Assembly: GCA_031179305.1 (NCBI GenBank)
Contig: JAPSHX010000006.1
Coordinates: 36,914-100,913, forward strand
DNA length: 64,000 nt
From: Paenarthrobacter sp.
Lineage (GTDB): Bacteria; Actinomycetota; Actinomycetes; Actinomycetales; Micrococcaceae
Reading direction: 5' to 3'
Shown here: positions 1 to 64,000 of the stretch, piece by piece
Position numbering within the stretch: position 1 is the first letter of the stretch
How the letters are laid out: each line of letters opens with the position of its first letter
The notes under the pieces: model-generated
Seen by the model: the letters and a program-made list of their open reading frames with translations, nothing else
Databases searched by the model: none
What the model was told of the DNA's origin: nothing
Translations under genes and position numbers: made by a program

Positions 1-213
1 GGCCAAAATGAAGAGAATGATGGACTTCAGGACGGTCATATCCCCAGTATTCCGTGCTGCGACGCCAAGTTATCCACATACGCAACCTGACCGGTTCTGG
101 CCGACGTTCCCGCCGAATAGCTTTGAGTGCAGGAGATGCACTAAGATATTGAAGTCTGTGTTACGCCCTCTTGCCGTGTTTTCGGTCGGGGAGCGCCAAC
201 GCAGCATCGCAAA

Positions 214-268
214 TGAACCTCCTGTTACGGAAATACCGTAACCGCTTAGCCCAAAGGAGGTGGGTTCA
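214..268 (+). promoter_or_regulatory. S6:S18 ribosomal protein leader (autoregulatory RNA)
   Basis: ACCTCCT (217-223) can pair with the SD AGGAGGT (255-261). Inner stem TTACGG/CCGTAA is followed by an unpaired CCG, directly 5' of rpsF. Confidence 0.75.
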
Positions 269-271
269 CAT

Positions 272-577
272 ATGCGTCCTTACGAATTGATGGTAATCAT
301 CGACCCCGAGGTCGAAGAGCGTACCGTAGAGTCGTCGCTTCAGAAGTTCCTCAATGTCATCACCACCGATGGTGGAACCATCGAAAAGGTAGACATCTGG
401 GGCCGTCGCCGTCTGGCGTACGACATCAAGAAGAAGTCCGAAGGTATCTACGCCGTGGTGAACTTCACCGCAGCACCGGCTACCGCCAAGGAACTTGATC
501 GCCAGCTGTCTCTCAACGAGACGATCATGCGCACCAAGATCATCCGCCCTGAAGACCAGAAGGTCGTTGCTGAGTAA
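272..577 (+). CDS. rpsF: 30S ribosomal protein S6
   Basis: [12 protein letters not shown]...[12 protein letters not shown]; AGGAGG SD; first gene of the rpsF-ssb-rpsR-rplI operon. Confidence 0.98.
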
Positions 578-627
578 TCAGCCCCTTCCAGATCTTTACC
601 CCGAAGGAACGAACAAGGAGGCAGTAG

Positions 628-1209
628 ATGGCAGGCGAAACCACTATTACGGTCATCGGTAATCTCACCAATGACCCCGAGCTGCGGTTTACCCCGTCTG
701 GCTCAGCAGTAGCGAACTTCACCATCGCTTCTACTCCCCGGACCTTTGACCGCCAGTCCAATGAGTGGAAGGACGGGGAAACCCTGTTCCTCCGTGCATC
801 GGTATGGCGCGAAGCAGCCGAGAACGTAGCAGAGTCCCTCACCAAGGGCATGCGCGTCATCGTTTCCGGCCGTTTGAAGAGCCGTTCTTACGAAACAAAA
901 GAAGGCGAGAAGCGCACCGTAATCGAGCTTGAGGTCGATGAAATCGGCCCGAGCCTGCGTTACGCAAACGCCAAGGTCAACCGTACCCAGCGCTCCGGCG
1001 GCGGGCAGGGTGGCTTCGGTGGCGGTAACGCCGGTAATTCCGGTGGCTTCGGAGGTGGCGCTCCTGGTGGAAACCAAGGCGGCGGCAACTCCGGTGGAAC
1101 CTGGGGCGGCAACCAGCCCGCACAACAGCAGGATGACCCTTGGGCGACGCCCGGTGTCAGCAACGCTGGCGGCTGGGGCAACGGCCCGGATTCCGAACCT
1201 CCCTTCTAA
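628..1209 (+). CDS. ssb: single-stranded DNA-binding protein
   Basis: OB-fold start ([15 protein letters not shown]), Gly-rich linker, acidic tail DSEPPF. Confidence 0.98.
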
Positions 1210-1337
1210 ACACCAAATAAACGTCCGACGCCGGACGCTCGCCGGAAGTGCCGAAAGGCACCATGGCGACAACCGCCGTCGAACACCACCATCCCGTGGA
1301 TCAATATCCACGGGCTCCATAGAAAAGGAGCTCCACG

Positions 1338-1577
1338 ATGGCTAAGGCTGAACTCCGTAAGCCCAAACCAAAGTCCAACCCCTTGAAGGCCGCTGACATC
1401 ACTGTCATCGACTACAAGGACGTAGCATTGCTGCGCAAGTTCATCTCCGACCGCGGAAAGATCCGCGCTCGTCGCGTCACTGGCGTTACCGTTCAGGAAC
1501 AGCGCAAGATCGCCCAGGCAATCAAGAACGCCCGCGAAGTTGCTCTGCTGCCTTACTCCGGCGCTGGCCGCGGCTAA
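1338..1577 (+). CDS. rpsR: 30S ribosomal protein S18 (Cys-free type)
   Basis: [26 protein letters not shown] motif. Confidence 0.98.
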
Positions 1578-1595
1578 GGGAAGGGATTAACTAAC

Positions 1596-2048
1596 ATGGC
1601 AAAGCTCATTCTGACCCACGAAGTAACCGGTCTCGGTGCTGCTGGCGATGTCGTCGAGGTCAAGGACGGTTACGCACGTAACTTCCTGCTGCCCCGCGGC
1701 TTCGCTCTGACCTGGAGCAAGGGTGGCGAGAAGCAGGTTGAGTCCATCAAGGCTGCTCGTGCCGCTCGTGCGCACGCTTCTGTTGAAGCTGCACAGGCAC
1801 AGGCCCAGGCTCTGTCCTCCAAGAAGGTCAAGCTCGAGGTGAAGGCCGGCGAGTCCGGTCGTCTCTTCGGTACCGTCAAGCCTGCTGATGTCGCCGCTGC
1901 TGTTGAGGCCGCTGGCCTCGGCGCCATCGACAAGCGCAACGTTGAACTGCCGAACCACATCAAGTCTGTTGGTTCGTACACGGCTAACGTTCGCCTGCAC
2001 GAGGATGTTTCTGCTGTCATCGACCTCGAGGTCGTAGCCAGCAAGTAG
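1596..2048 (+). CDS. rplI: 50S ribosomal protein L9
   Basis: [19 protein letters not shown] and GRLFG motifs. Confidence 0.98.
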
Positions 2049-2063
2049 TCTCTGACTGCACCT

Positions 2064-2104
2064 AAAGGCCCCCGCTACCGGATTCCGGTGGCGGGGGTCT
2101 TTTA
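2064..2104. terminator. intrinsic terminator, probably bidirectional
   Basis: AAAGGCCCCCGCTACCGG-ATT-CCGGTGGCGGGGGTCTTTT between convergent genes. Confidence 0.85.
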
Positions 2105-2125
2105 TTGCCATCTCGACGCCGTGAT

Positions 2126-2548
2126 TTACGGAGTGTGGAGCTCTTCCATGACGTGCTTGTAGCCGGTGCGGATCATTTCGGCCAGGACGTCCCGGTCCAC
2201 ATCGTCCAGCTTGTTGACGTAGAGGCAGGCGGCCCCGGTCTTGTGTATCCCGAGTTCGGGAAGCAGGCGGTCGGCATCTGGGCCGTAGGTGAGCCCGTAC
2301 AGTGCCAAATTTCCCTTGCGCGGTGAGAATCCGACGGCGGCTGAGTCACCTTCGCGCCCGGTCTCGTATTTGTAGTGATAGCTGCCGAAGCCAATGATCG
2401 ACGGCCCCCACATGACGGGTTCCTGGCCGGTAATGTCACGCATCATCTCCAGCAACTCGAAGCCGTCCTCGCGCCGCTTCGGGTGCTCCACTGCGGCCAG
2501 GAATTCTTCCACGGAGACGTCCGTAGGCTGTGTCTTGTTCTCTGCCAT
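2126..2548 (-). CDS. DUF1801 (YdhG-like) domain protein
   Basis: MAENKTQPT...MWGPSIIGFGSYHYKY...GFSPRK; start reassigned to the internal ATG. Confidence 0.85.
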   Translation of the reverse strand: MAENKTQPTDVSVEEFLAAVEHPKRREDGFELLEMMRDITGQEPVMWGPSIIGFGSYHYKYETGREGDSAAVGFSPRKGNLALYGLTYGPDADRLLPELGIHKTGAACLYVNKLDDVDRDVLAEMIRTGYKHVMEELHTP

Positions 2549-2620
2549 AGGGGTAGTTTCGCAGACGCGGGAAGGCTGCGTCAGCAAAAACCGGCCAGCA
2601 CCCGATGATAGCCTTCACCG

Positions 2621-3472
2621 GTGAGTTCAGAAGCCCTGCGCATTCGCCCGTTCCACCAGGTGGACGTCTTCTCTGACGTGCCTTACCTCGGCAACCCATT
2701 GGCCGTCGTCGTTGATGCCGAAGGCCTCAGCACGGAGACGATGCAGCACTTCGCTAACTGGACCAATCTCTCCGAGACCACGTTCCTCCTCCCGCCCACT
2801 GACCCCCAAGCGGACTATAAGGTGCGGATTTTCACAGGCAGCGAGGAGTTCCCGTTCGCCGGTCACCCCACGCTCGGATCAGCGCACACGTGGTTGCAGG
2901 CCGGGGGAGTGCCTAAGACTGACGGCGTTCTGGTCCAGGAATGCGGGGCGGGTTTGGTGAGGGTAAAGCACGACGCCGGTCGCTTGGCATTCGCTGCACC
3001 ACCGCTGACCCGCTTCGGCCCGGTGGATGATGATGTTCGGGCGCAGCTCGCTGCCGGCCTGCGGTTGACCAAGGATGCTTTGCTGGATGCATCGTGGCTG
3101 GTCAACGGACCTAGGTGGATCGGCGTGCTTCTGGGCTCTGCGGACCAGGTCCTGACCATTGAACCGGATCTTGTTGCCATGGGCGACCTCAAGGTCGGGG
3201 TGATTGGCCCCCACGAGCCGGGTGCCGCCGTCGACTTTGAAGTCCGCACCTTCATTCCGGGCGACGCCATGGTGGAGGACCCGGTGACGGGCAGTTTCAA
3301 TGCCGGGGCAGCTCAGTGGTTGATTGGCAGCGGCCGTGCCCCTGATGAGTACGTAGCCGCTCAAGGTACTGTCCTAGGCAGGGCTGGCAGGGTCCACATC
3401 AAAGCTGAAGACGGAGAGATTTGGGTTGGTGGAGCGTCGGCCACCTGCATCGAAGGTACGGTGCTCCTCTAA
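2621..3472 (+). CDS. PhzF family isomerase/epimerase
   Basis: QVDVFS..GNPLAVV, NLSETTF, FAGHPTLG and EDPVTGS motifs. Confidence 0.92.
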   Translation: MSSEALRIRPFHQVDVFSDVPYLGNPLAVVVDAEGLSTETMQHFANWTNLSETTFLLPPTDPQADYKVRIFTGSEEFPFAGHPTLGSAHTWLQAGGVPKTDGVLVQECGAGLVRVKHDAGRLAFAAPPLTRFGPVDDDVRAQLAAGLRLTKDALLDASWLVNGPRWIGVLLGSADQVLTIEPDLVAMGDLKVGVIGPHEPGAAVDFEVRTFIPGDAMVEDPVTGSFNAGAAQWLIGSGRAPDEYVAAQGTVLGRAGRVHIKAEDGEIWVGGASATCIEGTVLL

Positions 3473-3520
3473 CGTCCAGCCGGTTCCCCGGATAGATCTG
3501 GATCCTCAACCCTAAGGACA

Positions 3521-3877
3521 ATGACGATGCCTGAGAAACCCGCGACAGTGGACGAGTACATCTCAGCCCAGCCTGCGGCCACCCAGCAGATCCTTGAGGA
3601 AATACGGCGGACCATGCACGCTGCCGTGCCGGATGCCGGGGAGATGATTAGTTACGGCATTCCCACCATCACCATTGGCGGGCACTACGTGGTGTATTTC
3701 GCTGCCTGGGCGCACCACATCTCCGTCTATCCGGTCCCTCGTGGTGATGAAGGTTTAGCCGTGGAGCTGGCCCCCTACCTGTCCGGCAAAGGGACGTTGA
3801 AATTCCCGCTGGCCAAAGAAATTCCCTTGGATCTGATAGCCAGGGTTGCTGCCCAACTGGCAGCAGGGAAGAGATAA
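3521..3877 (+). CDS. DUF1801 / iron chaperone-like protein
   Basis: TVDEYI...ISYGIPT...HISVYP...GKGTLKFPL. Confidence 0.85.
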   Translation: MTMPEKPATVDEYISAQPAATQQILEEIRRTMHAAVPDAGEMISYGIPTITIGGHYVVYFAAWAHHISVYPVPRGDEGLAVELAPYLSGKGTLKFPLAKEIPLDLIARVAAQLAAGKR

Positions 3878-4037
3878 AGGTCCCCGACTTCTCCGTTGAG
3901 GGCTATCGTGACAAACTCAAGGAGCTGGACAAACAAATGAGAGCTTGCCGCCCCTTCATCGCTCGCTCCACCCGGCACCTGATTGACGCCCTGCGCATTG
4001 GGTAGAAGTTAAGCGGGCGCACCTAGGAGGAGCACGT

Positions 4038-4937
4038 ATGGATTCTGCACGGACCTTTGAGTCGATTGTCATCATCTTCAATCCCAACAGCACAGGGGAC
4101 GCGCCTGAGCTGGCGCAGCAACTGCACGACAGGCTCAAGGAGCTGCTCACATATCAGCCGGAAATAGTACTCCAGCCCACTGAGCACGCCGGGCATGCCG
4201 TGGACCTGGCGCGGGAAGCAGCCTCGAAGGGCGGTGACGTCCTGGTGGTCTCGGTGAGTGGCGATGGTGGCTACAACGAGGTGGTTAACGGTGTGATGCA
4301 GGCCGGGAACCCACGGGCCGTCTGCGCGGTCAGGGCCGCCGGCAACGCGAACGACCATAGCCGGATCATCGCGACTAAATCTTTGGAAGAGGCCATCGCC
4401 GAGGGGCATGTCCACAACATTGACCTTCTCCGCATTCACACAGGCCAAAAAGAGAATGAGCCCCTTGAATACGCGCATTCCTATATCGGATTTGGCCTCA
4501 CCCCCGTGGTTGCCACTGAACTCGAAAAGGGCAGCAAAGGTGCTCTTAAGGAAATGGTCGCTGTTATCCAGACCTTCTCCAAATTCGAGCCCTTTGGCAT
4601 CCGCTTGGCTGATGGGAAGCGCCGAAAGTTCGACAGTCTTGTCTTCGCCAACATCAATGAAATGGCCAAGTACGCCACGTTGAGCGAAGCAGAGGACCAC
4701 CCCTCGGATGGGAAATTCGAGGTGATCGTCTTCCCGCACATGCCCAAATGGCGCACTGTCCTCACTGCGCTAAAGGCCACCACCCAGGGCCTGGGCGATC
4801 AGCCGAGTGTGAGTAGCTACGAATTCACCACGCTCAAGCCGCTGCCGTACCAAATGGACGGCGAAGTGAAGTCCGTAGGGGCCAACGTCAAGGTCAAAGT
4901 GGAGTGCGCTCCCCGCGCCCTGGCCACCCTCGGCTAG
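4038..4937 (+). CDS. diacylglycerol/lipid kinase family protein
   Basis: NPNS, SGDGGYNEVVNG, GNAND and QMDGE motifs. Confidence 0.9.
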   Translation: MDSARTFESIVIIFNPNSTGDAPELAQQLHDRLKELLTYQPEIVLQPTEHAGHAVDLAREAASKGGDVLVVSVSGDGGYNEVVNGVMQAGNPRAVCAVRAAGNANDHSRIIATKSLEEAIAEGHVHNIDLLRIHTGQKENEPLEYAHSYIGFGLTPVVATELEKGSKGALKEMVAVIQTFSKFEPFGIRLADGKRRKFDSLVFANINEMAKYATLSEAEDHPSDGKFEVIVFPHMPKWRTVLTALKATTQGLGDQPSVSSYEFTTLKPLPYQMDGEVKSVGANVKVKVECAPRALATLG

Positions 4938-4941
4938 GCCC

Positions 4942-5832
4942 TTAGCCTGCGCAGGCGTCCGTGATGAAGTCGTAGATCCGGCTGCGCAGGTCGTTCGGCG
5001 CTGCAACCTTCAGTACTCCCTTTCTTTCACCAATGGCGACCCTCAGTGGCAAGAGGGTACCCACTTTGTCTTCTGCAACAGCATGCGGATCACAACGGGC
5101 CGGGCGGATGGTCAATGGGATTTCTTGCCTGTCCGCGCGCACGGCGACATTCCTGGGCCAGGGGGCAGCGGGAGGTTGGGCCAGTAACGTGGTTTCATCG
5201 ATCGATGCAATAGTGAGGCTTTGCCTTGTCCCTCCCGGCGTGGCTGGCGTGATGACAAGGCGTACGACGGCGGTGCGACCGTCAGCGGCCAGTTCAAGTC
5301 CCGGGTCCAAGACGATTGTTGCCACGGCGGCTGCTTCCGCTGCGATGCATAGCTCGTAGGCGTTCCTTTCCAGGACGCCGAATGGATCGGATGCGCTCGT
5401 GCTCACCATCACAGGGTCCTTGCCAGGCGTCGAGTGGGTGACATCGGCCTTGAGTTCCGTTGACTCGTCCGCGGACGTATTGCACGTTGCCGCGGGCAAC
5501 ACAGCAGGAACGCTCTTGGGCTGACGGGGTGGTAGTTCAAGGCTGCCCGCCGACGGCTCCCAGGAGATGTCTCCTTCAAATAGGGGAGAGTGCAGCCGTG
5601 CGCCGGTCACTGTCACGGGTGAATCCGTGGTGTTTGTGAGCTGTATTTGGATGGCTTGCTTGCCGTATTGATCCCGTGATTGATTGACCTCCACGGTGAT
5701 GGGTCCGGACATTTCGCTGGGTGTCGGCGATCCGGTATTGCCGGAGCCGCCCGAGTTACATCCGGCCACAAGCGGCATGGCCATGGCGAGAGCGGAACTC
5801 ACCGCAAAAGAACGCCACCGCCAGCTCATCAT
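4942..5832 (-). CDS. putative lipoprotein
   Basis: Signal peptide with lipobox LVAGC; C-terminal RCDPHAVAEDK motif. Confidence 0.7.
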   Translation of the reverse strand: MMSWRWRSFAVSSALAMAMPLVAGCNSGGSGNTGSPTPSEMSGPITVEVNQSRDQYGKQAIQIQLTNTTDSPVTVTGARLHSPLFEGDISWEPSAGSLELPPRQPKSVPAVLPAATCNTSADESTELKADVTHSTPGKDPVMVSTSASDPFGVLERNAYELCIAAEAAAVATIVLDPGLELAADGRTAVVRLVITPATPGGTRQSLTIASIDETTLLAQPPAAPWPRNVAVRADRQEIPLTIRPARCDPHAVAEDKVGTLLPLRVAIGERKGVLKVAAPNDLRSRIYDFITDACAG

Positions 5833-5956
5833 GCGATCAGTGTAGGTCGAACGTCAACAACCCCGAGTCGGATAGCAAGAGCTGAGTCGTTCAGCCCGGT
5901 ACGATGTCCCCACCTAGACCGGAATTCCATGAATTAGAAGACGAAAGGCGATGTTG

Positions 5957-6250
5957 ATGTCATTCCAGGCTTATCTCGACGCAATTGAAGACAAAACCGG
6001 ACTCACCCCGCGACAACTGGTTGAAATTGCGGAAACCAAGGGATTCAACGACCCCTCGGTTAAGGCCGGGGTGATTCTTGAATGGCTTAAAGCCGATTAC
6101 GATCTTGGCCGTGGCCACGGAATGGCGCTGGTGCACGTCATTAAAAAGGGGCCGAAGATCGACAACAAGCACGTTGGTTCGGACGGGACCCACGGAGACG
6201 ATTCGGACACGCTCTGGCTGGATGGGAAGGCCAGCAAGCCAACTCCCTGA
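5957..6250 (+). CDS. DUF4287 domain protein
   Basis: MSFQAYLDAIEDKTG...WLKADYDLGRGHGMAL. Confidence 0.85.
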   Translation: MSFQAYLDAIEDKTGLTPRQLVEIAETKGFNDPSVKAGVILEWLKADYDLGRGHGMALVHVIKKGPKIDNKHVGSDGTHGDDSDTLWLDGKASKPTP

Positions 6251-6329
6251 AACATGGTGGCGAGCCTACAGTAAGCATGCTTAGCTTGGTGTCAGGCCAT
6301 TTCCTGATGTGTATGCAGAGAGGAACACC

Positions 6330-6779
6330 ATGTCTACCGTGACGCAGCTGTTCAAGTCCCCTGCCGCCGACATCTGGAAGGTCATTGAAGATGGTTGGCT
6401 CTATTCCGGCTGGGTTGTGGGTGCCTCAAGAATCCGTGCCGTGGACGAGCAGTGGCCACACGTGGGGGCAAAGTTGCACCATTCAGTAGGCTCCTGGCCT
6501 TTCCTTATTGATGACAGCACCCGGGTGACAAGCATGGAACCCGGCCAAAAGTTGGAGCTGCTCGCAAGAGGGTGGCCCTTGGGTGAGGCAAAGGTGCTGA
6601 TCACCCTTGAGGATCTGGGAGGCTCTCAATGCCGTGTCTCCATCGCTGAGGATGCGGTGCGGGGGCCAGGAAAAGTGGTGCCCAAGGCCTTGCGGGATCC
6701 CCTGATTTCCGTACGAAACCGCGAGACCCTCAGGCGCCTGGGGCTCATGGCTGCGGGCGGGGCTGGCCGGAAGAACTAA
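6330..6779 (+). CDS. SRPBCC / polyketide cyclase family protein
   Basis: DGWLYSGWVVGASRIRAVD...WP; GAGAGG SD before ATG 6330. Confidence 0.85.
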   Translation: MSTVTQLFKSPAADIWKVIEDGWLYSGWVVGASRIRAVDEQWPHVGAKLHHSVGSWPFLIDDSTRVTSMEPGQKLELLARGWPLGEAKVLITLEDLGGSQCRVSIAEDAVRGPGKVVPKALRDPLISVRNRETLRRLGLMAAGGAGRKN

Positions 6780-6817
6780 AGGCAGGGCAGTAGTTACCAG
6801 GAAATGGTTTCCCGTGG

Positions 6818-7813
6818 TCAGTTACCTCCAGCGGAGGCTGGCTGACTACCGGAAGGCTGATTTGCGCCAGGAATGGCCCAGTCAAAGGCTTCAGCTTTGG
6901 AACGGGCTCCCTGGGCTGCCTTGGAACGGTTGGGCTCACCCAGTTCCGCCAACAGCTTTTCCGAAAGGACAACCAGTTCCCGGAAAACATCCGAAGTCAG
7001 CCACTCGGGACGTGTCGCAAAGAGGATGTCTTCGCTGGAGGTGTTGCCGCTGGCACCGGGCGCGAACGGGCATCCGCCCAGACCGCCCAGGGCGCCGTCC
7101 ACCATCGCGGCGCCGGCCTGGATGGCGGCCAGTGTGTTCGCTACACCCAAACCCCAGGTGTCGTGGCCGTGGTACACGATCCGACGCGCTGGGGACTCAT
7201 CCCGCACCCGGGTGATCAGCCGAGATACCTGCGCCGGTACGGCTTGCCCCAGGGTGTCACAGATGACGATGTCCGTGGTGCCCTCCGCCCGGGGATCGTT
7301 GGCGATGGAGAGGATGCGCTCCTCCGGAACGTAACCCTCAAACGGGCACGTGAAGGAGGTGGCTATGCACAGCTGGATCTGGCCGTTCACTGCGCGGGTG
7401 TACTCAACGGCCAGGGGCAAAGCGGCCAAGCTCTCGTCAGTGGTGCGCCCGATGTTCGCCTTGTTGTGCGTATCCGAGGCAGACAAGCAGTACTGGAAGT
7501 TCCTCGCACCTGCGGCTGACGCTTTGACAACGTGACCAGGTGTTGCCACCCAAATCCAGCATTTTTCCAGTTCCTCAGGGGTGAGGGCCTGGACCACTTC
7601 CAATGTGTTGGCCATGGTGGGGACCAAGTCTGCGCGGGCCATGGAACCTAGCTCGATCGCGGGCACTCCCAGTCGCAGCAGTTCCCGCACGGTCTCGATC
7701 TTCTGCTCTGCGGGTAGGAGCTTGCCGGTGAGCTGGAGCCCATCGCGCAGCGTGACGTCCCGCAAGAGAACGTTGCCCAGCGTTGAGGAAAGGGGGCTTT
7801 CAAAGTGGTTCAT
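6818..7813 (-). CDS. hydroxymethylglutaryl-CoA lyase-like enzyme (DRE-TIM)
   Basis: DVTLRDGLQ, HGHDTWG, GGLGGCPFAPGASGN. Confidence 0.9.
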   Translation of the reverse strand: MNHFESPLSSTLGNVLLRDVTLRDGLQLTGKLLPAEQKIETVRELLRLGVPAIELGSMARADLVPTMANTLEVVQALTPEELEKCWIWVATPGHVVKASAAGARNFQYCLSASDTHNKANIGRTTDESLAALPLAVEYTRAVNGQIQLCIATSFTCPFEGYVPEERILSIANDPRAEGTTDIVICDTLGQAVPAQVSRLITRVRDESPARRIVYHGHDTWGLGVANTLAAIQAGAAMVDGALGGLGGCPFAPGASGNTSSEDILFATRPEWLTSDVFRELVVLSEKLLAELGEPNRSKAAQGARSKAEAFDWAIPGANQPSGSQPASAGGN

Positions 7814-9060
7814 GGTCGGAGCGCCTCCTCGCAGCCGGAAGCCGCCTTGATCTGTTCGGCGTCCATGTTCAGGAGTCCGCCAAGGATTTCCTGCGTGTTT
7901 TCGCCCAGGTCCGGGCCCAGGTTCCGAATGGGCAATGACTGGTCCCCGATCACCGGGACAATGCCCGGGAACCCGACGCCTGGAAGGATTTCCTCGCCCG
8001 TGGACACATCGAACTTTTGGATCATGTTGCGGGCGGCGTACTGGCTGTCCGTGCTGATATCAGCAGCAGTGTAAATGGGGCCGGCAGGAACGCCTGCGGC
8101 TTCGAGGGCCGTAAGGGCCTGGGCAGCCGAAAGCGTCGCTGCCCACTCGCCTATGGCCTGATCCAGTTCTTCGCGTTTCTCCCAGCGCCCGGCGTTTGTT
8201 TGCAGGGAAGGATCCTCTGCGAGGTCCGGGCGGCCGATAGTCTGCATGTATCGCTGGTAAATCGAGTCACCGTTGCCGGCCACCACAATGCTCGCGCCGT
8301 CCTTGCACACGTAGGCGTTGGAAGGAGCAATGCCCTCCATGCGGCCACCAACACGTTGCCGGTCCACGCCATACGCCTGGTAGTCCGGGATCAGCGATTC
8401 CATCATTGAGAACATTGCCTCGTTCAGTGCGACGTCGATGATGCGCTCGGTGAGCGGAACGGCGCCAGCCGAGTCCCGGCGTCGTGCTTCACGCTGGAAC
8501 AGGCTCATCATGGAGCCGAAGGCGGCGTACAGGCCCGCGATGGAATCTCCGATGGAGACGCCAACCCGCACCGGGGCCCGGTCCGGGTCGCCCACCAGGT
8601 TGCGGAACCCTCCGTAAGCTTCTGCGACGGCGGCGAAACCTGGTCGCTCGGACAGCGGCCCGGTCTGCCCGAAGGCAGAGATGCGGGTGACGATCAGGTC
8701 CGGATTGGCTTCGTTGAGGACCTCCGGGGCCAAGCCCCACTTTTCCAAGGTGCCGGGACGGAAGTTCTCCAGCAGGATGTCGCACTTGGCAACGAGCTCC
8801 AGCACTGCCTGCTTGCCTGCCTCTGTGCGCAGATCCAGGACCACGGACTTCTTGTTGCGGTTCAGCGTGCGGTACAACATTGACGTGTTGCCCTTGTGCA
8901 GGCGCCAGTTGCGTAGTTCGTCGCCGGTCCCGGGCCGCTCTACTTTGATGACTTCAGCTCCGAAATCGGCGAGTAGCCTGCCGGCCGTCGGCGCGGCGAT
9001 GTAGTTACCGAGTTCCAGGACCCGGACGCCAGCCAGAGGGGCGATTGATTGGTGTGTCAT
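7810..9060 (-). CDS. CaiB/BaiF family III CoA-transferase
   Basis: PLAGVRVLEL, LADFGAEVIKVE, NRNKKS, ENFRPG; ATGA overlap with the lyase. Confidence 0.93.
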   Translation of the reverse strand: MTHQSIAPLAGVRVLELGNYIAAPTAGRLLADFGAEVIKVERPGTGDELRNWRLHKGNTSMLYRTLNRNKKSVVLDLRTEAGKQAVLELVAKCDILLENFRPGTLEKWGLAPEVLNEANPDLIVTRISAFGQTGPLSERPGFAAVAEAYGGFRNLVGDPDRAPVRVGVSIGDSIAGLYAAFGSMMSLFQREARRRDSAGAVPLTERIIDVALNEAMFSMMESLIPDYQAYGVDRQRVGGRMEGIAPSNAYVCKDGASIVVAGNGDSIYQRYMQTIGRPDLAEDPSLQTNAGRWEKREELDQAIGEWAATLSAAQALTALEAAGVPAGPIYTAADISTDSQYAARNMIQKFDVSTGEEILPGVGFPGIVPVIGDQSLPIRNLGPDLGENTQEILGGLLNMDAEQIKAASGCEEALRP

Positions 9061-9174
9061 GGTCTTCTTTCGTGCGTGGTCGGCAGGCGGTTGGCGGGGC
9101 TGGTCAGTACAGCAGGCTCATGGCAGGATCAGGGGGACCATGAAGAGCGATGAGGGAGGCCAAATCGTTAACCC

Positions 9175-9198
9175 CATTATGAGCGTGAACTCATAATG
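9175..9198. promoter_or_regulatory. palindromic operator candidate
   Basis: Perfect inverted repeat CATTATGAG-N6-CTCATAATG in a divergent intergenic region. Confidence 0.5.
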
Positions 9199-9227
9199 CA
9201 GTCCTTTCGCGAAACCAGGATAGGAAC

Positions 9228-9740
9228 ATGATCTTCGCGATCCGACCCGCCAGCCAAGCTGACGTACCTGGCATCATCGCCGTGGACATGGCGGCCGTGC
9301 GGACTTCGCAGGCCCTCGCTGAGAGATTCGCCGCGAGCCTTAGCGCCGCCGTCGCGGACCACGTGCGTCTCGTCGTCGTCGCAGAAGCGCAAGATGACGC
9401 GAATGTGGGCGGAGGGGCCGGCGTCGTGGGTTGGGCGAAAACCCATCACTGGGACTATGACGACGGCCCTGCGTTGGCCGGTCACTACTTGGGTGGTGTC
9501 ACCGTGCGGCCGGATTTCCGGCGCCTTGGAGTAGCTGCGGAACTGACGGCCGCCCGTATGGCGTGGATTTGGGAGCGGGCTGACCGCGCGTGGTTTGTGG
9601 TCAACGTGCAGAACGAGGCGTCGCTGGCTTTGCACCGGAAGTGGGGATTTCGTGAGGTGGCCCGGGGGCCCCGATTTCATACGGTAACGTTCGACGGCGG
9701 CGAAGGGGTCCTGCTGCAGGCGGCGCGGCCGCTGTCCTGA
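9228..9740 (+). CDS. GNAT family N-acetyltransferase
   Basis: VTVRPDFRRLGVA and NEASLALHRKWGF motifs. Confidence 0.88.
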   Translation: MIFAIRPASQADVPGIIAVDMAAVRTSQALAERFAASLSAAVADHVRLVVVAEAQDDANVGGGAGVVGWAKTHHWDYDDGPALAGHYLGGVTVRPDFRRLGVAAELTAARMAWIWERADRAWFVVNVQNEASLALHRKWGFREVARGPRFHTVTFDGGEGVLLQAARPLS

Positions 9741-9802
9741 CCCTCGGGGACGCCCGTCAGCCTTAGCATGGTCTTCAGATGCGCCGACCGGGGGAGAGTG
9801 TG

Positions 9803-10879
9803 ATGGGGCCGTTGGAATCAATTCAAGCGAGCACGAGGCAGAGTGAGACAGCCCGAAAGGGATTGCCTTCGAAGACCCAGCGGAAGCGGTCTAACCGGCA
9901 ACGAAAGCTGGAGTTGGCGATATTGCTGGTGCTGGTCGTCGCTCTGGCACTTTCGGCTACACCATGGCCCTCGGCCATGCTGATCCGAAGTGTTTTTGAG
10001 CGCGGGGCGCAGGCAACGATTGACGAAATGACACCGTACGTTCCTGATACACCGCTGCAAACGCAGCCGGGCATCGTGTACAAGCCCGGTTCCACCTTCG
10101 ATGTTTTCAGTCCCGCAGGCACTACTGCGCCACTTCCCACCGTGGTGTGGATTCATGGAGGCGCTTGGATTTCCGGTGCCCAGCGCGATGTGAATCCGTA
10201 TCTCCAGATCCTGGCGGCCGAGGGATACACCACCATTGGCATGAGTTATCCGATCGCCCCCGAGGCCACCTATCCCACGGCGGTGGGTGACATCAACGAA
10301 GCCCTTGCCTACATCAAGGCCCATGCCGCCGAGCTGAACGTGGACACCAGCCGCATTGTCCTGGCCGGCGACTCTGCCGGCGCGCAACTCGCGAGCCAGA
10401 TGACCACGCTCACCGTGAACCCCGAGTATGCCAATCTGATGGGAATCCAACCTGCGCTACAGAAGTCGGAGCTGGCGGCCACCATCCTGCATTGTGGTGT
10501 CTATGACCTTCGGGCCATGGCGGACCTTAGCGGAATCGTTGCCTGGGGTTTCAAGACGTCCTTGTGGGCGTATACGGGCACGAAGGATTGGTCTGCTACC
10601 TACGCTGGCGCGACCATGTCCACCATCGATTTCGTGACCGACGACTTCCCGCCGACGTTCATCAGCGGCGGCAATGGCGACGGGCTCACGTGGCTGCAGT
10701 CTGTTCCCTACAGCAATCGGCTGAAGGACGCCGGGGTCCCGGTGACGGAGCTCTTCTGGCCTGCTACGCACGAGCCTGAACTGCCGCATGAGTACCAGTT
10801 CCACTTGAATTTCGATGAGGCGCGCGAGGCTCGGGACAAGACCTTCGATTTCCTCTCCACTCACGCCGCGAGGCGGTAG
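9803..10879 (+). CDS. membrane-anchored alpha/beta hydrolase (HSL-type esterase)
   Basis: HGGAW oxyanion motif, GDSAG nucleophile, HEYQF; N-terminal TM segment. Confidence 0.9.
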   Translation: MGPLESIQASTRQSETARKGLPSKTQRKRSNRQRKLELAILLVLVVALALSATPWPSAMLIRSVFERGAQATIDEMTPYVPDTPLQTQPGIVYKPGSTFDVFSPAGTTAPLPTVVWIHGGAWISGAQRDVNPYLQILAAEGYTTIGMSYPIAPEATYPTAVGDINEALAYIKAHAAELNVDTSRIVLAGDSAGAQLASQMTTLTVNPEYANLMGIQPALQKSELAATILHCGVYDLRAMADLSGIVAWGFKTSLWAYTGTKDWSATYAGATMSTIDFVTDDFPPTFISGGNGDGLTWLQSVPYSNRLKDAGVPVTELFWPATHEPELPHEYQFHLNFDEAREARDKTFDFLSTHAARR

Positions 10880-10997
10880 CCAGCGCCCGGCAGAAGACAC
10901 AATTCAGGCCTTTCGGGAATACTTCGTAGCACGGCCCTGTTCATTGATTTAGATGCAAACGCATGTAAGCTGGATGAACGAGCAACAGGAGAACGCC

Positions 10998-11624
10998 ATG
11001 GAAACCCGCCGCATCACCGTACTTTCCGCCGGACTTGGTGTACCGTCGTCGAGCCGCTTGCTGGCCGACCAGCTGGCCGCCTCCACAGAGCGGCAACTGC
11101 GCGCGGCAGGGTACCAAGCGAAGATTGACGTCGTCGAACTGCGCGACCTGGCGGTGGACATCGCCAATAACTTCGTCACCGGCTATGCCGCACCGCGCCT
11201 GGCGGACGTGATTGCCGGCGTCGAGGATTCCGACGCCATCATCGCAGTCAGCCCCGTCTTCAGTGCCTCCTACAGTGGTCTGTTCAAGTCGTTTATCGAC
11301 GTCCTGGACCCGAAGTCGCTGGAAGGCAAAGCCGTGCTGCTGGGCGCTACGGGCGGCACCGACCGCCACCAAATGGTCCTCGACTACGCAATGCGGCCCC
11401 TGTTCAGCTACTTGCGGACCAGGATCGCGGCTACCGGCGTCTTCGCGGGGCCACAGGACTGGGGAAACGCCGACGACGGCGCCTCGCCGCTCTCGGTGCG
11501 CGTAGACCGGGCCGCAGGTGAACTCGTGCAGTTGTTGAGCAGGTCGCAGCCGCGCCGCAAGAACGACTCGCTCGAGTCGCTGCCGTTCGAACAGCTGCTC
11601 GCCGGTATCTCAGCAGGCAGATAG
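10998..11624 (+). CDS. NADPH-dependent FMN reductase
   Basis: SAGLGVPSSSRLL, SPVFSASYSGLFKSFID, ATGGTDRH. Confidence 0.9.
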   Translation: METRRITVLSAGLGVPSSSRLLADQLAASTERQLRAAGYQAKIDVVELRDLAVDIANNFVTGYAAPRLADVIAGVEDSDAIIAVSPVFSASYSGLFKSFIDVLDPKSLEGKAVLLGATGGTDRHQMVLDYAMRPLFSYLRTRIAATGVFAGPQDWGNADDGASPLSVRVDRAAGELVQLLSRSQPRRKNDSLESLPFEQLLAGISAGR

Positions 11625-11661
11625 GCCGAACTTATTCCACGGTCCGATCGTTGGGGCAAAC

Positions 11662-12030
11662 ATGAAATGTCCTGTGGATTCCATTGACCTGGTGATGAGC
11701 GAACGAAGCGGTGTGGAGATCGACTACTGCCCCCAGTGCAGGGGTGTGTGGCTGGATCGTGGGGAGTTGGACAAGATCATCGATCGCGTCGCGGCGGAAA
11801 CCATCCCAGCTCCGGTCCGGCCCGCCGCCGCGCCGTCCCAGCCTCCTATCGCGCCGCCGCCCATCTACAATCCCTTTGAGTCGCGGCCCCAGCAGCCGCG
11901 GTACGACGATAGGGACAGGCGCGACTACGACCGAAGGGACAACGACCGCCGTGACGGCTACGATCGCGACCAGTACAGCCGCAAGCGCAAGAAGAAGGAA
12001 GGGTTCCTGGGCGACTTGTTCGACTTCTAG
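11662..12030 (+). CDS. zf-TFIIB zinc-ribbon domain protein
   Basis: MKCPVD...EIDYCPQCRGVWLDRGELDKI; Pro-rich linker; RD-rich tail ending FLGDLFDF. Confidence 0.88.
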   Translation: MKCPVDSIDLVMSERSGVEIDYCPQCRGVWLDRGELDKIIDRVAAETIPAPVRPAAAPSQPPIAPPPIYNPFESRPQQPRYDDRDRRDYDRRDNDRRDGYDRDQYSRKRKKKEGFLGDLFDF

Positions 12031-12036
12031 TCGCGT

Positions 12037-12612
12037 TTAGTCGTCCAAGAGTTCGATGAACTCACGGGCCTGCTTAATGTTGATGTCTGAGTGGCGCGTC
12101 AAGGCAAGTGCCGCGCCCTCCACGTCACCGCTCTTTGCCAGCGTGCGGATTCGTCCGTAGATCTCGTCGTTGAGCATGTTGCTGCTCACTTCCCGGGTGA
12201 CTTCGCCCTTGCTGACGATTGCCCTGTACCGGTAGGGGAAGCGTTCGGGCTCATCGTCGTCGTCGGCCAGTAAGTCTTTGGGCGGAGCCTCCGGCGTGAA
12301 CGGCTGAGGGTGCGCCGCCAGGGCGCCGACGGCGTTACGCGAGGCCCGCAGGCCCTCACCAGTAGCCTGCAGGTAGAGCTTGATGGCCGCCATGCCCTGC
12401 CCCTGCGCGATGAGCGAGTAGAGCTGTCGGTGCTGTTCCTGATTGAGTTTGGCCGCAGACTCCTTGGCCAACTCCACTGGGTCCTTGGGAGCATTCGCCG
12501 CTGCGATGCTTGCCTTGCTTTCAGCCGAGCGCTTGGTGAACGAGCGAATAAGCAGGAGCACGCCCGCAATGACCACAATGAGGATCAATAGCGGGATGAG
12601 GATGGAATCCAT
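12037..12612 (-). CDS. membrane-anchored hypothetical protein with L7/L12-CTD-like motif
   Basis: N-terminal TM helix; GQGMAAIKLYLQATGEGLRASRNAV motif. Confidence 0.65.
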   Translation of the reverse strand: MDSILIPLLILIVVIAGVLLLIRSFTKRSAESKASIAAANAPKDPVELAKESAAKLNQEQHRQLYSLIAQGQGMAAIKLYLQATGEGLRASRNAVGALAAHPQPFTPEAPPKDLLADDDDEPERFPYRYRAIVSKGEVTREVSSNMLNDEIYGRIRTLAKSGDVEGAALALTRHSDINIKQAREFIELLDD

Positions 12613-12619
12613 GGCGTTG

Positions 12620-13099
12620 TCAGAGCCGATCTACGTAGTTCTTGGCAGTAAGCAAATCTGAGTGGGTGGCCTGGCGCAGGACTTTGATGGCCTCGATCTT
12701 CTTCCCGCTCCGGACCAGGTTTTGTAGCTCGAAGGCAAGTTGCGGGTTCAGCTGGCCATTGGGCAGGACGGCAGGTTGACGACCCGTTTGGCCGGCTGCG
12801 TGGGACCGCGCCGCCTGCGCCTGGATGGCCGTCCTGGTGTTCTCTGCCTGCTCCCTCTGACTGGCCTCGTTTTGGCTCGGCTTGGTGGTGGCTTCAATCC
12901 GTGCACGGAGGGCCAGCGCTTCCTGTACTTGGGACGCTTGGTGCGCAGCGGAACGCGCCGCTAGTTCACGCTGATACCTCTCGGCGTCCGAGACGCCCGT
13001 GTCCCGCGGTTTGAAGGCCGCGGTGAGTGCCCACAGCAGGCCCACGAGGACAAGAAGCGGAAGGACAATCGTCAGTACGTCACCAAAGTTCATCCCCAT
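12620..13099 (-). CDS. membrane-anchored hypothetical protein with L7/L12-CTD-like motif
   Basis: N-terminal TM helix; C-terminal GKKIEAIKVLRQATHSDLLTAKNYVDRL. Confidence 0.65.
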   Translation of the reverse strand: MGMNFGDVLTIVLPLLVLVGLLWALTAAFKPRDTGVSDAERYQRELAARSAAHQASQVQEALALRARIEATTKPSQNEASQREQAENTRTAIQAQAARSHAAGQTGRQPAVLPNGQLNPQLAFELQNLVRSGKKIEAIKVLRQATHSDLLTAKNYVDRL

Positions 13100-13124
13100 G
13101 CTTAGAGCTTATGCCAGAAGTTGG

Positions 13125-13561
13125 TTATCCACAGCACATTCCACTTTCGGCATAGGCTTCTGAGAGAGATGTGTCAAATTAACGTCCGCTTTGTAAGATG
13201 CATCACAATTTCGGCATGTTTAGCATGATTTTGCTTGTGCGGGTGGCCTGGCGGCATGCGACCTCTGTGGATTAGTTCCGCCCAAATCTTTCTTGGGTCC
13301 ACAGCTTGTGAAGAGTGTTTCCGCAGGTCGGAGGCTATTTTCCCCTAAAAGAATTTCTCTATCCACAGGGTAACGCACAGTCTGTGCACAACGTGGGGCT
13401 TGTATTCCACAGGTTTTCCACAGGGGGTATGCGACGTCTGCTGTAACGTGTCTGAAGTGTCCAATTTGGGCATGAATATCCCGTGCCGGGTTTCTCGGAC
13501 TCCCGAAAAGTCACTACTTGTGACGGGTCTCCGGAACCGACTGTGGATAACTTGTGGATAC
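13125..13561. promoter_or_regulatory. DnaA-box cluster upstream of dnaB
   Basis: TTATCCACA 13125; TGTGGATTA 13266; CTATCCACA 13359; TGTGCACAA 13383; TATTCCACA 13403; TTTTCCACA 13414; TGTGGATAA 13542; TGTGGATAC 13553. Confidence 0.85.
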
Positions 13562-13680
13562 GGCTATTCTGTCGGACCTGCCTGACATCGTGGGATGCAT
13601 CAGGCGGACCCTGTAGCCACACTGCGCTTTAAGGACCGCCAGGAAGTAAACCTGCAGCGGTACACAAATGGAGGACGGCT

Positions 13681-15066
13681 TTGTCAGTTACGCACTTGGA
13701 CTCAATCGAGGGCTCACGCGCTTCGGACTCGAGCCGGAAACCTCCACAGGACATCCCCGCTGAACAGTCGGTGCTCGGCGGCATGATGCTCTCCAAAGAC
13801 GCCATCGCCGACGTAGTCGAAATCGTCCGCGGGCACGACTTTTATCGTCCAGCACACGAGACCATCTACGAGTCCATCATCGATCTCTACGGCCGGGGCG
13901 AACCCGCCGACGCCGTCACAGTCTCAGATGAACTGACCAAACGCGGTGAGATCAACCGGATCGGCGGTCCTGCCTACCTCCACGAGCTCATCCAAACGGT
14001 CCCCACAGCGGCCAATGCCGGCTACTATGCCGAGATCGTTGCTGAACGCGCAGTGCTGCGCCGCCTGGTTAACGCCGGCACCAAGATCGTCCAGATGGGC
14101 TACGGCCAGGACGGCGAAGTGGAAGACCTGGTCAACCAGGCCCAGGCCGAGGTGTACGCGGTAGCTGAGAAGCGTACTGCGGAGGACTACGTGGCGTTGA
14201 AGGACGTCATGGAATCCACCGTGGATGAAATTGAAGCGTCTGGTCACCGCGGCGAAGGCATGACGGGCGTTCCTACCGGCTTCTACGAGCTGGACGAGTT
14301 GACGCACGGACTTCACCCCGGCCAGATGATTGTTATCGCTGCCCGTCCTGCCGTGGGTAAGTCCACGTTCGCGCTGGACTTTGCCCGCTCCGCGGCCATC
14401 AAGAACAACCTGGCCACAGTCATGTTCTCCCTGGAAATGGGCCGGAACGAGATCGCCATGCGTCTTCTCTCCGCAGAAGCGACCATCGGTCTGCAGGATC
14501 TGCGCAAGGGCACCATCAAGGACGAGCAATGGTCCAAGATCGCCACCACCATGGGCCGCATGAACGACGCTCCGCTGTTTATTGACGACAGCCCCAACAT
14601 GTCCCTCATGGAAATCCGCGCCAAATGCCGCCGCTTGAAGCAGCAGCACGACCTCAAACTCGTGATCCTCGACTACCTCCAGCTCATGAGCTCCGGTAAG
14701 AAAGTTGAGTCCCGCCAGCAGGAAGTCTCCGAGTTCTCCCGTGCCCTGAAGCTGCTTGCCAAGGAGCTGCAGGTTCCCGTCATCGCACTGTCACAGCTGA
14801 ACCGTGGTTCCGAGCAGCGCCAGGACAAGCGCCCCATGGTGTCCGACCTCCGTGAATCAGGCTCCATCGAGCAGGACGCCGACATGGTCATCCTGCTCCA
14901 CCGTGAGGATGTCTACGACAAAGAATCGCCCCGCGCCGGTGAGGCAGACATTCTGATCGCCAAGCACCGTAACGGTCCCACCAAGGACATTGTGGTTGCC
15001 TTCCAAGGTCACTACTCTCGCTTTGCCAACATGGCGGGCGAAACAGGTGCCGGTGGCGGCTTCTAA
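13681..15066 (+). CDS. dnaB: replicative DNA helicase
   Basis: AEQSVLGG, Walker A ARPAVGKS, DYLQLM, SQLNR, DLRESGSIEQDAD, KHRNGP; no intein. Confidence 0.98.
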   Translation: MSVTHLDSIEGSRASDSSRKPPQDIPAEQSVLGGMMLSKDAIADVVEIVRGHDFYRPAHETIYESIIDLYGRGEPADAVTVSDELTKRGEINRIGGPAYLHELIQTVPTAANAGYYAEIVAERAVLRRLVNAGTKIVQMGYGQDGEVEDLVNQAQAEVYAVAEKRTAEDYVALKDVMESTVDEIEASGHRGEGMTGVPTGFYELDELTHGLHPGQMIVIAARPAVGKSTFALDFARSAAIKNNLATVMFSLEMGRNEIAMRLLSAEATIGLQDLRKGTIKDEQWSKIATTMGRMNDAPLFIDDSPNMSLMEIRAKCRRLKQQHDLKLVILDYLQLMSSGKKVESRQQEVSEFSRALKLLAKELQVPVIALSQLNRGSEQRQDKRPMVSDLRESGSIEQDADMVILLHREDVYDKESPRAGEADILIAKHRNGPTKDIVVAFQGHYSRFANMAGETGAGGGF

Positions 15067-15095
15067 CTGCTCCAGAACGGCCCTGCGTTCTACCT

Positions 15096-15653
15096 TTATG
15101 GGGCGGCCAGAGCCAAGGCCGCCGTCAGGTCCTCGTAAGTCTCCTCGATGTGACCTCTTCGGCTGGTAATTGTGGTGGCCATTGGACGGGAATCAAGGCC
15201 GATGGCGAGGTGCTCATACATCGACTCCAACAACTGTGAACCTCCACCTTGTTCCACAATGGCGGTTACGCGGGCGTGCCAGGGGTCCTGGCTGTCCTTG
15301 CGTGAGTAGAACCTCTCAACAGATGCCTCGCGGCTGTCCATCAGAACGATTTCCCTGAAGCCTGCGCCGGCCTCTTCTGCAGCATTGCGGAACAACAAGA
15401 CTTCATCCCCGGAGTCGAGATACTGCGGCATGATCACTGTATGCCCAGCCATCAGGTGCGTGGCGGCCATGCTGAGCGCAATCGGACGCACCAGGTTCCC
15501 GGCGGCCTGGAAGTCCTCCTCCCAACCTCCGATCAAGCAGCGAACCTTATCGACATCCAGGTTGAGGACACCGGGATGGCCATCCGCGTACATTCCGGCG
15601 AGGGTCGATTTTCCAATTCCGGGCGGGCCGTTGAGCAGGATCAGTTCAGCCAT
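15096..15653 (-). CDS. P-loop kinase / AAA_33-like protein
   Basis: LILLNGPPGIGKSTLA Walker A. Confidence 0.8.
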   Translation of the reverse strand: MAELILLNGPPGIGKSTLAGMYADGHPGVLNLDVDKVRCLIGGWEEDFQAAGNLVRPIALSMAATHLMAGHTVIMPQYLDSGDEVLLFRNAAEEAGAGFREIVLMDSREASVERFYSRKDSQDPWHARVTAIVEQGGGSQLLESMYEHLAIGLDSRPMATTITSRRGHIEETYEDLTAALALAAP

Positions 15654-15759
15654 CGAGTGTCCGGTCGCTTGAAGCACGTGGTGGGAGACATGCCTGACAC
15701 TCTAGGCCAACCCGAGGGCTGGGCGTTCGATTTCGACTGGCTGGTACGGCTGGGCTGGC

Positions 15760-16140
15760 TCAGCCGAACAACAAGTAGAAGATCACGGCAAGGCCAGGGA
15801 AGAGTGCCTGCCCTATAGCGCTCAACAGCAGGCGCTTTTCCGTGACCCACAGCCAGAAACCCAGAAAAACATGGCTCAGACAGCAAAAAAGGACGATAGC
15901 TGCCCCACCCGCCGGGTTGCCGGAGTTCACCATCCACAATCCCACGGCCATGCCAACCCCGAAGGTTACGTTGTAGGCGCCAACGTTCATTGCCCACATG
16001 CGAACGGCACGAACATCATCAGGTTCGATCAGAAAAATCCGGTGCAAACGCTGATCACCGTGCCGGAAGATCTCCATCAGGCCGACGCTGATCAGTGCCA
16101 GCGCAGTAGCGCCGGCCAGAACCTGACTCAGTAGATTCAT
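15760..16140 (-). CDS. DUF1304 family membrane protein
   Basis: Four hydrophobic segments; ME...NVGAYN motif. Confidence 0.75.
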   Translation of the reverse strand: MNLLSQVLAGATALALISVGLMEIFRHGDQRLHRIFLIEPDDVRAVRMWAMNVGAYNVTFGVGMAVGLWMVNSGNPAGGAAIVLFCCLSHVFLGFWLWVTEKRLLLSAIGQALFPGLAVIFYLLFG

Positions 16141-16226
16141 GAGCGCGTCCTCCAGACGGAAGCCAAGACACCCAATTGCCTGTTCGTGGAGAATACGCCG
16201 CCGACGCAACGCCCTTCAAGAGGTTC

Positions 16227-16685
16227 TCAGCAGCCCTCAAAGTCGCTGAGCACCTTCACCTTCGACGCTGATCTGGACGCGGGATCGAATGTGTAGCCGA
16301 TCCACTCCCTGGCCAGGCGACGGGCCAACTCCACGCCCACAACGCGCTGTCCCATGGTGAGGACCTGGCAGTCGTTGGACAGGATTGAGCGTTCCACGGA
16401 GAACGAATCGTGTGCTGCTGTGGCCCTGATCCCGGGGACCTTGTTGGCCGCGATGGCCACGCCGATCCCTGTGCCGCAGAAAAGGATGGCACGCTCGGCT
16501 TTGCCCTCGCGGATCATTTCGCCTGCCGCGATGCCAACGTAGGGGTACGGCCTGGTGAAGTCTTCATCAGCACGGTTCACGCCGATATCTATGACCTCCG
16601 TGATGCGGGAGTCAGCCTCAAGGTCGGCCAAGATTCGGTTCTTGTAGTCGACGCCGGCTTCATCGGCACCCACAATGATGCGCAT
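16227..16685 (-). CDS. RpiB/LacA/LacB family sugar-phosphate isomerase
   Basis: CGTGIGVAIAANKVPGIRA and SNDCQVLTMGQRVVG. Confidence 0.92.
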   Translation of the reverse strand: MRIIVGADEAGVDYKNRILADLEADSRITEVIDIGVNRADEDFTRPYPYVGIAAGEMIREGKAERAILFCGTGIGVAIAANKVPGIRATAAHDSFSVERSILSNDCQVLTMGQRVVGVELARRLAREWIGYTFDPASRSASKVKVLSDFEGC

Positions 16686-16695
16686 GGAAATTCTC

Positions 16696-18438
16696 CTAAT
16701 TGCTTGCTGCGGCGGGAACGGGAATTGCGGTGAAGTGAGGCCCGACGGCGGCAAACACCATGGCGAGCGACGTCGCGCCGGGATCCGGCGTGCCTATGCT
16801 CTTCTCGGCCAACGGCCTGGCGCGTCCCTTGAGGGGACGAAGACCTGCGGTAGACGCAGCCGCCTCGGTAGCGTCCGATGCAGCGGCTGCCCACGCGTCC
16901 TCGGCAGCAGCGCCCGGCAGGACGCGGTCTTCAAATGAGGATGCAAAGGGCAGCAGCGCATCCATCATGGTTTTGTCGCCGATCTCGGCTTTTCCAAGGT
17001 TCGAGATCCGGTCCGCGAAGGCTCGAACAGACTGGGCGAGGACATCCGGCGTCGGGGTCTCTGCATCTCCCAACCGCTCGCCAAAGGCGCGCAGTCCCGC
17101 GCCCCACAGCACGCCGGACGTTCCGCCCGCCTTGTCTGCCCACGCGTCCCCGGCAGCTGCGAGCAGCGAGCCGGCACCCGCGCCGCGTTCGAACGCAACG
17201 GTAGCGGCGTCGAGGGCTGCCGCGGATCCACGAACCATGCCGCGGCCGTGGTCGCCGTCGCCGGCAATCGCATCCATGTCGCCCAGCATTGCTTCGCAAT
17301 CGCGAAGGAGCGCCGCCGTCGTGTCCAGAGCTTGAAGGCACTGTGAGGCATAAGCTCGGGACTCTTCTGTGGAGGAGTAGTTGGCAGCGGTAACGGCGTC
17401 CAGCTCAGCTTCAGACGCGTGAGAAGCAGCGACGTCGAACCCGGCAGCACCACGGCGGTAGGCCGGCGTCAGCGCCGGCGCGGTCCAGTACTGTTCCAAC
17501 TCGTCATCCAACCACGTCAGCGTCAGCGATGCGCCGGCCATGTCCAGGCTGGTCACCAACTCACCCACCTCCGGCATCACCAAGGCATAGCCTGCTTCGC
17601 GGAGCAGCGGAGCCACGGTGCGCCAGAGGACGAACAGTTCTTCGTGCTTCGTGGAACCCAGACCGTTGAGGATCACGGCGAGACGGGTGGAGGCGCCCAC
17701 TGGCGTTTCGGCGAGCACGCGGCGCACCAGTTCCTGCCCAAGCTCGACGGCGGACGGCAGCTCGGTATCGAACAGTCCCGGTTCGCCGTGGATACCAAGG
17801 CCCAGGCCCATCTGTCCCTCCGGAAGGCGGAACAAGGGCTGATCGGCGCCGGGGAAGGTGCAGCCGCTGAAGGCTGTGCCAATGGTCCGCGTAAACTCAT
17901 TCGCCTTGCGCCCCAAGCGAACCACGGAGTCCAGGTCCAGTCCGGCTTCGGCCGCTCCTCCCATGACCTTGAACACCACAAAGTCACCGGCAATGCCGCG
18001 GCGCTTCTCGATCTCATCGAGGGAGGCGCTGGCGATATCGTCCGTGACAAGCACGTTCTCCGTGGCGATTCCCTCGGCATTCAGTCGCTCACTGGCCAAG
18101 CCGAAGTTCATGACGTCCCCGGCGTAGTTGCCGTAGGTGAACACAACGCCGGCTCCGGAATTGGCAGCCTTGGCCACGGAATAGCCCTGCTGCGAGGAAG
18201 GTGACGTGAAGATATTGCCCACCACGGCACCGTCAGCGAAGCCCGGCCCGATGATGCCGGCGAAGGCCGGGTAGTGCCCGGAGCCGCCACCGGCGATGAC
18301 GGCGACTTTCGGCGTTGCCGGGCGGCTGCGGCGGACAGCGCCTCCTTCAACCTGGCGGACGAGGTCCGAGTGGGCGTCACAGAAACCGGCGAGGGCTTCG
18401 TCCGCGAAGTCGGCGGGATCGTTGAAGATTCTTGTCAT
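16696..18438 (-). CDS. dihydroxyacetone-kinase family (DAK1+DAK2) tetrulose/triose kinase
   Basis: GGGSGHYPAF, NYAGD, GLGIHGEPG, GDGDHG, GDKTMMDAL, DPGATS. Confidence 0.92.
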   Translation of the reverse strand: MTRIFNDPADFADEALAGFCDAHSDLVRQVEGGAVRRSRPATPKVAVIAGGGSGHYPAFAGIIGPGFADGAVVGNIFTSPSSQQGYSVAKAANSGAGVVFTYGNYAGDVMNFGLASERLNAEGIATENVLVTDDIASASLDEIEKRRGIAGDFVVFKVMGGAAEAGLDLDSVVRLGRKANEFTRTIGTAFSGCTFPGADQPLFRLPEGQMGLGLGIHGEPGLFDTELPSAVELGQELVRRVLAETPVGASTRLAVILNGLGSTKHEELFVLWRTVAPLLREAGYALVMPEVGELVTSLDMAGASLTLTWLDDELEQYWTAPALTPAYRRGAAGFDVAASHASEAELDAVTAANYSSTEESRAYASQCLQALDTTAALLRDCEAMLGDMDAIAGDGDHGRGMVRGSAAALDAATVAFERGAGAGSLLAAAGDAWADKAGGTSGVLWGAGLRAFGERLGDAETPTPDVLAQSVRAFADRISNLGKAEIGDKTMMDALLPFASSFEDRVLPGAAAEDAWAAAASDATEAAASTAGLRPLKGRARPLAEKSIGTPDPGATSLAMVFAAVGPHFTAIPVPAAASN

Positions 18439-18477
18439 GGTGGGTCCTGGTTGTGGATTTCGGACTGGGGGAGGGAC

Positions 18478-19251
18478 TTAGTGGATGTGGCTGCCGCCAT
18501 TGATGTCGATGGTGGTACCGGTGAGGTACGCGGAGTCCTCGGAGGAGAGGAACGTGATGACGGCGGCTACTTCCTCCGTGGTGGCGTTGCGGCCCAAGGG
18601 GATGCCGGCGTTGATGGCGGCTTCCTGCTCTTCAGTGCTGCCAACGCGGATGTTGGTGTCCACGGCGCCGGGCGTGATGGCGTTGACGGTCACGCCGGTT
18701 TCGCCGATTTCGCGGGCGAGTGCCTTGGTGAAGCCGAGGATGGCGGCTTTGGCTGCGGAGTAGGGAACCTTGCCGAATACGCCGCCGCCGCGTTGCGCGG
18801 AGACCGAGGACATGTTGACGATGCGGCCCCAGCCGTTGGCGATCATGTCAGGCAGGAACGCCTTGGTGACGAGATAGGTGCCAGTGGCGTTGACGTCCAT
18901 GACCTTGTGCCACAGCTCAAGCGTGGTTTCCAGGAAAGGAACGGGGGAGGTGATACCTGCGATGTTGGCCAGGGCGCCCACGGGCGGGAGGTTTCCGGCG
19001 GCAACTTCTGCGGCGACTGCGGCCTGGGCTGCGGTGACGGAGGCTTCGTTGGCGACGTCGATCTCATAGCCGAAGGCCGGAACGTTGAATTCGTTGGCGA
19101 TCTCGGCGGCAACCTTGGCGGACTTCTCGCCGTCGAGGTCCAGGATGACGATGCCCCAGCCCTGGTTGGCGTAGCGGCGGGCGGTGGTCAGGCCGATGCC
19201 GCGATCTGAGGTAGCTCCGGTGAGGACGGCGGTGCGCTGGATGGTGGTCAT
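18478..19251 (-). CDS. SDR family oxidoreductase
   Basis: TGATSDRGIG, YSAAK, NAITPG. Confidence 0.9.
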   Translation of the reverse strand: MTTIQRTAVLTGATSDRGIGLTTARRYANQGWGIVILDLDGEKSAKVAAEIANEFNVPAFGYEIDVANEASVTAAQAAVAAEVAAGNLPPVGALANIAGITSPVPFLETTLELWHKVMDVNATGTYLVTKAFLPDMIANGWGRIVNMSSVSAQRGGGVFGKVPYSAAKAAILGFTKALAREIGETGVTVNAITPGAVDTNIRVGSTEEQEAAINAGIPLGRNATTEEVAAVITFLSSEDSAYLTGTTIDINGGSHIH

Positions 19252-19280
19252 GGTGCTCCTTGAATATGAGGTAACGAGGT

Positions 19281-20123
19281 TTAGATGAGGTCTGAGATGT
19301 AGCTGGCTGCTTTGGCTGCGGCGGCGGGGCGTTCGTCGTGGGTAACGTCCCGGGTTTCCAGTTCCAGGGAGAAGTGGCCGGTGTAGCCAACGCTCCGTAG
19401 TGCCGCGAGTCCGGCGGCGAAGTCGGCCTCGCCGTTGCCGATGCTGAGGTTGATGTTCCCTGGCTCGTAGACGGTTGCCGCCACGGCGTCCCGCAGGTGG
19501 ACGTGCTTGATCCGGCCGGCAAAACGGTCCATGAAGTCCACGGGGTCGCCACCGGAAGCGACGATGTGGCTGAAGTCCATGACGATTCCGACGTCGGAAC
19601 CGGCAAGGCGGTCGGCGAGGAGCTGTGCACGCTCAGTGTTCCAGCACAGCCGGTAGTAGTGCAGGGATTCGGTCCACAGCTCTACGCCGAACTCCGCCGC
19701 GCGCCCATCGGCACTCATCAGTTGCGCGGCCACGAGGTCCAGGTCCTCATCCAGGCTCCGCAGCGGCTCGTGATCGATAGCCCCGCACGGCAGGACTAGC
19801 GCCCTCGCGCCGGTCTTGGCGGCCAGGGTGAGCAGCATATCGAGGTGCCCTTCGCGCGCTTCCTGAGCGCCGGCGTCGAGCGTTGCGTTCAGGTCGCCGA
19901 CGTCGCCGTTCACTGAGCGGACGCGCATTCCCGAGGTCTTTACGACGGCGGCAACCGCCTCCACAGCCTCGGCGTCCAGTACGTAGGGCACATGGTCGCA
20001 GACGCCGGGGAGTGCGCCGAGATCGATTTCCTCGAAACCGAGTCCACGCATGGTGTGCAGGGCAGTGGCCAGATCCTGGTGGCGGAAGCTGATGGACGAA
20101 CAGCCCAGTCGTTGATGAAACAT
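19281..20123 (-). CDS. sugar phosphate isomerase/epimerase (xylose-isomerase-like TIM barrel)
   Basis: Metal-ligand pattern E...DFSH...HVHLRD...ELE. Confidence 0.85.
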   Translation of the reverse strand: MFHQRLGCSSISFRHQDLATALHTMRGLGFEEIDLGALPGVCDHVPYVLDAEAVEAVAAVVKTSGMRVRSVNGDVGDLNATLDAGAQEAREGHLDMLLTLAAKTGARALVLPCGAIDHEPLRSLDEDLDLVAAQLMSADGRAAEFGVELWTESLHYYRLCWNTERAQLLADRLAGSDVGIVMDFSHIVASGGDPVDFMDRFAGRIKHVHLRDAVAATVYEPGNINLSIGNGEADFAAGLAALRSVGYTGHFSLELETRDVTHDERPAAAAKAASYISDLI

Positions 20124-20189
20124 CGTCGTTGATCCTCAAATTGGGGCCCTCGCCAGAGAGGGACCTTAGTGATGGACACCACGTTAGCT

Positions 20190-20282
20190 AGGTTGACTGT
20201 CAACAGTCAACCTCCAAGGTTGACTGTTGACATTGCTGGTGTCGTCGGTCACAGTTGACGTATTATGTTGACTGTCGACAGT
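20190..20282. promoter_or_regulatory. multiple operator sites, probably for the locus GntR
   Basis: Near-palindrome AGGTTGACTGTCAACAGTCAACCT (20190-20213), AGGTTGACTGTTGACA (20217-20232), GTTGACTGTCGACAGT (20267-20282). Confidence 0.7.
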
Positions 20283-20327
20283 GGGGTTGCCGAAGAAGCA
20301 CCCCACTCTTGAAAGGGAAAGACACAC

Positions 20328-21665
20328 ATGAGCAATGAAGCTCTGACCATGCGTGGTCCGGTTCATGGAACCAAGGAAGCAAAGCGCGTCGCCGTCGGTT
20401 CCGGCGTTGGCGCAGTCATCGAAACCTACGACTTCATCGGTTTCGGCACCGCCGCAGCACTGTACTTCGGTACGGCGTTCTTCCCGGGCGCCGACCCGGT
20501 AACAGGCACCCTGGCCTCCTTCGCGACCCTCGGCGTCGGCTTCGCTGCCCGTCCGCTGGGTGGCATCATCGGTGGCCACCTCGGCGACAAGCTCGGCCGC
20601 AAGCCGGTCTTGGTTGCATCGCTCATTTTGATGGGCCTTGCTACCTTCGCCATCGGCCTGTTGCCCACCTACCAGCAAGTGGGCCTCCTGGCTCCCGCAC
20701 TGCTGGTTCTCGTCCGCATCATTCAAGGCTTGGCCTTCGGTGCTGAATGGGGCGGTGCCATCCTGATGAGCTACGAGCACGCACCGTGGCGGAAAAAGGG
20801 CCAGTTCACGGGCATCGTGCAGGCCGGCTTCCCGGTGGGCCTACTGCTCGCCAACCTTGTCTTCCTCAGCAGCGTGGGCCTCGGCAGTGAGTGGGCCTGG
20901 CGAGTGCCGTTCCTCGCGAGCATTGTCCTTGTGGCTGTGGGCTTGATCATCCGTTCCAAGGTTCCCGAGTCCCCCGTATTCGAGGACGTGAAGGCCAAGG
21001 GCGACATCGTGAAGTCCCCCATCGTCGAGGTCATCAAGACCGACTGGCGCAACATCGTCCGCGGCATCGGCCTCCGCATCGCTGAAACTGCCGGCTACGC
21101 CGTGTCCGTGACGTACATGATCTCCTACCTGCACACCAACAACCTGGCCGACAAGACCGAAACCTTGGCGGCGCTCTGCATCGCGGCCGGCATCGGTATC
21201 TTCGCAACGTACTTCTGGGGCAAACTGACGGACCGCGTTGGTCGCCGTCCTGTTTACATCTGGTCCACAGCGTTCGCAGTTGTGTTCGGCATCCCGATGT
21301 TCATGCTGGTCAACACCGGCCTTTTCCTCCTGATCATCGCAACCATCGTCATCGCCTACGCTGTCTGCCAGAACTCCCTTGCCGGCGCCCAGGGTGCCTG
21401 GTTCCCGGAACTCTTCCAGGCCAAGACCCGCTCCTCCGGCGCCTCGCTGTCCTACCAGATCTCCGCCATGGTCTCCGGCTTCACCCCCTTCATCACCACC
21501 CTGCTGTTCGTCAGCATGGGATGGATGGGGCCGGCCCTGCTGTTCAGCATCTACGCAGCCATCGGCCTGTGGGCGGCACTGATTACCCGGGAAACCTGGG
21601 GAAAGCGCGAGCGTGCTCTCGCTGAAGAAGCCGCCAGCAAAACTCCCCAGACGGTAAACGCCTAA
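20328..21665 (+). CDS. MFS transporter, metabolite:H+ symporter family
   Basis: IETYDF, GDKLGRK, GAEWGGA, PESP, ELF motifs. Confidence 0.92.
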   Translation: MSNEALTMRGPVHGTKEAKRVAVGSGVGAVIETYDFIGFGTAAALYFGTAFFPGADPVTGTLASFATLGVGFAARPLGGIIGGHLGDKLGRKPVLVASLILMGLATFAIGLLPTYQQVGLLAPALLVLVRIIQGLAFGAEWGGAILMSYEHAPWRKKGQFTGIVQAGFPVGLLLANLVFLSSVGLGSEWAWRVPFLASIVLVAVGLIIRSKVPESPVFEDVKAKGDIVKSPIVEVIKTDWRNIVRGIGLRIAETAGYAVSVTYMISYLHTNNLADKTETLAALCIAAGIGIFATYFWGKLTDRVGRRPVYIWSTAFAVVFGIPMFMLVNTGLFLLIIATIVIAYAVCQNSLAGAQGAWFPELFQAKTRSSGASLSYQISAMVSGFTPFITTLLFVSMGWMGPALLFSIYAAIGLWAALITRETWGKRERALAEEAASKTPQTVNA

Positions 21666-21727
21666 GCAGCCATCGACGTCAGGCGCGTTCTCCCCATCAG
21701 CACGCGCCCGACTCCGGAAGGAAACCA

Positions 21728-22621
21728 ATGACTCTCTCTTCAGTCGAAGTGGCACCAGTGGCCACTCCTACGCCCGAGCGTGTGGACAGCATCCGCGCCG
21801 CCGCCTACCGCATCCGTCATCACGCGCTGAATATGGGCGAAGTCCAAGGGCAGGGCTATGTCGGCCAGGCCCTCGGTGCGGCCGATATGCTCGCCGCCGT
21901 CTACGCCGATCAGCTGACGTACCGCGCCGAAGATCCGCACTGGGAAGGACGCGACCGCTTCCTTCTTTCCACCGGGCACTACGCCATTGGTCACTATGCA
22001 GCGCTGGCCGAAGCTGGAATCGTTCCGGTGGCCGAACTCGAAACGTACGGCTCCGATGATTCCCGCCTGCCGATGTCGGGTATGTCCACTTACACCCCGG
22101 GCATGGAAATCTCAGGCGGTTCGCTTGGACACGGCCTGACGGTTGCCGTCGGAATGGCTTTGGGCCTGCGTCTTCAGAGCTCAACGTCAAGGGTGATCAA
22201 CTTTCTGTCCGACGGTGAGTTGGACGAGGGTTCCACCTGGGAAGCCGCCATGGGTGCACACCACCACCAGCTCGGAAACCTGACCGCCATGGTAGACATC
22301 AATGCCCTCCAAGCAGACGGGGCCACGGAAACTGTGCTCCGCACCGAACCGGTGACCGAAAAGTGGGAATCGTTCGGCTGGTACACCCAGCGCGTCGACG
22401 GGAACGACGTGAGTGCGCTGCTGGGAGCGTTCGACAACATCGCTGCCCTGGCGGCGCCGATCGGGCGGCCCTCGGTCATCCTCTGTGACACCAAGGTAGG
22501 TCGCGGTGTGCCGCTCTTGGAGACCCGTGAGAAAGCGCACTTCATGCGCATCGAAGAAAACGAGTGGCAGATCTGCCGCGAACAGTTGACCGCAGGATAC
22601 GAAGGGACGGCTTCAGCATGA
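21728..22621 (+). CDS. transketolase, N-terminal (TPP-binding) subunit
   Basis: RDRFLLSTGH, GSLGHGL, SDGELDEGSTWEA. Confidence 0.92.
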   Translation: MTLSSVEVAPVATPTPERVDSIRAAAYRIRHHALNMGEVQGQGYVGQALGAADMLAAVYADQLTYRAEDPHWEGRDRFLLSTGHYAIGHYAALAEAGIVPVAELETYGSDDSRLPMSGMSTYTPGMEISGGSLGHGLTVAVGMALGLRLQSSTSRVINFLSDGELDEGSTWEAAMGAHHHQLGNLTAMVDINALQADGATETVLRTEPVTEKWESFGWYTQRVDGNDVSALLGAFDNIAALAAPIGRPSVILCDTKVGRGVPLLETREKAHFMRIEENEWQICREQLTAGYEGTASA

Positions 22622-23655
22622 GCACAATTACGACGGCGGCCGGTGCCGCTGCTTCATCGGTCGCCGCCTCGACGGCTAAACCGAAGCTGAAGACCTCGGC
22701 CATGATCGCATCCTTCGCCGATCCCGGCCAGAAGACCACTTCCGCCCCGTTCGGGCATGCACTGGTCAAGGCGGCCGAAGCCGACTCCCGGATCGTGGGT
22801 CTGACCGCGGATCTTGGTAAGTACACGGACATGCACATCTTCGCAAAGGCGTTCCCCGAGCGGTTCTTCCAGATGGGCATGGCCGAGCAGCTCCTCTTCG
22901 GCGCCGCTGCAGGCATGGCAGAGACTGGCTTGATCCCATTCGCTTCCACCTACTCGGTGTTCGCGGCACGGCGTGCGTATGACTTCCTGTGCCTGGACAT
23001 CGCCGAGCCGAACCTCAACGTCAACATCATCGGGGGGCTCCCTGGCCTTACCACCGGGTACGGACCGAGCCACCAGGCCACCGAGGACATGGCGATCTTC
23101 CGCGGCATGCCCAACCTCACCATCGTGGATCCCTGCGACTCCGTCGACATCGAACAGGCCGTTCCGCAGCTTGCGGCCTCCGACGGACCAACATACCTGC
23201 GCTTGCTGCGCGGTAACGTGCCCACCGTCCTGGACGAGTACGACTACACGTTCGAGCTGGGCAAGGCCAAGGTCCTGCGCGAGGGCAAAGATGTTGTTTT
23301 CGTTTCCTCCGGCCTGATGACCATGCGTGCTTTGCAGGCGGCAGATGCCCTGGCGAAGCACAACGTGGATGTCGCCGTGGTGCACACACCCACCATCAAG
23401 CCGTTCGACTCTGCCACCGTACTGGCAGAGCTGAACACCGACCGGCTGGCCGTCACTCTGGAAAACCACACGGTTGTTGGCGGCCTGTTCGAAACTGTTG
23501 CCTCCGCCGTCGTCACCGCCGGTCTCGGCAAGCGCGTGGTGCCCATCGCGCTTCCCGACCAGTTCCTCGACGCCGGTGCGTTGCCCACGCTGCACGAACG
23601 ATACGGATTGTCCGTAGACCGAATCGTTGCGAAGGTGCTTGCGGAGCTTGGCTGA
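22618..23655 (+). CDS. transketolase, C-terminal subunit
   Basis: ADL, FFQMGMAEQ, GPSHQATED, TIKPFD; ATGA coupling. Confidence 0.92.
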   Translation: MSTITTAAGAAASSVAASTAKPKLKTSAMIASFADPGQKTTSAPFGHALVKAAEADSRIVGLTADLGKYTDMHIFAKAFPERFFQMGMAEQLLFGAAAGMAETGLIPFASTYSVFAARRAYDFLCLDIAEPNLNVNIIGGLPGLTTGYGPSHQATEDMAIFRGMPNLTIVDPCDSVDIEQAVPQLAASDGPTYLRLLRGNVPTVLDEYDYTFELGKAKVLREGKDVVFVSSGLMTMRALQAADALAKHNVDVAVVHTPTIKPFDSATVLAELNTDRLAVTLENHTVVGGLFETVASAVVTAGLGKRVVPIALPDQFLDAGALPTLHERYGLSVDRIVAKVLAELG

Positions 23656-23766
23656 GCTTTCCTCGCTGGGCGGGACGGACATGACTGCCCGTCCCGCCAC
23701 GCTGCCCGTAGTATCGACAGTTAACATCGGACTGTTAGCAGTCGCCCACTGAACCGAGGACACACC

Positions 23767-24423
23767 ATGGCCGTCACCGCATCCCTGCTGGGACTTGAGA
23801 AGAAGAGCCTGCGCGAACAGGCACTCGCAGCACTGCGGACCGCGATCACCAGTGGCGAACTCGAGCCCGGGCGACACCTCGTGGAAACCGAGCTTTCCGA
23901 GATGCTCCAAATCAGCCGCGGCACCCTTCGGGAAGCCCTGCGCCAGCTGGAACAGGAAGGCCTGATCTCCGCCGGAGCACGCGGCCGCATGTCCGTGCGG
24001 CACCTGGACGTCAAGGAAATCCGGGATATCTTCGCTGTTCGCGGCGTTTTGGAATCGTTGGCCGCCCGGACCCTCAGTGACATGCCGGACAAGGAAGCCG
24101 CGCTCGCAGAACTGCGTGCCGCCGTCGACAATATGGATAAAGCCGCCAAGTCCTCACTGCAGGAGCGGATCGAATCCGACCTTGAGTTCCACCGCACGCT
24201 CTGCCGCCTGTCCGGAAACGAAACGTTGCTGCACTCCTGGGAATCCCTGGAGGGCTCCATCCGGATGTCCATCATGTTCGCCGGGTTGGAACGCGCCACC
24301 CGGAATATGAGCGTGGGCCGGCATCACGACATTGTTGCTGCCATCGAGACTGGAAATGCGGCAAAAGCACGGGAAACGATCATCGCGCACATGGACAGTG
24401 CGGCGGAGAACCTCGTCGGCTAG
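23767..24423 (+). CDS. GntR (FCD) family transcriptional regulator
   Basis: wHTH ISRGTLREALRQLEQEGL; DLEFH. Confidence 0.92.
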   Translation: MAVTASLLGLEKKSLREQALAALRTAITSGELEPGRHLVETELSEMLQISRGTLREALRQLEQEGLISAGARGRMSVRHLDVKEIRDIFAVRGVLESLAARTLSDMPDKEAALAELRAAVDNMDKAAKSSLQERIESDLEFHRTLCRLSGNETLLHSWESLEGSIRMSIMFAGLERATRNMSVGRHHDIVAAIETGNAAKARETIIAHMDSAAENLVG

Positions 24424-24529
24424 TTCCTCAATTGCGTTGGTTGGCCGCTTTCCCATTGTTGGGCAACGACGCTGCAGCGGGATAGCAGCGGTGTTGCTGG
24501 AATGAAGCAGGGGTATAGGGTAAGTCGTC

Positions 24530-25267
24530 ATGGCGTTGAGACTTGTTCAGGTGAATTTCAAAGCACGGGATGACTCAGCTCTCGGACAGTTTTGGGCGGA
24601 AGCCCTCGGGTGGGGTGTCTCCAGTGAGGGACCCGGTGTGACCAACGTTGAACCCCTGGGTTTCACTTGGCCGGACCCCTCAGCTGTTTGCGTTGACGTT
24701 GTGACAGTTCCGGATCCGGAGACGGTGAAATATCGCGCGCACCTCGATCTCGCAACCACTTCCGCAGCTCATCAAAAGGAGCTGGTGGCGCGGCTCAAAG
24801 AGCTCGGCGCTACACCGGCCGATGTAGGCCAGGGAGATGTGCCCTGGACGGTCTTGGCGGATCCCGAGGGGAACCTGTTCTGCGTTCTGGAACCCCGTCC
24901 GATCTACCAGGACACAGGACCCATCGCCACGGTGGTGGTCAACTGCAGCGATCCGCGGGCCATGGCCGACTTCTGGAGTGAGGCGATGGATTGGACTCTG
25001 CACGAAGTGAACGATGACCATGCGAGGCTGCGTTCGTCCGAGGGGGTCGGGCCATATCTGGAGTTGCTGCGCACGCCAGACCCCGACAGACTGCCGAACC
25101 GTATCCATCTGGACCTGATGCCGTATCCCGGTGATGATCAAGACGCTGAAGTGGTCCGGCTACATACACTGGGCGCGGCTAACATCGACATCGGCCAGGG
25201 CGATGTGCCGTGGCGTTGCCTCACAGACCCCGAAGGCAACGAGTTCTGCGTCCTGACACCGGGCTGA
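24530..25267 (+). CDS. VOC/glyoxalase family protein (two domains)
   Basis: Duplicated HLDL...W..L.DPEGN.FCVL. Confidence 0.9.
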   Translation: MALRLVQVNFKARDDSALGQFWAEALGWGVSSEGPGVTNVEPLGFTWPDPSAVCVDVVTVPDPETVKYRAHLDLATTSAAHQKELVARLKELGATPADVGQGDVPWTVLADPEGNLFCVLEPRPIYQDTGPIATVVVNCSDPRAMADFWSEAMDWTLHEVNDDHARLRSSEGVGPYLELLRTPDPDRLPNRIHLDLMPYPGDDQDAEVVRLHTLGAANIDIGQGDVPWRCLTDPEGNEFCVLTPG

Positions 25268-25304
25268 CAATATGGCTCGTAACCACGTCCGGACCAAGCG
25301 GCTG

Positions 25305-26279
25305 TTAGCTGCCTGACGCCTTCAACAGGTGATCCGGGAGCCGGTTTCCCGGTGCCCGCCCACGGATTTCCAAGAGTTCACGGGCGTGGGCGTGCAGCTT
25401 CTTGTCCTCCTCGGATACTGGAACCCAGGAAGGAATCGGTACAGCGGTCCCTGTTTCGTCGCGCGCCACCATCACCGTGAGGCAGTACGTGGTCAGGTTC
25501 ATTTCGCGGGTCTTGGGATCGCCGGAGCGTACGTGGACCGCAATGTGCATGCCCTTGGCGCCGGTGTAGACGAGCCGCGCCTCTACCTCGACGACATGGC
25601 CAATCAGCAGGGGCCGGTAGAAACGGACGCCCCCGGAGAACACAGCCACGGTGTCCTTGCCGCAGTATCGGGAGGCGCAAACGTACGCTGCTTCGTCGAT
25701 CCACTTCATCACGATGCCACCGTGCACCTTGCCGCCCCAGTTGACGTCAGTGGGGGACGCCATAAACCGCAGGACAACACGCTCGGCGGTTCCGGCGTCG
25801 GTGTAGTCTTGGGCGTTCATCGCGTTGACGATCTGCTCGCGGACCTCGATGCGCGCCAAGGCGTGGTCGCGCTGCTCGACCTCTTGGGGCGTGGACGGCT
25901 CAAACTGGGGGACAGGAATTGGCTTGCCATCGGGTCCCACCGCTACGAAAATCACCATGCACTGGCTGTGCATTGTCTCCGGCCCACCTTTGGGATCGCG
26001 GGAGCTGACCACCGTGTGGATGTGCATCGAGGAGCGGCCGGTGTAGACGATGGTGGAGGTCACTTCCACCATGTCGCCGCTGTTCACGGGATCCGTGAAG
26101 TGGATGTTGCCCACGTACGCCGTGACGCAGTACGACTTCGACCAGCCAACTGCTGCTGCGTACGCGGCCTTATCCACCCACTCAAGGACGGTGCCGGCGT
26201 CGACTGACCCGCTGTGGCCTACGTCCATGGGAGCCGCGAGGAAACGGAGGGTCACTGAATTGGCGGCGTCATCGCTCAT
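25305..26279 (-). CDS. acyl-CoA thioesterase (double hotdog)
   Basis: DVNWGGKVHGGIVMKWIDEAA plus a related N-terminal copy. Confidence 0.9.
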   Translation of the reverse strand: MSDDAANSVTLRFLAAPMDVGHSGSVDAGTVLEWVDKAAYAAAVGWSKSYCVTAYVGNIHFTDPVNSGDMVEVTSTIVYTGRSSMHIHTVVSSRDPKGGPETMHSQCMVIFVAVGPDGKPIPVPQFEPSTPQEVEQRDHALARIEVREQIVNAMNAQDYTDAGTAERVVLRFMASPTDVNWGGKVHGGIVMKWIDEAAYVCASRYCGKDTVAVFSGGVRFYRPLLIGHVVEVEARLVYTGAKGMHIAVHVRSGDPKTREMNLTTYCLTVMVARDETGTAVPIPSWVPVSEEDKKLHAHARELLEIRGRAPGNRLPDHLLKASGS

Positions 26280-26327
26280 GCATGGAATCTTACTGTCGCC
26301 GGGTTTCTGTTACGTGACAAAGTCCGA

Positions 26328-26891
26328 CTACCCGCGCTGGATGCCGAGGGTGGCAATCAGGTCCTCATGGAGTTCGAACCAAACCCGGTGGAAGGAATCC
26401 CGGTCGGTAGCTGTCAGCCAGGCTGTGTCCTGGACAGCATGCTTGAGTGCTCCCAACAGGCGCTCGGAGTAGCCCTCGAACCGAGGCAGCAAAACGCTCA
26501 GCTGTGGTTCGAGTAGACGCCAGGACGCCAAGGCGCCTATCAGGACGTCCACGGCGCCTTCATCCGCCGGAGATTGCAGCTGGATGGCACTGCAGGCGCC
26601 CACGACGCCGGTGTTGACCTCGGCGAAATTGTCATGCACCGCCAACACCGCGTCTCGTGCACCGGCGTGGTCCAGTTCACCGGCCAGCAGCCGCTCGTTC
26701 TCAATTCTCCCGAGACTCGACAGCGACCAGCCGCTGGCCCCCGCGAAGGTGCTGTGCGAAACAAAGCCGTTCACGCCGGCGTCGATGAGCTGCGACTCCA
26801 CCAAACCGGGGTCTTGCGAGAATCGAGCCGCTACCGCCTGGGTCTCAGCGAAACCGAGGAGGCGGACCGCATGCAGGGTGAGGAGTGTCAT
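26328..26891 (-). CDS. hypothetical protein, possible wHTH regulator
   Basis: LHAVRLLG start; C-terminal DSFHRVWFELHEDLIATLGI; ATGA overlap with the upstream gene. Confidence 0.65.
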   Translation of the reverse strand: MTLLTLHAVRLLGFAETQAVAARFSQDPGLVESQLIDAGVNGFVSHSTFAGASGWSLSSLGRIENERLLAGELDHAGARDAVLAVHDNFAEVNTGVVGACSAIQLQSPADEGAVDVLIGALASWRLLEPQLSVLLPRFEGYSERLLGALKHAVQDTAWLTATDRDSFHRVWFELHEDLIATLGIQRG

Positions 26892-27220
26892 TCGGTATCC
26901 ATCAGGGTGATTGTTCCCCGGGACCCGTCAATTGCCAGGGGGCCGCCGTCGGCGAGAAGGTGCAGCGCATCCCGTACACCCAGTACGGCAGGGATACCGA
27001 ACTCCCGGGCAACGATCGCGGCGTGCGACAACATTCCGCCGGTCTCCGTGACCACGGCTGAAGCCATTCCGAAGAGAGGCGTCCAGGCGGGGTCGGTAGT
27101 GCGGCAGACCAAAACATCGCCGGATTGGAAGCGTGTGAACTCGTCGGGACCGTGGATGAGCCGGGCATTGCCGTGGGCTGTACCTGTGCTGGCGCCGACG
27201 CCGGTGAGGATGGTCATCAT
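26888..27220 (-). CDS. stand-alone PEP-utilising enzyme mobile (phospho-His swivel) domain
   Basis: TTDPAWTPLF...VTETGGMLSHAAIVAREFGIPAV; start at MMTILTG. Confidence 0.85.
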   Translation of the reverse strand: MMTILTGVGASTGTAHGNARLIHGPDEFTRFQSGDVLVCRTTDPAWTPLFGMASAVVTETGGMLSHAAIVAREFGIPAVLGVRDALHLLADGGPLAIDGSRGTITLMDTE

Positions 27221-27303
27221 CAGGCTATTTCTACTACAGAAAACACTGCCCCGGCACCAACAATTGAAGCGGCCGCCGAACTGGCTGAGGCATTGCACCC
27301 TTG

Positions 27304-27405
27304 AACGTTCTCTCACATCCCGGCCCTTAAAGCCCGAGGCTCTCTCACTTTCCTTAAGAAAGGGAGAGAGCGATCGGCTGAAGGGCTCGTTATGTGCGAG
27401 AGCGT
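27304..27405. repeat. nested inverted-repeat (REP/BIME-like) element
   Basis: ACGTTCTCTCACAT...ATGTGCGAGAGCGT encloses GCTCTCTCACTTTC...GAAAGGGAGAGAGC. Confidence 0.7.
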
Positions 27406-27419
27406 CGGGGTGGTGGGCG

Positions 27420-27854
27420 CTACGCGAGGACGCGGAGTTTCGATCCCGAGCGGCCGAATAGTGCGGCGTCGGCGGAAAGCCTGCCTGCTCCGGCCAGCGC
27501 CAGGGCCAAGGCGGCGCCTGCGAAGAGCAACACAAGCTCATACCCGCCATTACCGACAAAAACGCCGGCTGGCGCGTGCACTAGGAACAGCGCGCCGAGC
27601 ATGTTGACGGCCAGCAAGGCTGCGAAGACGCGGGTCAGGAGGCCGATGATCAGGGCAACGCCACCCACGAGCTCGAGGGTTGCGACTATCGGCGCTACTG
27701 CTGATGCGGCCGGGACTCCCATTTGGGTGAAGGAGGCCTGAGTTCCGGCGATGGTGAATTCGTTGAACTTCTGCCAACCGTGCGCGGCGAAGAGAAATCC
27801 TGCGGTTACTCGCAGGATGGTCAGGGCTGTGGTGGTCAAGCTGGACTTGTTCAT
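27420..27854 (-). CDS. DoxX family membrane protein
   Basis: LR..AG.LF..HGWQKF, ELVGG, GGYEL, GAGRLSAD. Confidence 0.9.
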   Translation of the reverse strand: MNKSSLTTTALTILRVTAGFLFAAHGWQKFNEFTIAGTQASFTQMGVPAASAVAPIVATLELVGGVALIIGLLTRVFAALLAVNMLGALFLVHAPAGVFVGNGGYELVLLFAGAALALALAGAGRLSADAALFGRSGSKLRVLA

Positions 27855-27922
27855 ACCTTCAACCATCCCCGAGGAAACTTGAAGTGTCAACTAAATGAGG
27901 CTCTTTATGACCTGAATCCCAG

Positions 27923-28510
27923 CTAGCGGGCTTGCATCCGGCGTTTATTGCGCGGCTTCGCCTGAAGCCAAGGCTGCAACAGCCGGGTAGTGATCGGCAG
28001 GAAGATGTAGGTCATCAGCGGGGTCAGGATCACGATGTTCAGCAGCACCGCGAATACCAGCGGCCAGTCCTGAGTCAAAGGGTGCAGCAGGAAATTGGCC
28101 AACAGGCTGAGCGGGAAGAACGGCAGGAAAATGCTGATGGCCTGCTTCCAGCGCGGCGGCACAACTGTTTCGGGCACAATCACAGAGACATCTCCAGGCC
28201 GCGAGAACCATCCCTCGATCCCTGTATGGCGCTCAACCCGGGTGGTCTCCATCATGTCCCTGGCACTATCGATCCACCAGCGACGCTCCTCGGAGTCCTC
28301 CCACTCCTGCAGCGAATCGGCGTCCGCGAAGCGATAAAGCATGTGCCATTCAGTGGAATCCACCCCATTGCGCACCCAACCGGACCCCAGATACCCGGGC
28401 CATTCGCGGGCGAGTTCCTGTCCGGCGTGGGCCCAGGCATTGGCCTGCCGGGTGTAGCCGGGAAGGATGGTGCGGGCGACGGAAACAGTGACGGGATGCT
28501 CATGTGACAC
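27923..28510 (-). CDS. ABM-domain membrane protein (heme-degrading monooxygenase-like)
   Basis: WPGYLG, TGIEGWF, PPRWKQA, two C-terminal TM helices. Confidence 0.8.
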   Translation of the reverse strand: MSHEHPVTVSVARTILPGYTRQANAWAHAGQELAREWPGYLGSGWVRNGVDSTEWHMLYRFADADSLQEWEDSEERRWWIDSARDMMETTRVERHTGIEGWFSRPGDVSVIVPETVVPPRWKQAISIFLPFFPLSLLANFLLHPLTQDWPLVFAVLLNIVILTPLMTYIFLPITTRLLQPWLQAKPRNKRRMQAR

Positions 28511-28551
28511 GGCCCAAATGTACCCGCCCCGCGGCGGACTAGGCTTGTTTA

Positions 28552-29892
28552 GTGCCTCAAACCACAACCGCCCCCGCCCGCTCCAACGCCCGCGAAATCC
28601 TGCGCCTGGCAGTCCCGGCATTCGGTGCGCTCATTGCCGAGCCACTGTTCCTGCTGGCAGACTCCGCCATTGTGGGGCACCTGGGCGTCGACCAGCTCGC
28701 CGGCGTGGGACTTGCGTCCACCATCCTGCACACTGCCGTGGGGCTGATGGTCTTCCTGGCATATTCGACGACGCCGGCGGTCGCCAGGGCGATCGGTGAC
28801 GGTAAGTTGGGGAAGGCTTTGGCGGCAGGGCGCGACGGCGTCTGGCTGGCACTGCTGCTCGGGTTGGCGCTCGCAGTGGCCGGTTTCGTGGCGGCCGAAC
28901 CATTGGTTGGCTTCATGGGAGCCACGGGAGACGTGAAGCAATTCGCTGTCGATTACCTGCGATGGTCCATGCCTGGTTTGGCTGCGATGCTCTTGATCTT
29001 CGCCGGTACCGGCGTGCTCCGCGGACTTCAGGACACCCGGACACCGCTGGTGGTGGCAACCGCAGGCTTCGCCCTGAACATCGCCCTCAATCTGTTCTTC
29101 GTCTATGGGTTGAACATGTCCGTGGCGGGTTCGGCGGTGGGTACAAGCATCGCGCAGTGGGCCATGGCTGCCGTGTACTTGGTAATGGTCAGCCGGAACG
29201 CACGTCAGCACGGGGTGTCCTTGAAGCCCGACTGGCACGGCGTCCGCACCATGACCAAGGTGGGTTCGTGGCTCATGCTGCGTACGCTGAGCCTCCGCCT
29301 CGCCATCCTTGCGACTGTTTTGGTGGTGACCGCGCAGGGTGCCGTAAACCTGGCCGCGCACCAGTTGGCCATGACCATCTTCTCCTTCCTGGCCTTTGCC
29401 CTGGATGCGCTGGCGATCGCAGCGCAAGCCCTGATCGGCAAGGAACTTGGCGCCCGAAACGCCCAACGCGTGCGTGAATTGACCCGCACCATGATCCGCT
29501 GGGGCCTCGGATTCGGCGTGATTACCGGCGTGCTCCTGGCGATCGTGGCCCCGTGGGCCGGCTACCTCTTCACGCCCGACTCCGGCGTCCGATCAGCCCT
29601 GACCATAGCCCTCTGGGTCCTCGCGGTGGGACAGCCACTTGCCGGATATGTCTTTGTCCTGGACGGTGTCCTTATCGGCGCCGGTGACGCACGCTACCTG
29701 GCGATTGCCGGCGTCGTAAACCTGGTGGTCTACTTGCCGTTGCTGGTGGCAATCCACCAGACAAAGCCCGACGGCGAGGCGGGGCTTCTGTGGTTGTGGG
29801 CCGCGTTTGCGCTGGGCTACATGCTGGCCCGAGGTGTGACTTTGGGGCTGCGCGCGAGGACGGATCGATGGATGGTGCTGGGTTCGCACTAA
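28552..29892 (+). CDS. MATE (DinF-like) efflux transporter
   Basis: LAVPAFGALIAEPLFLLADSAIVGHLG, GVLRGLQDTRTP, about 12 TM segments. Confidence 0.92.
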   Translation: MPQTTTAPARSNAREILRLAVPAFGALIAEPLFLLADSAIVGHLGVDQLAGVGLASTILHTAVGLMVFLAYSTTPAVARAIGDGKLGKALAAGRDGVWLALLLGLALAVAGFVAAEPLVGFMGATGDVKQFAVDYLRWSMPGLAAMLLIFAGTGVLRGLQDTRTPLVVATAGFALNIALNLFFVYGLNMSVAGSAVGTSIAQWAMAAVYLVMVSRNARQHGVSLKPDWHGVRTMTKVGSWLMLRTLSLRLAILATVLVVTAQGAVNLAAHQLAMTIFSFLAFALDALAIAAQALIGKELGARNAQRVRELTRTMIRWGLGFGVITGVLLAIVAPWAGYLFTPDSGVRSALTIALWVLAVGQPLAGYVFVLDGVLIGAGDARYLAIAGVVNLVVYLPLLVAIHQTKPDGEAGLLWLWAAFALGYMLARGVTLGLRARTDRWMVLGSH

Positions 29893-29901
29893 ACTGGACG
29901 G

Positions 29902-30486
29902 GTGACTCTCCCAGCGACTCCTGCCCAGACTCCTTCTGCTCCCGCGGACGGATCCTGGAAACCCGTGCTGATCCGCGCCACGGTTGCACTGTTGTTCGGT
30001 GCGGTCACCATCTTCTGGGCTTCGCCGTCCGTGCACGTCTTGGCGTGGGCTGTGGGGCTGTATTTGCTCGCGACTGCAGGTGCGGTGTGGATGTCCAGGG
30101 CTTTGCCTGTTGCCGTTCCGGTGGTTGTTGCACTCGGAGGCATCGGTGCCTTGGTCACCCAGTCTGACGAGGGTGTTGCCCTCTCGGCCATGTTCGCGCT
30201 GCTGGTGCTGGGCCTCCTTGAGTTCGTCCATGGTCTCCGGAAACGGGACGTGTTGGCGCGTGATTGGCTCATTTCGGGCGTTATCGCTGTGGGTACTGCC
30301 GTGATGCTGCCGTTCTTCACTTCCTTGGGCGCACATGCGCTGCTGGGCGTGGCTGGTGGTGGGGCCATCATTTGCGGTGTGCTGTGGATCCTCTCCGGTT
30401 TGACGCTGCGGCACGATGCCAAGACCGGGGTCGGCGGCCCTTCCCGAACCGCTGCGCCCGGCGCTTCGCCCGAGGCCGTAAACTAG
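29902..30486 (+). CDS. membrane protein (HdeD/DUF308-like)
   Basis: About six hydrophobic helices; follows the MATE gene. Confidence 0.6.
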   Translation: MTLPATPAQTPSAPADGSWKPVLIRATVALLFGAVTIFWASPSVHVLAWAVGLYLLATAGAVWMSRALPVAVPVVVALGGIGALVTQSDEGVALSAMFALLVLGLLEFVHGLRKRDVLARDWLISGVIAVGTAVMLPFFTSLGAHALLGVAGGGAIICGVLWILSGLTLRHDAKTGVGGPSRTAAPGASPEAVN

Positions 30487-30554
30487 TAGCTGGACGTTCT
30501 ACTCTTTGTAGAACTTTTGCTTACCGGCGGAAACGAACCGCCATCATTGGAGGA

Positions 30555-30899
30555 ATGACCGTGGCAGACCAGACACCAGGAGAACCGCGCAAGATGCGGA
30601 CCTCGGTCAAGGGACCCCTCATGTTCTCCGCGTTCTTTGCAGTACTGGCCTTCGTTGCCGTGCTCATTTTCGCCTCCGGCGGCAGCGCTCGCGCGCCACG
30701 TTTCGACCTCGCCTTCACGGGCGCCGGCATCGCATTCATCGTGAGCCTCGTTGTGGCGGCCATGCTGTCCATGAGCCACAAGGAGAACGCCGACCACCTC
30801 GGCAAAGGCTCCGGCGTCAACCTCAGTTCCAAGCGGCCCGGCCACGGCCGCCCGGGGGCTCCGGATTCCGAGACTGAAACGCCCGACGCCGGCCACTAA
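30555..30899 (+). CDS. small membrane protein
   Basis: GGAGG SD, ATG 30555, two TM helices. Confidence 0.65.
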   Translation: MTVADQTPGEPRKMRTSVKGPLMFSAFFAVLAFVAVLIFASGGSARAPRFDLAFTGAGIAFIVSLVVAAMLSMSHKENADHLGKGSGVNLSSKRPGHGRPGAPDSETETPDAGH

Positions 30900-30957
30900 C
30901 GTTCCAAGGTTCGACGCTCCACTTCCGCGGGGCTGCTCTTGGGCGGACGGATGCCGA

Positions 30958-32469
30958 CTAGTGCCTGGTGTTTCGACGTGAGCGTACGAACAGGAGTGCG
31001 GCGCCGATGACCAGAAGTGCTCCGGCTGCGTAGAGCAGGCCGGTTCCGACGCCACCGGTCAGGGGCAGTTCGAAGCCGCCGTTGGACGGGATGTTCTTGA
31101 CGCTCAGGTCAATGCCAACCGTGGTGGATGCTGAGTTGATCAGGAAGGAGATCGGCTCGGCGAGCAGTTCGTATCCGGCCGGAGCGGTGGTCTCCACCAG
31201 GTAGTAGGTGCGGTATTCAGGGTCGCCCGGTGCAACGGCGGCGCCGTCGGCCCAGTCCGAGTAACGCAGACCGGAAATGGTCAAGGTTCCGTCGGCAGCA
31301 ACGGTGAAGACGCTCTGGCCGCTCAGGACGATCGGGTTTGTGCCGGCCAGTGCGTCGGCTTCGGTGGCGAAGACGGAGAAGGAAGCACCGGCGAGGGCAT
31401 CACCGTTCTCGTTGACCTTTTCCAGCGTCATTTCTCCCCACTTGGTGACAACCGGAGGAGTCACCACCGGGCCGCCGGGCTCGCCCGGGGTGATGGTGAA
31501 GCTGGGGAGGTTGGGGTAAACGAGTGCTTCGTTTTCGATTTCACCAATGGTGTTGACGTTGGTGTTCACGACGACCTGAACACGGGTGGTGTTGCTTGTG
31601 GCAAGAACAGCACGGCCGGCCTCGGTGAAGACCACGGAGACAGTGTTCGTTGCTGCATCGAAGACCACGTCGTAGTGCGTGCCTTCGGTGATGGTGGTGC
31701 CGTTCAGCAGTGTGGCGGTTGCGCCAACGTAGGTCAGCTTCGGATCGAGGACGTCGACGATCTTGTAACCATCGATGACGGTCTCGTTGGGGATGTCACC
31801 GGTGATGGTGAAGTCGATCTGGTCGCCGAGCTTCACATCGGGGGCGTCCGTGACGGTCTTTTCCACCCCGGTGACGGAGTTCTTCGGGTAAACGTGGACG
31901 TCGTAGATCCAGTTGTCGTTGTTTTCCGGGTCGGTCAACGGCACGGAAATCAGGAACGGGGCCGAGGGGGTCACGCCGGCGGGGTAGTTGGTCTCGGTCA
32001 CGAGATACAGGCCGACAGGAAGGTTGTTGAAGGCTGCGATGCCGTCAGCAGCGGTGGTCTGTGCCTGCCCTGCTGCCAAGGTGTACCCGGCGCCGGTAAT
32101 GGAACCGGATGGGTCCGAGGGAGCGAAGACGCTGCTCAGGTTATGTGCTGCGTCCCAACCGGCGTTGGTGGACAGGTCGATGGTGTTGACCTGCTGGATG
32201 GTGAACTCGACACCGGCCAGAGGCGTGAAGCCCGAGGTGTCAGGTACCGGTTGAGCGAAGTTGCTGCCGCCACCGTTGCCGCCGCTGCCGTTGTTGCCGC
32301 CACCACCACCCGCGTCCGGCTTCTCGAATTTGTGGATGGTGATGGAACCGGTCTGGTCGCCGTCAACCACCGGTGCGGCCGATGCCGGGGCAGCGGAGAA
32401 GGACATTGCCAACACCGCTCCGGCGACGATTGTGGCGGCGGTACGTGTGCGCTCGAACTGTTTCCGCAT
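30958..32469 (-). CDS. SpaH/EbpB-type LPXTG-anchored major pilin
   Basis: Signal peptide; pilin motif VHVYPKN; E-box YYLVETTAPAGY; LPLTG + TM + basic tail. Confidence 0.92.
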   Translation of the reverse strand: MRKQFERTRTAATIVAGAVLAMSFSAAPASAAPVVDGDQTGSITIHKFEKPDAGGGGGNNGSGGNGGGSNFAQPVPDTSGFTPLAGVEFTIQQVNTIDLSTNAGWDAAHNLSSVFAPSDPSGSITGAGYTLAAGQAQTTAADGIAAFNNLPVGLYLVTETNYPAGVTPSAPFLISVPLTDPENNDNWIYDVHVYPKNSVTGVEKTVTDAPDVKLGDQIDFTITGDIPNETVIDGYKIVDVLDPKLTYVGATATLLNGTTITEGTHYDVVFDAATNTVSVVFTEAGRAVLATSNTTRVQVVVNTNVNTIGEIENEALVYPNLPSFTITPGEPGGPVVTPPVVTKWGEMTLEKVNENGDALAGASFSVFATEADALAGTNPIVLSGQSVFTVAADGTLTISGLRYSDWADGAAVAPGDPEYRTYYLVETTAPAGYELLAEPISFLINSASTTVGIDLSVKNIPSNGGFELPLTGGVGTGLLYAAGALLVIGAALLFVRSRRNTRH

Positions 32470-32654
32470 GAAGTTCCTATCCCTGACGCGTTGGCAGGGC
32501 AGCCCTAGCCGAGGGCTGCCCCAATTACCTTGCTCAGGAATAGGTGGATCCAGGGCGGGAATCGTGACGCAAAACTCATCGTGAATTTAATCACGCTCGC
32601 ATTTAGGCGCGGAGAGGCCCTATCCACCATCACCAACTTCATATCGGGCGTCTA

Positions 32655-33203
32655 TCACTCACCCTCGGCGGCCTTCCTAGCGCGATATGCAGCGACGTGG
32701 GCGCGGTTAGCGCAGTTCCCTGTATCGCAGTAGAGCTTGGAGCGGTTGCGGCTGAGGTCCAGCACGACGGCGTCGCAGTCGTCCGCCGCGCACACGCGCA
32801 TGCGGTCCATTTCCTTGCTTCGGATGACGTCGATGATGGCCATTGCGGCTTCGGTTCCCATTCGGACTGCTAGTGGTGCTTCCGGGGTGGTGGCGTGCAG
32901 GTGCCAGTCCCAGTGGTCATGTTTCACGAGCTGCGGGAGTGCCTTGGCGTCGGCGAGCAGCTTGTTAACGGACTTCGCTGCCGTGTCCTCGTCGGCGCTC
33001 CAGAGTGCCGCCAGTTCACTGCGGAGGCGCTTGATGCTGCTTAGTTCCGCAGGAGTGTTCACCCTTGATCCGGTGAACTCTTCAGCCTCCAGGAAGGAAT
33101 CGAGGTCTTCCATTGTGACCAGCGATTCCGCGCCGTTGGCGGCCGTATTGATCAGGTTGACGACGCTACGAAGGGCAACCTCGGTGTCAGGCGCAAAAAG
33201 CAC
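32655..33203 (-). CDS. CGNR zinc finger / ABATE domain protein
   Basis: CAADDC...DLSRNRSKLYC..GNCANR. Confidence 0.9.
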   Translation of the reverse strand: MLFAPDTEVALRSVVNLINTAANGAESLVTMEDLDSFLEAEEFTGSRVNTPAELSSIKRLRSELAALWSADEDTAAKSVNKLLADAKALPQLVKHDHWDWHLHATTPEAPLAVRMGTEAAMAIIDVIRSKEMDRMRVCAADDCDAVVLDLSRNRSKLYCDTGNCANRAHVAAYRARKAAEGE

Positions 33204-33274
33204 TTTGACTCCTTACATGTTTCGGGAGTACTGTCATGACCATAAGCCCACTTTACTCCTGACAGGAGGCTGCT

Positions 33275-34315
33275 GTGTCAGCTCCAACGACGAAGGCTGA
33301 TGCAAAGAGTTTCCTGGCATCAGGACTCGGCATCGCACTCTTTTCTTCCGCTGTTTTCGGCACGTCCGGCTCGTTTGCCAAGTCGATGCTTGAAACCGGC
33401 TGGTCACCCGGCGCCGCGGTTGCTGTGCGCCTCACTGGCGCCGCACTGATCCTGGTGATTCCCGCCGTCGTGGTTCTCCGCGGCCGGTGGCACCAACTCA
33501 AGGACAACTGGCTGACTATCCTGCTGTTCGGGCTCATCGGAGTGGCGGGCTGCCAGCTCTTCTACTTCAATGCCGTAGCCCGATTGTCCGTGGGCGTAGC
33601 ACTACTGCTTGAGTATCTGGCCCCGGTGATGATTGTCCTATGGCTCTGGATCGCCAGCCGACGGCGGCCCCGCGCGCTCACCGCTTCCGGCGCCCTGTTA
33701 TCCCTGGGCGGACTGGTCCTGGTGCTTGATCTGACGGGTGCCGTGAAGGTCGACTTTGTTGGGGTCCTTTGGGGTATGGCCGCCGCCGTGTGTCTGGTGA
33801 TCTACTTCTTCATCACTGCCAAGGAGAACGACAGCCTCCCTCCGCTGGTGCTCGCTTCCGGGGGTCTCTTGGTGGGCGCCCTGGTCATGTGGCTCGTCGG
33901 GCTGCTGGGGCTGTTGCCCATGACCTTCAGCACCGCGGACACAACGCTGGGGCCATGGACTACTCCGTGGTGGGTCTCCGCCGTCGGCCTCATCATCCTG
34001 GCCACGGTGCTCGCGTACGTTTCCGGCATCATGGCTGCCCGCAGCCTGGGTTCCAAGGTGGCGTCCTTCGTGTCCCTCACCGAAGTCCTGTTCGCCGTGA
34101 TCTGGGCTTGGCTGCTCCTGGGTGAACTCCCCGGCCCCATTCAGTTGCTGGGCGGCCTCTTCATTGTGGGTGGTGTGGTCCTGGTCCGGGTCGATGAGCT
34201 GCGTGGAGATCGCAGGGCGGCCAATACTGCCCAGGAAGCGGCACGCGTTCTGGATCACCCGAACGACGTGGAACCCGTCCCTTCCGGTCATGTCACCAAG
34301 GTGCCCCGCGACTAA
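33275..34315 (+). CDS. EamA/RhaT family transporter
   Basis: About 10 TM segments; LLLEYLAP, LTEVLFA, LLGE. Confidence 0.9.
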   Translation: MSAPTTKADAKSFLASGLGIALFSSAVFGTSGSFAKSMLETGWSPGAAVAVRLTGAALILVIPAVVVLRGRWHQLKDNWLTILLFGLIGVAGCQLFYFNAVARLSVGVALLLEYLAPVMIVLWLWIASRRRPRALTASGALLSLGGLVLVLDLTGAVKVDFVGVLWGMAAAVCLVIYFFITAKENDSLPPLVLASGGLLVGALVMWLVGLLGLLPMTFSTADTTLGPWTTPWWVSAVGLIILATVLAYVSGIMAARSLGSKVASFVSLTEVLFAVIWAWLLLGELPGPIQLLGGLFIVGGVVLVRVDELRGDRRAANTAQEAARVLDHPNDVEPVPSGHVTKVPRD

Positions 34316-34330
34316 GGTGCCTTAGACAGC

Positions 34331-34364
34331 GAAAGCCCCGGACGCTGATGCGTCCGGGGCTTTC
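34331..34364. terminator. bidirectional intrinsic terminator
   Basis: GAAAGCCCCGGACGC-TGAT-GCGTCCGGGGCTTTC between convergent genes. Confidence 0.85.
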
Positions 34365-34373
34365 CCAACTGTC

Positions 34374-34637
34374 TTAGTTGGAAGCCTGCTGCTGCTGCTC
34401 AGCGTTCTTCTGAGCGCGGTCGCCGGCTTCGCGAAGAGCGTCGGCAACCTTCTTCAGGTTGGAAGCGTGCTGGCTGTCCCACTCGCCGCGGAACTTGTCA
34501 GCGTCCGGGCCCTTCCAGTCGGTGCCGTCAAGTGCGCCCTTGAGCTGTGAACGCTGCTGCTCGATGTTCTCAGCACCGGCCTTCAGCTTGTTACCGAGCT
34601 GACGAAGCTGATCAACATCTGCACCCCAAATAGCCAT
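34374..34637 (-). CDS. WXG100 family (ESAT-6-like) protein
   Basis: 87 aa; MAIWGADVDQLRQL, central W-K-G (DWKGPDADKF); AAGGAG SD. Confidence 0.88.
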   Translation of the reverse strand: MAIWGADVDQLRQLGNKLKAGAENIEQQRSQLKGALDGTDWKGPDADKFRGEWDSQHASNLKKVADALREAGDRAQKNAEQQQQASN

Positions 34638-34795
34638 GAGATTCTCCTTCATTTTTTCGGACCCGAGCTCTTCGGCATCCCCAGCGGCCTCCGGCTCATC
34701 CGGAAGATCCAATAGCTAAAACCTATCCCGGGAATCCAAAAACCGTCGATGGGCACCCCTCCCCATGTAGCACTGCCCATAGTTAGCATGGGGTT

Positions 34796-35068
34796 ATGTG
34801 CCGCAATATCAGGACCCTGCATAACTTCGAACCGCACGCTACGAGCGCCGAAGTGGAGGCCGCTGCCCTGCAATACGTGCGCAAAATCAGCGGATCCACC
34901 AAGCCCTCCAAAGCCAATGAGGAAGCTTTCGCGGAGGCCGTCCACGAGATCGCGCATATTACGCAGCATCTCTTGGACTCCTTGGTGAGCCACGGCCCGG
35001 CGAAGAACCGTGACGAGGAAGCCGCCAAAGCGAAGGCCCGGGCTGCGGTCCGTTTCGGAACCGCGTAG
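34796..35068 (+). CDS. DUF2277 domain protein
   Basis: MCRNIRTLHNFEP...AALQYVRKISG. Confidence 0.9.
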   Translation: MCRNIRTLHNFEPHATSAEVEAAALQYVRKISGSTKPSKANEEAFAEAVHEIAHITQHLLDSLVSHGPAKNRDEEAAKAKARAAVRFGTA

Positions 35069-35098
35069 CCCAGGCCACAACTGCCGGTCGGTGGGGGT

Positions 35099-37504
35099 TT
35101 ACTTACCGAACGAGCGCAGTCTCAGCGAGTTCGCAACAACCAGCACCGAACTGGCTGCCATTGCTGCGCCCGCGATCATCGGGTTCAGGAATCCAAGTGC
35201 TGCCACCGGGATACCAATCGCGTTGTAGAAGAACGCCCAGAACAGGTTGGTCTTGATGGTTGAAAGAGTCTTGCGGGACAGCTCGATTGCCTGCACCAGC
35301 TGACCCAGATCACTCCCCATCACGGTCAGGTCCGACGCTTCGATGGCAACGTCCGTCCCCGAGCCCATCGCGATACCGAGGTCCGATTGGGCCAGGGCTG
35401 CGGCGTCGTTGACGCCATCACCGGCCATGGCCACCGTGGCACCGGATGCCTGGAGTTTCCGGACCGCCTCAACTTTCCCCTCCGGCAGCACACCGGCGAA
35501 CACGTCTTCCGGTGAAATCCCGACGGCGGCAGCCACTTGGGCGGCCACTGCAGCATTGTCTCCGGTCAGCAGGATGGGGCGAATTCCCATCTCCTTCAAC
35601 TTCTGTATCGCCGCTGCGGATCCGGGCTTGACGGTGTCGCTCAGGCTGACGATTCCTGCGGCCTTGCCGTCCACTGCAACCCAAATGGCTGTGGCTCCGC
35701 CGTTTTCTTCTGCCGCCAAGGCTTCCCGTTGGTTCGAATCGAGAGGGACGCCGTTCTGCTCGAGCCAGCCCGAGCGTCCGACAACCACGGTCTTTGAGGC
35801 CCCGTCCATTACAACGGTTCCCCTCACGCCGCCACCGGGAGCGGAACTGAAGCCGTCAACAGCAGGCAAGGTGCCGGCGTCGGGCATGGCGTCCTTTGCC
35901 GAGGCGGCAATCGCATGGGCAATCGGATGCTCAGAGGCCGCTTCAACAGCTCCGGCCAGGGTCAGGACGGTGGCCGGGGCGTAGCCGTTGAGGGCCACAG
36001 TGTGGTCCACTGCGAGCTTGCCGCTGGTCACAGTACCCGTCTTGTCCAGCAGGATGGTGTCCACATGGCGAGTGTCCTCAAGGACCTGTGGGCCCTTGAT
36101 GAGGATGCCCAGTTGAGCTCCGCGGCCAGTCCCAGTCAGCAGCCCGACGGGAGTTGCCAAGCCCAAAGCGCAGGGACAGGCGATCACCAGAACGGCAACA
36201 GCTGCCGTGAAGGCCGCGTTGAGGTCACCCGAGAAGAACAGCCAAAGGATAAACGTGACCAGGGCAATGACCAGCACGATCGGGACGAAGACGGAACTGA
36301 TCCTGTCCGCGAGCCGCGCAATGGGTGCTTTGCCCGTCTGGGCCTGGCTGACCAAACGCCCCATCTGAGCGAGCGTCGTGTCCGAGCCCACGCGGGTGGC
36401 CCGGACCAGCAAGCGACCAGAGGTGTTGATCGTAGCGCCCGTCACCAGGCTGCCCGGTCCAACCTCCACCGGCACCGATTCACCCGTGACCAGTGAGGCG
36501 TCGACGGCGGATGCGCCGTCCGTCACCACGCCGTCGGTGGCAATCTTCTCGCCGGGGCGGACAACAATGACGTCATCTACGAGGAGTTGATCGGCAGGAA
36601 TCTTCTGCTCCATGCCCTCCACGAGGATCGTTGCATCCTTGGCACCCAGGTTTAGCAATGCCTTGAGCGCGTTGCCGGCTTTGGCCTTGGCGTTCGCTTC
36701 AAGGTATCGGCCCAGAAGCAGGAACGTTGTGACCACCGCGGCAACCTCGAAGTACAGGCCGCCACCGGACATGTTTTCCATGCCGGGGTGTTCAGTCATG
36801 CGGGGATCCGCAAAAAGTTGCCACGCCGAGTAGAGGTAAGCAGCGATGACGCCGATCGAAACTAGCGTGTCCATGGTGGAGGCGAAGTGCCGGGCATTGA
36901 TAGCGGCTGCCCTGTGGAACGGCCAGGCCGCCCAGCTCACCACCGGCAGGGCCATCGCGCCCACAACCCATCCCCAGTTGGCGAACTGCAGGGCGGGGAT
37001 CATCGAAATTGCGAACACCGGAACGGTTAGCAGTGCAGCGACGATCAGGCGTGGGCGCAGGGTTGAGGCTGCCGGGCCGTGAGCCATATGGTCTTCGTGC
37101 GTACCGTGGTCCGTGTGGTCGGCTTCCGCGGCGCCACTGGCACCATGCTCTGCATGCTCGGTCGTGCCTCCCTTAGACGCATGCTGCCGCATGCCACCGG
37201 CGGCGCCGCTTGGTGTGGCTTGTTTGGTGGGAGTGTGTCCGGGACGGGTGTTTTGGGATGGGGCTTGGCGGACTGTGGCTTTGTAACCCGTGGCGTTGAC
37301 GGTGTCCACAATCTGCTGATCTGTCACGGTTGCCGGGACTGTGACGTGGGCTGATTCGAGGGGGAGGTTGACGCTGGCCTCCACGCCCTCGAGCTTGCCC
37401 AGTTTTCGTTCCACTCGATTGACGCACGAGGCGCAGGTCATGCCCTCGATGTCCAGTTCGATGACCCTGTGTGCGGGTTGGTTGAAAGTCTCCTGGCTAC
37501 TCAA
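35099..37504 (-). CDS. copA: copper-translocating P1B-type ATPase
   Basis: GMTCASC, TGES, CPC, DKTGT, HP, GDGVND, YN and MAASS. Confidence 0.95.
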   Translation of the reverse strand: MSSQETFNQPAHRVIELDIEGMTCASCVNRVERKLGKLEGVEASVNLPLESAHVTVPATVTDQQIVDTVNATGYKATVRQAPSQNTRPGHTPTKQATPSGAAGGMRQHASKGGTTEHAEHGASGAAEADHTDHGTHEDHMAHGPAASTLRPRLIVAALLTVPVFAISMIPALQFANWGWVVGAMALPVVSWAAWPFHRAAAINARHFASTMDTLVSIGVIAAYLYSAWQLFADPRMTEHPGMENMSGGGLYFEVAAVVTTFLLLGRYLEANAKAKAGNALKALLNLGAKDATILVEGMEQKIPADQLLVDDVIVVRPGEKIATDGVVTDGASAVDASLVTGESVPVEVGPGSLVTGATINTSGRLLVRATRVGSDTTLAQMGRLVSQAQTGKAPIARLADRISSVFVPIVLVIALVTFILWLFFSGDLNAAFTAAVAVLVIACPCALGLATPVGLLTGTGRGAQLGILIKGPQVLEDTRHVDTILLDKTGTVTSGKLAVDHTVALNGYAPATVLTLAGAVEAASEHPIAHAIAASAKDAMPDAGTLPAVDGFSSAPGGGVRGTVVMDGASKTVVVGRSGWLEQNGVPLDSNQREALAAEENGGATAIWVAVDGKAAGIVSLSDTVKPGSAAAIQKLKEMGIRPILLTGDNAAVAAQVAAAVGISPEDVFAGVLPEGKVEAVRKLQASGATVAMAGDGVNDAAALAQSDLGIAMGSGTDVAIEASDLTVMGSDLGQLVQAIELSRKTLSTIKTNLFWAFFYNAIGIPVAALGFLNPMIAGAAMAASSVLVVANSLRLRSFGK

Positions 37505-37512
37505 GAGGACTC

Positions 37513-37746
37513 CTAAGCGTCGTTGGCTACCACCAGGTAGCCGGCTTCTGCCACGGCCTCGCCGATTTCAGACGGCGAGAGCTCCTTGGTTGATGTGATG
37601 GTCACGGTGGACAGTCCGCCGGGATTGAGATCTACGGCCACGTTTTCGACACCGCTGAGCGACTCAAGTTCTTCGCTCACGCTTGAGACGCAGTGGCCGC
37701 AGGTCATACCCGAAACGTTGACGTTGGTCTGGATGGTCTGGCTCAT
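37513..37746 (-). CDS. copZ: copper chaperone (HMA domain)
   Basis: GMTCGHC; EAGY. Confidence 0.9.
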   Translation of the reverse strand: MSQTIQTNVNVSGMTCGHCVSSVSEELESLSGVENVAVDLNPGGLSTVTITSTKELSPSEIGEAVAEAGYLVVANDA

Positions 37747-37795
37747 GGCGCTCTCCTTGGTGATGAGTTGAATGGTGTGTTGATTGTTGGCGGAA

Positions 37796-38161
37796 TTACC
37801 GCAGCAGGCGCCCGATGGCATCGGTGGCCTCCTTTACCTTGGCGTCGATCTGTTCGGCGCGGGCTTCGGGGTTGGGCTCGGAGGCGGCACCCACGACGCA
37901 ATGGCCGATGTGCTCCTCTAAGAGGCCCAGGCTGACCGCGTGGAGGGCCTTGGTGGCAGCTGCTACCTGGGTGAGGATGTCGATGCAGTATTTGTCGTCC
38001 TCCACCATCCGCGCGATACCGCGGACTTGCCCTTCAATCCGCTTCAAGCGTTTGAGGTACGCGTCCTTGTTGTTGGTGTACCCATGGGGTGCGGCGTTCT
38101 CCGGATCCACCTCGATGATGGGTGCATCCGGATTGCTCATGCTCAGGTCTGGCGTGCTCAT
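37796..38161 (-). CDS. csoR: copper-sensing repressor, CsoR family
   Basis: RLKRIEGQVRGI..M.E...YC.DIL.Q; HIGHCV. Confidence 0.93.
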   Translation of the reverse strand: MSTPDLSMSNPDAPIIEVDPENAAPHGYTNNKDAYLKRLKRIEGQVRGIARMVEDDKYCIDILTQVAAATKALHAVSLGLLEEHIGHCVVGAASEPNPEARAEQIDAKVKEATDAIGRLLR

Positions 38162-38167
38162 AACTTG

Positions 38168-38212
38168 AAACTATACCCATAGGGGGTATTCGTCAAGTAC
38201 CCCCGGGGGGTA
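38168..38212 (-). promoter_or_regulatory. two CsoR operators overlapping the csoR promoter
   Basis: ATACCCATAGGGGGTAT (38173-38189) and TACCCCCGGGGGGTA (38198-38212). Minus-strand TTGACG-N17-TAGTTT places the start site at or near the ATG (leaderless). Confidence 0.8.
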
Positions 38213-38349
38213 TCGGGAGTCGCCAGCTCGGTGCGAGCCCAAAAGCCTCGCGTAGCTGCAGGCGGTCTACGAGCGTGGAGTTCGCAGCGTTTCCCTTGTG
38301 TGCTATCTCCGAAGTGTTCTGGTCCAAGTCGGAGGATCGGAACTACGAT

Positions 38350-38696
38350 GGGTTCCTGCTGAGCACTCCATCGTGGTGGGGCACTCGCTGGGTGGCTTCA
38401 CCGCACCCTTGGTGTGCGACGAACTCCACTCCGACGGCCTGGTGTATCTCTCGGCCATGATTCCGATGCCGGGTGAGACCTTCGGTGACTGGTGGACCAA
38501 CACAGGGCACGATCGGGAGACCATCCCCGATGACGTTTTTTCAATCTCGTGCCTGAAGAGCTGGCTCGCGTAGCCATGGAGAGGGAACGGGATCAGCAAG
38601 GCGCTTGGATGTCAGGGCCTTGGCCCGGCCGCCATCCGGACGCTGTTGCGGCGGTACTCAACGACTTTGCTGAACGGATCGCCGGGGAACGCTGAG
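38350..38696 (+). pseudogene. alpha/beta hydrolase remnant
   Basis: IVVGHSLGGFTAP...YLSAMIPMPGETFGDWW without a proper N-terminus; frame appears to change after ...PDDVF. Confidence 0.6.
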
Positions 38697-38703
38697 GAAC
38701 CTG

Positions 38704-39372
38704 CTAGGCAGGATCGATCTCGGTTCGCTTAGCCCGGACAATGTCTTTGGCGTCGGTGACATCCGACGGCTGGGGAGCAGGCACGAAGAATGCAAGCGGC
38801 GGTACGGCGGTACTGCAGTCCAGATCCGGAAGTGTAACGACGCTGCTGATCCGTTGTTGCCCTTCCGCGAGTTGTTCCATCCGGAACATCACGCCGGAGG
38901 CACTCAATTCATCAGGCACGTCACCAGTTTCGGATGCCCACGGCACCAAGCAACCGTGCACTTCGGCAGTGCCGGGGACCGGGCCCGGCTGGACCTTCAT
39001 AGGGAGGAAAGGATCAGGTCCCGGGCGGATGTCGGGGCGACGTTTCTGGGCGACGTCGTTCAACGGAGGCCTGGAAATGCGAACTCGAAGTTTCAGGCCA
39101 GTGGTCTCCACCAACTCGGGCAGGGTGAAGTCCGTAATATTCTGCGCGACAGCCTGGGCCTCGAGTGACTTGCGGGCCGCCATGACCCACGGGTCAGCCT
39201 CTAGGGGCTCGCTCGGCGCAGATCCCTGCCATTCGACCGCGGGATAAGGGGGTGCAGGCTTCTTTTCTTCCGCGCACGCCGAAAGGCCGCCGGAGACGGT
39301 AACCAGCAACAGCGATGCAGCAACAGCCCTGAAATACCGCGGCCGGGATGTCCTTGCACCGCCCATGATCAA
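38704..39372 (-). CDS. putative lipoprotein
   Basis: Signal peptide with lipobox LSAC. Confidence 0.7.
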   Translation of the reverse strand: MIMGGARTSRPRYFRAVAASLLLVTVSGGLSACAEEKKPAPPYPAVEWQGSAPSEPLEADPWVMAARKSLEAQAVAQNITDFTLPELVETTGLKLRVRISRPPLNDVAQKRRPDIRPGPDPFLPMKVQPGPVPGTAEVHGCLVPWASETGDVPDELSASGVMFRMEQLAEGQQRISSVVTLPDLDCSTAVPPLAFFVPAPQPSDVTDAKDIVRAKRTEIDPA

Positions 39373-39504
39373 CCACCTTTGTTTGCGTTTTTTCGCCTGT
39401 CGAATCTATCACGGGCTATTCCGTCTTACTTCTGACGGCGTTCGTACGAGATCGGCGAGGTGGCCGCCGTCGAGGGCAGCAGCCCCAGCGCATAGGCTTG
39501 GATC

Positions 39505-40515
39505 ATGCTGAACCTGGTCCTTGGACTTCTCTTTGCGGGGCTCTTCCTTGCCTCGTTCCAGTCCGACCGGCGTCGGCTCCGGAACGGTGTGTTCCTGCTG
39601 GTGGCGGCATGGTTCCTCCTGCAGGCCCTTCTGGAGTTCCTCATAGACCTGAACCCATGGTTCGAATGGTTGAACCTGGTGGTCTTGGTAGTCCCCGTAC
39701 TGAGCATTTTCGTGTTTGCCGGCTTCCTGATCGCCAACGGCATCACGATGGTCCGCAGGGAAGGCCCAGGCATCACCAGCTTCCTGCCGATCGCGGTGGG
39801 ACTTGCAGTGTTCCTAGCCCCTGTAATCGCCTTCCTTTTTGTGCTGAGCGGGCAGCCGGTATTGGCCGGCGTCGCCGCTCTCGCGTTCTTCCTCTGCTCC
39901 TACCTCGGCTGCGCCTTCGTGGTGTTCCTGGGATACGCGATGGTGTATTCACGGATGGGTTTCAGCCCGAACCCGGCGGCCGTCGTCGTCCTCGGCTCCG
40001 GCCTGATTAACGGCAAGGTCCCGCCGTTGCTCGCCGCGCGCTTGAATAAAGCCCTGGAAATTTACGACGGCGGCACTCCGGCCAAGCCTGTCCTGGTACC
40101 TTCCGGGGGCCAGGGGGCGGACGAGCCGCGGCCGGAGTCCACCGCCATGAAGGAGTACTTGGTGGCAAAGGGTGCGGCAGCCACGGACGTGCTGGAAGAG
40201 GACCAAGCCACCACCACCCGCGAGAACCTTGCCTATTCCGTTGCCCTGTTGGCAGATAAGGGCATTCATGGGCCCTTGCTGGTGTGCACCAACAATTACC
40301 ACGTACTGCGCACAGCACTTTTGACCCGTCGGCAACGGATCAACGCCGAGGTTGTGGGTGCTCCTACGGCCAGATACTTCGTGCCAAGTGCCTTCCTCCG
40401 GGAGTTCGTGGCCGTGATGAGGGACAACCGCCTGACCAACATCATTCTCTGCCTGCCGATGTTCGGGGTTGCCCTGCTCATCACGGTGGCACTGATGAAC
40501 TCGCCGGTGGTGTGA
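39505..40515 (+). CDS. YdcF/DUF218 (ElyC/SanA-like) membrane protein
   Basis: VVLGSG, SGGQGADE, TTRENL, TNNYHVLR, AFLREF. Confidence 0.9.
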   Translation: MLNLVLGLLFAGLFLASFQSDRRRLRNGVFLLVAAWFLLQALLEFLIDLNPWFEWLNLVVLVVPVLSIFVFAGFLIANGITMVRREGPGITSFLPIAVGLAVFLAPVIAFLFVLSGQPVLAGVAALAFFLCSYLGCAFVVFLGYAMVYSRMGFSPNPAAVVVLGSGLINGKVPPLLAARLNKALEIYDGGTPAKPVLVPSGGQGADEPRPESTAMKEYLVAKGAAATDVLEEDQATTTRENLAYSVALLADKGIHGPLLVCTNNYHVLRTALLTRRQRINAEVVGAPTARYFVPSAFLREFVAVMRDNRLTNIILCLPMFGVALLITVALMNSPVV

Positions 40516-40521
40516 CTATTC

Positions 40522-42564
40522 CTAGGACTTGGGGAGTCCTGTGGTGAACGTGTGGCTCCACTCCGTGACGGATTCAATGGTGAAGACGTATCCCGGCTCG
40601 GGTTCCGCTGTGACGCTCACAGTGCCGGCGGGCTTCCTGTAGCTCCCGGCTGCAACTTCCTTGCCGCCGATCAGGTACGACACACCCGCGACGGCGGGGA
40701 TGGTGTAGGCATCCTGCCCATGACCCGGCCGGTCCGTGAAGATGACCGCCGCCGGCGTCGCCGTTTCGTAGCTCAGACCGAAGCCCAGCGGCAAAAGGAA
40801 GCCGTCGCCGTCGGCTTCGGGAATGTTCACTGGCAGCTTGCCGCTCGGGTTGATCGCGCCCGAAATGGCGCGGACTGCACCGTGAAAGTTGACCTCCTTA
40901 ACCCCATAACTGTTGAGTACGGCGTCGGCACCGGGGAAGACACTGATGTCGTAGGGATTTCGTGTGGCCACAACGACTACGGGAGTTCCTGTGGCTGCCA
41001 GTTCCGCCACCATCTGTTGCTGTGCAGCATTGCTGGTTGCGTTGTACGAAGCGAAGACGACGGCGTCGACGTTGCCGGCGGCGGCTACCGCACGCGCGCG
41101 GTAGGCGGCGGACGGCGAAGCGCCATCCTCGTAGTCTTCCGTCACCGCGAATTCCTGATCCTTAAGCATTGGACCCATGAGTTCCGGCCATGCTGAACCG
41201 GCGCCCACCATGAGCACGGAACTGCCCGAAGCGAGCGGCAAAACCTGGTCTTCATTGCGAAGGAGCGTGACTGCCCGCTCGGAGATCAGCTTGGCCGTGG
41301 CCAGGTTCTCCGCGCTTCCAACGATGCTGTCCACAGCGGCGGGGTCGGCCAGGGGTTGTTCGAAGACCCCGCGCTTGACCTTCCATTCAAGGATCCTTCG
41401 GACAGAATCGTCCAGGCGGGCCTCGGTGAGCTCGCCGGATTCGACGGCGGCGCGAACTCCGGCGAACGATGCATCCACATCCGGGGAGTTGAGGAGGATG
41501 TCAGAGCCGGCCTGGATCGCCTTCACTGCGATCTCTTCCTGCGTCCATTCGGCAGCCATTGCCGCCATATCCAGGGCATCGGTTGTCACCAAACCCTTGA
41601 AGCCCATCTCGTCCCGGAGCAAGCCCGTGAGTACCTTGTGGGACAGGGTGCCAGGCATCTCCGGATCAATAGCCTCCACAATGATGTGTGCCGTCATGAC
41701 CATATCCACGCCGCCATCAATTGCGGCCTTGAACGGCTTCAAGTGCTGATTGAGGGTCTCGCGATCGTAGGTGACGGTGGGCAGTCCATAGTGCGAGTCA
41801 ACAGAGGTGTCGCCGTGGCCGGGGAAGTGCTTGGCGGCTGCACCTACGTTGTGTGCTTGAATGCCTTCGATCTGGGCGACCCCGAGTGCACTGACCAGCG
41901 CAGGGTCCTCACCCATGGAGCGGATTCCAATGACGGGATTGTCAGGATTGGAGTTGAGATCCAGGACCGGTGCGAAGTCAACGTTGATACCCATGGCACG
42001 CATTTCGGAGCCCAGGATTTCACCTTGCGCCTTGGCGAGACTTACGTCTGCCGTGGCGCCGAGGGCCATGTTCCCTGGAAGCACCGTTGCGGGCGGCCCG
42101 ATGCGGGCAACCAAACCACCTTCCTGGTCAATGGTGACTGCAAGTGGGATGCCGTTTCCGTCCTCCCGCATTGCCGATTGCTGCAGACCGTTGGAGAGGC
42201 CCGCAACCTGCTGGGGGGTGGTGGTGTTTCCGGACCATGCGAAGTAGAGGACGCCGCCAAGGTTGTACTTTTCCACCACCTCCGCTGGCGTGTTGACGCC
42301 ATACCGCTCTTGATTCTTTGCTGCCATGGAGGCGTCGTCTGCCGATGAACCGTAGACGTGCGTCCAGGTCATCTGGCCGATCTTTTCGTCCAGCGTCATG
42401 GCGGCGATCATCGCCTCGATATCCGGCGAGGCGGAGGTCGTCGTCGTACTTGCCTTGGTGGGTGCGGCCGCAAGTGCAGTGCCCGCGCCAGCCAGCACCC
42501 CTGTGCCCGTCATTAACAGCGCGGTGGCCGCCGCCGTCATGAGTGAAGTTCGTTGTCTTTGCAT
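40522..42564 (-). CDS. nagZ: secreted GH3 beta-N-acetylglucosaminidase
   Basis: DQEGG, KHFPGHGDTSVDSH (NagZ signature), TDALDM; signal peptide. Confidence 0.9.
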   Translation of the reverse strand: MQRQRTSLMTAAATALLMTGTGVLAGAGTALAAAPTKASTTTTSASPDIEAMIAAMTLDEKIGQMTWTHVYGSSADDASMAAKNQERYGVNTPAEVVEKYNLGGVLYFAWSGNTTTPQQVAGLSNGLQQSAMREDGNGIPLAVTIDQEGGLVARIGPPATVLPGNMALGATADVSLAKAQGEILGSEMRAMGINVDFAPVLDLNSNPDNPVIGIRSMGEDPALVSALGVAQIEGIQAHNVGAAAKHFPGHGDTSVDSHYGLPTVTYDRETLNQHLKPFKAAIDGGVDMVMTAHIIVEAIDPEMPGTLSHKVLTGLLRDEMGFKGLVTTDALDMAAMAAEWTQEEIAVKAIQAGSDILLNSPDVDASFAGVRAAVESGELTEARLDDSVRRILEWKVKRGVFEQPLADPAAVDSIVGSAENLATAKLISERAVTLLRNEDQVLPLASGSSVLMVGAGSAWPELMGPMLKDQEFAVTEDYEDGASPSAAYRARAVAAAGNVDAVVFASYNATSNAAQQQMVAELAATGTPVVVVATRNPYDISVFPGADAVLNSYGVKEVNFHGAVRAISGAINPSGKLPVNIPEADGDGFLLPLGFGLSYETATPAAVIFTDRPGHGQDAYTIPAVAGVSYLIGGKEVAAGSYRKPAGTVSVTAEPEPGYVFTIESVTEWSHTFTTGLPKS

Positions 42565-42618
42565 GTGAATCCCAATCCCGTCGTCCATGTTGCGGTTGAG
42601 GTTTGTGTGTCTGTAGGA

Positions 42619-43920
42619 CTAGCGCTTGCCGTTGTAGAGGAGGTACTCGCGGGTGTCGCGCACGAATTGGTCCAGTTCGGGCCGCCAGCTGTCCATGATC
42701 GTCTTGGCGTCAGCACCGGCGTCGAGCTGTTCAGCAAAGCGGGCCGAGCCGCTTAGCAGGCCCATCCATCGTCCGCCGTCGCCACGCCAACCGAAACCGG
42801 GATACAAGCGCTTGGCTTCCACCAACATGTGGGTTCCCACTTCCAGTGCTTCAACGCGGGTGGCGTCGGTGATGTGAACCTGCACGCCGCCACAGATGAG
42901 GCCCTGGTTCTTGGAAAGCGTTGGCTGGAAGTACGCCTCTCGGAAAGTGACACCCGCAAGGCCCTTGCTGTTCAGGGCCTCTGCCCAGCGGTAGTCCACG
43001 TAGGGTGCGCCGATGAGTTCGAACGGCCGGGTGGTTCCGCGCCCCTCTGACATATTGGTGGCCTCGAAAAGGGCTGTGCCAGGGTACAGGGTGGCAGTTT
43101 CGGGTGTTGGCATGTTAGGGCTCGGCAGGATCCACATCGCCCGGTTGTCCGGTCCCGTCATCTCGCGGCGCCAGCCCTGGACCTCCACCACCTGAAGGTC
43201 CTGGATGGGTGTGAGGCCGGCGGCCGGGAGGTGAACTGCGTTGAAGTATTTGGCGAGCTCGCCCACCGTCATCCCATGTTGGAGTGCGATGCCCAGTTGG
43301 CCAACACCGGACTCGAACCCCTTCTGCAGGACTGGTCCGCGGGCCTGGCCGCCGATGGGGTTCGGGCGGTCCAGGACAACAAAAGTCGCCCCTGTCTTCG
43401 ACGCCGCCTGCATTGCACCCCACATGGTCCAGATGTAGGTGTAGAACCGTGCCCCAACGTCCTGTATATCGAAGCAGATGGTGTCCACTCCGGAAGCTTC
43501 GAAAAAGCGCACATAGTCGGCAACTGTGGCGCCGTAGGAGTCATAGACCGTGATGCCGGTCCGCGGGTCCACGGATGTTCCTTCGCTGGCACCATCCTGG
43601 GCGGTCCCCCTGAAGCCGTGCTCGGGTCCGAAGACCGCTCCGACCCCCACGCCTTTGGCCGCCATGTCATCCACGATGGTGCGGAAGTTCGCGAGGACGC
43701 CGGTGGGGTTGGTGATGACTCCCACCTTGCGGCCGGCGAAAATGTTCCAGTTGTTCGCAGCGGCTACATCGGCGCCACTGATTGTAGATCCCGGCTTTCC
43801 CGGATTCCCCGGGCGTGGCTGGTTCGGACTGGCGGTTGCGCTGGGAGCAAAGGGCGCGACGACGGCGGCAGCGGCCGCCAGCCCCGATGCATGGAGCAGT
43901 TTTCTACGGTCGAGTGCCAT
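42619..43920 (-). CDS. namZ: exo-beta-N-acetylmuramidase NamZ (DUF1343), Tat-exported
   Basis: DRRKLL Tat motif; FGPEHG, DIQDVGARFYTY, DRPNP, PSPNMPT, SEGRGTTRPFE. Confidence 0.9.
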   Translation of the reverse strand: MALDRRKLLHASGLAAAAAVVAPFAPSATASPNQPRPGNPGKPGSTISGADVAAANNWNIFAGRKVGVITNPTGVLANFRTIVDDMAAKGVGVGAVFGPEHGFRGTAQDGASEGTSVDPRTGITVYDSYGATVADYVRFFEASGVDTICFDIQDVGARFYTYIWTMWGAMQAASKTGATFVVLDRPNPIGGQARGPVLQKGFESGVGQLGIALQHGMTVGELAKYFNAVHLPAAGLTPIQDLQVVEVQGWRREMTGPDNRAMWILPSPNMPTPETATLYPGTALFEATNMSEGRGTTRPFELIGAPYVDYRWAEALNSKGLAGVTFREAYFQPTLSKNQGLICGGVQVHITDATRVEALEVGTHMLVEAKRLYPGFGWRGDGGRWMGLLSGSARFAEQLDAGADAKTIMDSWRPELDQFVRDTREYLLYNGKR

Positions 43921-44125
43921 GAAGAAAGCCTTTCGAAGGAGAGCGAGGAGCATGACAAATTTTGTGATTTTCCTTACATTGACCGTATTCGTTCTCCGGA
44001 AGGGCGTCAATGACTTACCTTTTTTCTGACGCTTGTGTAACTTAATGACAAGGCCCGGGCAGGGCCTTGGGATTGCGACTCTGAATCGGTACCGTGGATC
44101 GGGTTTGGCCCTTCGGAAGGAAACC

Positions 44126-45028
44126 ATGCTGGAAGCGCCGCGAGACGCGCAGTCGTCCCGCACTGTATTGGTGCGAATTCGCTCTGTCCTGCCAGCGTTG
44201 CGCCCATCGGAGCAGGTTGTGGCTGAGTTGGTCCTGTCGGATCCATCGCGGGCTGCCACCATGTCGATCGGCGACCTGGCTGAGGAATGCGGAACATCCA
44301 CTACCTCGGTGGTCCGGTTCTACAAGAAGGTGGGCTACGGCGGCTACTCTGATCTTCGCCTGGACCTTGCACGTGAAACTGCTCGCGAGAGTGTGGCCCA
44401 TGGCGTCCCGGCCGAGGTCTACGAGGACATCAACACCGCCGACTCGCTTCAGGACATCGTCTCCAAAATTGCATTCAACGAGACCATGTCCATCGCCGAT
44501 ACTGCCCAGGTGCTGGACGTCGAACAGCTGGCTCGGGCCATTGACGTGGTGTCCGGCTCCCGCAAGATCGACATCTTCGGAGTGGGAGCGGGAGGTTTGG
44601 TGGGCCAGGACCTGCAGCAAAAGCTGCACAGGATTGGCCTGGTCTCCTTCGTCTGGCCCGAGGTACATGCCGCCCTCACCTCAGCGGTACTGCTCGACGC
44701 CGAATGTGTCGCCATTGCCGTCTCGCACTCGGGAACCACCGAAGACACTGTCGATTACCTCAAGGCGGGCAAAGCAGCCGGCGCCGCCACCATCGCCATC
44801 ACCAACCATGCCGACTCACCACTAGGCGGGGTCGCTGACATAGTGCTGACCACTGCAGCCCGCGAAAGCCCCTTCAGGCCCGGAGCCCTGGGCAGCCGGA
44901 TAGCACAGATGATGGTTGTTGACTGCCTGTTCGTGGGCGTCGCCCAGCAGTCATATGAGGCTTCCATTGATGCGCTGCGTAAAACGCACGCAGCTGTCCA
45001 AAGCCGGAAGTTTCGCCGGGCCAACTGA
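44126..45028 (+). CDS. MurR/RpiR family regulator
   Basis: HTH (STTSVVRF..K.GY.GY.DL) plus SIS domain (SHSG.T); divergent from namZ-nagZ. Confidence 0.9.
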   Translation: MLEAPRDAQSSRTVLVRIRSVLPALRPSEQVVAELVLSDPSRAATMSIGDLAEECGTSTTSVVRFYKKVGYGGYSDLRLDLARETARESVAHGVPAEVYEDINTADSLQDIVSKIAFNETMSIADTAQVLDVEQLARAIDVVSGSRKIDIFGVGAGGLVGQDLQQKLHRIGLVSFVWPEVHAALTSAVLLDAECVAIAVSHSGTTEDTVDYLKAGKAAGAATIAITNHADSPLGGVADIVLTTAARESPFRPGALGSRIAQMMVVDCLFVGVAQQSYEASIDALRKTHAAVQSRKFRRAN

Positions 45029-45061
45029 CAAGCGCACCTGCCTGCCCGGCACAGCCTGAGG

Positions 45062-46321
45062 CTACTGGACAGGTTCCGCCTGCTTGACCTCTCTTTTGAC
45101 GTCACTTTGCCTCAGCATGGAGTCCGAATTGATCGCAAGAATCCCCGAAAGCAGGGCTGCCAGGAGGATGGAGCCAAAGGCCATGAATGACGAGACGCCC
45201 ATAAGAAACGTGGCAACTGCAAGGCTGAGGGGACTGGATACAGTTTCAAGAAACTGGACCGCCGTCATGGTCTTGCCCAGGTCAGACGAGGGAATCTGTT
45301 GATGGATGAGGGACGTGCGTCCCACCGTCCATGCGATGCCGCCCGTACAGACGACGAAAAGGGCACATGCCACGGCAATCCACGACGGTATGAAGAAGAG
45401 CAAGGCCCCTGCTGCCATAAGCCATGAGGACCGTTGCATCAGAACGTTTGGGCGCCATTCGGAGAGCAAACCTGACAGAATCGAACCGCAGAAGAGGCCC
45501 GCAGCTGCCGCTGCACCGACGATTCCTACTTCCGTGGCGGAACCCTTGAGGCCAACGGAGGTCTGGAAGATCGCCAATGTGGACAAAGGGGCGGATAGGA
45601 AGCCGACGAGGACAACTGTCCCGGCAAAACGCCACCAACCATGGATTTGGGTAAGTCGCCGGTACCCGGCAGAAAGTTCCTTGAAGAAACCCGGCCGGTC
45701 CGGCAGGCTGCTCGGGCGCTCCGGCCAAGGCAGGAAATTCATGATCAAGGCAATGACCGTAAACGACACTGCATCAACAGCCAGCAACCACCACGGGCCC
45801 CAGACGGCGCTCAAAGCTCCACCAATTGCCGGACCCACGATGGAAGCTGAGGTCCATGCGGTGGAAACTGCGGCATTGAACTTCGCGGTGCCGTCACCGT
45901 ACATCTTCGGGATGGCCACGAAGGTGGCTGTCCGGGCGAACATGTCTAGGCTGCCGCGTAGGAAGGCGCCTAGTACGAGGACCCAAAAGGGCGTGTGCCA
46001 AGGCCCTATCAGCAGCGCCATTGCAGCAACAACAAGTGCTTGACCCCAATAGCCGATGTGGGTCATGACGCGGGGGGACATACGATCCGCGAGTCCGCCG
46101 ATGAGGACTCCGGGGAAAGCCTTGGGAAGTTGTGATGCCACGGCAACAATGGACATCTGGGCAAGGCTGCCGCTTGTCTGCAGAACTATGAGTGGCAGCG
46201 CGATGTTGTACGCACCCCCACCCAACGAATTCACCCACATTCCCGTGAGGTGCAAACGTCTCTGCCATGGCTTTGCCAATGACACTTCAGTTACCTCGGG
46301 GTGACTGGAGAATGGTGACAA
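45062..46321 (-). CDS. MFS exporter (MccC-like role) of the RiPP cluster
   Basis: About 12 TM segments; GGLADRM, IVGPAIGG, DAVSF; last gene of the mccA-mccB operon, overlapping the previous gene. Confidence 0.8.
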   Translation of the reverse strand: MSPFSSHPEVTEVSLAKPWQRRLHLTGMWVNSLGGGAYNIALPLIVLQTSGSLAQMSIVAVASQLPKAFPGVLIGGLADRMSPRVMTHIGYWGQALVVAAMALLIGPWHTPFWVLVLGAFLRGSLDMFARTATFVAIPKMYGDGTAKFNAAVSTAWTSASIVGPAIGGALSAVWGPWWLLAVDAVSFTVIALIMNFLPWPERPSSLPDRPGFFKELSAGYRRLTQIHGWWRFAGTVVLVGFLSAPLSTLAIFQTSVGLKGSATEVGIVGAAAAAGLFCGSILSGLLSEWRPNVLMQRSSWLMAAGALLFFIPSWIAVACALFVVCTGGIAWTVGRTSLIHQQIPSSDLGKTMTAVQFLETVSSPLSLAVATFLMGVSSFMAFGSILLAALLSGILAINSDSMLRQSDVKREVKQAEPVQ

Positions 46322-47132
46322 GGTCGGGCTGCTTTTCCACTGATGTGAGAAGCCATTGCATTACGGGTGCCTGCCAAAAGCTGATATTCCACGTGCGGGC
46401 AATGACCATGTGAAAGATGGTGGTGCAGCAGGGAACTACCATCCGCCACTTGCCGGGAAGAATGAGGGCAAGGGGGAGTGCGACTAATTCAAGAAAGGGA
46501 ATTGTGCGAGTTAGGGCACGAACCGGCATTCTATATCGCTCTTGGGCAAACGGGTGAGTATCCGAGGCCAACAGGTGCGAATGATAGATATGGTTGGCAT
46601 CGCCGCGCCTGACCCAAGCGTCATAGCCGTGGAGGAGTTTGGACAAGCCGGCCTGCGTGTAGGGCAGGTATAGCGCAACCCGTGAGACCGAAAGCGGCAG
46701 GCTCGGGGACTGGCCACTGCCCGGCTTGGACATCTGACTGATGACGAGTACCGCTTCAATGAACGTGTCATACGGCCAGCGGCCCGGTAGGGATCGGGCA
46801 TCCAAAGCTCGTGTTGCCAAGAAGACTCCCAGCGCTGCCCGCCGAATCCAAGAAGAGGACTTTGACCCGGGGTTTCCACAAACCTCGCCGGCAGCCGCGG
46901 CCGCCATCAGTAGTCCGGCGGCCGCGCGTCGGCTCTTCCAAGCGGCCCCTTCATCAGCCGTGCGGTCCACCGCTGACTCCTGTGAAGCAACTGCAGCTCG
47001 GTAGTCACGGGAAGCAGCCGGGCCGGGGCGGAGCGTCAGCGCAAGGGCGGCAACAGCCCACACTGCCGCATTGCGCACATGCTGGAGTTGGACTGGTTTA
47101 CGGCGAAGTTGTCGGAACATACGTGTACACAA
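46287..47132 (-). CDS. HTTM-like membrane protein (SdpB / vitamin-K-dependent carboxylase-like fold); start uncertain
   Basis: Y..AG.SKL....W...G (YTQAGLSKLLHGYDAWVRRG), FLEL, FH..I....I.F (IFHMVIARTWNISF). Confidence 0.6.
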   Translation of the reverse strand: MCTRMFRQLRRKPVQLQHVRNAAVWAVAALALTLRPGPAASRDYRAAVASQESAVDRTADEGAAWKSRRAAAGLLMAAAAAGEVCGNPGSKSSSWIRRAALGVFLATRALDARSLPGRWPYDTFIEAVLVISQMSKPGSGQSPSLPLSVSRVALYLPYTQAGLSKLLHGYDAWVRRGDANHIYHSHLLASDTHPFAQERYRMPVRALTRTIPFLELVALPLALILPGKWRMVVPCCTTIFHMVIARTWNISFWQAPVMQWLLTSVEKQPDLVTILQSPRGN

Positions 47133-47586
47133 TTTCCTTTTCCTCAGGCATTCCCCGAACAGTAGTTGCCACCAGGATGTCCATCCTCAAGGGATGGTCG
47201 GGCAGGTGAGCGGGGGTGCGAACCTCGTCAAACGGTCTCCAGGCGTTGCTTCGAAGCCTCTGGATGATTCTCTGGCAGAGGACATTCTTTGGTTGCTCGT
47301 CCTCACCCATGAAGATGCCGGCGAACACGGCTCCGGCCCGGAAGAACTGGGTTGGAAGGCAGTTTGCCGGGCCGCAAGCAACGGTTGTTCCACCAGGCAT
47401 GTGAAATTCAACTGCGAATCTTGAGACGCGGTCCCGGAACTTCGCATTGAACATATTGTTTGACGCAATTGGCCAGAAGTTTCTGTTGGCCACCGTTGCG
47501 GCGATCGAGGCGACTACGTAGGCCCCCGCCAACGCAACGAGCGCCGTGGACTTGTTGCAGTCAGGCGCACGCAGCACAGCGGCCAT
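47098..47586 (-). CDS. membrane-anchored protein of unknown function (partner of the HTTM-like protein)
   Basis: One N-terminal TM helix then FWPIASNNMF; overlaps both neighbours; start uncertain. Confidence 0.6.
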   Translation of the reverse strand: MAAVLRAPDCNKSTALVALAGAYVVASIAATVANRNFWPIASNNMFNAKFRDRVSRFAVEFHMPGGTTVACGPANCLPTQFFRAGAVFAGIFMGEDEQPKNVLCQRIIQRLRSNAWRPFDEVRTPAHLPDHPLRMDILVATTVRGMPEEKEIVYTYVPTTSP

Positions 47587-48598
47587 TCCTGGCGAAATCT
47601 TCGAACTCCGATGCCAACTCCAGCGAGTCAAACACCAGCCTCCTGCCGTCAAGGTTGGTGGATCCGGTAAGCAGGTAGCGGAACACTTCCATTGCGGCAA
47701 TGGACGCCACGATTGAGTTCAGCGGCCCAAAGCTTGGGGCCTGGTATGAGCTATTGAGATTGGTGGTGGAGAGCGATGCCTTTGATTTGGTCCTGCCGTC
47801 GTTGTCTGTCGCTGCGCATTCCAGGCAAGGGGTGACGCCTGGCCGTACTACCGGGCCTACCACTCCACGCGTATCTTGATACCCGGCGCAAGTGAAGGGT
47901 GTGCCGGTGGCGATGGACGCCTGGTTAGACCACTCGAGCACTTCCTGGGGCGTATCGGCCGAGACCACAACGAAGTCTGAGTCCTGAAAAACAGGCAAGA
48001 GATCGTTCGCTCCGGACATCATGGAGGCGACTTCCACCGTGTTGATGCCGGGGGCCCTGAGGTGAAGGTTTCTTGCAGCGGCTTGAATTTTGGGGGAACC
48101 GATATCTTGCGCAGTGAAGAGGTACTGCCGGGTCAGGTTGCTTTCTTCCACAGTGTCCCCGTCGACCAGGACAATGGTGCCCACACCGGCTGTTGCGAGT
48201 TGCATGGCTACGTTCGTTCCGATCCCTCCCACACCGATTAGCGTGACCTTTCGATTACGCAGCAGATCGCTGGCACCGGGGCCGGTGCTGTGTGCAAGTT
48301 CAAAGTACAGGTCATGGCGGCTGTACCGGCCGGAGAGGTCGAACCTGTACGGCACCAGAATCTCGGCGTCGATAAGTTCCTCGACGATCTCCCCGGAGCC
48401 TTCACCCAGCAGGAGTTCGGCCTTGCCGCCCAAAGCGTCGAGTGTCCGTGGCTGTGAAGCGAAGCTAAGTAGTTCTGCGAGCCCGTCCGGGGCATCCTCG
48501 ATTTCGATTGCGTTGGGCGGGGCCAATCCGATCTGCACGGCCGTTTCCGTGGTGATGACGGGTAGCGACTGCTTGAGGGAGTAGGTTATGACTGCCAA
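47561..48598 (-). CDS. mccB: MccB-like ThiF-family peptide nucleotidyltransferase
   Basis: N-terminal extension of about 90 aa (RRE-like), then RYSR, GVGGIG, D.D.VE.SNLTRQ, VVSAD.P, AGY, GP...PG.TPCLEC, PSFGPLN, terminal CAAC. GGAGG-N6-TTG start at 48598. Confidence 0.88.
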   Translation of the reverse strand: MAVITYSLKQSLPVITTETAVQIGLAPPNAIEIEDAPDGLAELLSFASQPRTLDALGGKAELLLGEGSGEIVEELIDAEILVPYRFDLSGRYSRHDLYFELAHSTGPGASDLLRNRKVTLIGVGGIGTNVAMQLATAGVGTIVLVDGDTVEESNLTRQYLFTAQDIGSPKIQAAARNLHLRAPGINTVEVASMMSGANDLLPVFQDSDFVVVSADTPQEVLEWSNQASIATGTPFTCAGYQDTRGVVGPVVRPGVTPCLECAATDNDGRTKSKASLSTTNLNSSYQAPSFGPLNSIVASIAAMEVFRYLLTGSTNLDGRRLVFDSLELASEFEDFARNGRCAACA

Positions 48599-48616
48599 TT
48601 CTTGCCTCCAATGATG

Positions 48617-48647
48617 AGTGGGGGCCACGCGTTGCGCGGCCCCCACT
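48617..48647. terminator. hairpin between precursor gene and mccB
   Basis: AGTGGGGGCC-N11-GGCCCCCACT; T-tract follows only on the + strand. Confidence 0.65.
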
Positions 48648-48660
48648 TTTTATTCTTGGT

Positions 48661-48720
48661 TTAGTTGAACACGAAGTTCAGCTTGGAACGGCGCTTGGCC
48701 AGTCGCTTGAGCTTAAGCAC
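48661..48720 (-). CDS. mccA: microcin C-like precursor peptide MLKLKRLAKRRSKLNFVFN (19 aa)
   Basis: AAGGAG SD 8 nt upstream of GTG; C-terminal Asn then TAA; directly upstream of the MccB-like gene; too short for the ORF track. Confidence 0.88.
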   Translation of the reverse strand: MLKLKRLAKRRSKLNFVFN

Positions 48721-48762
48721 TTGAATCACTCCTTTGTGTTTATAAACTTGTTGGACGGAATG

Positions 48763-48800
48763 AATCTACGACAGTTGTCATAGATATGACAAGCCTGTCG
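48763..48800 (-). promoter_or_regulatory. putative mccA promoter with overlapping palindromic operator
   Basis: Minus-strand TTGTCA-N18-TAGATT; inverted repeat CGACAG-TTGTCAT-agat-ATGACAA-gc-CTGTCG. Confidence 0.55.
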
Positions 48801-48865
48801 ATTACTTTTTTGCGTGCCGCTTCGGTTGATCTCCGTCAGGGCGTGTGGGGTATAGAGTCGAGGTC

Positions 48866-49420
48866 ATGTTTGAACTTGTCCCGCCGAATGTTGCCTTCCA
48901 CCAGTCATTCCTTGAGTCTCACCGCGAGTGGGGCGGCGTCCATCAGGATGGCGCCGCCGTCTTCCTGGCGGACGATGTCACCAGCGCGGAGGGGTTCGCA
49001 GCTTGGGTTGGTAAGTTGTTGGACGCTGAAAGCACACCTGAGGAGAACGGCATTGTTCCATGCACTTATCTCTGGATCACGGAGGGTCCACGCTACGTAG
49101 GGGCGATTGCGTTCCGGCACCATCTGACGCCGGCTCTCCTGAACTCGGGTGGGCATATCGGCTATGGGATTCGCCCCTCGGATCGCAGGAGGGGGGTGGC
49201 GTCCTGGGCCTTGCAGGAACTGCTGGCTCGTTTGGCTGCGAAGGGGGAGTTGGGTGGGGTTCGGTCGGATCGAGTTCTGCTGACCTGTGATGACGACAAT
49301 TCGGCGTCGATTAGAACCATCGAGCGCTGCGGGGGGCGGCTCGAAGATGCGCGGACGGGTGAAGACGGTCGGCTTTTCCGCCGGTACTGGATCGACCTGG
49401 AAACACCTGCAGCACCATAG
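48866..49420 (+). CDS. GNAT family acetyltransferase (COG3981-like)
   Basis: GGHIGYGIRPSDRRRGVA, LTCDDDNSASIRTIERCGG, RRYWI. Confidence 0.88.
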   Translation: MFELVPPNVAFHQSFLESHREWGGVHQDGAAVFLADDVTSAEGFAAWVGKLLDAESTPEENGIVPCTYLWITEGPRYVGAIAFRHHLTPALLNSGGHIGYGIRPSDRRRGVASWALQELLARLAAKGELGGVRSDRVLLTCDDDNSASIRTIERCGGRLEDARTGEDGRLFRRYWIDLETPAAP

Positions 49421-49457
49421 ATTTGTCACCCTGGGGTTGACGCGCTGACTGCCGGAG

Positions 49458-49931
49458 ATGCACCATGGCTTCATGAGCAGTCAACCCAGGGGTGACATTC
49501 CTGCATCCAGCCTTGCGGATTCACAGTGGCAGCAGGTCCTCACCCATCGTCCCTTGGATGACGGCTCACGGGAAGCCGCAGCCACAAGGTTCGCTGAACG
49601 AGGCATCACCCCGGAACAGCTCAAGGCTGTCCTCGACGATGGTGGGGACGCCCTCTATGCGGCGGCCGCCGGGGGCAAGCCCGGCTGGACAGATCCATTC
49701 GGTGGTCCCCTTGCCGTTGCTCTCCTCTCAGCCGAAGTGAGCATCTTCGCGGCGCATTTGAACTCGAGGGCGTCCGGAGTCAGATCGGCAGCGGTTGCCG
49801 AACTGCTGGACGAATACAGCGCGGTAACCGTAGCCGCTGAGCTCGGCGTGGCGCGCCAGAAGGTATACGAAATCGCAAGAGCGGGTTTGCGCCCGCCCTA
49901 TATCGAGCAGGTCCCTTGGAGGACGTCGTGA
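49458..49931 (+). CDS. hypothetical protein with C-terminal HTH
   Basis: VAAELGVARQKVYEIAR HTH-like segment. Confidence 0.65.
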   Translation: MHHGFMSSQPRGDIPASSLADSQWQQVLTHRPLDDGSREAAATRFAERGITPEQLKAVLDDGGDALYAAAAGGKPGWTDPFGGPLAVALLSAEVSIFAAHLNSRASGVRSAAVAELLDEYSAVTVAAELGVARQKVYEIARAGLRPPYIEQVPWRTS

Positions 49932-50605
49932 ATCCCATCGAAGAAAAGGTCCAATTGCCGGACCCGGAAACCCAGTTCCTTGTCCATCCTGTTGACCTCC
50001 CCGGAGCCCGCAAGGAATTCCTGATGGGCTGGTGGTTGGGAATCGTTGCCACCCCTCAGGTCTACACGGCGTTTTTGGCGTTCTTTTGGGCGGTCAGCAA
50101 CAACTACGTCACGCCCGTCCTGGTTCCGCTGGTCTTGGTGGTAGTTGCGGGATGGATCAGCTCCAAGCTCACCCGAGGGGCATGGGACTATATCCCACGG
50201 AAACGCCACGACAAGGAGCGGCGGATGACCGGGATGACCATAGCAGCATCACTCATCACCTCCCTTGCTCTTTTTGCCGGTCTGCTTGTTTTTATGGCGT
50301 GGGCCGTAAGCCAGCAGATGGTGCCGGGATTCAGCGCCTACCCCCTGGGGATGGGTACGGCCATTGTGCTGATCATGGCAGGAGAATTGGTGGTCAAATT
50401 GGTGCGGCGCCGCTCAGCTGAACTGGCTTCCGACGCCATCAGCCTGGCTGTCGTGGCAGGTGCTGTTGGGATTGGGTTCGGGGTACTCCCCGCGGGTCGC
50501 GAAGTCGCACCCGTGGACCTGCTGCCCGGCGCCGCGATCCTTGTGGGCGTCTGGTTGACTTGGCTGCTCTTCACACAGACAGAGGCCCGCCGCAACCACG
50601 GCTGA
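49928..50605 (+). CDS. hypothetical membrane protein
   Basis: GTGA coupling to the upstream gene; about six TM segments; AWDYIPRKRHD. Confidence 0.65.
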   Translation: MNPIEEKVQLPDPETQFLVHPVDLPGARKEFLMGWWLGIVATPQVYTAFLAFFWAVSNNYVTPVLVPLVLVVVAGWISSKLTRGAWDYIPRKRHDKERRMTGMTIAASLITSLALFAGLLVFMAWAVSQQMVPGFSAYPLGMGTAIVLIMAGELVVKLVRRRSAELASDAISLAVVAGAVGIGFGVLPAGREVAPVDLLPGAAILVGVWLTWLLFTQTEARRNHG

Positions 50606-50674
50606 CCGTCGGCTCTCGCGGGAAAGCCAGGGGAAGTTGGTTACATTTTCCTGTCTGCCGGACATTAACAGGGT

Positions 50675-51202
50675 ATGAGGGTGCAGACGGAGCAGGGGGA
50701 TCGCGTGGAATTGGGCAGAAAGAAGCAATTCCTGGCTGCACATGCCGCGTGCCATGACAACGTTTATCGCTATTTCCGGCGTCGAACGGAGGGTGCGTCC
50801 ACGGCAGAGGATCTCACTGCCGACGTCTTCCGGATCGCCTGGGAAAAAACCCGACAGGACCAGGAACTCTCTGTTCTTGTGGTGTTTGGCATTGCCCGCA
50901 ATGTCCTCCGAAACCACTATCGTGCAAGCCTTCGCTCCATGAACCTCACGCAGCAACTGGAGCGGCAGAGAGCGCAGGAGCTGGGTTCCGACGACGGTAC
51001 AGTGGCTGACGCGCTGGACCGGCTCAAGCCCGAGGAGCGCGAGGTTCTTCTTTTGACCTACTGGGACGGATTCACTTCGGCCGAGGTCGCCGACCTGCTT
51101 AATGTCACCGCCACCGCCGTCAGGATGCGATTGCACCGAGCGCGGAGACAACTCAGCTATCTGCTTCGGGCGGGCCACACCACAGAGGACGTGCAGCGAT
51201 GA
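50675..51202 (+). CDS. ECF RNA polymerase sigma factor
   Basis: AEDLTADVF..AW (region 2); EREVLLL..W.G....EVA..L......VR.RL.RAR (region 4). Confidence 0.9.
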   Translation: MRVQTEQGDRVELGRKKQFLAAHAACHDNVYRYFRRRTEGASTAEDLTADVFRIAWEKTRQDQELSVLVVFGIARNVLRNHYRASLRSMNLTQQLERQRAQELGSDDGTVADALDRLKPEEREVLLLTYWDGFTSAEVADLLNVTATAVRMRLHRARRQLSYLLRAGHTTEDVQR

Positions 51203-51915
51203 AGAGGAAAGAAGCGACCCGCATGGAACGCCTGATTGCGGCAGACCCTGCCTTGGCTGTCACGGAAGAAGAACTTGCCGGTAGCCGTGGGAAAAGCCTG
51301 GCTGCTATGGACACTGACGCCGAGCACATCACCGTGGGTGGGTCCGTTACGGATTTCCATCAACAGCCTGCCAAACGCCGTGTGCGGTTCATGGCAGGAT
51401 TCGTATTGGCGGCGGCAGCTGCAGCTGTAGTGGCCGGGGTAGCGGTGACGACCGCCATTTCGGCTCGGCCGCCGGAGCAAGCTGCGCCGGCGGTAACCCA
51501 GGTGGATCCTACGCCGGAAACAGATTCCTCGAGCGGGCTACCGTTGCCCGAAATTACGGGGATTCAGATGCCGACGTTCGACGCCGAGATCATCACCGGC
51601 GGCAACGGCAACAAGGCCGCTGTTTCCATAGGCAGAGAGTCGGACTTTCACATGGACGCCCTGAACATGGGGAAACTAGGCCTAAACACCGGGGGGTGTT
51701 TTTCCGACGTCGCCACTGAGGGCAGTGCGGGTGGACTCATTTTCCCCTTCGGGACAAGAATCACAGAGACGGGAGTGGTCTTTCCCGATGGCAAATCCTT
51801 GAATATCGGGGATGAGTTCGCGTTCGGAGGAGGACTCTCACCCGAGCGTGAACCGGGGGAATGCTCCCCAACGGGAGCGGCTTTCCTGGTTCAAAGCTGG
51901 GACGCGCTGCCCTGA
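51199..51915 (+). CDS. putative anti-sigma factor (single TM)
   Basis: ATGA overlap with the sigma gene; central TM; extracytoplasmic domain with two Cys. Confidence 0.6.
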   Translation: MKRKEATRMERLIAADPALAVTEEELAGSRGKSLAAMDTDAEHITVGGSVTDFHQQPAKRRVRFMAGFVLAAAAAAVVAGVAVTTAISARPPEQAAPAVTQVDPTPETDSSSGLPLPEITGIQMPTFDAEIITGGNGNKAAVSIGRESDFHMDALNMGKLGLNTGGCFSDVATEGSAGGLIFPFGTRITETGVVFPDGKSLNIGDEFAFGGGLSPEREPGECSPTGAAFLVQSWDALP

Positions 51916-51943
51916 CCTTCTCCTGCCCGCACCCGAAAAACCT

Positions 51944-51976
51944 CGACGTCGGCACTCACCGTTAGTGCCGACGTCG
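51944..51976. repeat. hairpin/REP-like palindrome (copy 1)
   Basis: CGACGTCGGCACT-N7-AGTGCCGACGTCG. Confidence 0.6.
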
Positions 51977-51982
51977 TGCTTC

Positions 51983-54274
51983 CTATTCGGCGACGTCGTC
52001 CTCAACGATCGGATCCTTCAAAAGAAGCGCCGTGCCTTGGAAGGCAGGCAGTTCCAGGAAGAAGCTGTGGAGATCATCCACCTGGCTGACGTCTTCGCCG
52101 CTGAAAAGATCGTGGACAGTGGAGCCCGGAACCAGGTGCGAGGACTGGATGCTGCCCGCAATGTCCTGGTCCGAGAAGTTCAGGACGGTGACCTGTAAAG
52201 CTCCGTCGGCGAGCTGGTTGACCAACACCAGCAGCCCTCGATGGGAAACGTCCGGCACGTCCAGCAGCGTGCTGGTGGCGATCCCCGACTCCTCCCGCAC
52301 AGTAAGGATCTGCTGGAGCCGCCGGGCGTAAGAGTTCGGGTCCTTCAGCTGCTCGGGCAGCGGACCGTAGAGGCTCCGCGCACGGGCCATTCCGGCCAGG
52401 GAGGTTTTCGCATCCGGACTGGTGCCCATGAGATCGTGTGCGCCACGGTTGATCCAGCGGGTGTCGCCCTGCGACGTGAGCTCGCGGACCGTCTCGCGAT
52501 CAAGCGCTGTGATGCCCGTGAGGTCCCAACCGGAAAGCGCGAAAACTCCGGGCTGCAGCGCGTTGTACATGGACAGCAGCACGTGGGCGTCCAGGACCTG
52601 TGCTTCCTGCTCCTGGGTGATGGCATCCTGATCCTTGATGCCGAGGGCCGCCATGATGAAGCTGACCGTGGTGCAAGCAATGCCGTTGGTAGTGAACACC
52701 GCGTTGTACGGTCCGTTCTCCCCCGTGAGCCGTTCCCGCATGGTGTTCTGGACTTTCTCCGCCACCTCCGCACCGGTTAGCTCCTCGCCGGCAAGTTCAA
52801 AGGTGTCGTCCCTGTGCCCGGCGGCAAAGTGGAGCAGCTCGTAGGTCAGTTCATCGTGGTTTTGGAGGGCATGAACCAACGAGGCCTGGTCCACGCCGAT
52901 CTCCATGGAAAGCCGCAGGGTCAGGCGCAGGAACTCTGTATCGCCGATGACCAGGGCGTAGTGATAGGCGGGCCTGGTGATGAAGTCGTAAGAGAGGTCC
53001 GGGCCGGACTCGGACTGGGACTTGATGTCATCGATGGTGAGGTTGAGTTCCTGGAAGGAGAACCCGCCCACCTTGCGGATCATGGAACCAATAAGCTGAT
53101 TGGCGGCCTCGGACAAGGGGTGGCCCTCGGACCAGCCCGGTTCTTCCTCCGCGCTCTTCTCCACGCCCAGGAATCCGTTGGCATCAAGCCGGAGCGCGCC
53201 GGTGCCCAGGTCCAGCAAAGAGTGCAGGGCATCGCCAACCACAAGGCGCATGCCGGCGAATGTTGGGTCCAGCCAGTTGATGGAAGGCTGGCCGGCCTTG
53301 AAGTAGTGCAGATAGACCCAGCGGCGGGTCTTGCCCGTGGTGTCGATGATGGGCTTGGTGGCGCTCCAATTGGTTTCCTTGACGCCGGGTTCGTAGAAGA
53401 TGACCCGTTGCAGGCGCCCGATGATGTACCCGGCCTTTTGCAGGGCTTCCTCAGTCGCCGGGCTGATGTTCACCGAGTCCTCGCCCTCAGGGACGTCGGG
53501 CAGCAAGTGCCAGTCCTCTTCTGGGATATCCACCATGTGATAAATGCCGGGGTAATCCCGGAAGTTCATTTCAGCGAGTCGGAAGTCCGCTCCCTTGCCT
53601 GTGTGCCCGGGAACGATGTCGTCAATGACGGTGCCGCCGTGGTCATTGGCCACCTCGCACATCTGGCGGAACTCTTCCTCGGTGCCGAAAGCGGGGTCGA
53701 TCGCCATGCTGATCCGGTCAAAGTGGCCGTCCACGCTGGGTGTCTGGGACCAGCCACGGATGCCACCGGCCAGCTTGACAGGTCCGGTGTGCAGGCCCCG
53801 GATGCCGATTTCGCTGAAAGCGTCCCAGAGTGCGGGATCACCCAACGCTGAAAGGAAAGACTGTCCATCCTTGGTGATGAACGACAAGGGGTAAGCCGTG
53901 AACCAGACGGGTGCGCGCTCCACGGCCGCCCGCGGATTCGGCCTGGCATAGGAGTTCTGCCACATGCTCGCCTGCCCCGAGAGTTGGCGCGCCATGGTGT
54001 TGGCGTCGCCCAGCATGGACTGGTTTCGAAGCCAATCCACGTAGGTCTTGTTAAGGCCGTCGAATTCCAACGATGGGCGGGCGGCGAAAAACTGCCGACG
54101 GCGGGCGATCGGCCGCAGTGCCTTGGGGCGAGCTGGATAGAACTGTTCGTCAAACGTGATTTCCGCCGGTTCGCTTGCGGTTTCATCGGGCGTTTCCTGT
54201 GGCGTCTCCTCCGGATTTCCTTCCGGAGTTTCGCTGATTTCTGACACGCTCTCGTTGACTGCAGGCTCCCGCAC
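51983..54274 (-). CDS. treS: trehalose synthase (maltose alpha-D-glucosyltransferase), Pseudomonas-type GH13
   Basis: [50 protein letters not shown]. Confidence 0.88.
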
Positions 54275-54465
54275 AGTTTTCTCCTTTACGTGGTCGCCGC
54301 GTCAACGCCGACCGTCCGAGGGGGTCGTTCAAGAGGTCACGTACCCGGGCTTGCCCGGACTATTCATGCTAGTCGGGGGAGCCTGCCGTTTGTCTAACCC
54401 GGGAACAAGTAAGTCTCGTTATTATGTGTTGGGTTGACCTTGGTGGCACGGCGGTGGACACGATA

Positions 54466-54507
54466 AAGCCCGACGTCGTCACTCAGGTGGGTGCCGACGT
54501 CGGGCTT
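54466..54507. repeat. hairpin/REP-like palindrome (copy 2)
   Basis: AAGCCCGACGTCGTCAC...GTGCCGACGTCGGGCTT. Confidence 0.6.
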
Positions 54508-54535
54508 GGAATTGTGCGGACTGGGTGTGGGGCTG

Positions 54536-54781
54536 TCAGTACCGCCACACCACCGTGTAGGCGTAGCCGTTGCCGTTCCGGACACACCCTTCGACCAGGC
54601 GCACGTAGGAACCGAATCCGGGCCTGGCGGCATCCAGGTTCGACTCGCAAGTCGCCTTCGTGTGAAACCAGTAAACGTAGGTGCTGGCAGCCTCGGCCGG
54701 GGCAGCCAAAGCAATTCCACCGCCAGCCAGGATAGAGGTTGCCGCGAATATGGACGCAATCTTCTTCTTTACGTTAGTCAT
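54536..54781 (-). CDS. small secreted protein with two Cys
   Basis: Signal peptide MTNVKKK...APAEA; mature part about 50 aa, aromatic-rich. Confidence 0.7.
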   Translation of the reverse strand: MTNVKKKIASIFAATSILAGGGIALAAPAEAASTYVYWFHTKATCESNLDAARPGFGSYVRLVEGCVRNGNGYAYTVVWRY

Positions 54782-54895
54782 TTCGATAGAGTAAGCATCT
54801 GGCCGAAGACAGTCAACGGTCCGCGAAAGCCCTATCCGGCCCTACGGGTGGGCCCCGAACAGTCATTACCGTGACTGGTGAAGATCGGAGGACAC

Positions 54896-55864
54896 ATGAA
54901 AATTGTTGTTATCGGCGGAAGCGGTCATATTGGCTCATTCCTCATCCCCAGGCTCGTCCGGGGCGGACACGACGTCATCAATATCAGCCGCGGGACCAGC
55001 AAGGCATACGTTGATGCGCCCGAGTGGCAGCAGGTCCGGCAGGTTACCGCGGACCGCCACCTCGAAGATCGCGAGGGCACCTTCGGTGACCGGGTCGCCG
55101 GACTGGGAGCCGACGTCGTAATTGACCTGGTGTGCTTCACGCTCGACTCCGCCACGGCGCTGGTGAACCGTCTGCGCGGCGAGACGGGGCATCTGCTGCA
55201 TTGCGGGTCGATCTGGCGTTATGGTGCCAGTCGGAAGTTGCCCATCTCAGAGGGGTCGGACTCCACCGCGGAGCCGCTGGATGAATACGGCATCCAGAAA
55301 CGCGATATTGCCGGGATGCTGAAGGATGAGACGGCCTCCGGAGGGCTCATCACTACGTCCCTGCACCCCGGACACATTGTCGGTCCCGGATGGCATCCCG
55401 TGGGTCCGCTCGGAAATTTCGATCCCTCCGTGTGGCAAAAGATCGCGGCCGGACAGCCACTTCAGATTCCGGGAAGTGGCACCGAACTGATGCACCACGT
55501 CCACGCGGACGACCTCGCGCAGGCCTTCGAGAAAGCAATGCAGAGCCGGGAATCGGGCGCCGGCGAGGACTTCAACATTGTTGCTCCGTCCGCCCTGACA
55601 GTTCGTGGCTACCTGGAGATCGCGGCATCGTGGTTCGGGCGGGAGCCACACTCGGAGATGGTCAGCTGGGAGGACTTTCGCGAAACCACCACGCCCGAAC
55701 ACGCTGACACGAGCTGGGCCCACCTCTCCCGCAACCACTGCCTCACCATCGAAAAAGCCAGGTCCCTCCTGGGCTACGCCCCCCGCTACGAGCCGGAACA
55801 TGCCGTTCGTGAGGCGCTGCAGTGGCTTATCGGGAACAACAAACTTCAGGTTCAGATCACTTGA
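54896..55864 (+). CDS. NAD-dependent epimerase/dehydratase
   Basis: GGSGHIG, YGIQK, HVHADDLA. Confidence 0.88.
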   Translation: MKIVVIGGSGHIGSFLIPRLVRGGHDVINISRGTSKAYVDAPEWQQVRQVTADRHLEDREGTFGDRVAGLGADVVIDLVCFTLDSATALVNRLRGETGHLLHCGSIWRYGASRKLPISEGSDSTAEPLDEYGIQKRDIAGMLKDETASGGLITTSLHPGHIVGPGWHPVGPLGNFDPSVWQKIAAGQPLQIPGSGTELMHHVHADDLAQAFEKAMQSRESGAGEDFNIVAPSALTVRGYLEIAASWFGREPHSEMVSWEDFRETTTPEHADTSWAHLSRNHCLTIEKARSLLGYAPRYEPEHAVREALQWLIGNNKLQVQIT

Positions 55865-56042
55865 TATCACGGCGTAACGCTCGACACCGGGACTCGCCTC
55901 AGTGCTGAAGGACACTGAACCTCGGCCTTCAGTGCCTCCCTGCGTTCGGTGAGGAAGGTGTTGGGTTCCGGCGCTGTATGTATTGGTGTCTGTACAACGG
56001 CCGCCCCAACACCGAAGCTTAAGGAGCGGAGGGGGAGCATCC

Positions 56043-57356
56043 ATGTTCAAAGCGGCCAACAAAGGAGTGACAGACACCCGGCTCGACCACGCCTTCTTCG
56101 TCCTGGGCGGAGTCGCCGCAGTATGGCTTGCATTCTTGTTGGTGGGCGAGAGCTTCCAGCTGGGGTGGGGGCAGGTGTGGTTCTACGTGGTGTTCTGGGC
56201 GTTCCTCGCCTATTTGCTGCTCCCACGGCTCCACCGGATCCTGACCTCCATCTATGTGCCGGGCTATTTCATTGGACGGGCAAGGACCAGCGACGGGCTC
56301 TTGGGTGACCCGGTCAACGTTGCCTTGCTGGGCGCCGAGCCCCAGGTCCGCGCCATCATGGAATCTGCTGGATGGACCAACGCCGACGACGTCACTTTCG
56401 TCAGCAGCCGGCGCATCATCAGCTCAACTATTTTCCGGCGTAGCTACTCCGAGGCGCCCGTCAGTCCGTTGTATCTCTTTGATCGGCAGCAAGACTTCGC
56501 CTACCAGCAGGAAGTGGACAACAACCCGGGCAAACGCCACCACGTCCGCTTCTGGCGTTGCCCCGAAGGCTGGCTCCTACCGGGTGGACACAAAGTGGAT
56601 TGGCTTGCCGCCGGAACCTACGACCGCAGCGTTGGCTTCTCCCTGTTCACTCTGCAGATCACGCACAAGATTGAGCAGAACACCGACGTGGAGCGGGACC
56701 ACATCGTTTCAACCGTTTCGGCTGCGGAACCAGCTGTCTCAGTCCAAGTCATCAAGGACTTCTCCACCGGGTACCACTCACGCAACGGCGGCGGGGATTC
56801 AATCTCTACTGACGGCGACTTGCCGATCGTCGACGCTCGCGGCGTCCTGGTGCCCGCGGATCAGCCGCCCAGCCGCACCGATAGCAGGGACAGGCGGCCC
56901 GCCCCCATCTTGATGGGGGCTGCTTTGGTGGTGGCCAGGGCGGTGGCGGCTTTGGTTCTGGCGATCACGTTGTTCACCTCCGGCGGTGAAATTTCCGGGC
57001 TCACCTTCGACGACGACTCGTCAGACCCGCAAAGCACGACGGCGGCAATCGCCTTGATAGCAGCTGTGGTCCTGGTGTTCGGGCTGGGTGAAGTTTTCCT
57101 GGCCTGGCGCATCTTCCTTGGCAGCAATGGTGCCCGCGTGATTGCCATGGGCTTGAGCTCCATCTCGATCCTGGTCCAGGCAATCGACTACTCCACGGGC
57201 AGCGCAAACATCACCCTCGAAGCTGGCCTCTCCGGTTTGGCCACTGACATTCTGGTGCTCCTGGCCCTGTCCAGCCAACGTGCCCGTGTGTACGCAAAAC
57301 GGCAGCGCGTTCCGGCGGTTCCGGCGTCGGTAGTTGGCCGGCGGGTACCTTCCTGA
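56043..57356 (+). CDS. LssY C-terminal domain membrane protein
   Basis: GDPVN, APVSPLYLFDRQQD, RHHVRFW, AGTYD, THKI...D.ERD. Confidence 0.85.
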   Translation: MFKAANKGVTDTRLDHAFFVLGGVAAVWLAFLLVGESFQLGWGQVWFYVVFWAFLAYLLLPRLHRILTSIYVPGYFIGRARTSDGLLGDPVNVALLGAEPQVRAIMESAGWTNADDVTFVSSRRIISSTIFRRSYSEAPVSPLYLFDRQQDFAYQQEVDNNPGKRHHVRFWRCPEGWLLPGGHKVDWLAAGTYDRSVGFSLFTLQITHKIEQNTDVERDHIVSTVSAAEPAVSVQVIKDFSTGYHSRNGGGDSISTDGDLPIVDARGVLVPADQPPSRTDSRDRRPAPILMGAALVVARAVAALVLAITLFTSGGEISGLTFDDDSSDPQSTTAAIALIAAVVLVFGLGEVFLAWRIFLGSNGARVIAMGLSSISILVQAIDYSTGSANITLEAGLSGLATDILVLLALSSQRARVYAKRQRVPAVPASVVGRRVPS

Positions 57357-57380
57357 CCCACTTTGAGGGCGACTGGGTCC

Positions 57381-57444
57381 GACGCGCCGTCCTTCGTGGC
57401 GCGTCGGGGTAATTTCAGATTCAAAGTGGGTGGTGACGGTACAC
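57381..57444 (+). repeat. 64-bp imperfect direct repeat, left copy
   Basis: Aligns without gaps to 60341-60404; 38 of the last 44 nt identical; shared core CAAAGTGGGTGGTGACGG. Confidence 0.8.
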
Positions 57445-57451
57445 GCCTGAT

Positions 57452-58106
57452 TCAGAAGTCCTCCACTACCAAGCGCTGGCTGCGTCTAACCGGGTACGCC
57501 TCAAGCGTGGGTTCCGCCAGGATGGCACCGACCGCACTCAATGAGCCAGCGACGAACACGGACCTAGCGTAGATATCGTTTCCTACGAACCAAGCGGCAT
57601 CATCCGGCAACCAATTCATGGCGAGCCGGTTGGGTGGTGAGTCGACGGGCTGGAGAGCCAGGTCGAGGTCGCCGTGGCGCACACGCATGACACGATCGAG
57701 GCTGGCGGTCACAGAAGGTGCTCCGCGCACTTCAGGCAGAAGTTCGCTGTATCCCTCCCCAGATGAGGAACGAACAATTCCGGGACGTCGTGTGCTTCGA
57801 AAGCACTTGGAAGAGCATGCTGGCCACTGTTTCGTCGATGCTTCCCATATCTGGCTCATAAATCGCATCCACGCCAACGCAAGGAAATGACGATGTCGCT
57901 CCATTGGGTTTCGGAATCAATCGACATTGATTCGCCAGCCATCCGGGACCATCGCAGCTTGCGGCCCTCGGCAGCCGACGCCGGGTTCAGCACGCGGACC
58001 AGGCCAGGAAAGCCTTGAGGGATCAGGCCATCCAGCGATCCCACCGGATGCCCAACTGTCCAGCGAGGTACCAATCGATGGCTTGGCTGGTGCTCGTATC
58101 GGTCAC
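57452..58106 (-). pseudogene. frameshifted hypothetical protein
   Basis: Coherent protein segments split over successive frames: IPQGFPGLVRVLNPA...TQW / LSKHTT...FLIW / EGY...WLPDDAAWF...LEAYPV. Confidence 0.6.
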
Positions 58107-58608
58107 AGACCCATTCTTCCAGCCGGGCCGTGTCTCACGGTGTTCCTTCGCTACGGTACTTGGAGGCGGCCGCCGGCGTTCGCGGCGTCCCAGGGCTGCT
58201 TCGGATTCACAATGGGTGGACACGATGCCGCGAGCCCTTGTTGCCCTAACGGGCATAGGGATTGAAGAAAGACAAAAGTAAGAGCAGTTGAGAAAGCTAA
58301 AGAGTGGTCCATTTTGGCCGATGTCGCTGGATCGCTTTCCGCACCACGGTTACGATTCCCGCCTCATTGAGGAGGCAGAACCCAGGCGCTTTTTTGAACC
58401 GGGGATCGCAGGCATGCCGAAGAGCAGGTCCTGGCGTCCACGGCAGCCAGTGCTCCCGAGCCTCGTCGAAGATTCAATCAAGTACCCATCAAGTGAGTTG
58501 CTCCACGGAAGATGCCGTCATCCCGCCTCGGAAAACTGCTTCCCCGCCGTCGTTGCGTGATTCCGTCAAGTTCCCATCAAGTAAAACTGATGGCACCTTC
58601 GCCTAGCG

Positions 58609-60102
58609 CTAAGTGTTGATCGCTGTCGGCTCGGAAGCAGCCCAGCCCGGCACGTATCGCCGCATTTTTGGTGCGGCTTCGGGGTCGAACGGGGCGATGA
58701 CTCCTGCCGCAACAGCCTCTCGGATCAAGCGCGAAGCTTGGGCGCTGTTTCGAGGTTCGATCCCGAAGCGCTCGCGGACTGAGGTATTAGTAGTGTGCTG
58801 CCGTGTAACGTGCCGCAAGCATGCATGAAGATAAACGGCTCGAACTCGATCTTCCTTATCCATTTTGGTTAGTGGTCGATATGCGAAAAGCACGACGCGA
58901 GTGTGGTTTTCTGTAACTTCTACCAGTGGTGCTGGCAGCTGGTGGTATTCGGTTTGAAAAACAATCTTGTCCCAGCCGCTTCCGCGTTCCTCGCAGATCC
59001 CCGCCCTCCGCATGACCGAAGCGAGGGCTTCGTTCCGAGATTGAGGTGGTGTGTCGACAAACCTCGCGGGATCCATTAGAGGCACACCCGGGCTTGTAAA
59101 TTCGATACGGTCCTCAAATATTTCAAACATCGGTCCGGATCCCCCGACGGTGAAATCCTGATGGATAAGTGCATTGGCAAGGATCTCGCGAATTGCGAGT
59201 GGCGGAAACATGGGAACATCTTTCCTCAGGGCGCGTTCCACAACCTCATTAGCTGGCAGCAATGCCTCGATGTAGCCGACGAGGCCATCAAATCCATTCG
59301 CATAGCCTCTGGTACCTACTTGTTCCTTGAGGGTTTCGATTCGGCCGGCTCCGCGGTATTGAATAACCCGGGCAGCCTTCCTGGACAGATTTTGGAACTC
59401 GGATAGCCGCTTTGCAAACAGGAGTGCGCCAAGGTTGGTGATGTTCCACCCTCCAGAACCTGAGAGCTCAACGAAACGTTCGGATGCGAGGGCGTTGAGA
59501 ATTTCGTTAGGAGTCCCGGGAAGTGGCTGTTCCATCAAGTCAAAGTATGCAGGATAGTCCAGTAGCCTCAGAACATCATCTGCTCGGACATTCTCGAGAG
59601 AAATTAGTCGCTCAAAGGGGGTCCGATCAAAAAGACGCCATAGCTCTCGTTCCTTCTGGGGGAATTCTTTGAGCTTCTTTTTGTAACTACCGATCCTGAT
59701 ATATTCAGTTTCTTGGAACCGTACGGGATGCCCATATGCGCGTTCGATGCGAAGTACTACGACATCCTTATCCTGAACCCTGACCTCGAAAAACTCGAAA
59801 TTGATCTTGGGAGACACCACTCGCAACAGCCAGTTCTCGAGTTCCTCGTTGCCGATTTTCTTCTGCCGTGGCTTGAAGATGGTCCCGACGATGGCATGAT
59901 CGGTGTCTCTGACACCCCAGATCATGTATCCGTATACTTGGCCCGCCATGGCAGCCGAGTTGGAGAGAGCAGAGATATACTCTCCGATCACTGCTGGATC
60001 AGCAATATTTTCCTTGAATTCAACCCATTCAGTCTCGTTGGGTAACGAGGCGAGTTCCACAACGAGATCTGGGAGACTGTTCTCGGGGACGGACAAGCTC
60101 AT
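58609..60102 (-). CDS. Schlafen/AlbA_2 + HATPase_c_4 + wHTH protein
   Basis: ETEWVEFKEN...ISALSN...GYMIWGV.D (AlbA_2); REILANALIHQDF, DRIEFTSPG, SRNEALA, CEERGSG; YVPGWA tail. Confidence 0.85.
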   Translation of the reverse strand: MSLSVPENSLPDLVVELASLPNETEWVEFKENIADPAVIGEYISALSNSAAMAGQVYGYMIWGVRDTDHAIVGTIFKPRQKKIGNEELENWLLRVVSPKINFEFFEVRVQDKDVVVLRIERAYGHPVRFQETEYIRIGSYKKKLKEFPQKERELWRLFDRTPFERLISLENVRADDVLRLLDYPAYFDLMEQPLPGTPNEILNALASERFVELSGSGGWNITNLGALLFAKRLSEFQNLSRKAARVIQYRGAGRIETLKEQVGTRGYANGFDGLVGYIEALLPANEVVERALRKDVPMFPPLAIREILANALIHQDFTVGGSGPMFEIFEDRIEFTSPGVPLMDPARFVDTPPQSRNEALASVMRRAGICEERGSGWDKIVFQTEYHQLPAPLVEVTENHTRVVLFAYRPLTKMDKEDRVRAVYLHACLRHVTRQHTTNTSVRERFGIEPRNSAQASRLIREAVAAGVIAPFDPEAAPKMRRYVPGWAASEPTAINT

Positions 60103-60340
60103 TTGAGATCCTCGTGCGGCCAACCAGAACCGACGCTCCAACGATTGCCCATCGAGTAGACCTCCCACCGAGTTTGTCCCAGCAGCATTTGCGCATGGGA
60201 ATAAGTAGCCCTCGTTAGTTTGCCACGTTGCAGAGCATCTCAGCCGAAACTTGTGCTTTATCCACAAGTGAAAAGGTGGCTGCCTGTTTCGGACACCCTG
60301 AGACGTCTGTGACCACTGACCTCGGACAATGGGAGGCTTG

Positions 60341-60404
60341 GACGCGCTGTTGAAGGCTGCGTGTCGGGGTGGTTCCAGATCCAAAGTGGGTGGTGACGGC
60401 ACAC
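60341..60404 (+). repeat. 64-bp imperfect direct repeat, right copy
   Basis: Partner of 57381-57444 at an offset of 2960 bp. Confidence 0.8.
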
Positions 60405-60475
60405 AGCCAGGAAGCCAGCCACCCATAAAAGCTCGACGGCGGGACTCAAGGTGAGTGCCGCCGTCGCGTGCTTCA

Positions 60476-60524
60476 GGGATGTGAGAGAGCGTCCGCGTGA
60501 AGCTGTAGGGATGTGAGAGAGCGT
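60476..60524. repeat. tandem copies of AGGGATGTGAGAGAGCGT
   Basis: Two 18-nt direct copies; same family as the arms of the 27304-27405 element. Confidence 0.7.
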
Positions 60525-60928
60525 TAGGCAGTGACCGCCAGGGCATCGATCTCCACAAGCATGACCTCGTGCGGCAAGTCCACGAACACGGTGGTGCGGC
60601 TCGGCAGCAGACCGCTGGGCACGTTCTCGCGGATGAACTCGCCGTAAACCTCATTCATGGCGGCGAAGTCATCGCGGGTGGTCAGGTAGACGCGGAACAT
60701 GAGGACGTCTTCGACGGAGGATCCACCGGCTTCGAGGATGGCCTTGACGTTCTCCAGGGTGCGACGCGTCTGGACTCGGACATCGCCCTCACCGATGTAC
60801 TGGTTGGTGGCGGGGTCCATGGGGCCCTGGCCGGAGACCTGGAACATGCCGCCCTTCTTGATGCCCTGCGAGAATACGTGCGCAGGGGCGGGTGCGTTTT
60901 CGGTCAGTACTACGGTCTTTTCACTCAT
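60524..60928 (-). CDS. RidA/YjgF family protein
   Basis: FSQG, VSGQGP, FAAMNEVY, PSRTTV, VEIDA. Confidence 0.92.
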   Translation of the reverse strand: MSEKTVVLTENAPAPAHVFSQGIKKGGMFQVSGQGPMDPATNQYIGEGDVRVQTRRTLENVKAILEAGGSSVEDVLMFRVYLTTRDDFAAMNEVYGEFIRENVPSGLLPSRTTVFVDLPHEVMLVEIDALAVTA

Positions 60929-61686
60929 GCTGAGTTCCTTTCGTGGCTGATCCAGCCGAGGTCGTTGGAGATGGCCTCGGTGCTGGCTTTGAGGTCGGGC
61001 AGCAGCTCAAGCAAGCCTTCATAGCTGAGCATCACTACCGGTACCGAACAAGAGGCTGCGGCAACAACGGCGCCGCTGGCGTCGCGGATGGGGGCCGCGA
61101 TGCAATGCACGAAGGCTTCGTGCTCAGCGTTGTCGTGGGCCCAGCCCTGTTCCTTGACCTGCTCGAGTTCGGCCAGCAAGGCCTCCGGCGAGGTCAGGGT
61201 GTTCTCGGTAACTTTCACGTAGTCCAGCCCCGCGGCGATTTTTTCCTGCCGGCTGCGCGGCATGTCGGAGAGGAGGACTTTGGACACAGCGGCCGAGTGC
61301 AGCGATGCAGTCAGGCCGATGCGCGAGTACATGCGGACGGGGTGGTGCGACTCGAACTTGTCGATGTACACCACCTCATTCCCTTCAAATGCGGCAAGGT
61401 GCACAGTGTGCCCGGTTCGGCCGTTGAATTCGGCCAGGTGCGGGTGCGCCACCTTGCGGATGTCCCGCTGTTCCAAAGCCAGCGATGACAGTTCAAAAAG
61501 CTTGGAGCCGAGCATGAAGCGCTGGTCTTCGTCCCGAACTACGAAGCGCTTTTCTTCCATGGCGTGCAGGAGCCGCATCACGGTGGTCTTGTGCACGGCG
61601 GCCTTGGACGCGAGCTCGTCCAGGGTTGCTGGCTTTGCGGCGAGCTCGCCGAGCAGGTCGATGGCTCGCATGAGGCTCTGGCTCAC
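60925..61686 (-). CDS. IclR family regulator
   Basis: GTG start (MSQSLMRAIDLL); HKTTVMRLL; SAAVSKVLL; CIAAPI. Confidence 0.9.
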   Translation of the reverse strand: MSQSLMRAIDLLGELAAKPATLDELASKAAVHKTTVMRLLHAMEEKRFVVRDEDQRFMLGSKLFELSSLALEQRDIRKVAHPHLAEFNGRTGHTVHLAAFEGNEVVYIDKFESHHPVRMYSRIGLTASLHSAAVSKVLLSDMPRSRQEKIAAGLDYVKVTENTLTSPEALLAELEQVKEQGWAHDNAEHEAFVHCIAAPIRDASGAVVAAASCSVPVVMLSYEGLLELLPDLKASTEAISNDLGWISHERNSA

Positions 61687-61690
61687 GATG

Positions 61691-62698
61691 TCACGCTCCG
61701 GTTCTGGTGTTGAATTGTCCGTCTTCAACATGGATAGCAGCCCACGCGTCATCCGAAGAATCGAGAATGGCCGCCAGCTCGGCGGCGTTGGGCAGCGGAC
61801 CCCGATCGCCGTGCACGGTCAGGGTGCACGCAGCTGCAACATGCCCGCGGCGGAGGCTCTCCTTCTGGCCCAGACCGAACAGCATGCCGCTGAGGTAACC
61901 GGCGGCGAACGAGTCACCCGCGCCAACAGGCTCGACGACGGCGACAGACAGTGCGGGCACCTCTTCCCGGGTGCCGGTCCGGTCCAAAGAGATGGCGCTG
62001 ATCGCCTCGTTCTTGATAACCAGCACCTTCGGGTCCGGCATCATGCGGCGAAGTTCTACTTCGTCGGTGGTGCCGAAGGCGTGTTCGGCTTCGTCTTTTC
62101 CAACGAGGACCACATCGGAGAGGTTCGCCAGCCGCTGCAGGACGGACCTGTCCTGGCCTGCCCAGAGAGCTTCACGCCAGTTGACGTCGAAGCTGATGAT
62201 CCGGCCATTGCGAGGTGCGGTGAGGATTGCTTCCAACAGTGAAAGACACTCGGGGGAGAGGGCAGCGGTGATTCCACTCAGGTGGATGAGTGCAGCGTTC
62301 TCAAGCAAGGAGGAAACTGCGGGATTGGAAAGCGTGTCCCGTCCCATGGCTGACGCCGCGGATCCTTGCCGGTAGTACAACACCGAACTGCCGCCGTCGG
62401 GGTCCGAATCCTGGGCCGGGACCTTGACGTACAGGCCCGTAGGCAAGGATGCGTCCACTTCCACGCCGGTGATTCCCACGCCGTGATCCCGAAGCTCGTG
62501 CAGGATCCGGGTGCCGAAGCCGTCGTGGCCTACCCGGCTGACCCAGTGTGTGTCCAGGCCCATGGCTGCCAAGCCCATGGCGACGTTGGATTCCGCGCCG
62601 CCGATCCCGAAGTGGAGTTCCGTTGCCAGGTGCAGGGGGACGGCGTGGACAGGGGTAAGCATGGCCATGGTTTCGCCCACGCATACAGCTGAAAGCAT
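61691..62698 (-). CDS. PfkB family sugar kinase (KdgK-like)
   Basis: GETMA, GGAESNVA, HLSGIT, FDVNWR, VGAGDSFAAG. Confidence 0.9.
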   Translation of the reverse strand: MLSAVCVGETMAMLTPVHAVPLHLATELHFGIGGAESNVAMGLAAMGLDTHWVSRVGHDGFGTRILHELRDHGVGITGVEVDASLPTGLYVKVPAQDSDPDGGSSVLYYRQGSAASAMGRDTLSNPAVSSLLENAALIHLSGITAALSPECLSLLEAILTAPRNGRIISFDVNWREALWAGQDRSVLQRLANLSDVVLVGKDEAEHAFGTTDEVELRRMMPDPKVLVIKNEAISAISLDRTGTREEVPALSVAVVEPVGAGDSFAAGYLSGMLFGLGQKESLRRGHVAAACTLTVHGDRGPLPNAAELAAILDSSDDAWAAIHVEDGQFNTRTGA

Positions 62699-62776
62699 CG
62701 TTCTCCCACTAGTTCGTGCGCTTCTCAGCGGCCTTGACTCTCGATCCGCCACCATGTTAGACATATCACCAGCAGG

Positions 62777-62807
62777 TTTGCAACCAGCGTTGCAAAATAC
62801 GCAACGC
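62777..62807. promoter_or_regulatory. overlapping inverted repeats, candidate IclR operator
   Basis: TTTGCAAC-N4-GTTGCAAA and GCGTTGC-N7-GCAACGC in a divergent promoter region. Confidence 0.55.
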
Positions 62808-62874
62808 ACCAGAATCACCCAGCAACCCCACAACGCAGCTTCAAGAACGCAGCACAGCGAAGGGAACGAAACGC

Positions 62875-64000
62875 GTGAACACTTCCGAAGCCATCTCGGC
62901 ATCCGCCGTGGCAGGCCTGGCTGACCGCCGTCTCGACTGGCGCCATAAAGCTGTGCCCGCATCCGCAAATGGCACCACACACGCGGACTTCCTCGCCGCC
63001 AAGCACACGCTCGCTGACCTCCAGACGCCGCTGCTCACCCTCGACGCCCGCGCCCTCCGTGCCAATGCCGACCGGCTGGCCGACTGGTGCAGGGAACGCG
63101 GCGTCCTGCTCGCCCCGCACGGCAAGACCACCATGTCCCCGCAGCTCTGGACCGACCAGCTCAACCGCGGCGCCTGGGGCATTACCCTGGCCAATTTCGC
63201 ACAGCTCCGCGTGGCTCGTGAGTTCGGAGTAAGGAACCTGCAGCTCGCCAACAGCCTCACGGATCCGCACGCCATTCAGTGGGTTGCCCGCGTTGCTACG
63301 CCGGACGCGCCCATCCTTTCCTGGATGGACTCCCTGGGGACCGTTGAAGTCATCAACCGAACACTCGCCGGTAGTGAGGCTGTGCTGGATGTCCTGGTGG
63401 AGCTCGGCGCGCACGGCGGCCGGACCGGTGCCCGCTCTGTGGAGGCTGCCATGGAGATTGCCCGCGCTATCTCCGAGTCACCAAACCTGCGTTTGGTGGG
63501 CGTCAGCGGCTATGAAGGCTCACTCGCGCACACAGCGGACGACGCCGGATTGGCCGCCGTTCGCGGCTATCTAGCCAAGATGCGGCTGCTTCACGAGGAA
63601 CTGCTCGCCGCAGACCTGTACGGTTCCAGCAAAGTGATCATTACCGCCGGTGGCAGCGCCTACTTTGACGACGTCGTGACCGTCCTCGCACCTACCATCA
63701 GCACCGGTGCCGAACTTGGGGGACCTGCCGTGGACCTCATGATCCGCAGCGGCGCCTACATCATCCACGACGACGGTTTCTACCGCGGAATCTCACCGTT
63801 TTCCCGCGAGGGTGATCAGCCCTTCAAAGCCGGCCTGTACGGCTGGGCGCGGGTTGTTTCGCAGACTGAACCCGGCCTCGCCATCCTTGACGCCGGGAAA
63901 CGCGACCTCCCGTTCGACGAAGGCCTGCCCGAACCGCAGTTCATCGGACCTGTCCTGGGTGGGGCAATGGAGCCACTGCTTGACGCCAAGATCACCTCGG
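62875..64000 (+). CDS. PLP fold-III D-amino acid deaminase/aldolase (DSD1/alanine racemase-like), truncated by window end
   Basis: Manual translation from GTG 62875: TPLLTLD, LAPHGKTTMSPQLW, GRTG, GYEG, AGGS, RSGAY..HD, DAGKRD; absent from the ORF track because there is no stop in the window. Confidence 0.85.
   Translation, partial: MNTSEAISASAVAGLADRRLDWRHKAVPASANGTTHADFLAAKHTLADLQTPLLTLDARALRANADRLADWCRERGVLLAPHGKTTMSPQLWTDQLNRGAWGITLANFAQLRVAREFGVRNLQLANSLTDPHAIQWVARVATPDAPILSWMDSLGTVEVINRTLAGSEAVLDVLVELGAHGGRTGARSVEAAMEIARAISESPNLRLVGVSGYEGSLAHTADDAGLAAVRGYLAKMRLLHEELLAADLYGSSKVIITAGGSAYFDDVVTVLAPTISTGAELGGPAVDLMIRSGAYIIHDDGFYRGISPFSREGDQPFKAGLYGWARVVSQTEPGLAILDAGKRDLPFDEGLPEPQFIGPVLGGAMEPLLDAKITS

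What the first reader, a model, noticed from the sequence alone, without database searches (positions are those of the whole stretch)
45062..48800. Microcin C-like peptidyl-nucleotide RiPP cluster with non-canonical architecture
Seen: a minus-strand operon of 19-aa Asn-terminated ORF, hairpin, MccB-like ThiF enzyme, TM-anchored unknown protein, HTTM-like membrane protein and MFS exporter, with the last four genes overlapping. Established: MccB enzymes convert the C-terminal Asn of MccA into an aspartamide-linked nucleotide, giving a Trojan-horse aspartyl-tRNA synthetase inhibitor exported by the MFS MccC. Known clusters add MccD/E (aminopropylation), MccS plus methyltransferase (carboxymethyl-cytidine), or MccF/G/H immunity genes, and none of these is recognisable here. 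Inference: this is a new mcc subtype in Micrococcaceae with different tailoring or immunity chemistry. I do not know of a described cluster with this gene set.
Basis: partly seen in the sequence, partly recalled or inferred. Interest (0 to 1): 0.93.

Follow-up and report, generated by a model that had tools for sequence, protein, structure and literature searches.

The report
Microcin C-like cassette with HTTM-type pair
This is a real microcin C-type "Trojan horse" antibiotic gene cassette whose precursor and core enzyme were already listed in a 2019 survey; what I could not find described is a pair of membrane proteins, distantly related to the vitamin K-dependent carboxylase, sitting between the enzyme and the exporter.

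Summary
On the minus strand lie a 19-aa Asn-terminated ORF (48720-48661), a 14-bp hairpin, an MccB-type ThiF enzyme, a TM-anchored 162-aa protein, a 277-aa membrane protein and an MFS pump, tightly packed.

The enzyme is an MccB. Its best solved relatives are E. coli MccB (143 bits against 73 for ThiF). D214, Y239 and the Cys4 zinc site are kept, and it falls inside the MccB clade. Loci at 50% identity carry the same 19-mer type (MLKLKKLISSRSKVNVMFN; MFKLKKLFKSRSKINFVFN).

It is not new as an mcc locus. Zukher et al. 2019 (Table S1) list Arthrobacter MccB homologues with this exact peptide, predicted but not validated.

What I found no description of is the two-gene insert. It is conserved across genera and occurs fused in some proteins. 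A complex model supports binding (ipSAE 0.80, best control 0.00). ORF3 matches HTTM domains by profile (93.9%, E 1.6e-7) and keeps the counterparts of GGCX K218, D263 and F286/H287.

I read the pair as a split vitamin K-carboxylase-like tailoring enzyme. This is inferred, and its chemistry is unknown.

The neighbouring GNAT is flanking chromosome, not part of the cassette.

The parts
48763..48792 (-). Sigma-70-like promoter candidate upstream of mccA (TTGTCA-18-TAGATT)
   Evidence: This is a consensus match only; the number of such sites in the region is no higher than in shuffles.
48661..48720 (-). mccA-like precursor gene: 19 aa, C-terminal Asn, strongly cationic
   Evidence: The same peptide is listed for Arthrobacter in Zukher 2019 Table S1. 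Conserved 19-mers occur in L001, L011, L012, L003 and L014.
48617..48647 (-). Stable hairpin between mccA and mccB; candidate attenuator/terminator like the one in the E. coli mcc operon
   Evidence: -31.6 kcal/mol, z = -5.1. Hairpins sit at the same position in L001, L011, L003 and L014 with different sequences. One stem pair differs on both sides between the window and L001 (G-C to A-U).
47561..48598 (-). mccB-like peptide-nucleotide synthase (ThiF/E1 fold with a roughly 90-aa N-terminal extension)
   Evidence: Pfam ThiF E 5e-44. Best PDB hits are E. coli MccB at 143 bits, against 73 bits for ThiF. D215, Y240 and C258/C261/C341/C344 match E. coli D214, Y239 and the Cys4 site. It lies inside the MccB clade.
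47098..47586 (-). ORF2: single-TM-anchored 162-aa protein of an unnamed family; predicted partner subunit of ORF3
   Evidence: No Pfam or NCBIfam match. 86 representative relatives. AF2 pLDDT 91.6. Complex model ipSAE 0.80 against a best control of 0.00. Occurs fused to an ORF3-like domain in P0175 and P0222. A relative sits next to a true HTTM gene in L016.
46287..47120 (-). ORF3: 277-aa polytopic membrane protein, a divergent member of the HTTM (vitamin K carboxylase-type) superfamily
   Evidence: Weak LMF1 and HTTM Pfam signals. hhalign against 14 true HTTM domains gives probability 93.9%, E 1.6e-7 over 106 columns. Invariant K161, W169, E211 and F236/H237 line up with GGCX K218, W223, D263 and F286/H287 through L032.
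45062..46321 (-). mccC-like MFS exporter
   Evidence: MFS_1 E 1e-20; TIGR00900 E 8e-32. It holds the same position in L001, L003 and L014.
48845..49420 (+). Flanking GNAT (Acetyltransf_3), NOT part of the cassette; listed as its upstream boundary
   Evidence: Orthologues at 70-88% identity occur in at least 10 same-genus genomes. In G447 (L023) the order is u157-GNAT-RpiR with a 59-bp gap and no mcc genes.
44033..45028 (+). Flanking RpiR/MurR-type regulator, NOT part of the cassette; listed as its downstream boundary
   Evidence: Pfam HTH_6 plus SIS. It is adjacent to the GNAT in G447, which lacks the cassette at that site.

Best explanation
This is a 3.8-kb accessory cassette (about 45029-48844), present or absent between a conserved RpiR gene and a conserved GNAT gene. 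It encodes a microcin C-type peptidyl-nucleotide antibiotic pathway.

Proposed steps:
1. mccA gives a 19-aa cationic peptide ending in Asn. The hairpin after it probably keeps the short precursor transcript in excess, as in E. coli.
2. MccB activates the C-terminal Asn and links it through a phosphoramidate bond to a nucleotide. Whether that is AMP or CMP is undecided; I lean slightly to AMP.
3. The MFS pump exports the product and is likely the main self-protection.
4. The two genes between mccB and mccC encode one heteromeric membrane enzyme. It is a split, very divergent relative of vitamin K-dependent carboxylases. ORF3 supplies the HTTM-type transmembrane core with the quinol-deprotonating Lys. 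ORF2 is a TM-anchored cap subunit.
5. I infer that this complex uses menaquinol and O2 chemistry to tailor the peptide or its Asx-nucleotide end. Carboxylation is one candidate, by analogy with MloH, which carboxylates an aspartyl residue in malonomycin biosynthesis.

Shown here: gene content, family placement, conservation, conserved residues, a predicted complex and gene fusions.
Inferred: every chemical step, the nucleotide used, the cofactor, and the face of the membrane on which the pair acts.
For: mcc identity:
- PDB ranking: MccB 143 bits, ThiF 73 bits, PaaA 56 bits.
- D214, Y239 and the Cys4 equivalents are kept.
- The MccB clade is separated from MoeB/ThiF-like proteins with 100/100 support. 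The window enzyme sits in a 13-row clade (96/94) with enzymes from clusters that carry MccD and MccE1 homologues (contexts).
- Other relatives are fused to MTase, GNAT or S66 peptidase domains, or sit beside MccS-like, carbamoyltransferase and Asx-tRNA synthetase genes. These are the known mcc accessories.
- The conserved 19-mer ending in Asn, with an SD and a following hairpin, is found in four diverged loci.
- The published catalogue lists this peptide.

Cassette status:
- MccB was found in 3 of 400 other Micrococcaceae species genomes.
- G447 has GNAT and RpiR adjacent without the cassette.

The ORF2/ORF3 pair:
- Both genes are conserved at 38-39% identity in Tetrasphaera, and both are present in L014.
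- HTTM-like plus ORF2-like fusions exist.
- An ORF2 relative lies next to a Pfam-positive HTTM gene in an NRPS/PKS cluster.
- Complex model: ipSAE 0.80 against a best control of 0.00. That mark was reached by 58 of 80 solved complexes and 2 of 110 mismatched pairs. The three runs agree in at least 84% of contacts and the partner's pLDDT is at least 81. The counts hold only roughly because my own alignments were used.
- The interface includes ORF3's invariant residues 152-169 and ORF2's conserved NRNFWP..NMFN stretch.
- hhalign of ORF3 against HTTM domains: probability 93.9%, E 1.6e-7.
- The Lys, Asp/Glu and Phe-His equivalents of GGCX are kept. Their roles in GGCX are described in PMC12647623.

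Precedents from the literature:
- MloH, a vitamin K carboxylase orthologue, carboxylates an aspartyl residue in an antibiotic pathway.
- A preprint predicts split DUF5819 plus HTTM complexes.

Transcription:
- Contigs from three RNA-seq libraries of a roughly 92%-identical relative cover the whole cassette. This is consistent with transcription but does not prove it.
Against: - No product has been observed. The published list marks the Arthrobacter pairs as predicted only.
- ORF3 fails Pfam's HTTM threshold (E 0.12; LMF1 E 0.0094). Only its C-terminal 106 columns align to HTTM. The N-terminal half is unplaced.
- ORF2 shows no significant similarity to DUF5819 (hhalign 0.3%) or to the post-HTTM part of GGCX-like proteins (E 0.062). 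It has no significant match to any solved fold.
- The precursor has no Glu, so the classical substrate of a vitamin K carboxylase is missing. A catalytic role is argued from conserved residues alone.
- The nucleotide is unknown. Validated long-precursor MccBs make cytidylates and carry an MTase domain that is absent here.
- The complex score is a model's confidence, not a measurement.
Confidence: 0.6

Rival explanations
1. The cassette makes an ordinary, undecorated peptidyl-nucleotide. The ORF2/ORF3 pair does no chemistry on it. It is a membrane accessory for secretion, extracellular maturation or producer protection of an unusually long, cationic, amphipathic peptide-nucleotide. The analogy is SdpA/SdpB, which are needed for production of the Bacillus SDP peptide (from my own knowledge of that system).
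For: - The pair sits directly before, and overlaps, the MFS exporter gene.
- It is specific to the clade with MLKLK-type 19-mers.
- In L014 the known tailoring enzymes (MccD and MccE1 homologues) are present as well, so the pair is not needed to explain decoration there.
- The peptide lacks Glu.
- ORF2 has no enzyme-like fold match.
Against: - The residues that do catalysis in GGCX (the Lys base, the Asp/Glu and the Phe-His) are invariant across ORF3 homologues down to 21-33% identity. A passive accessory would not be expected to keep them.
- The SdpA and SdpB models (TIGR04034, TIGR04033) do not match ORF2 or ORF3 even at E 10.
- ORF2-family genes also accompany a true HTTM gene inside an NRPS/PKS cluster, where a tailoring role is the usual reading.
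Confidence: 0.28
2. The ThiF-like enzyme does not make a peptidyl-nucleotide. It performs other ThiF-type RiPP chemistry on the 19-mer, such as PaaA-like cyclisation or the thiolactone or indolylamide formation reported for other family members. In that case the product is not an aspartyl-tRNA synthetase inhibitor.
For: - ThiF-like RiPP enzymes catalyse several different reactions (abstracts of PMC12150305 and PMC12250964).
- NCBI names close homologues 'TOMM precursor leader peptide-binding protein', and TIGR03882 scores above its cut-off.
Against: - PaaA scores far below MccB: 56 bits over 89 residues, against 143 bits over 256.
- The C-terminal Asn, the only strict requirement of MccA substrates, is invariant in all diverged precursors.
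- The closest outgroup clusters carry MccD, MccE, MccS, MccF and Asx-tRNA synthetase genes, which only make sense for aspartamide-nucleotides.
- There is no cyclodehydratase YcaO or dehydrogenase partner nearby.
- The peptide has no Cys, Thr or Trp; its single Ser lies mid-peptide at position 12.
Confidence: 0.07
3. The cassette is a decaying or silent remnant. The small ORF and the two unnamed ORFs are not expressed as proteins.
For: - Patchy distribution: 3 of 400 other family genomes.
- No experimental validation is on record.
- Weak TTG and GTG starts.
Against: - All five frames are intact in the window and in L001. Every frame within reach of the shorter loci L011, L012, L021 and L022 is intact too.
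- Protein-level conservation extends to about 38-50% identity in other genera, with the gene order kept.
- Substitutions in mccA are synonymous.
- RNA-library contigs of a relative cover the cassette.
Confidence: 0.05

Closest known systems
Microcin C (mcc) clusters: E. coli mccABCDEF, and the long-precursor clade of MccB (B. amyloliquefaciens, Y. pseudotuberculosis)
   Same: - A short precursor ending in Asn with a strong SD.
- A hairpin between mccA and mccB.
- An MccB with an N-terminal extension, catalytic Asp and Tyr and a Cys4 site.
- An MFS exporter downstream.
- A 19-aa precursor starting MLK, like the B. amyloliquefaciens peptide MLKIRKVKIVRAQNGHYTN.
   Different: - No MccD, MccE, MccF, MccH, MccS or MTase domain.
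- Only 28.5% identity to E. coli MccB (97 of 340 aligned positions).
- Two membrane-protein genes lie between mccB and mccC. I found no mention of them in the mcc papers I could read.
- The product is not validated.
Arthrobacter mcc-like loci catalogued by Zukher et al. 2019 (mBio, PMC6495379, Table S1 and Fig. 2)
   Same: The same genus-level group and the same precursor sequence, VLKLKRLAKRRSKLNFVFN. MccB homologues of strains Y81, M2012083, HG and FB24 are listed. P0005 (Arthrobacter sp. Y81) is 84% identical to the window enzyme.
   Different: The table lists only MccB accessions and predicted peptides. The main text does not mention Arthrobacter at all, and I found no discussion of the accessory genes. 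No validation DOI is given for these rows.
[quoted passage not shown]
   Same: - ORF3 aligns to the C-terminal half of HTTM domains and keeps the counterparts of K218, W223, D263 and F286/H287.
- In the fused relatives the domain order, HTTM-like then ORF2-like, matches the GGCX order of membrane core then cap.
- MloH shows that such an enzyme can act on an Asp-derived residue in an antibiotic pathway.
   Different: - ORF3 is below Pfam's HTTM threshold and is only 277 aa.
- The enzyme is split into two genes.
- ORF2 has no significant sequence or fold match to the GGCX luminal domain (Z 3.2, within noise).
- The substrate peptide has no Glu.
- No cofactor evidence.
DUF5819 plus HTTM two-gene modules (preprint 10.64898/2026.08.19.745780)
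   Same: A small protein with an N-terminal TM helix and a roughly 130-150-aa domain is encoded next to an HTTM membrane protein. It is predicted with high confidence to bind that protein and to cap its quinone pocket.
   Different: - ORF2 is not DUF5819 by Pfam or by profile-profile comparison (probability 0.3%).
- Shape similarity is weak (TM 0.43).
- ORF2's family has no name and is rare: not found in 400 other Actinomycetota genomes at E 1e-5.

Membership tests
MccB (microcin C peptide-nucleotide synthase) | ThiF/E1-type adenylation domain with a Gly-rich ATP loop | tested here: met
   Pfam ThiF E 5.3e-44 over residues 108-332. The GVGGIG loop aligns to GCGGIG of E. coli MccB.
MccB (microcin C peptide-nucleotide synthase) | Closer to MccB than to ThiF, MoeB or PaaA | tested here: met
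   PDB scores: MccB 143 bits, ThiF 73, MoeB 62, PaaA 56. In the ML tree the MccB clade including E. coli MccB is split from MoeB/ThiF-like rows at 100/100. PaaA itself was not in my tree.
MccB (microcin C peptide-nucleotide synthase) | Catalytic D214 and Y239 and the Cys4 zinc site of E. coli MccB | tested here: met
   D215, Y240 and C258/C261/C341/C344 in a global alignment to the E. coli plasmid MccB. The roles of D214 and Y239 are as stated in PMC8323819.
MccB (microcin C peptide-nucleotide synthase) | N-terminal peptide-clamp (RRE-like) domain of about 90 residues | tested here: inconclusive
   An 88-residue extension of the right length precedes the ThiF domain and aligns co-linearly, but with no sequence conservation. 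I did not fold it.
MccB (microcin C peptide-nucleotide synthase) | Adjacent short precursor gene ending in Asn, with SD | tested here: met
   Conserved in L001, L011, L012, L003, L014 and L007.
MccB (microcin C peptide-nucleotide synthase) | Forms a phosphoramidate-linked NMP on the C-terminal Asn | not testable with these tools
   Needs an enzyme assay and mass spectrometry.
Minimal mcc cluster (mccABC) | Export pump gene in the same operon | tested here: met
   MFS_1 E 1e-20, last gene of the operon. The minimal-cluster definition is from PMC8323819.
Minimal mcc cluster (mccABC) | Structured element between mccA and mccB | tested here: met
   Hairpin of -31.6 kcal/mol, z = -5.1. Hairpins occur at the same place in four other loci. 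A terminator function was not tested.
HTTM / vitamin K-dependent carboxylase superfamily (for ORF3) | Match to Pfam HTTM (PF05090) above the gathering score | tested here: not met
   Window ORF3: no HTTM hit, LMF1 E 0.0094. Tetrasphaera orthologue: HTTM E 0.12, 12.3 bits against a cut-off of 27.7. PF05090 finds nothing in the window's genome at E 1e-10.
HTTM / vitamin K-dependent carboxylase superfamily (for ORF3) | Profile-level homology to HTTM domains | tested here: met
   hhalign of A5 against 14 Pfam-positive actinobacterial HTTM domains: probability 93.9%, E 1.6e-7, 106 columns. This covers only ORF3 residues 139-251.
HTTM / vitamin K-dependent carboxylase superfamily (for ORF3) | Active-site Lys (GGCX K218) with the neighbouring Trp, the Asp (D263) and the Phe-His (F286/H287) | tested here: met
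   K161, W169, E211 and F236/H237 are invariant in A5. They align through L032, which aligns to human GGCX at E 1e-51. The residue roles are from PMC12647623. The Trp lies 8 rather than 5 residues after the Lys.
HTTM / vitamin K-dependent carboxylase superfamily (for ORF3) | Quinol-dependent catalysis | not testable with these tools
   Needs biochemistry.
DUF5819 (for ORF2) | Sequence match to PF19136 | tested here: not met
   No Pfam hit for ORF2 or for 46 relatives. hhalign against four DUF5819 proteins: probability 0.3%.
DUF5819 (for ORF2) | Shared fold | tested here: inconclusive
   Atlas shape search: TM 0.43 over 101 residues to a DUF5819 cluster, and TM 0.54 to a cluster in which 19% of members carry HTTM.
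SdpA/SdpB antimicrobial-peptide accessory pair | Match to TIGR04034 (SdpA) or TIGR04033 (SdpB) | tested here: not met
   No NCBIfam hit for ORF2 or ORF3 at E up to 10. TIGR04034 finds nothing in the window's genome, although it does find Bacillus subtilis among the control genomes.
MccE2-type GNAT immunity gene (for the neighbouring GNAT) | Belongs to the cluster, meaning it is present with it and absent without it | tested here: not met
   Orthologues lie at the same chromosomal site in genomes without the cassette there (G447: u157-GNAT-RpiR; also G048, which gave no MccB hit). It is absent from the Tetrasphaera locus.
MccE2-type GNAT immunity gene (for the neighbouring GNAT) | Same GNAT subfamily as the MccE C-terminal domain and RimL | tested here: inconclusive
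   Acetyltransf_3 E 1.8e-8 and a weak RimL model hit. 28% identity over 68 residues to the E. coli MccE C-terminal domain. No PDB hit at E 0.01.

The most novel reading that the evidence does not exclude
ORF2 and ORF3 form a split, menaquinone-dependent carboxylase or oxygenase that modifies the C-terminal Asx-nucleotide (or another residue) of the microcin. That would give a new warhead or decoration. It would be the first vitamin K carboxylase-type enzyme in a ribosomal-peptide pathway, and a minimal two-subunit model for this enzyme class.
Probability: 0.15. Interest if true: 0.85.

Novelty: new variant of a known kind. Interest (0 to 1): 0.55.

Why it matters
Microcin C-type compounds are among the few natural Trojan-horse inhibitors of aminoacyl-tRNA synthetases. 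Their decorations decide both potency and which immunity enzymes they escape.

A conserved, catalytically intact-looking HTTM-type pair inside one clade of mcc clusters points to a decoration or handling step that I found no description of. It would also give bacterial HTTM proteins, whose functions are mostly unknown, a small and genetically tractable test case with a defined peptide substrate.

The mcc locus itself adds little. It was already listed in 2019.

Tried and rejected
Searches and models that gave nothing usable:
- Single-sequence AF2 of ORF3 was unusable (pLDDT 41.6).
- The ORF3 profile against PDB sequences gave only chance hits (E above 1).
- ORF3 against one true HTTM protein gave probability 11.8%. 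Only the comparison against an alignment of HTTM domains was informative.
- ORF2 model: Foldseek on the PDB found nothing at E 0.001. VIA-align over 48,161 chains gave a best Z of 3.7. GGCX (9bum_A residues 405-492) appeared at Z 3.2, rank 9, which is within noise.
- ORF2 family against DUF5819: probability 0.3%.
- ORF2 family against full-length GGCX-like bacterial proteins: the best alignment is co-linear (TM helix plus a W.M motif) but not significant (E 0.062, probability 0.9%).
- SdpA model: no match.
- The ORF2 family was not found in 400 other Actinomycetota genomes at E 1e-5, with only five candidates scored per genome.
- Word-indexed searches with ORF3 alone, and then with an alignment, found few distant relatives.
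- Protein-atlas feature hits for ORF3 (0.84-0.86) were leads only.

The GNAT as an immunity gene: it has only generic Acetyltransf_3 similarity to MccE, to the in-operon GNAT of L014 and to the GNAT domain of P0017. Synteny shows it belongs to the flank. I therefore dropped it as a cluster component. It could still acetylate processed product.

Insertion scars and island signals:
- Aligning the empty site of G447 with the two cassette edges showed no clear repeats or junction.
- GC content is 0.56-0.62 in the cassette against 0.60-0.64 in the flanks, which is not a usable signal.

Other negative or limited results:
- No plasmid record carries a close relative; all hits were below 60% identity.
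- A full-text search for the peptide string found no paper. It occurs only in a supplement.
- RNA evidence comes only from contigs of RNA-seq libraries of a relative, so it cannot give level, strand or transcript ends.

Full report
**What is there.** The minus strand between 48800 and 45062 carries a compact operon.
- A sigma-70-like site lies at 48792-48763.
- It is followed by a GTG-initiated 19-codon ORF with an AAAGGAG ribosome-binding site (48720-48661; VLKLKRLAKRRSKLNFVFN).
- Next comes a 14-bp hairpin (48647-48617; -31.6 kcal/mol, z = -5.1).
- Four abutting or overlapping genes follow: a 345-aa ThiF-family enzyme (48598-47561), a 162-aa protein (47586-47098), a 277-aa membrane protein (47120-46287) and a 419-aa MFS transporter (46321-45062).

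**The enzyme is an MccB.**
- Against all solved structures the three best hits are E. coli MccB entries (143 bits, residues 89-344). ThiF scores 73 bits, MoeB 62 and PaaA 56.
- In a global alignment with the MccB of an E. coli mcc plasmid (locus L018, which carries mccB, mccC, mccD, mccE and mccF), identity is 28.5%. The residues named as catalytically important, D214 and Y239, are kept. So are the four zinc-site cysteines and the ATP loop (residue roles from PMC8323819).
- In a maximum-likelihood tree of 45 sequences, MoeB/ThiF-like proteins are split from the MccB group at 100/100 support.
- The window enzyme lies in a 13-member clade (96/94). That clade also holds enzymes from clusters with MccD- and MccE1-type genes (L014, and P0017 at L007).
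- This clade is separate from the methyltransferase-fused clade. One member of that clade, P0020 at L006, sits beside an MccS-like gene, a carbamoyltransferase and an Asx-tRNA synthetase gene.
- These neighbours are the accessory genes described for mcc clusters in the 2021 review.

**The precursor is real and conserved.**
- Loci from the same genus have the same peptide or MLKIKRLAKRRSKLNFVFN.
- A Tetrasphaera MAG, whose MccB is 50% identical, has MLKLKKLISSRSKVNVMFN.
- A metagenome contig has MFKLKKLFKSRSKINFVFN.
- All are 19 residues long, end in Asn, follow a Shine-Dalgarno sequence and are followed by a stable hairpin of unrelated sequence.
- Between the window and L001 the ORF differs only at the start codon, two synonymous codons and the stop codon.

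**It is already catalogued.** Table S1 of Zukher et al. 2019 (mBio, PMC6495379) lists Arthrobacter MccB accessions for strains FB24, M2012083, HG and Y81, plus a multispecies entry. The predicted precursor given is (M/V)LKLKRL(A/T)KRRSKLNFVFN, with no validation DOI. That paper assigns long precursors (17-56 aa) to a separate MccB clade. The claim that no such cluster is on record therefore fails for the mccA/mccB core. I found no text on the accessory genes in the mcc papers I could read, and no paper linking HTTM proteins with microcin C. The supplement of the 2021 review, which lists cluster architectures, was not available.

**It is a movable cassette, and the GNAT is not part of it.**
- MccB homologues at E 1e-40 or better occur in only 3 of 400 other Micrococcaceae species genomes. 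Two are in the same genus. One is in another genus and carries a different type: MccB-methyltransferase plus S51 peptidase plus MFS.
- Two more same-genus genomes carry the cassette (G413 and G416).
- The divergent GNAT at 48845-49420 has 70-88% orthologues in at least ten same-genus genomes.
- In G447 the order is unknown-157-aa gene, GNAT, RpiR. Only 59 bp separate GNAT and RpiR, and no mcc genes lie there.
- G048 has the GNAT but gave no MccB hit.
- The cassette is therefore about 45029-48844, and the GNAT is flanking chromosome.
- The GNAT is of the Acetyltransf_3 type, like the MccE C-terminal domain, but only generically similar to it. It may still help the producer. That is speculation.
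- A cassette without dedicated immunity genes is not odd. The review states that most mcc clusters are just mccABC.

**The two inserted genes are a conserved pair.**
- ORF2 and ORF3 are 39% and 38% identical to the genes in the same positions in Tetrasphaera.
- The same pair sits between mccB and mccC in L014, which in addition carries GNAT, MccD-like and MccE1-like genes.
- Two proteins, P0175 (from an Angustibacter MAG, followed by an S66/MccF-like gene) and P0222, fuse an ORF3-like N-terminal part to an ORF2-like C-terminal part.
- ORF2 belongs to an unnamed family with 86 representatives at E below 1e-3 and no Pfam or NCBIfam model.
- One member of that family lies directly upstream of a Pfam-positive HTTM gene inside an NRPS/PKS cluster.
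- With an alignment of 47 relatives, AF2 gives a confident ORF2 model (pLDDT 91.6). It has a TM helix at residues 10-33 and then a compact alpha/beta domain. No solved fold matches it significantly.
- A complex prediction for ORF3 plus ORF2 scored ipSAE 0.80, against 0.00 for the best of three controls. That mark was reached by 58 of 80 solved complexes and 2 of 110 mismatched pairs. The three runs agree in at least 84% of contacts and the partner's pLDDT is at least 81. The calibration counts hold only roughly because my own alignments were used.
- The predicted interface joins ORF3's invariant stretch 152-169 to ORF2's TM helix and its conserved NRNFWP..NMFN motif.

**ORF3 is a divergent HTTM protein with the active-site residues in place.**
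- Pfam gives only sub-threshold hints: LMF1 E 0.0094, and HTTM E 0.12 for the Tetrasphaera orthologue.
- I collected 14 Pfam-positive HTTM domains from Actinomycetota and compared their alignment with the ORF3 alignment. The result was probability 93.9%, E 1.6e-7 over 106 columns, covering ORF3 residues 139-251.
- One of those proteins (L032) aligns to human gamma-glutamyl carboxylase at E 1e-51.
[quoted passage not shown] It places E211 on D263 and F236/H237 on F286/H287. W169 lies near W223, after a 3-residue insertion.
- All of these are invariant among ORF3 homologues down to 21% identity. Their roles in GGCX are described in PMC12647623.
- The N-terminal half of ORF3 is not placed.

**How it most likely works.** The core steps (precursor, MccB-made phosphoramidate-linked nucleotide on the terminal Asn, MFS export) follow from family membership and are likely. 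None is shown here.

For the pair, my best reading is a split relative of vitamin K-dependent carboxylases. ORF3 would be the membrane core and ORF2 the cap.
- A 2026 preprint predicts just such split complexes for DUF5819 plus HTTM pairs.
- It notes that MloH, a fused bacterial orthologue, carboxylates an aspartyl residue during malonomycin biosynthesis. This is also cited in PMC12186529 and PMC12647623.
- The microcin warhead is an Asx-nucleotide, so an Asx-directed carboxylation or a related oxidation is an attractive guess.

It remains a guess. The peptide has no Glu. ORF2 is not detectably DUF5819. No cofactor or product evidence exists. The main rival is a non-catalytic role in secretion, maturation or producer protection.

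The nucleotide is undecided. The window's clade is associated with MccD/MccE1-type clusters and lacks the methyltransferase domain of the known cytidylating enzymes. I lean slightly to AMP for that reason.

**Expression and source.** The window's DNA occurs at full identity in eight rhizosphere or soil metagenome runs from two studies, any of which may be its source. Contigs from three RNA-seq libraries of a roughly 92%-identical isolate cover the entire cassette. One contig spans 44900-48912. This is consistent with transcription but does not prove it.

**Verdict.** The cassette is a genuine mcc-type locus. Its core was predicted in print in 2019, so it is not new as an mcc locus. The HTTM-type two-subunit insert, with conserved catalytic residues, is to my knowledge undescribed in this context. 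It makes this a new variant of a known kind, of moderate interest.

Noticed in passing
L013 (G072, another genus of the same family), 715-4014: A different mcc type in the same bacterial family: an MccB fused to a methyltransferase domain (704-aa frame, 40% identical to the window's MccB), next to an S51 peptidase gene and an MFS gene.
   Followed up: partly
L016 5001-6529 (GCA_019492185.1): An ORF2-family gene (163 aa) lies directly upstream of a Pfam-positive HTTM gene (341 aa). The pair sits between an NRPS gene and PKS-dehydratase, aminotransferase and PALP-enzyme genes. This is a second kind of biosynthetic cluster that uses such a pair, reminiscent of the malonomycin case.
   Followed up: partly
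L003 9689-10942 (Tetrasphaera MAG): The Tetrasphaera version of the operon has a fifth gene after the MFS pump: a 417-aa protein with weak cytochrome P450-like matches (best E 9.7e-8). The window has no such gene.
   Followed up: no
L017 130-1726 (Angustibacter MAG): The fused ORF3-like plus ORF2-like protein P0175 is followed, with a small overlap, by an S66 (MccF-type) peptidase gene. The contig is too short to show whether an mccB is nearby.
   Followed up: no
window 49458-49931 (+): A 157-aa protein with no Pfam or NCBIfam match lies just after the GNAT. It stays next to the GNAT in relatives both with and without the cassette (G413 and G447).
   Followed up: no
L007 397-453: A cluster with an MccB-GNAT fusion plus MccD- and MccE1-like genes has an 18-aa candidate precursor, MLNIKRITARVLRGRLKN, behind a strong SD. 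The ML(K/N)(L/I)K start therefore recurs across long-precursor mcc types, including the B. amyloliquefaciens peptide listed in Zukher 2019.
   Followed up: partly

What the first reader, a model, noticed from the sequence alone, without database searches (positions are those of the whole stretch)
46287..47586. HTTM-like protein plus TM-anchored partner embedded in the mcc operon: candidate new tailoring or immunity module
Seen: 46287-47132 carries Y..AG.SKL....W...G, a conserved-looking Glu and FH..I....I.F motifs. 47098-47586 has one TM helix followed by FWPIASNNMF. Established: HTTM-domain proteins include SdpB (works with SdpA in maturing the B. subtilis SdpC toxin) and vitamin-K-dependent carboxylases, and a bacterial orthologue (MloH) carboxylates an Asp-derived group in malonomycin. 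Inference: the pair may be a split HTTM enzyme. Since the microcin C warhead is an aspartyl-nucleotide, it could modify that residue, process the precursor at the membrane, or give self-protection. The family assignment is by eye.
Basis: partly seen in the sequence, partly recalled or inferred. Interest (0 to 1): 0.8.

Follow-up and report, generated by a model that had tools for sequence, protein, structure and literature searches.

The report
Two-part carboxylase-like enzyme in microcin operon
Inside a microcin C-type antibiotic operon of an Arthrobacter-like soil bacterium sit two overlapping genes that most likely form one two-subunit membrane enzyme, distantly related to the vitamin K-dependent carboxylase; no paper searched describes such a pair for this antibiotic class, and what it does is untested.

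Summary
Minus-strand gene order is mccA (19 aa, ends in Asn), hairpin, mccB (ThiF), X (47586-47098, 162 aa), Y (47120-46287, 277 aa), MFS exporter, with a divergent GNAT.

- **Y** is a very divergent HTTM-superfamily protein. Pfam does not detect it, but a profile-profile comparison with bona fide HTTM proteins gives 90.5% probability. The lysine of the HTTM signature motif (K161) is invariant in 22 relatives.
- **X** has one TM helix plus about 125 aa. It matches no Pfam or NCBIfam family and is not detectably DUF5819/SdpA, but it has the same architecture and gene position.
- **Pairing:** co-folding supports an X-Y complex (ipSAE 0.81, best control 0.00).
- **Conservation:** all 11 Arthrobacter/Paenarthrobacter loci keep GNAT, mccB, X, Y and MFS. 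So do distant mcc clusters that also carry MccD-like and MccE-like genes. The pair recurs in 13 other actinomycete loci, most (10) with asparagine-synthetase-A-like and/or MccF-like S66 peptidase genes.

Best reading (about 0.4): a menaquinol-dependent two-subunit enzyme that tailors the peptidyl-nucleotide at the membrane. The main rival is immunity or export help (about 0.3). The precursor peptide was already listed in 2019; X and Y were not discussed. The scan has noted similar two-part HTTM modules in other RiPP clusters. I rate this a new variant of a known kind.

The parts
48661..48720 (-). mccA: 19-codon precursor gene (MLKLKRLAKRRSKLNFVFN, GTG start after AAGGAG), C-terminal Asn
   Evidence: Conserved in related loci, and as MFKLKKLFKSRSKINFVFN in distant clusters. 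Listed as a predicted Arthrobacter MccA in Zukher 2019 Table S1.
48610..48654 (-). GC-rich hairpin between mccA and mccB
   Evidence: Inverted repeat I1, 21-nt arms, 81% complementary. Its function was not tested.
47561..48646 (-). mccB, ThiF-type nucleotidyltransferase. The longest ORF starts at GTG 48646 inside the hairpin; TTG 48598 after GGAGG is the more likely start.
   Evidence: Pfam ThiF 6e-44; sequence read; 76-94% identical in related loci.
47098..47586 (-). X: 162-aa protein with one N-terminal TM helix and an alpha/beta domain. Proposed accessory subunit. Overlaps the mccB stop by 26 nt.
   Evidence: No Pfam or NCBIfam family. 57 unnamed relatives. Predicted to bind Y.
46287..47120 (-). 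Y: 277-aa multi-helix membrane protein, a divergent HTTM-superfamily member with invariant K161. Overlaps the X stop by 23 nt and the MFS start.
45062..46321 (-). MFS exporter (MccC-like)
   Evidence: Pfam MFS_1 1e-20; NCBIfam TIGR00900 8e-32.
48845..49420 (+). Divergent GNAT acetyltransferase, a candidate MccE2/RimL-type immunity enzyme
   Evidence: Pfam Acetyltransf_3 1.8e-8. Kept in all 11 related loci and in L017-L020.
48763..48792 (-). Promoter-like site (TTGTCA-18-TAGATT) upstream of mccA, overlapped by the perfect palindrome TTGTCATA-N2-TATGACAA (48775-48792)
   Evidence: These are consensus matches only.

Best explanation
X and Y form one two-subunit, membrane-embedded enzyme of the HTTM/vitamin K-dependent-carboxylase type.

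- Y is the catalytic subunit. Its invariant Lys161 sits on the signature helix and is homologous to the quinol-deprotonating Lys218 of human GGCX.
- X contributes a TM helix that packs on that helix, plus a juxtamembrane cap. This matches what is described for DUF5819 partners and for the fused regions of MloH and GGCX.
- The enzyme is translationally coupled to mccB and the MFS exporter.
- It most likely uses membrane menaquinol and O2 (with or without CO2) to carry out a last tailoring step on the MccB-made peptidyl-nucleotide. The probable target is its Asp/Asn-derived end, and the reaction probably occurs on the outer face of the membrane around export.

Shown here: the genes are real; there is remote HTTM homology; the complex is predicted; the pair is strictly co-conserved with mccB and recurs in other Asp/Asn-activating clusters.

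Inferred, not shown: enzymatic activity, cofactor, substrate, reaction type and topology.
For: - HTTM homology: the A1 profile reaches P0028-P0032. Of these, P0032 passes Pfam HTTM and P0029 hits it at 5.5e-4. hhalign of A7 against six bona fide HTTM proteins gives 90.5%, E 1.4e-6 over residues 143-264, aligning K161, W169, F236-H237 and I246/F248.
- Complex: median ipSAE 0.81 (runs 0.79, 0.81, 0.82), best of 3 controls 0.00; runs agree in at least 83% of contacts; partner pLDDT at least 82. This mark was reached by 58 of 80 solved complexes and 2 of 110 mismatched pairs. X residues 12-34 and 36-50 touch Y residues 148-165.
- Operon: the genes overlap.
- Co-conservation: 11 of 11 loci; the same 3 of 61 related genomes carry mccB and Y. 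Distant clusters keep ThiF-X-Y-MFS; L017-L020 add GNAT, an MccD-like methyltransferase and a decarboxylase (complete in L017), and L015 the last two. Their MccA is nearly identical.
- Recurrence: X and Y are adjacent in 13 of 14 other actinomycete loci and in metagenomic contigs, most with an asparagine-synthetase-A-like enzyme (NF005053, 1.8e-63) and/or an S66 peptidase, and many with ATP-grasp genes.
- These clusters already carry immunity-type genes (GNAT or S66), so X-Y is not needed to fill that role.
- Precedents: MloH carboxylates an aspartyl residue in malonomycin biosynthesis, and DUF5819+HTTM pairs are predicted to form a GGCX-like complex. HTTM proteins are presumed maturation enzymes in linaridin clusters.
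- Topology hint: short loops carrying only K/R alternate with long loops that hold all the acidic residues. X contacts Y loops 30-48, 101-117 and 163-185, which lie on one side.
Against: - No biochemical data exist for any member of the family.
- Pfam HTTM does not detect Y itself. The best hit is LMF1, 16.5 bits against a cut-off of 27. A profile search of PDB sequences did not find GGCX.
- The position aligned to GGCX His160, which is needed for carboxylation, is Phe in mcc-type Y (WPYDTF). The other clade keeps His in 14 of 15 proteins (WNYNSH). That alignment is weak (48% probability).
- One locus (L033) has X-Y directly behind an ABC-2 exporter, and none of the cluster genes used as queries was found within 8 kb. 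This fits a resistance role better.
- X shows no detectable similarity to DUF5819 (0.15%).
- The monomer structure models were unusable (pLDDT 48 and 44).
Confidence: 0.4

Rival explanations
1. X-Y is a self-protection or export-accessory module. It works with the adjacent transporter, for example by inactivating or excluding compound at the membrane or assisting efflux, and does not change the final product.
For: - X-Y lies next to the MFS gene in every mcc-type locus and in L022.
- In L033 it follows an ABC-2 exporter operon, and none of the cluster genes used as queries was found within 8 kb.
- mcc operons often stack several immunity functions (PMC9239234).
- The aligned His160-equivalent is missing in mcc-type Y.
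Against: - The characterised or genetically studied HTTM proteins named in the papers read are biosynthetic or maturation factors, not immunity proteins.
- The clusters already carry GNAT or S66 immunity-type genes.
- In the second cluster type X-Y sits among the biosynthetic genes, often far from any transporter.
- The catalytic-type lysine is invariant.
Confidence: 0.3
2. X-Y is an SdpAB-like or linaridin-like peptide maturation factor. It acts on the 19-aa MccA peptide part (processing or a side-chain change), not on the nucleotide end.
For:
- HTTM genes are assumed to be maturation factors in linaridin clusters.
- The MccA sequence is far better conserved than X and Y: the last 5 residues (NFVFN) are identical in clusters whose Y proteins are only about 27% identical.
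Against: - X-Y also occurs in clusters without ThiF/MccB, built around AsnA-like, ATP-grasp and aaRS-like enzymes. I did not search those clusters for small precursor genes.
- No NCBIfam or Pfam SdpA/SdpB-type hit appeared at E up to 5.
- There is no SdpC-like gene.
Confidence: 0.12
3. X and Y are unrelated neighbours or non-functional ORFs produced by high G+C content, and the motifs are chance.
For: - The window is about 60% G+C and full of long spurious ORFs.
- Neither protein hits a curated family above its cut-off.
Against: - Both proteins are conserved from 93% down to about 20% identity with invariant motifs.
- Their adjacency is kept in more than 30 loci across several actinomycete genera.
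- The complex is confidently predicted while all controls scored 0.00.
Confidence: 0.02

Closest known systems
DUF5819 (PF19136) + HTTM (PF05090) two-gene modules, such as the Melghirimyces thermohalophilus pair (bioRxiv 10.64898/2026.08.19.745780)
   Same: A small protein with an N-terminal TM helix and a domain of about 130-160 aa is encoded immediately upstream of an HTTM membrane protein. The predicted complex has the small protein's TM helix packing into the HTTM bundle and its domain capping the site near the conserved Lys. I saw the same gene order in the Streptomyces-like loci L046 and L047.
   Different: X is not detectably DUF5819, either by HMM or by profile-profile comparison (0.15%). 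Y is much shorter (277 aa), has no DCC domain and is missed by the Pfam HTTM model. The module is embedded in an mcc-type antibiotic cluster.
MloH, the vitamin K-dependent carboxylase orthologue of malonomycin biosynthesis (Law et al. 2018, as cited)
   Same: A bacterial HTTM enzyme inside an antibiotic gene cluster that acts on an aspartate-derived moiety. The X-Y clusters all centre on Asp/Asn-activating enzymes (MccB on a C-terminal Asn, or AsnA-like enzymes).
   Different: MloH is a single fused polypeptide. The aligned His160-equivalent is absent in the mcc-type Y. Carboxylation by X-Y is pure inference.
Human gamma-glutamyl carboxylase GGCX (PDB 9L54 and others; PMC12647623)
   Same: It shares the signature helix with the lysine (GGCX K218, here K161), the following Trp, and a later aromatic position (F248 aligned with the HTTM IGIF motif).
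   Different: Homology is detectable only by profile-profile comparison over about 120 residues. A profile search of PDB sequences does not retrieve GGCX. There is no lumenal C-terminal domain; X may replace it. The substrate has no Gla-type propeptide.
Bacillus subtilis SdpA/SdpB, and HTTM proteins of linaridin clusters (LinG/CrdG, PMC9927463)
   Same: An HTTM-type membrane protein encoded in a ribosomal-peptide toxin or antibiotic cluster as an accessory maturation factor of unknown mechanism. In the Sdp case it comes with a small partner.
   Different: There is no family-level sequence match, no SdpC-like or linaridin precursor, and no alpha/beta-hydrolase partner. The product class here is a peptidyl-nucleotide.
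Escherichia coli mccABCDEF and other validated mcc operons (PMC4010828, PMC6495379, PMC9239234)
   Same: mccA ends in Asn and is followed by a hairpin, a ThiF-type MccB, an MFS exporter and a GNAT. The Arthrobacter precursor is already in Zukher 2019 Table S1.
   Different: None of these papers mentions X- or Y-like genes. The Arthrobacter operon lacks MccD, MccE1 and MccF. The precursor is 19 aa and strongly cationic.

Membership tests
HTTM domain / VKGC superfamily (Pfam PF05090), for Y | Match to the Pfam HTTM model above its gathering score | tested here: not met
   P0001 has no HTTM hit; its best hit is LMF1, 16.5 bits against a cut-off of 27. The own genome gives 0 HTTM matches. Only the distant family member P0032 passes (29.5 against 27.7).
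HTTM domain / VKGC superfamily (Pfam PF05090), for Y | Profile-level homology to bona fide HTTM proteins | tested here: met
   hhalign of A7 against four HTTM proteins gives 84.7%, E 6.6e-6. Against six it gives 90.5%, E 1.4e-6 over residues 143-264. The Atlas feature search lists HTTM clusters at 0.84-0.85, which is a lead only.
HTTM domain / VKGC superfamily (Pfam PF05090), for Y | Conserved lysine of the AG..K(L) helix (GGCX K218) followed by Trp | tested here: met
   K161 and W169 are invariant in 22 sequences and align with the AKL...W motif of HTTM proteins. There is a 3-residue insertion between K and W.
HTTM domain / VKGC superfamily (Pfam PF05090), for Y | Asn-His pair equivalent to GGCX N159/H160 (needed for carboxylation) | tested here: inconclusive
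   mcc-type Y has W-P-Y-D-T-F, while the second clade has W-N-Y-N-S-H (14 of 15). The alignment of this region to HTTM Y-x-N-H has only 48% probability. Some bona fide HTTM proteins also lack the His.
HTTM domain / VKGC superfamily (Pfam PF05090), for Y | GGCX-like membrane fold | tested here: inconclusive
   The AF2 monomer model has pLDDT 47.9 and is unusable. The co-fold gave pLDDT 78-81 for Y but no model that could be sent to a fold search.
HTTM domain / VKGC superfamily (Pfam PF05090), for Y | Quinol- and O2-dependent catalysis | not testable with these tools
   Needs biochemistry.
DUF5819 / SdpA-like partners of HTTM (PF19136), for X | Sequence match to the family | tested here: not met
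   None of the 10 X relatives hits DUF5819 in Pfam at E up to 5. The own genome has 0 DUF5819 matches. hhalign of the X family against 4 DUF5819 proteins gives 0.15%.
DUF5819 / SdpA-like partners of HTTM (PF19136), for X | N-terminal TM helix plus small domain, gene adjacent to an HTTM gene, predicted complex through the TM helix | tested here: met
   See for the secondary structure. Adjacency holds in more than 30 loci. The complex scores ipSAE 0.81 against 0.00. Compare the description.
Microcin C-type (mcc) biosynthetic cluster | Short precursor ending in Asn, ThiF-type MccB, and an exporter | tested here: met
   The precursor is listed in Zukher 2019 Table S1.
Microcin C-type (mcc) biosynthetic cluster | Peptidyl-nucleotide product with an N-P bond | not testable with these tools
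   No product data for Arthrobacter clusters were found in the papers read.
SdpAB-SdpC system | SdpA/SdpB family match and an adjacent SdpC-type toxin gene | tested here: not met
   Neither X-like nor Y-like proteins hit any Sdp-type NCBIfam family at E up to 5. The neighbours are mccB and an MFS.

The most novel reading that the evidence does not exclude
X-Y is a new two-subunit, menaquinone-dependent HTTM enzyme. It carboxylates or oxygenates the aspartyl-nucleotide end of a microcin C-like compound on the outer face of the membrane, so the fully active antibiotic is completed only after export. The same cassette would then mark a set of undescribed aminoacyl-nucleotide-type antibiotic clusters in Streptomyces, Nonomuraea, Micromonospora and relatives. 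These clusters carry AsnA-like, AlaRS-like and HisRS-like enzymes, an extra PheRS, ATP-grasp ligases and MccF-like peptidases.
Probability: 0.2. Interest if true: 0.85.

Novelty: new variant of a known kind. Interest (0 to 1): 0.62.

Why it matters
Microcin C chemistry is considered well mapped: adenylation or cytidylation, aminopropylation and carboxymethylation. A vitamin K-carboxylase-like membrane enzyme would add a new kind of step, or a new kind of self-protection.

Bacterial HTTM proteins are almost entirely uncharacterised, so a cluster with a known substrate class would make their chemistry directly testable. This one is a small five-gene operon with a 19-aa precursor.

The X-Y cassette also works as a genome-mining handle. 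It led to actinomycete clusters rich in aaRS paralogues and MccF-like peptidases that look like undescribed aaRS-targeting natural products.

Tried and rejected
- AF2 monomer models of Y (alignment A1) and X (A2) came out at pLDDT 47.9 and 43.8. They were too poor for any fold search, so none was run.
- Profile searches of PDB sequences with A3 and A7 gave only chance hits and did not find GGCX.
- I tested whether X is the missing C-terminal part of long HTTM proteins. hhalign against four full-length HTTM proteins gave probabilities of 0.5% or less, so I rejected this.
- I tested whether X is a DUF5819 member. It is not detectable as one. Only the order of secondary-structure elements looks collinear in a forced alignment, and that is not evidence.
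- The search for related loci with the full X alignment failed because no conserved stretch was found. It worked with a subset.
- Plasmid search with Y found no match.
- Literature searches for HTTM together with microcin C or mcc found no paper holding both terms; a search for MccF/PheRS/ATP-grasp clusters in Streptomyces found no paper at all.
Full report
**1. What is there**

The window has about 60% G+C. On the minus strand lies a tight operon:
- A 19-codon ORF at 48720-48661, preceded by AAGGAG, encodes MLKLKRLAKRRSKLNFVFN.
- A GC-rich hairpin follows.
- Next comes a ThiF-family gene, Pfam 6e-44.
- Gene X runs 47586-47098 (162 aa).
- Gene Y runs 47120-46287 (277 aa).
- An MFS transporter gene runs 46321-45062 (Pfam MFS_1 1e-20).

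X overlaps the end of mccB by 26 nt. Y overlaps the end of X by 23 nt. The MFS ORF overlaps the end of Y. A GNAT gene (48845-49420) is divergent from the operon.

This is an mcc-type cluster. The same precursor is already listed for Arthrobacter strains in Table S1 of Zukher et al. 2019 (PMC6495379; the lead came from an earlier scan note). That paper and the other mcc papers I read do not mention X or Y.

**2. The observation**

They are not chance. Y has close relatives only in Arthrobacter and Paenarthrobacter (61-93% identity), and so does X (70-93%). In wider alignments the quoted residues are invariant:
- In Y: Y154, Q156, K161, W169, E211, F236, H237, I246, F248 and W249, across 22 proteins down to 16-20% identity.
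- In X: N36, W38, P39, N44, F46, P78, F82, R83 and W116, across 20 proteins.

**3. What Y is**

No curated model detects Y. Pfam gives only LMF1, at 16.5 bits against a cut-off of 27. NCBIfam gives nothing.

An exhaustive profile search of 1.84 billion representative proteins found only nine proteins:
- Three are clear relatives (P0025-P0027, E 1e-33 to 1e-24).
- Five are distant (E 3e-6 to 6e-5). Of these, P0032 passes the Pfam HTTM cut-off (29.5 against 27.7 bits) and P0029 hits HTTM at 5.5e-4.

I fetched bona fide HTTM proteins from other actinobacterial genomes and ran profile-profile comparisons. The 22-sequence Y alignment matches a six-sequence HTTM alignment with 90.5% probability (E 1.4e-6) over residues 143-264. 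With four sequences the figure was 84.7%.

The alignment places these residues on HTTM features:
- K161 falls on the lysine of the HTTM A-K-L motif. [quoted passage not shown]
- W169 falls on the following Trp.
- F236-H237 falls on the HTTM F-H.
- I246/F248 falls on the I-G-I-F motif.

Profile searches of PDB sequences did not retrieve GGCX, so the relationship is remote.

One caution applies. The region that aligns, weakly (48% probability), with the GGCX Asn159-His160 pair reads W-P-Y-D-T-F in the mcc-associated proteins. In the other clade it reads W-N-Y-N-S-H in 14 of 15 proteins. His160 matters for carboxylation in GGCX.

**4. What X is**

X has an N-terminal hydrophobic helix and then a domain of about 125 residues. 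The predicted order of elements is helix, three strands, two helices, two strands, although the model itself was poor.

X matches no Pfam or NCBIfam family, even at E up to 5 across ten relatives. A profile search of 5.8 billion proteins found 57 clusters. All are unnamed, none carries a Pfam domain, and every one named by a source is from an actinomycete.

X does not resemble any part of long HTTM proteins, nor DUF5819 (0.15%). So 'split HTTM' is not literally right. Y spans the whole HTTM domain (P0032 covers profile positions 9-242 of 259), and X is a separate subunit.

Its architecture and gene position are nevertheless those of DUF5819. A 2026 preprint predicts that DUF5819 binds the adjacent HTTM protein through its TM helix and sits where the GGCX clamp domains are. 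The same preprint notes that the two parts are fused in MloH.

**5. Do they bind?**

Co-folding Y (alignment A7) with X (alignment A8) gave a median ipSAE of 0.81 (runs 0.79, 0.81, 0.82). The best of three controls scored 0.00. The runs agree in at least 83% of contacts, and partner pLDDT is at least 82. This mark was reached by 58 of 80 solved complexes and by 2 of 110 mismatched pairs. Those counts hold only roughly here because my own alignments were used.

The X TM helix (12-34) and its invariant N-x-W-P...N-M-F stretch (36-50) pack on the Y helix that carries Y154, Q156 and K161 (148-165). The X domain covers Y loops 30-48, 101-117 and 163-185. This supports binding but does not prove it.

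**6. Co-conservation**

- All 11 loci found in species-representative genomes keep GNAT, mccB, X, Y and MFS, while the flanks differ.
- In a sample of 61 related genomes, the same three carry Y and this mccB.
- Much more distant Y relatives (27-34% identical) sit in ThiF-X-Y-MFS clusters. L017-L020 also carry a GNAT, an MccD-like methyltransferase and an MccE1-like PLP decarboxylase (not all contigs reach the last). L015 carries the methyltransferase and decarboxylase.
- In L017-L020 the precursor is MFKLKKLFKSRSKINFVFN, nearly the same peptide.

**7. A wider home for the cassette**

The most distant Y relatives are also preceded by an X relative. A scan for X found 14 further loci in Streptomyces, Nonomuraea, Sphaerisporangium, Micromonospora, Actinophytocola, Nocardia and Amycolatopsis. 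In 13 of them Y is adjacent.

These clusters lack MccB. Their gene content includes:
- an asparagine-synthetase-A-like AsnRS paralogue (NF005053, 1.8e-63);
- a methyltransferase;
- an S66 peptidase, the family of the MccF immunity enzyme;
- an AlaRS-like catalytic domain;
- extra PheRS alpha and beta genes;
- ATP-grasp ligases;
- in single cases a HisRS-like gene, asparaginase II, an NRPS module or a B12-radical SAM enzyme.

The common thread with mcc is activation of Asp/Asn together with immunity of the aminoacyl-nucleotide type.

One locus (L033) is different. There X-Y directly follows an ABC-2 exporter operon, and none of the cluster genes I used as queries lies within 8 kb.

**8. Mechanism**

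*Best reading (0.4).* X-Y is a two-subunit HTTM enzyme. It uses membrane menaquinol and O2, with K161 as the base, to tailor the peptidyl-nucleotide. The likely target is its Asp/Asn-derived end, by analogy with MloH.

The charge pattern of Y suggests the topology. The short loops carry only K/R, and the long loops that X contacts hold all the acidic residues. GGCX is known to have a lumenal active site (my own knowledge). Together these suggest that the X-Y site faces outward, so the step may follow export. This topology is inference.

*Main rival (0.3).* X-Y is an immunity or export accessory. This is favoured by L033, by the adjacency to transporters and by the missing His. It is disfavoured by the biosynthetic roles of the known HTTM proteins and by the GNAT or S66 genes already present in these clusters.

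*Third reading (0.12).* X-Y is an SdpAB-like or linaridin-like factor acting on the peptide part.

*Chance ORFs* are excluded (0.02).

**9. Novelty**

Two-part HTTM modules are a known, though unexplained, kind: SdpAB, DUF5819+HTTM pairs and LinG. Earlier notes of this scan report them in lasso-, linaridin-like and other clusters on other DNA.

What is new here:
- a partner family with no detectable link to DUF5819;
- an HTTM clade invisible to Pfam;
- their fixed place in mcc-type and related aminoacyl-nucleotide-like clusters.

I found no paper on any of these points. I therefore rate it a new variant of a known kind.

Noticed in passing
L021, L024, L027-L032, L035, L036, L038, L039 (e.g. 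L027:1290-14524): A recurrent actinomycete gene cluster. It holds an AsnA-like AsnRS paralogue, a methyltransferase, an S66 (MccF-family) peptidase, X-Y, an AlaRS-like catalytic domain, extra PheRS alpha/beta genes and ATP-grasp ligases. It looks like an undescribed biosynthetic cluster for an aaRS-targeting, aminoacyl-nucleotide-like compound. I found no matching paper.
   Followed up: partly
L033:5265-9291: In Micromonospora maritima, X-Y directly follows an ABC-2 exporter operon (an ATPase and two permeases), and none of the cluster genes I used as queries lies within 8 kb. This could be an orphan resistance cassette.
   Followed up: partly
L040:1286-1738: Amycolatopsis azurea has an X-like gene with no detectable Y next to it, either a remnant or a contig-edge effect.
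   Followed up: partly
window 48775-48792 and 48763-48792 (minus strand): The perfect palindrome TTGTCATA-N2-TATGACAA overlaps the -35 of the only promoter-like site upstream of mccA, in the GNAT/mccA divergent region. The CTTGTCA core recurs at the same place in related loci. It is a candidate operator.
   Followed up: partly
window 48740-48781 (minus strand); L008:4334-4372, L011:4337-4375, L014:4342-4380: A second small ORF lies just upstream of mccA. It reads MTDVVDSIRPTN in several relatives, also ending in Asn; in the window it is MTTVVDSFRPTSL. It overlaps the promoter/operator region, so it may just be conserved regulatory DNA.
   Followed up: no
L017:238-297 and L017:373-6465: Metagenomic mcc clusters whose X and Y are about 27-33% identical to the window's encode an almost identical 19-aa precursor (MFKLKKLFKSRSKINFVFN). 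They add an MccD-like methyltransferase and an MccE1-like decarboxylase that the Arthrobacter operon lacks.
   Followed up: partly
L046:697-3305, L047:960-3383: In the Streptomyces-like genomes used as controls, classical DUF5819 genes are followed directly by an HTTM gene. This is the same order as X then Y.
   Followed up: partly

What the first reader, a model, noticed from the sequence alone, without database searches (positions are those of the whole stretch)
48661..48735. Unannotated, highly cationic 19-aa precursor MLKLKRLAKRRSKLNFVFN
Seen: AAAGGAG-TGATTCAA-GTG...AAC-TAA. The peptide has 7 Lys/Arg in its first 13 residues, no acidic residue, and a hydrophobic FVF before the terminal Asn. 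Established: E. coli MccA is the heptapeptide MRTGNAN. From memory (verify), the Bacillus amyloliquefaciens precursor is also a 19-mer starting MLK and ending in N. Inference: the cationic part could drive uptake independent of YejABEF-type transporters, or be a leader that is cleaved to leave a short carrier such as SKLNFVFN.
Basis: partly seen in the sequence, partly recalled or inferred. Interest (0 to 1): 0.85.

Follow-up and report, generated by a model that had tools for sequence, protein, structure and literature searches.

The report
Known microcin C-type 19-residue precursor gene
The small gene is real and strongly conserved and almost certainly encodes the peptide that a neighbouring enzyme turns into a microcin C-like "Trojan horse" antibiotic, but this same peptide was already listed as a predicted precursor for Arthrobacter strains in a 2019 paper.

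Summary
Observation confirmed. On the minus strand, SD AAAGGAG (48735-48729), GTG (48720) and stop TAA (48663-48661) frame the 19-aa peptide (M)LKLKRLAKRRSKLNFVFN. A 14-bp GC hairpin follows (48647-48617), then a 345-aa ThiF enzyme whose best solved relative is MccB (E 1e-40).

The ORF, its SD, the terminal Asn codon and a hairpin recur beside every MccB relative examined. That covers 11 Paenarthrobacter/Arthrobacter loci and four distant lineages with 42-50% MccB identity: Nostocoides, a gammaproteobacterial MAG and two metagenomic types. Two of the distant clusters carry full mccD/mccE-like gene sets.

It is not new. Table S1 of Zukher et al. 2019 (mBio, PMC6495379) lists exactly this peptide for Arthrobacter sp. 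M2012083 and Y81, predicted but not validated. It also lists the validated B. amyloliquefaciens 19-mer MLKIRKVKIVRAQNGHYTN.

- The N-terminal register M-L-x-[LI]-x-x-[LIV] is shared across the long-precursor clade, including acidic Staphylococcus versions. This suggests recognition by MccB rather than charge-driven uptake.
- Synonymous sites of the ORF are almost frozen: 2 of 15 codons vary against 13.7 expected. This is unexplained.
- The two unknown membrane genes form a pair that elsewhere sits beside McC-type resistance genes.

Interest is low to moderate. First-stage notes on this same window (e1-5521601, -603, -604, -605) already describe the cluster; none comes from other DNA.

The parts
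48763..48792 (-). Promoter-like site: -35 TTGTCA (48792-48787), 18-nt spacer, -10 TAGATT (48768-48763). The -35 lies inside a perfect 7-bp inverted repeat, TTGTCAT-N4-ATGACAA.
   Evidence: Consensus scan. CTTGTCA and TAGATTC are conserved in the alignment of 12 loci. No experimental TSS is available.
48729..48735 (-). Shine-Dalgarno AAAGGAG, 8 nt upstream of the start codon.
   Evidence: The GGAG/GGGG core is conserved in all 12 Arthrobacter-type loci, and purine-rich SDs occur in L012, L013, L015 and L021.
48661..48720 (-). mccA-type precursor gene: GTG start, 19 codons, TAA stop. Peptide (M)LKLKRLAKRRSKLNFVFN.
   Evidence: Identical to the predicted MccA of Arthrobacter sp. M2012083 and Y81 in Zukher 2019 Table S1.
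48617..48647 (-). 14-bp GC-rich hairpin with a 3-nt loop between mccA and mccB. It is terminator- or stabiliser-like and has no U-tract.
   Evidence: MFE -31.6 kcal/mol, z -5.55. One pair runs G-C / G-U / A-U across loci. Unrelated but equally strong hairpins occupy the same position in L012, L013, L015 and L021 (z -3.4 to -5.9).
47561..48609 (-). mccB homologue: SD GGAGG (48609-48605), TTG start 48598, 345 aa. It has a ThiF adenylation domain plus a ~90-aa N-terminal domain.
   Evidence: Pfam ThiF 5e-44. Best PDB relatives are MccB 6om4/3h5n at E 1e-40, against ThiF at 2.5e-19 and PaaA at 3e-14. Asp215 and Tyr240 align with the catalytic D214 and Y239, and both CxxC pairs align. The tree places it in the clade with 18-19-aa precursors.
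47098..47577 (-). ORF2: about 159 aa, one N-terminal TM helix, motif ANRNFWPIASNNMFN. The start is uncertain: GTG 47577, or ATG 47586 in this strain.
   Evidence: Conserved in L001-L012 and L015. No Pfam or NCBIfam hit. 138 representative clusters in the profile search.
46287..47120 (-). ORF3: 277-aa multi-helix membrane protein, distantly HTTM-like.
   Evidence: Conserved in L001-L012. hhalign gives 95.6% to a protein with a weak HTTM hit and 97% to a fused ORF3-ORF2 protein. Atlas lead is HTTM. The AF2 model is too poor to use (pLDDT 50.7).
45062..46321 (-). MFS transporter, mccC-like exporter (start codon uncertain).
   Evidence: Pfam MFS_1 1e-20 and NCBIfam H+ antiporter subfamily. Conserved in all loci including L012 and L013.
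48845..49420 (+). Divergently transcribed GNAT (Acetyltransf_3 type). Candidate self-immunity gene. Start is 48845 or 48866.
   Evidence: Pfam 1.8e-8 and a weak RimL-type NCBIfam hit. Syntenic in all 11 Arthrobacter-type loci although the outer flanks differ. Only weakly related to the MccE2-like GNATs of L013 and L015, and no PDB relative by sequence.

Best explanation
The ORF is the mccA gene of a microcin C-like peptidyl-nucleotide cluster: GNAT <- | mccA - hairpin - mccB - ORF2 - ORF3 - mccC. It is translated into a 19-residue peptide. The MccB homologue binds the peptide, probably through the peptide's N-terminal MLKLKRL segment and the enzyme's N-terminal domain (inferred). MccB then activates the C-terminal Asn19 with NTP and passes through a succinimide to an isoAsn carrying a phosphoramidate-linked nucleotide. 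That chemistry is established for E. coli MccB and inferred here. The nucleotide is most likely AMP, and no aminopropyl group is expected, because this MccB has no methyltransferase domain and the cluster has no mccS, mccD or mccE1 (inferred). The MFS pump exports the product. [quoted passage not shown] The hairpin after the stop codon most likely yields or stabilises a short, abundant mccA transcript, as in E. coli (inferred). The GNAT, and perhaps the ORF2/ORF3 pair, protect the producer (inferred).
For: Sequence anatomy fits. The enzyme's best solved relatives are MccB (1e-40), with the catalytic Asp and Tyr and the two CxxC pairs aligned.

The ORF, SD, terminal Asn and hairpin are present in all 11 Arthrobacter-type loci. 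They are also present in four distant lineages:
- Nostocoides: MLKLKKLISSRSKVNVMFN.
- Gammaproteobacterial MAG: (M)LNIKRITARVLRGRLKN.
- Metagenome L015: (M)FKLKKLFKSRSKINFVFN.
- Metagenome L021: two tandem copies, MLKIKR[IV]IVRKLGGLSPN.

In Nostocoides the codons differ while the peptide is kept, as expected for a coding sequence. L013, L015 and L021 also encode MccD-like methyltransferase, MccE1-like decarboxylase, MccE2-like GNAT and MFS genes, so this clade belongs to genuine mcc clusters.

The tree puts this MccB in a 100/99-supported clade with all MccBs for which I found 18-19-aa precursors, apart from the E. coli 7-aa type.

The literature agrees. The identical peptide was predicted as MccA. 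Long precursors of 17-56 aa go with a separate MccB clade. A terminator-like hairpin between mccA and mccB is general in mcc operons.

RNA-library contigs of a roughly 92%-identical relative span mccB, the hairpin and mccA at word depths of about 700-1000 in libraries of only 20-28 Mbases. That depth is hard to reconcile with DNA carry-over, but no control stretch could be laid.
Against: Nothing has been shown biochemically for this peptide or any Arthrobacter relative; the published entries carry no validation DOI. The N-terminal 88 residues of MccB show no sequence similarity to E. coli MccB, and their fold was not tested. The hairpin lacks a U-tract, so termination is not assured. The nucleotide identity is inferred only from missing genes, and MccB enzymes accept several NTPs in vitro. 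The GNAT belongs to a different subfamily from the MccE2-like ones. The RNA contigs come from a relative, are assembled contigs rather than reads, and include one that also bridges into the divergent GNAT gene.
Confidence: 0.85

Rival explanations
1. The ORF is only a regulatory leader peptide. Its translation controls the hairpin and so mccB expression, and the peptide itself is not a substrate.
For: A strong hairpin lies 13 nt after the stop. Synonymous sites of the ORF are unusually frozen, which points to an RNA- or ribosome-level constraint. In E. coli, ribosome binding at mccA does control termination.
Against: The peptide sequence, and above all the terminal Asn, is kept across lineages whose DNA and hairpins have diverged. 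L021 carries two tandem copies, which is typical of RiPP precursors. An MccB-family enzyme needs an Asn-terminated peptide and no other candidate lies in the cluster. Regulation and substrate roles coexist in E. coli, so this reading is a rival only in its exclusive form.
Confidence: 0.05
2. The peptide is the precursor of a different ThiF/E1-dependent RiPP, for example a PaaA/pantocin-like or azoline (TOMM) product. NCBI names for relatives ('TOMM precursor leader peptide-binding protein') suggest this.
For: NCBI gives that name to relatives. There are weak NCBIfam hits to cyclodehydratase docking families (2.9e-11 and 8.8e-11). PaaA is also a PDB relative (3e-14).
Against: The MccB match is far stronger (1e-40) and covers the catalytic residues. 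The cluster has no YcaO, dehydrogenase or other azoline machinery. The peptide has no Cys or Thr and only one Ser. Sister clusters carry mccD- and mccE-like genes.
Confidence: 0.05
3. The precursor is real, but the exported antibiotic carries only a C-terminal fragment. The N-terminal MLKLKRL part acts as a leader that is removed, possibly with the help of the ORF2/HTTM-like pair or a housekeeping protease. This refines the best explanation rather than excluding it.
For: The N-terminal register is conserved clade-wide while the C-terminal parts differ. The Yersinia 42-mer is trimmed to 11 aa before export. The C-terminal block RSKxN[FV][VM]FN is separately conserved in three actinobacterial-type lineages.
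Against: No protease is encoded in the cluster. Peptide parts of about 20-25 aa can enter E. coli untrimmed via YejABEF or SbmA. The function of ORF2/ORF3 is unknown, and their neighbours elsewhere point to immunity rather than processing.
Confidence: 0.25
4. A chance ORF or a purely non-coding RNA element.
For: It is very short and uses a GTG start.
Against: Frame, SD, length (18-19 codons) and the terminal Asn codon are conserved in 16 loci across at least two phyla. Indels occur only outside the frame.
Confidence: 0.02

Closest known systems
Predicted MccA of Arthrobacter sp. M2012083, Y81 and FB24 and WP_090821928-linked strains (Zukher et al. 2019 mBio, Table S1)
   Same: The peptide is identical: (V/M)LKLKRLAKRRSKLNFVFN. 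FB24 has A8T. Two of my related loci are these very strains (L010 = M2012083, L007 = Y81).
   Different: It is in another Paenarthrobacter genome. The published entry is only a table row without validation or analysis of the cluster.
Bacillus amyloliquefaciens McC (MccA MLKIRKVKIVRAQNGHYTN, validated; peptidyl-carboxymethyl-cytidine)
   Same: A 19-residue precursor, an N-terminal ML-K-[IL]-basic-basic-[VL] register and a terminal Asn. MccBs fused to a methyltransferase, the architecture described for the Bacillus enzyme, form the sister group of the window's clade in my tree; the Bacillus sequence itself was not in the tree.
   Different: The Bacillus-type MccB carries a C-terminal carboxymethyltransferase domain and needs MccS. 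The window's MccB is 345 aa with a ThiF domain only, and there is no mccS. Cytidine with carboxymethyl is therefore not expected. The C-terminal halves of the peptides are unrelated.
E. coli microcin C7 system (mccABCDEF; MccA MRTGNAN)
   Same: The gene order mccA - hairpin - mccB - ... with an MFS exporter, the terminal Asn, the catalytic Asp/Tyr and Zn-binding cysteines of MccB, and a GNAT nearby.
   Different: The E. coli precursor is 7 aa against 19 aa here. MccB identity is only 33%, confined to residues 89-345, and the N-terminal domains are unalignable. There is no mccD, mccE1 or mccF here. Two extra membrane genes are present.
Yersinia pseudotuberculosis McC (42-aa precursor trimmed to 11 aa)
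   Same: A long, basic precursor that contains an internal LKIKRV segment resembling the MLK[LI]KR[LIV] motif. It is the precedent for leader-like trimming.
   Different: It is cytidylated and carboxymethylated by a methyltransferase-fused MccB (general statement). It is much longer. Its processing is described as endoproteolytic before export.

Membership tests
MccA-type precursor of a microcin C-like cluster | Short ORF directly upstream of, and co-oriented with, an MccB-family gene | tested here: met
   The ORF at 48720-48661 lies 62 nt upstream of the mccB start at 48598. The arrangement is the same in 16 loci.
MccA-type precursor of a microcin C-like cluster | C-terminal Asn immediately before the stop codon | tested here: met
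   AAC-TAA here. Asn is terminal in all Arthrobacter-type loci and in L012, L013, L015 and both copies in L021.
MccA-type precursor of a microcin C-like cluster | Terminator-like hairpin in the mccA-mccB spacer | tested here: met
   z -5.55 here, one covarying pair, and independent hairpins in four distant lineages. Termination itself was not shown.
MccA-type precursor of a microcin C-like cluster | Partner enzyme is MccB-like: adenylation domain with catalytic Asp/Tyr, a Zn Cys4 site and an N-terminal peptide-binding domain | tested here: inconclusive
   The adenylation domain, D215/Y240 and both CxxC pairs align with E. coli MccB. The N-terminal ~88 residues have the right length but no detectable similarity to E. 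coli MccB, and their fold was not modelled.
MccA-type precursor of a microcin C-like cluster | Dedicated exporter (MccC-type MFS) in the operon | tested here: met
   A 419-aa MFS at 45062-46321, conserved in all loci.
MccA-type precursor of a microcin C-like cluster | Peptide is nucleotidylated on Asn by MccB, and the product inhibits aspartyl-tRNA synthetase | not testable with these tools
   This needs enzyme assays and mass spectrometry. The published Arthrobacter entries are predictions only.
Long-precursor MccB clade (Zukher et al. 2019) | MccB groups apart from the 7-aa-type enzymes and with enzymes whose precursors are 17 aa or longer | tested here: met
   In the IQ-TREE run, the window falls in a 12-row clade (100/99) with the L008, L012, L013, L015 and L021 enzymes. 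E. coli MccB and the Nocardiopsis type fall in the other clade (100/100). The E. coli branch is long, so only the separation is claimed.
Cytidine/carboxymethyl type (B. amyloliquefaciens, Yersinia) | C-terminal methyltransferase domain on MccB and an mccS gene | tested here: not met
   MccB is 345 aa with a ThiF domain only. No methyltransferase was found among the ORFs scanned between 44033 and 50605.
Aminopropylated type (E. coli McC7) | mccD (SAM-dependent transferase) and mccE1 (PLP decarboxylase) | tested here: not met
   Absent from the window cluster. Present in relatives L013, L015 and L021.

The most novel reading that the evidence does not exclude
The mccA message carries a second, nucleotide-level function, because its synonymous sites are almost frozen. 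The peptide would also be bipartite: a clade-wide N-terminal M-L-x-[LI]-x-x-[LIV] leader read by MccB, and a lineage-specific carrier, RSKLNFVFN. The ORF2/HTTM-like membrane pair would act on the product or protect against it. Together this would be a maturation or immunity route not described for microcin C-like compounds.
Probability: 0.2. Interest if true: 0.55.

Novelty: already known. Interest (0 to 1): 0.3.

Why it matters
Microcin C-like compounds are Trojan-horse inhibitors of aspartyl-tRNA synthetase, and nearly all studied ones carry 7-residue peptides. The actinobacterial 19-mers are listed in the literature but have not been characterised. Confirming the gene here mainly secures the annotation. 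Relatives are labelled 'TOMM precursor leader peptide-binding protein' or 'ThiF family adenylyltransferase', and the peptide gene is too small for most gene callers. The side observations give concrete, cheap experiments on how long-precursor MccB enzymes recognise their substrates and how producers protect themselves. These observations are the shared N-terminal register, the frozen synonymous sites, and a membrane gene pair that travels with MccF-like and GNAT resistance genes.

Tried and rejected
- **AF2 models.** The models of ORF3 (pLDDT 50.7) and ORF2 (63.4) were too poor for fold searches, so none was run.
- **Family searches.** Pfam and NCBIfam gave nothing for ORF2 and only sub-threshold LMF1 and DUF7542 hits for ORF3. 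No SdpA or SdpB family hit appeared.
- **GNAT.** It has no solved relative by sequence at E <= 0.01.
- **Structure inside the ORF.** RNAalifold proposes two small hairpins in the ORF and pairing of the 5' leader with the mccB SD. All of these pairs are invariant, so they carry no covariation support and were not adopted as the explanation for the frozen synonymous sites.
- **Other MccB relatives.** Upstream regions in L022, L023 (low-GC, methyltransferase-fused), L024 (Nocardiopsis) and G072 showed no convincing Asn-terminated ORF under my simple pattern. They were left unresolved.
- **ORF2 distribution.** The ORF2 profile found no match in 400 other sampled Actinomycetota genomes.
- **Complex prediction.** MccB with the peptide was not attempted, because the tool asks for chains of 30 residues or more.
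- **RNA runs.** Only contigs of a ~92%-identical relative were available, and no silent control stretch could be laid because the cap is one call. Parts without cover in run X2 are not interpreted.
- **Literature.** The Serebryakova 2016 JACS paper is not held. No paper in the library links HTTM with microcin C.

Full report
**1. What is in the sequence**

The feature is on the minus strand. Reading 5' to 3':
- A promoter-like site: TTGTCA, 18 nt, TAGATT (48792-48763).
- AAAGGAG (48735-48729), then an 8-nt spacer.
- GTG (48720), then 18 codons ending in AAC (Asn19), then TAA (48663-48661).

The peptide is (M)LKLKRLAKRRSKLNFVFN.

Thirteen nucleotides after the stop comes a 14-bp GC hairpin (48647-48617; -31.6 kcal/mol, z -5.55). 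After it come GGAGG and a TTG start (48598) for a 345-aa ThiF-family protein.

Downstream, with overlapping or abutting ends, lie three more genes:
- A ~159-aa protein with one TM helix (ORF2, 47098-47577).
- A 277-aa polytopic membrane protein (ORF3, 46287-47120).
- A 419-aa MFS transporter (45062-46321).

A GNAT of the Acetyltransf_3 type is transcribed divergently (48845-49420).

**2. The enzyme is MccB-like**

Against all solved structures the best hits are E. coli MccB entries (6om4, 3h5n; E 1e-40). ThiF follows at 2.5e-19 and PaaA at 3e-14. In that alignment Asp215 and Tyr240 match D214 and Y239, which Travin et al. 2021 name as the key catalytic residues. Both CxxC pairs are also aligned.

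Similarity to E. coli MccB is 33% and starts only at residue 89. The N-terminal domain has the right size, but its peptide-clamp nature is untested.

**3. Conservation**

A scan of one genome per species found 13 loci encoding relatives of this MccB. Eleven are Paenarthrobacter/Arthrobacter-type with 64-95% identity. One is a Nostocoides MAG (49%) and one a gammaproteobacterial MAG (42%).

Every locus has an 18-19-codon ORF with an SD, ending in Asn, upstream of mccB and followed by a hairpin. Two further lineages, reached through the protein searches, show the same arrangement:
- L015-17 (MccB 49% identical): (M)FKLKKLFKSRSKINFVFN.
- L021 (45%): two tandem copies of MLKIKR[IV]IVRKLGGLSPN.

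The hairpins of the five lineages are unrelated in sequence but all strong (z -3.4 to -5.9). Within the Arthrobacter group one stem pair runs G-C, G-U, A-U.

The gammaproteobacterial, L015 and L021 clusters also encode an MccD-like methyltransferase, an MccE1-like PLP decarboxylase, an MccE2-like GNAT (fused to MccB in L013) and an MFS. This ties the clade to genuine mcc clusters.

In a maximum-likelihood tree the window's MccB sits in a 100/99-supported clade with all enzymes for which I found 18-19-aa precursors. That clade is sister to a group holding the methyltransferase-fused enzymes and is separated from E. coli MccB.

The block from the GNAT to the MFS is syntenic in the 11 Arthrobacter-type loci while the outer flanks differ. 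The cluster is sporadic. MccB was found in 2 of 16 other sampled genomes of the genus, and in 3 of the 300 other sampled genomes of the family in all. It is single-copy in this genome.

**4. Literature**

The peptide is not new. Table S1 of Zukher et al. 2019 (PMC6495379) lists:
- VLKLKRLAKRRSKLNFVFN for Arthrobacter sp. M2012083 and Y81. These are my loci L010 and L007.
- The A8T form for FB24.
- The ATG-initiated form for WP_090821928.

All of these lack a validation DOI. The same table lists the validated B. amyloliquefaciens MLKIRKVKIVRAQNGHYTN. The paper states that precursors of 17-56 aa go with a separate MccB clade.

Travin et al. 2021 summarise three relevant points:
- The succinimide/phosphoramidate chemistry of MccB.
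- The ribosome-dependent terminator between mccA and mccB.
- The rule that all known cytidylating MccBs carry a methyltransferase domain and need MccS.

They also report that peptide parts of about 20-25 aa can enter E. coli via SbmA as well as YejABEF, and that the 42-aa Yersinia precursor is trimmed to 11 aa before export. Neither is tested for this peptide.

**5. Mechanism proposed**

- Translation of the 19-mer.
- Binding to MccB.
- NTP-dependent conversion of Asn19 to an isoAsn-phosphoramidate nucleotide.
- Export by the MFS.
- Uptake and degradation in a target cell, then inhibition of AspRS.

Only the sequence features and their conservation are shown here. The chemistry and the target are inferred from the family. 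This MccB has a ThiF domain only, and the cluster lacks mccS, mccD and mccE1. A plain peptidyl-adenylate is therefore the most likely product (inference).

**6. Transcription**

RNA-library contigs from one study of a relative (about 8% nucleotide differences) cover 47400-49200, which includes mccB, the hairpin and mccA. Word depth is about 700-1000 in libraries of 20-28 Mbases.

Such depth is hard to explain by DNA carry-over from a genome of about 4.5 Mb. But these are contigs, one of them bridges into the divergent GNAT gene, and no control stretch could be laid. I treat this as suggestive only.

**7.

(a) *N-terminal register.* It is shared across the clade:
- MLKLKRL (here)
- MFKLKKL (L015)
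- MLKLKKL (Nostocoides)
- MLNIKRI (gammaproteobacterial MAG)
- MLKIKR[IV] (L021)
- MLKIRKV (Bacillus)
- MLKIVKK (Streptacidiphilus)
- MLEI[KQ]E[VI] (Staphylococcus)

The conserved property is the hydrophobic spacing, not the charge. The first ~35 residues of MccB are also well conserved between the window and L015. I infer that this segment is the handle MccB recognises. The C-terminal block RSKxN[FV][VM]FN is specific to the actinobacterial-type lineages.

(b) *Synonymous sites are nearly frozen.* Across the window and L001-L010, 87% of mccB third codon positions vary. In mccB, codons with an invariant amino acid show synonymous change in 70-100% of cases for the amino acids concerned. In mccA only 2 of 15 such codons vary, against 13.7 expected; none of 200,000 simulations gave so few. 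The loci were found through MccB, so there is no ascertainment bias. The cause is unknown. Candidates are codon selection for very high or reiterative translation, ribosome-terminator coupling, or RNA structure. The predicted intra-ORF hairpins have no covariation support.

(c) *ORF2 and ORF3 form a conserved pair.*
- They occur in the mcc clusters of Arthrobacter, Nostocoides and L015.
- ORF3 is distantly HTTM-like.
- Fused ORF3-ORF2 proteins exist.
- Outside mcc clusters the pair or the fusion sits next to S66 (MccF-like) peptidases three times and next to an Acetyltransf_3 GNAT once. Those are the two classical McC immunity enzyme families.
- This suggests a membrane immunity or handling module, by association only.

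**8. Verdict**

The identification as an MccA-type precursor is very likely right. It is a further occurrence of a peptide already predicted in the literature, and it remains unvalidated experimentally.

Noticed in passing
window 48664-48720 (-), compared with L001-L010: Synonymous sites of mccA are almost invariant: 2 of 15 invariant-amino-acid codons vary, against 13.7 expected from mccB in the same genomes. Codons 12-19 are identical in all 12 Arthrobacter-type loci. No covariation-supported RNA structure explains this.
   Followed up: partly
window 46287-47577 (-); L012, L014, L015, L018, L019, L026: ORF2 (TM helix plus the ANRNFWPIASNNMFN domain) and the HTTM-like ORF3 are a conserved pair, and they are fused in some organisms. 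Outside mcc clusters they lie next to Peptidase_S66 (MccF-like) three times and next to an Acetyltransf_3 GNAT once. This suggests a role in immunity to, or handling of, aspartyl-nucleotide antibiotics.
   Followed up: partly
window 48775-48792 (-): A perfect 7-bp inverted repeat, TTGTCAT-N4-ATGACAA, overlaps the -35 hexamer of the mccA promoter. A TTGTCA-N6-TGACA core recurs in most related loci. It could be an operator.
   Followed up: no
window 48596-48765 (-): RNAalifold pairs the 5' leader (AUUCAUUCCGUCCA) with the mccB ribosome-binding region (UGGAGGCAAGAAU). All of these pairs are invariant, so the pairing is unsupported, but it could mask the mccB SD.
   Followed up: no
L021:3684-3862: A metagenomic relative (MccB 45% identical) has two tandem mccA copies differing at one residue (MLKIKRIIV... 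and MLKIKRVIV...). Each has its own SD, and the second is followed by a canonical hairpin with a T-run.
   Followed up: partly
L011:6001-7028: The mccB match in Arthrobacter sp. UNC362MFTsu5.1 spans 1028 nt for 344 residues, and the reading frame changes between the N- and C-terminal parts. This is a frameshift or an assembly error.
   Followed up: partly
relatives P0161, P0164, P0166 and the Nocardiopsis proteins: Public records name these MccB homologues 'TOMM precursor leader peptide-binding protein' or 'ThiF family adenylyltransferase'. These names hide the microcin C-type context.
   Followed up: no
G072:C1:3107408-3108427 (locus L020): Another genus of the family has a 40%-identical MccB-like gene inside a ~700-aa open frame. 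No Asn-terminated small ORF lies directly upstream. This is a different mcc-like architecture.
   Followed up: partly
window 47400-49200: RNA-seq contigs of a ~92%-identical relative (one study, three runs) cover mccB, the hairpin, mccA and part of the GNAT gene at high word depth in very small libraries.
   Followed up: partly
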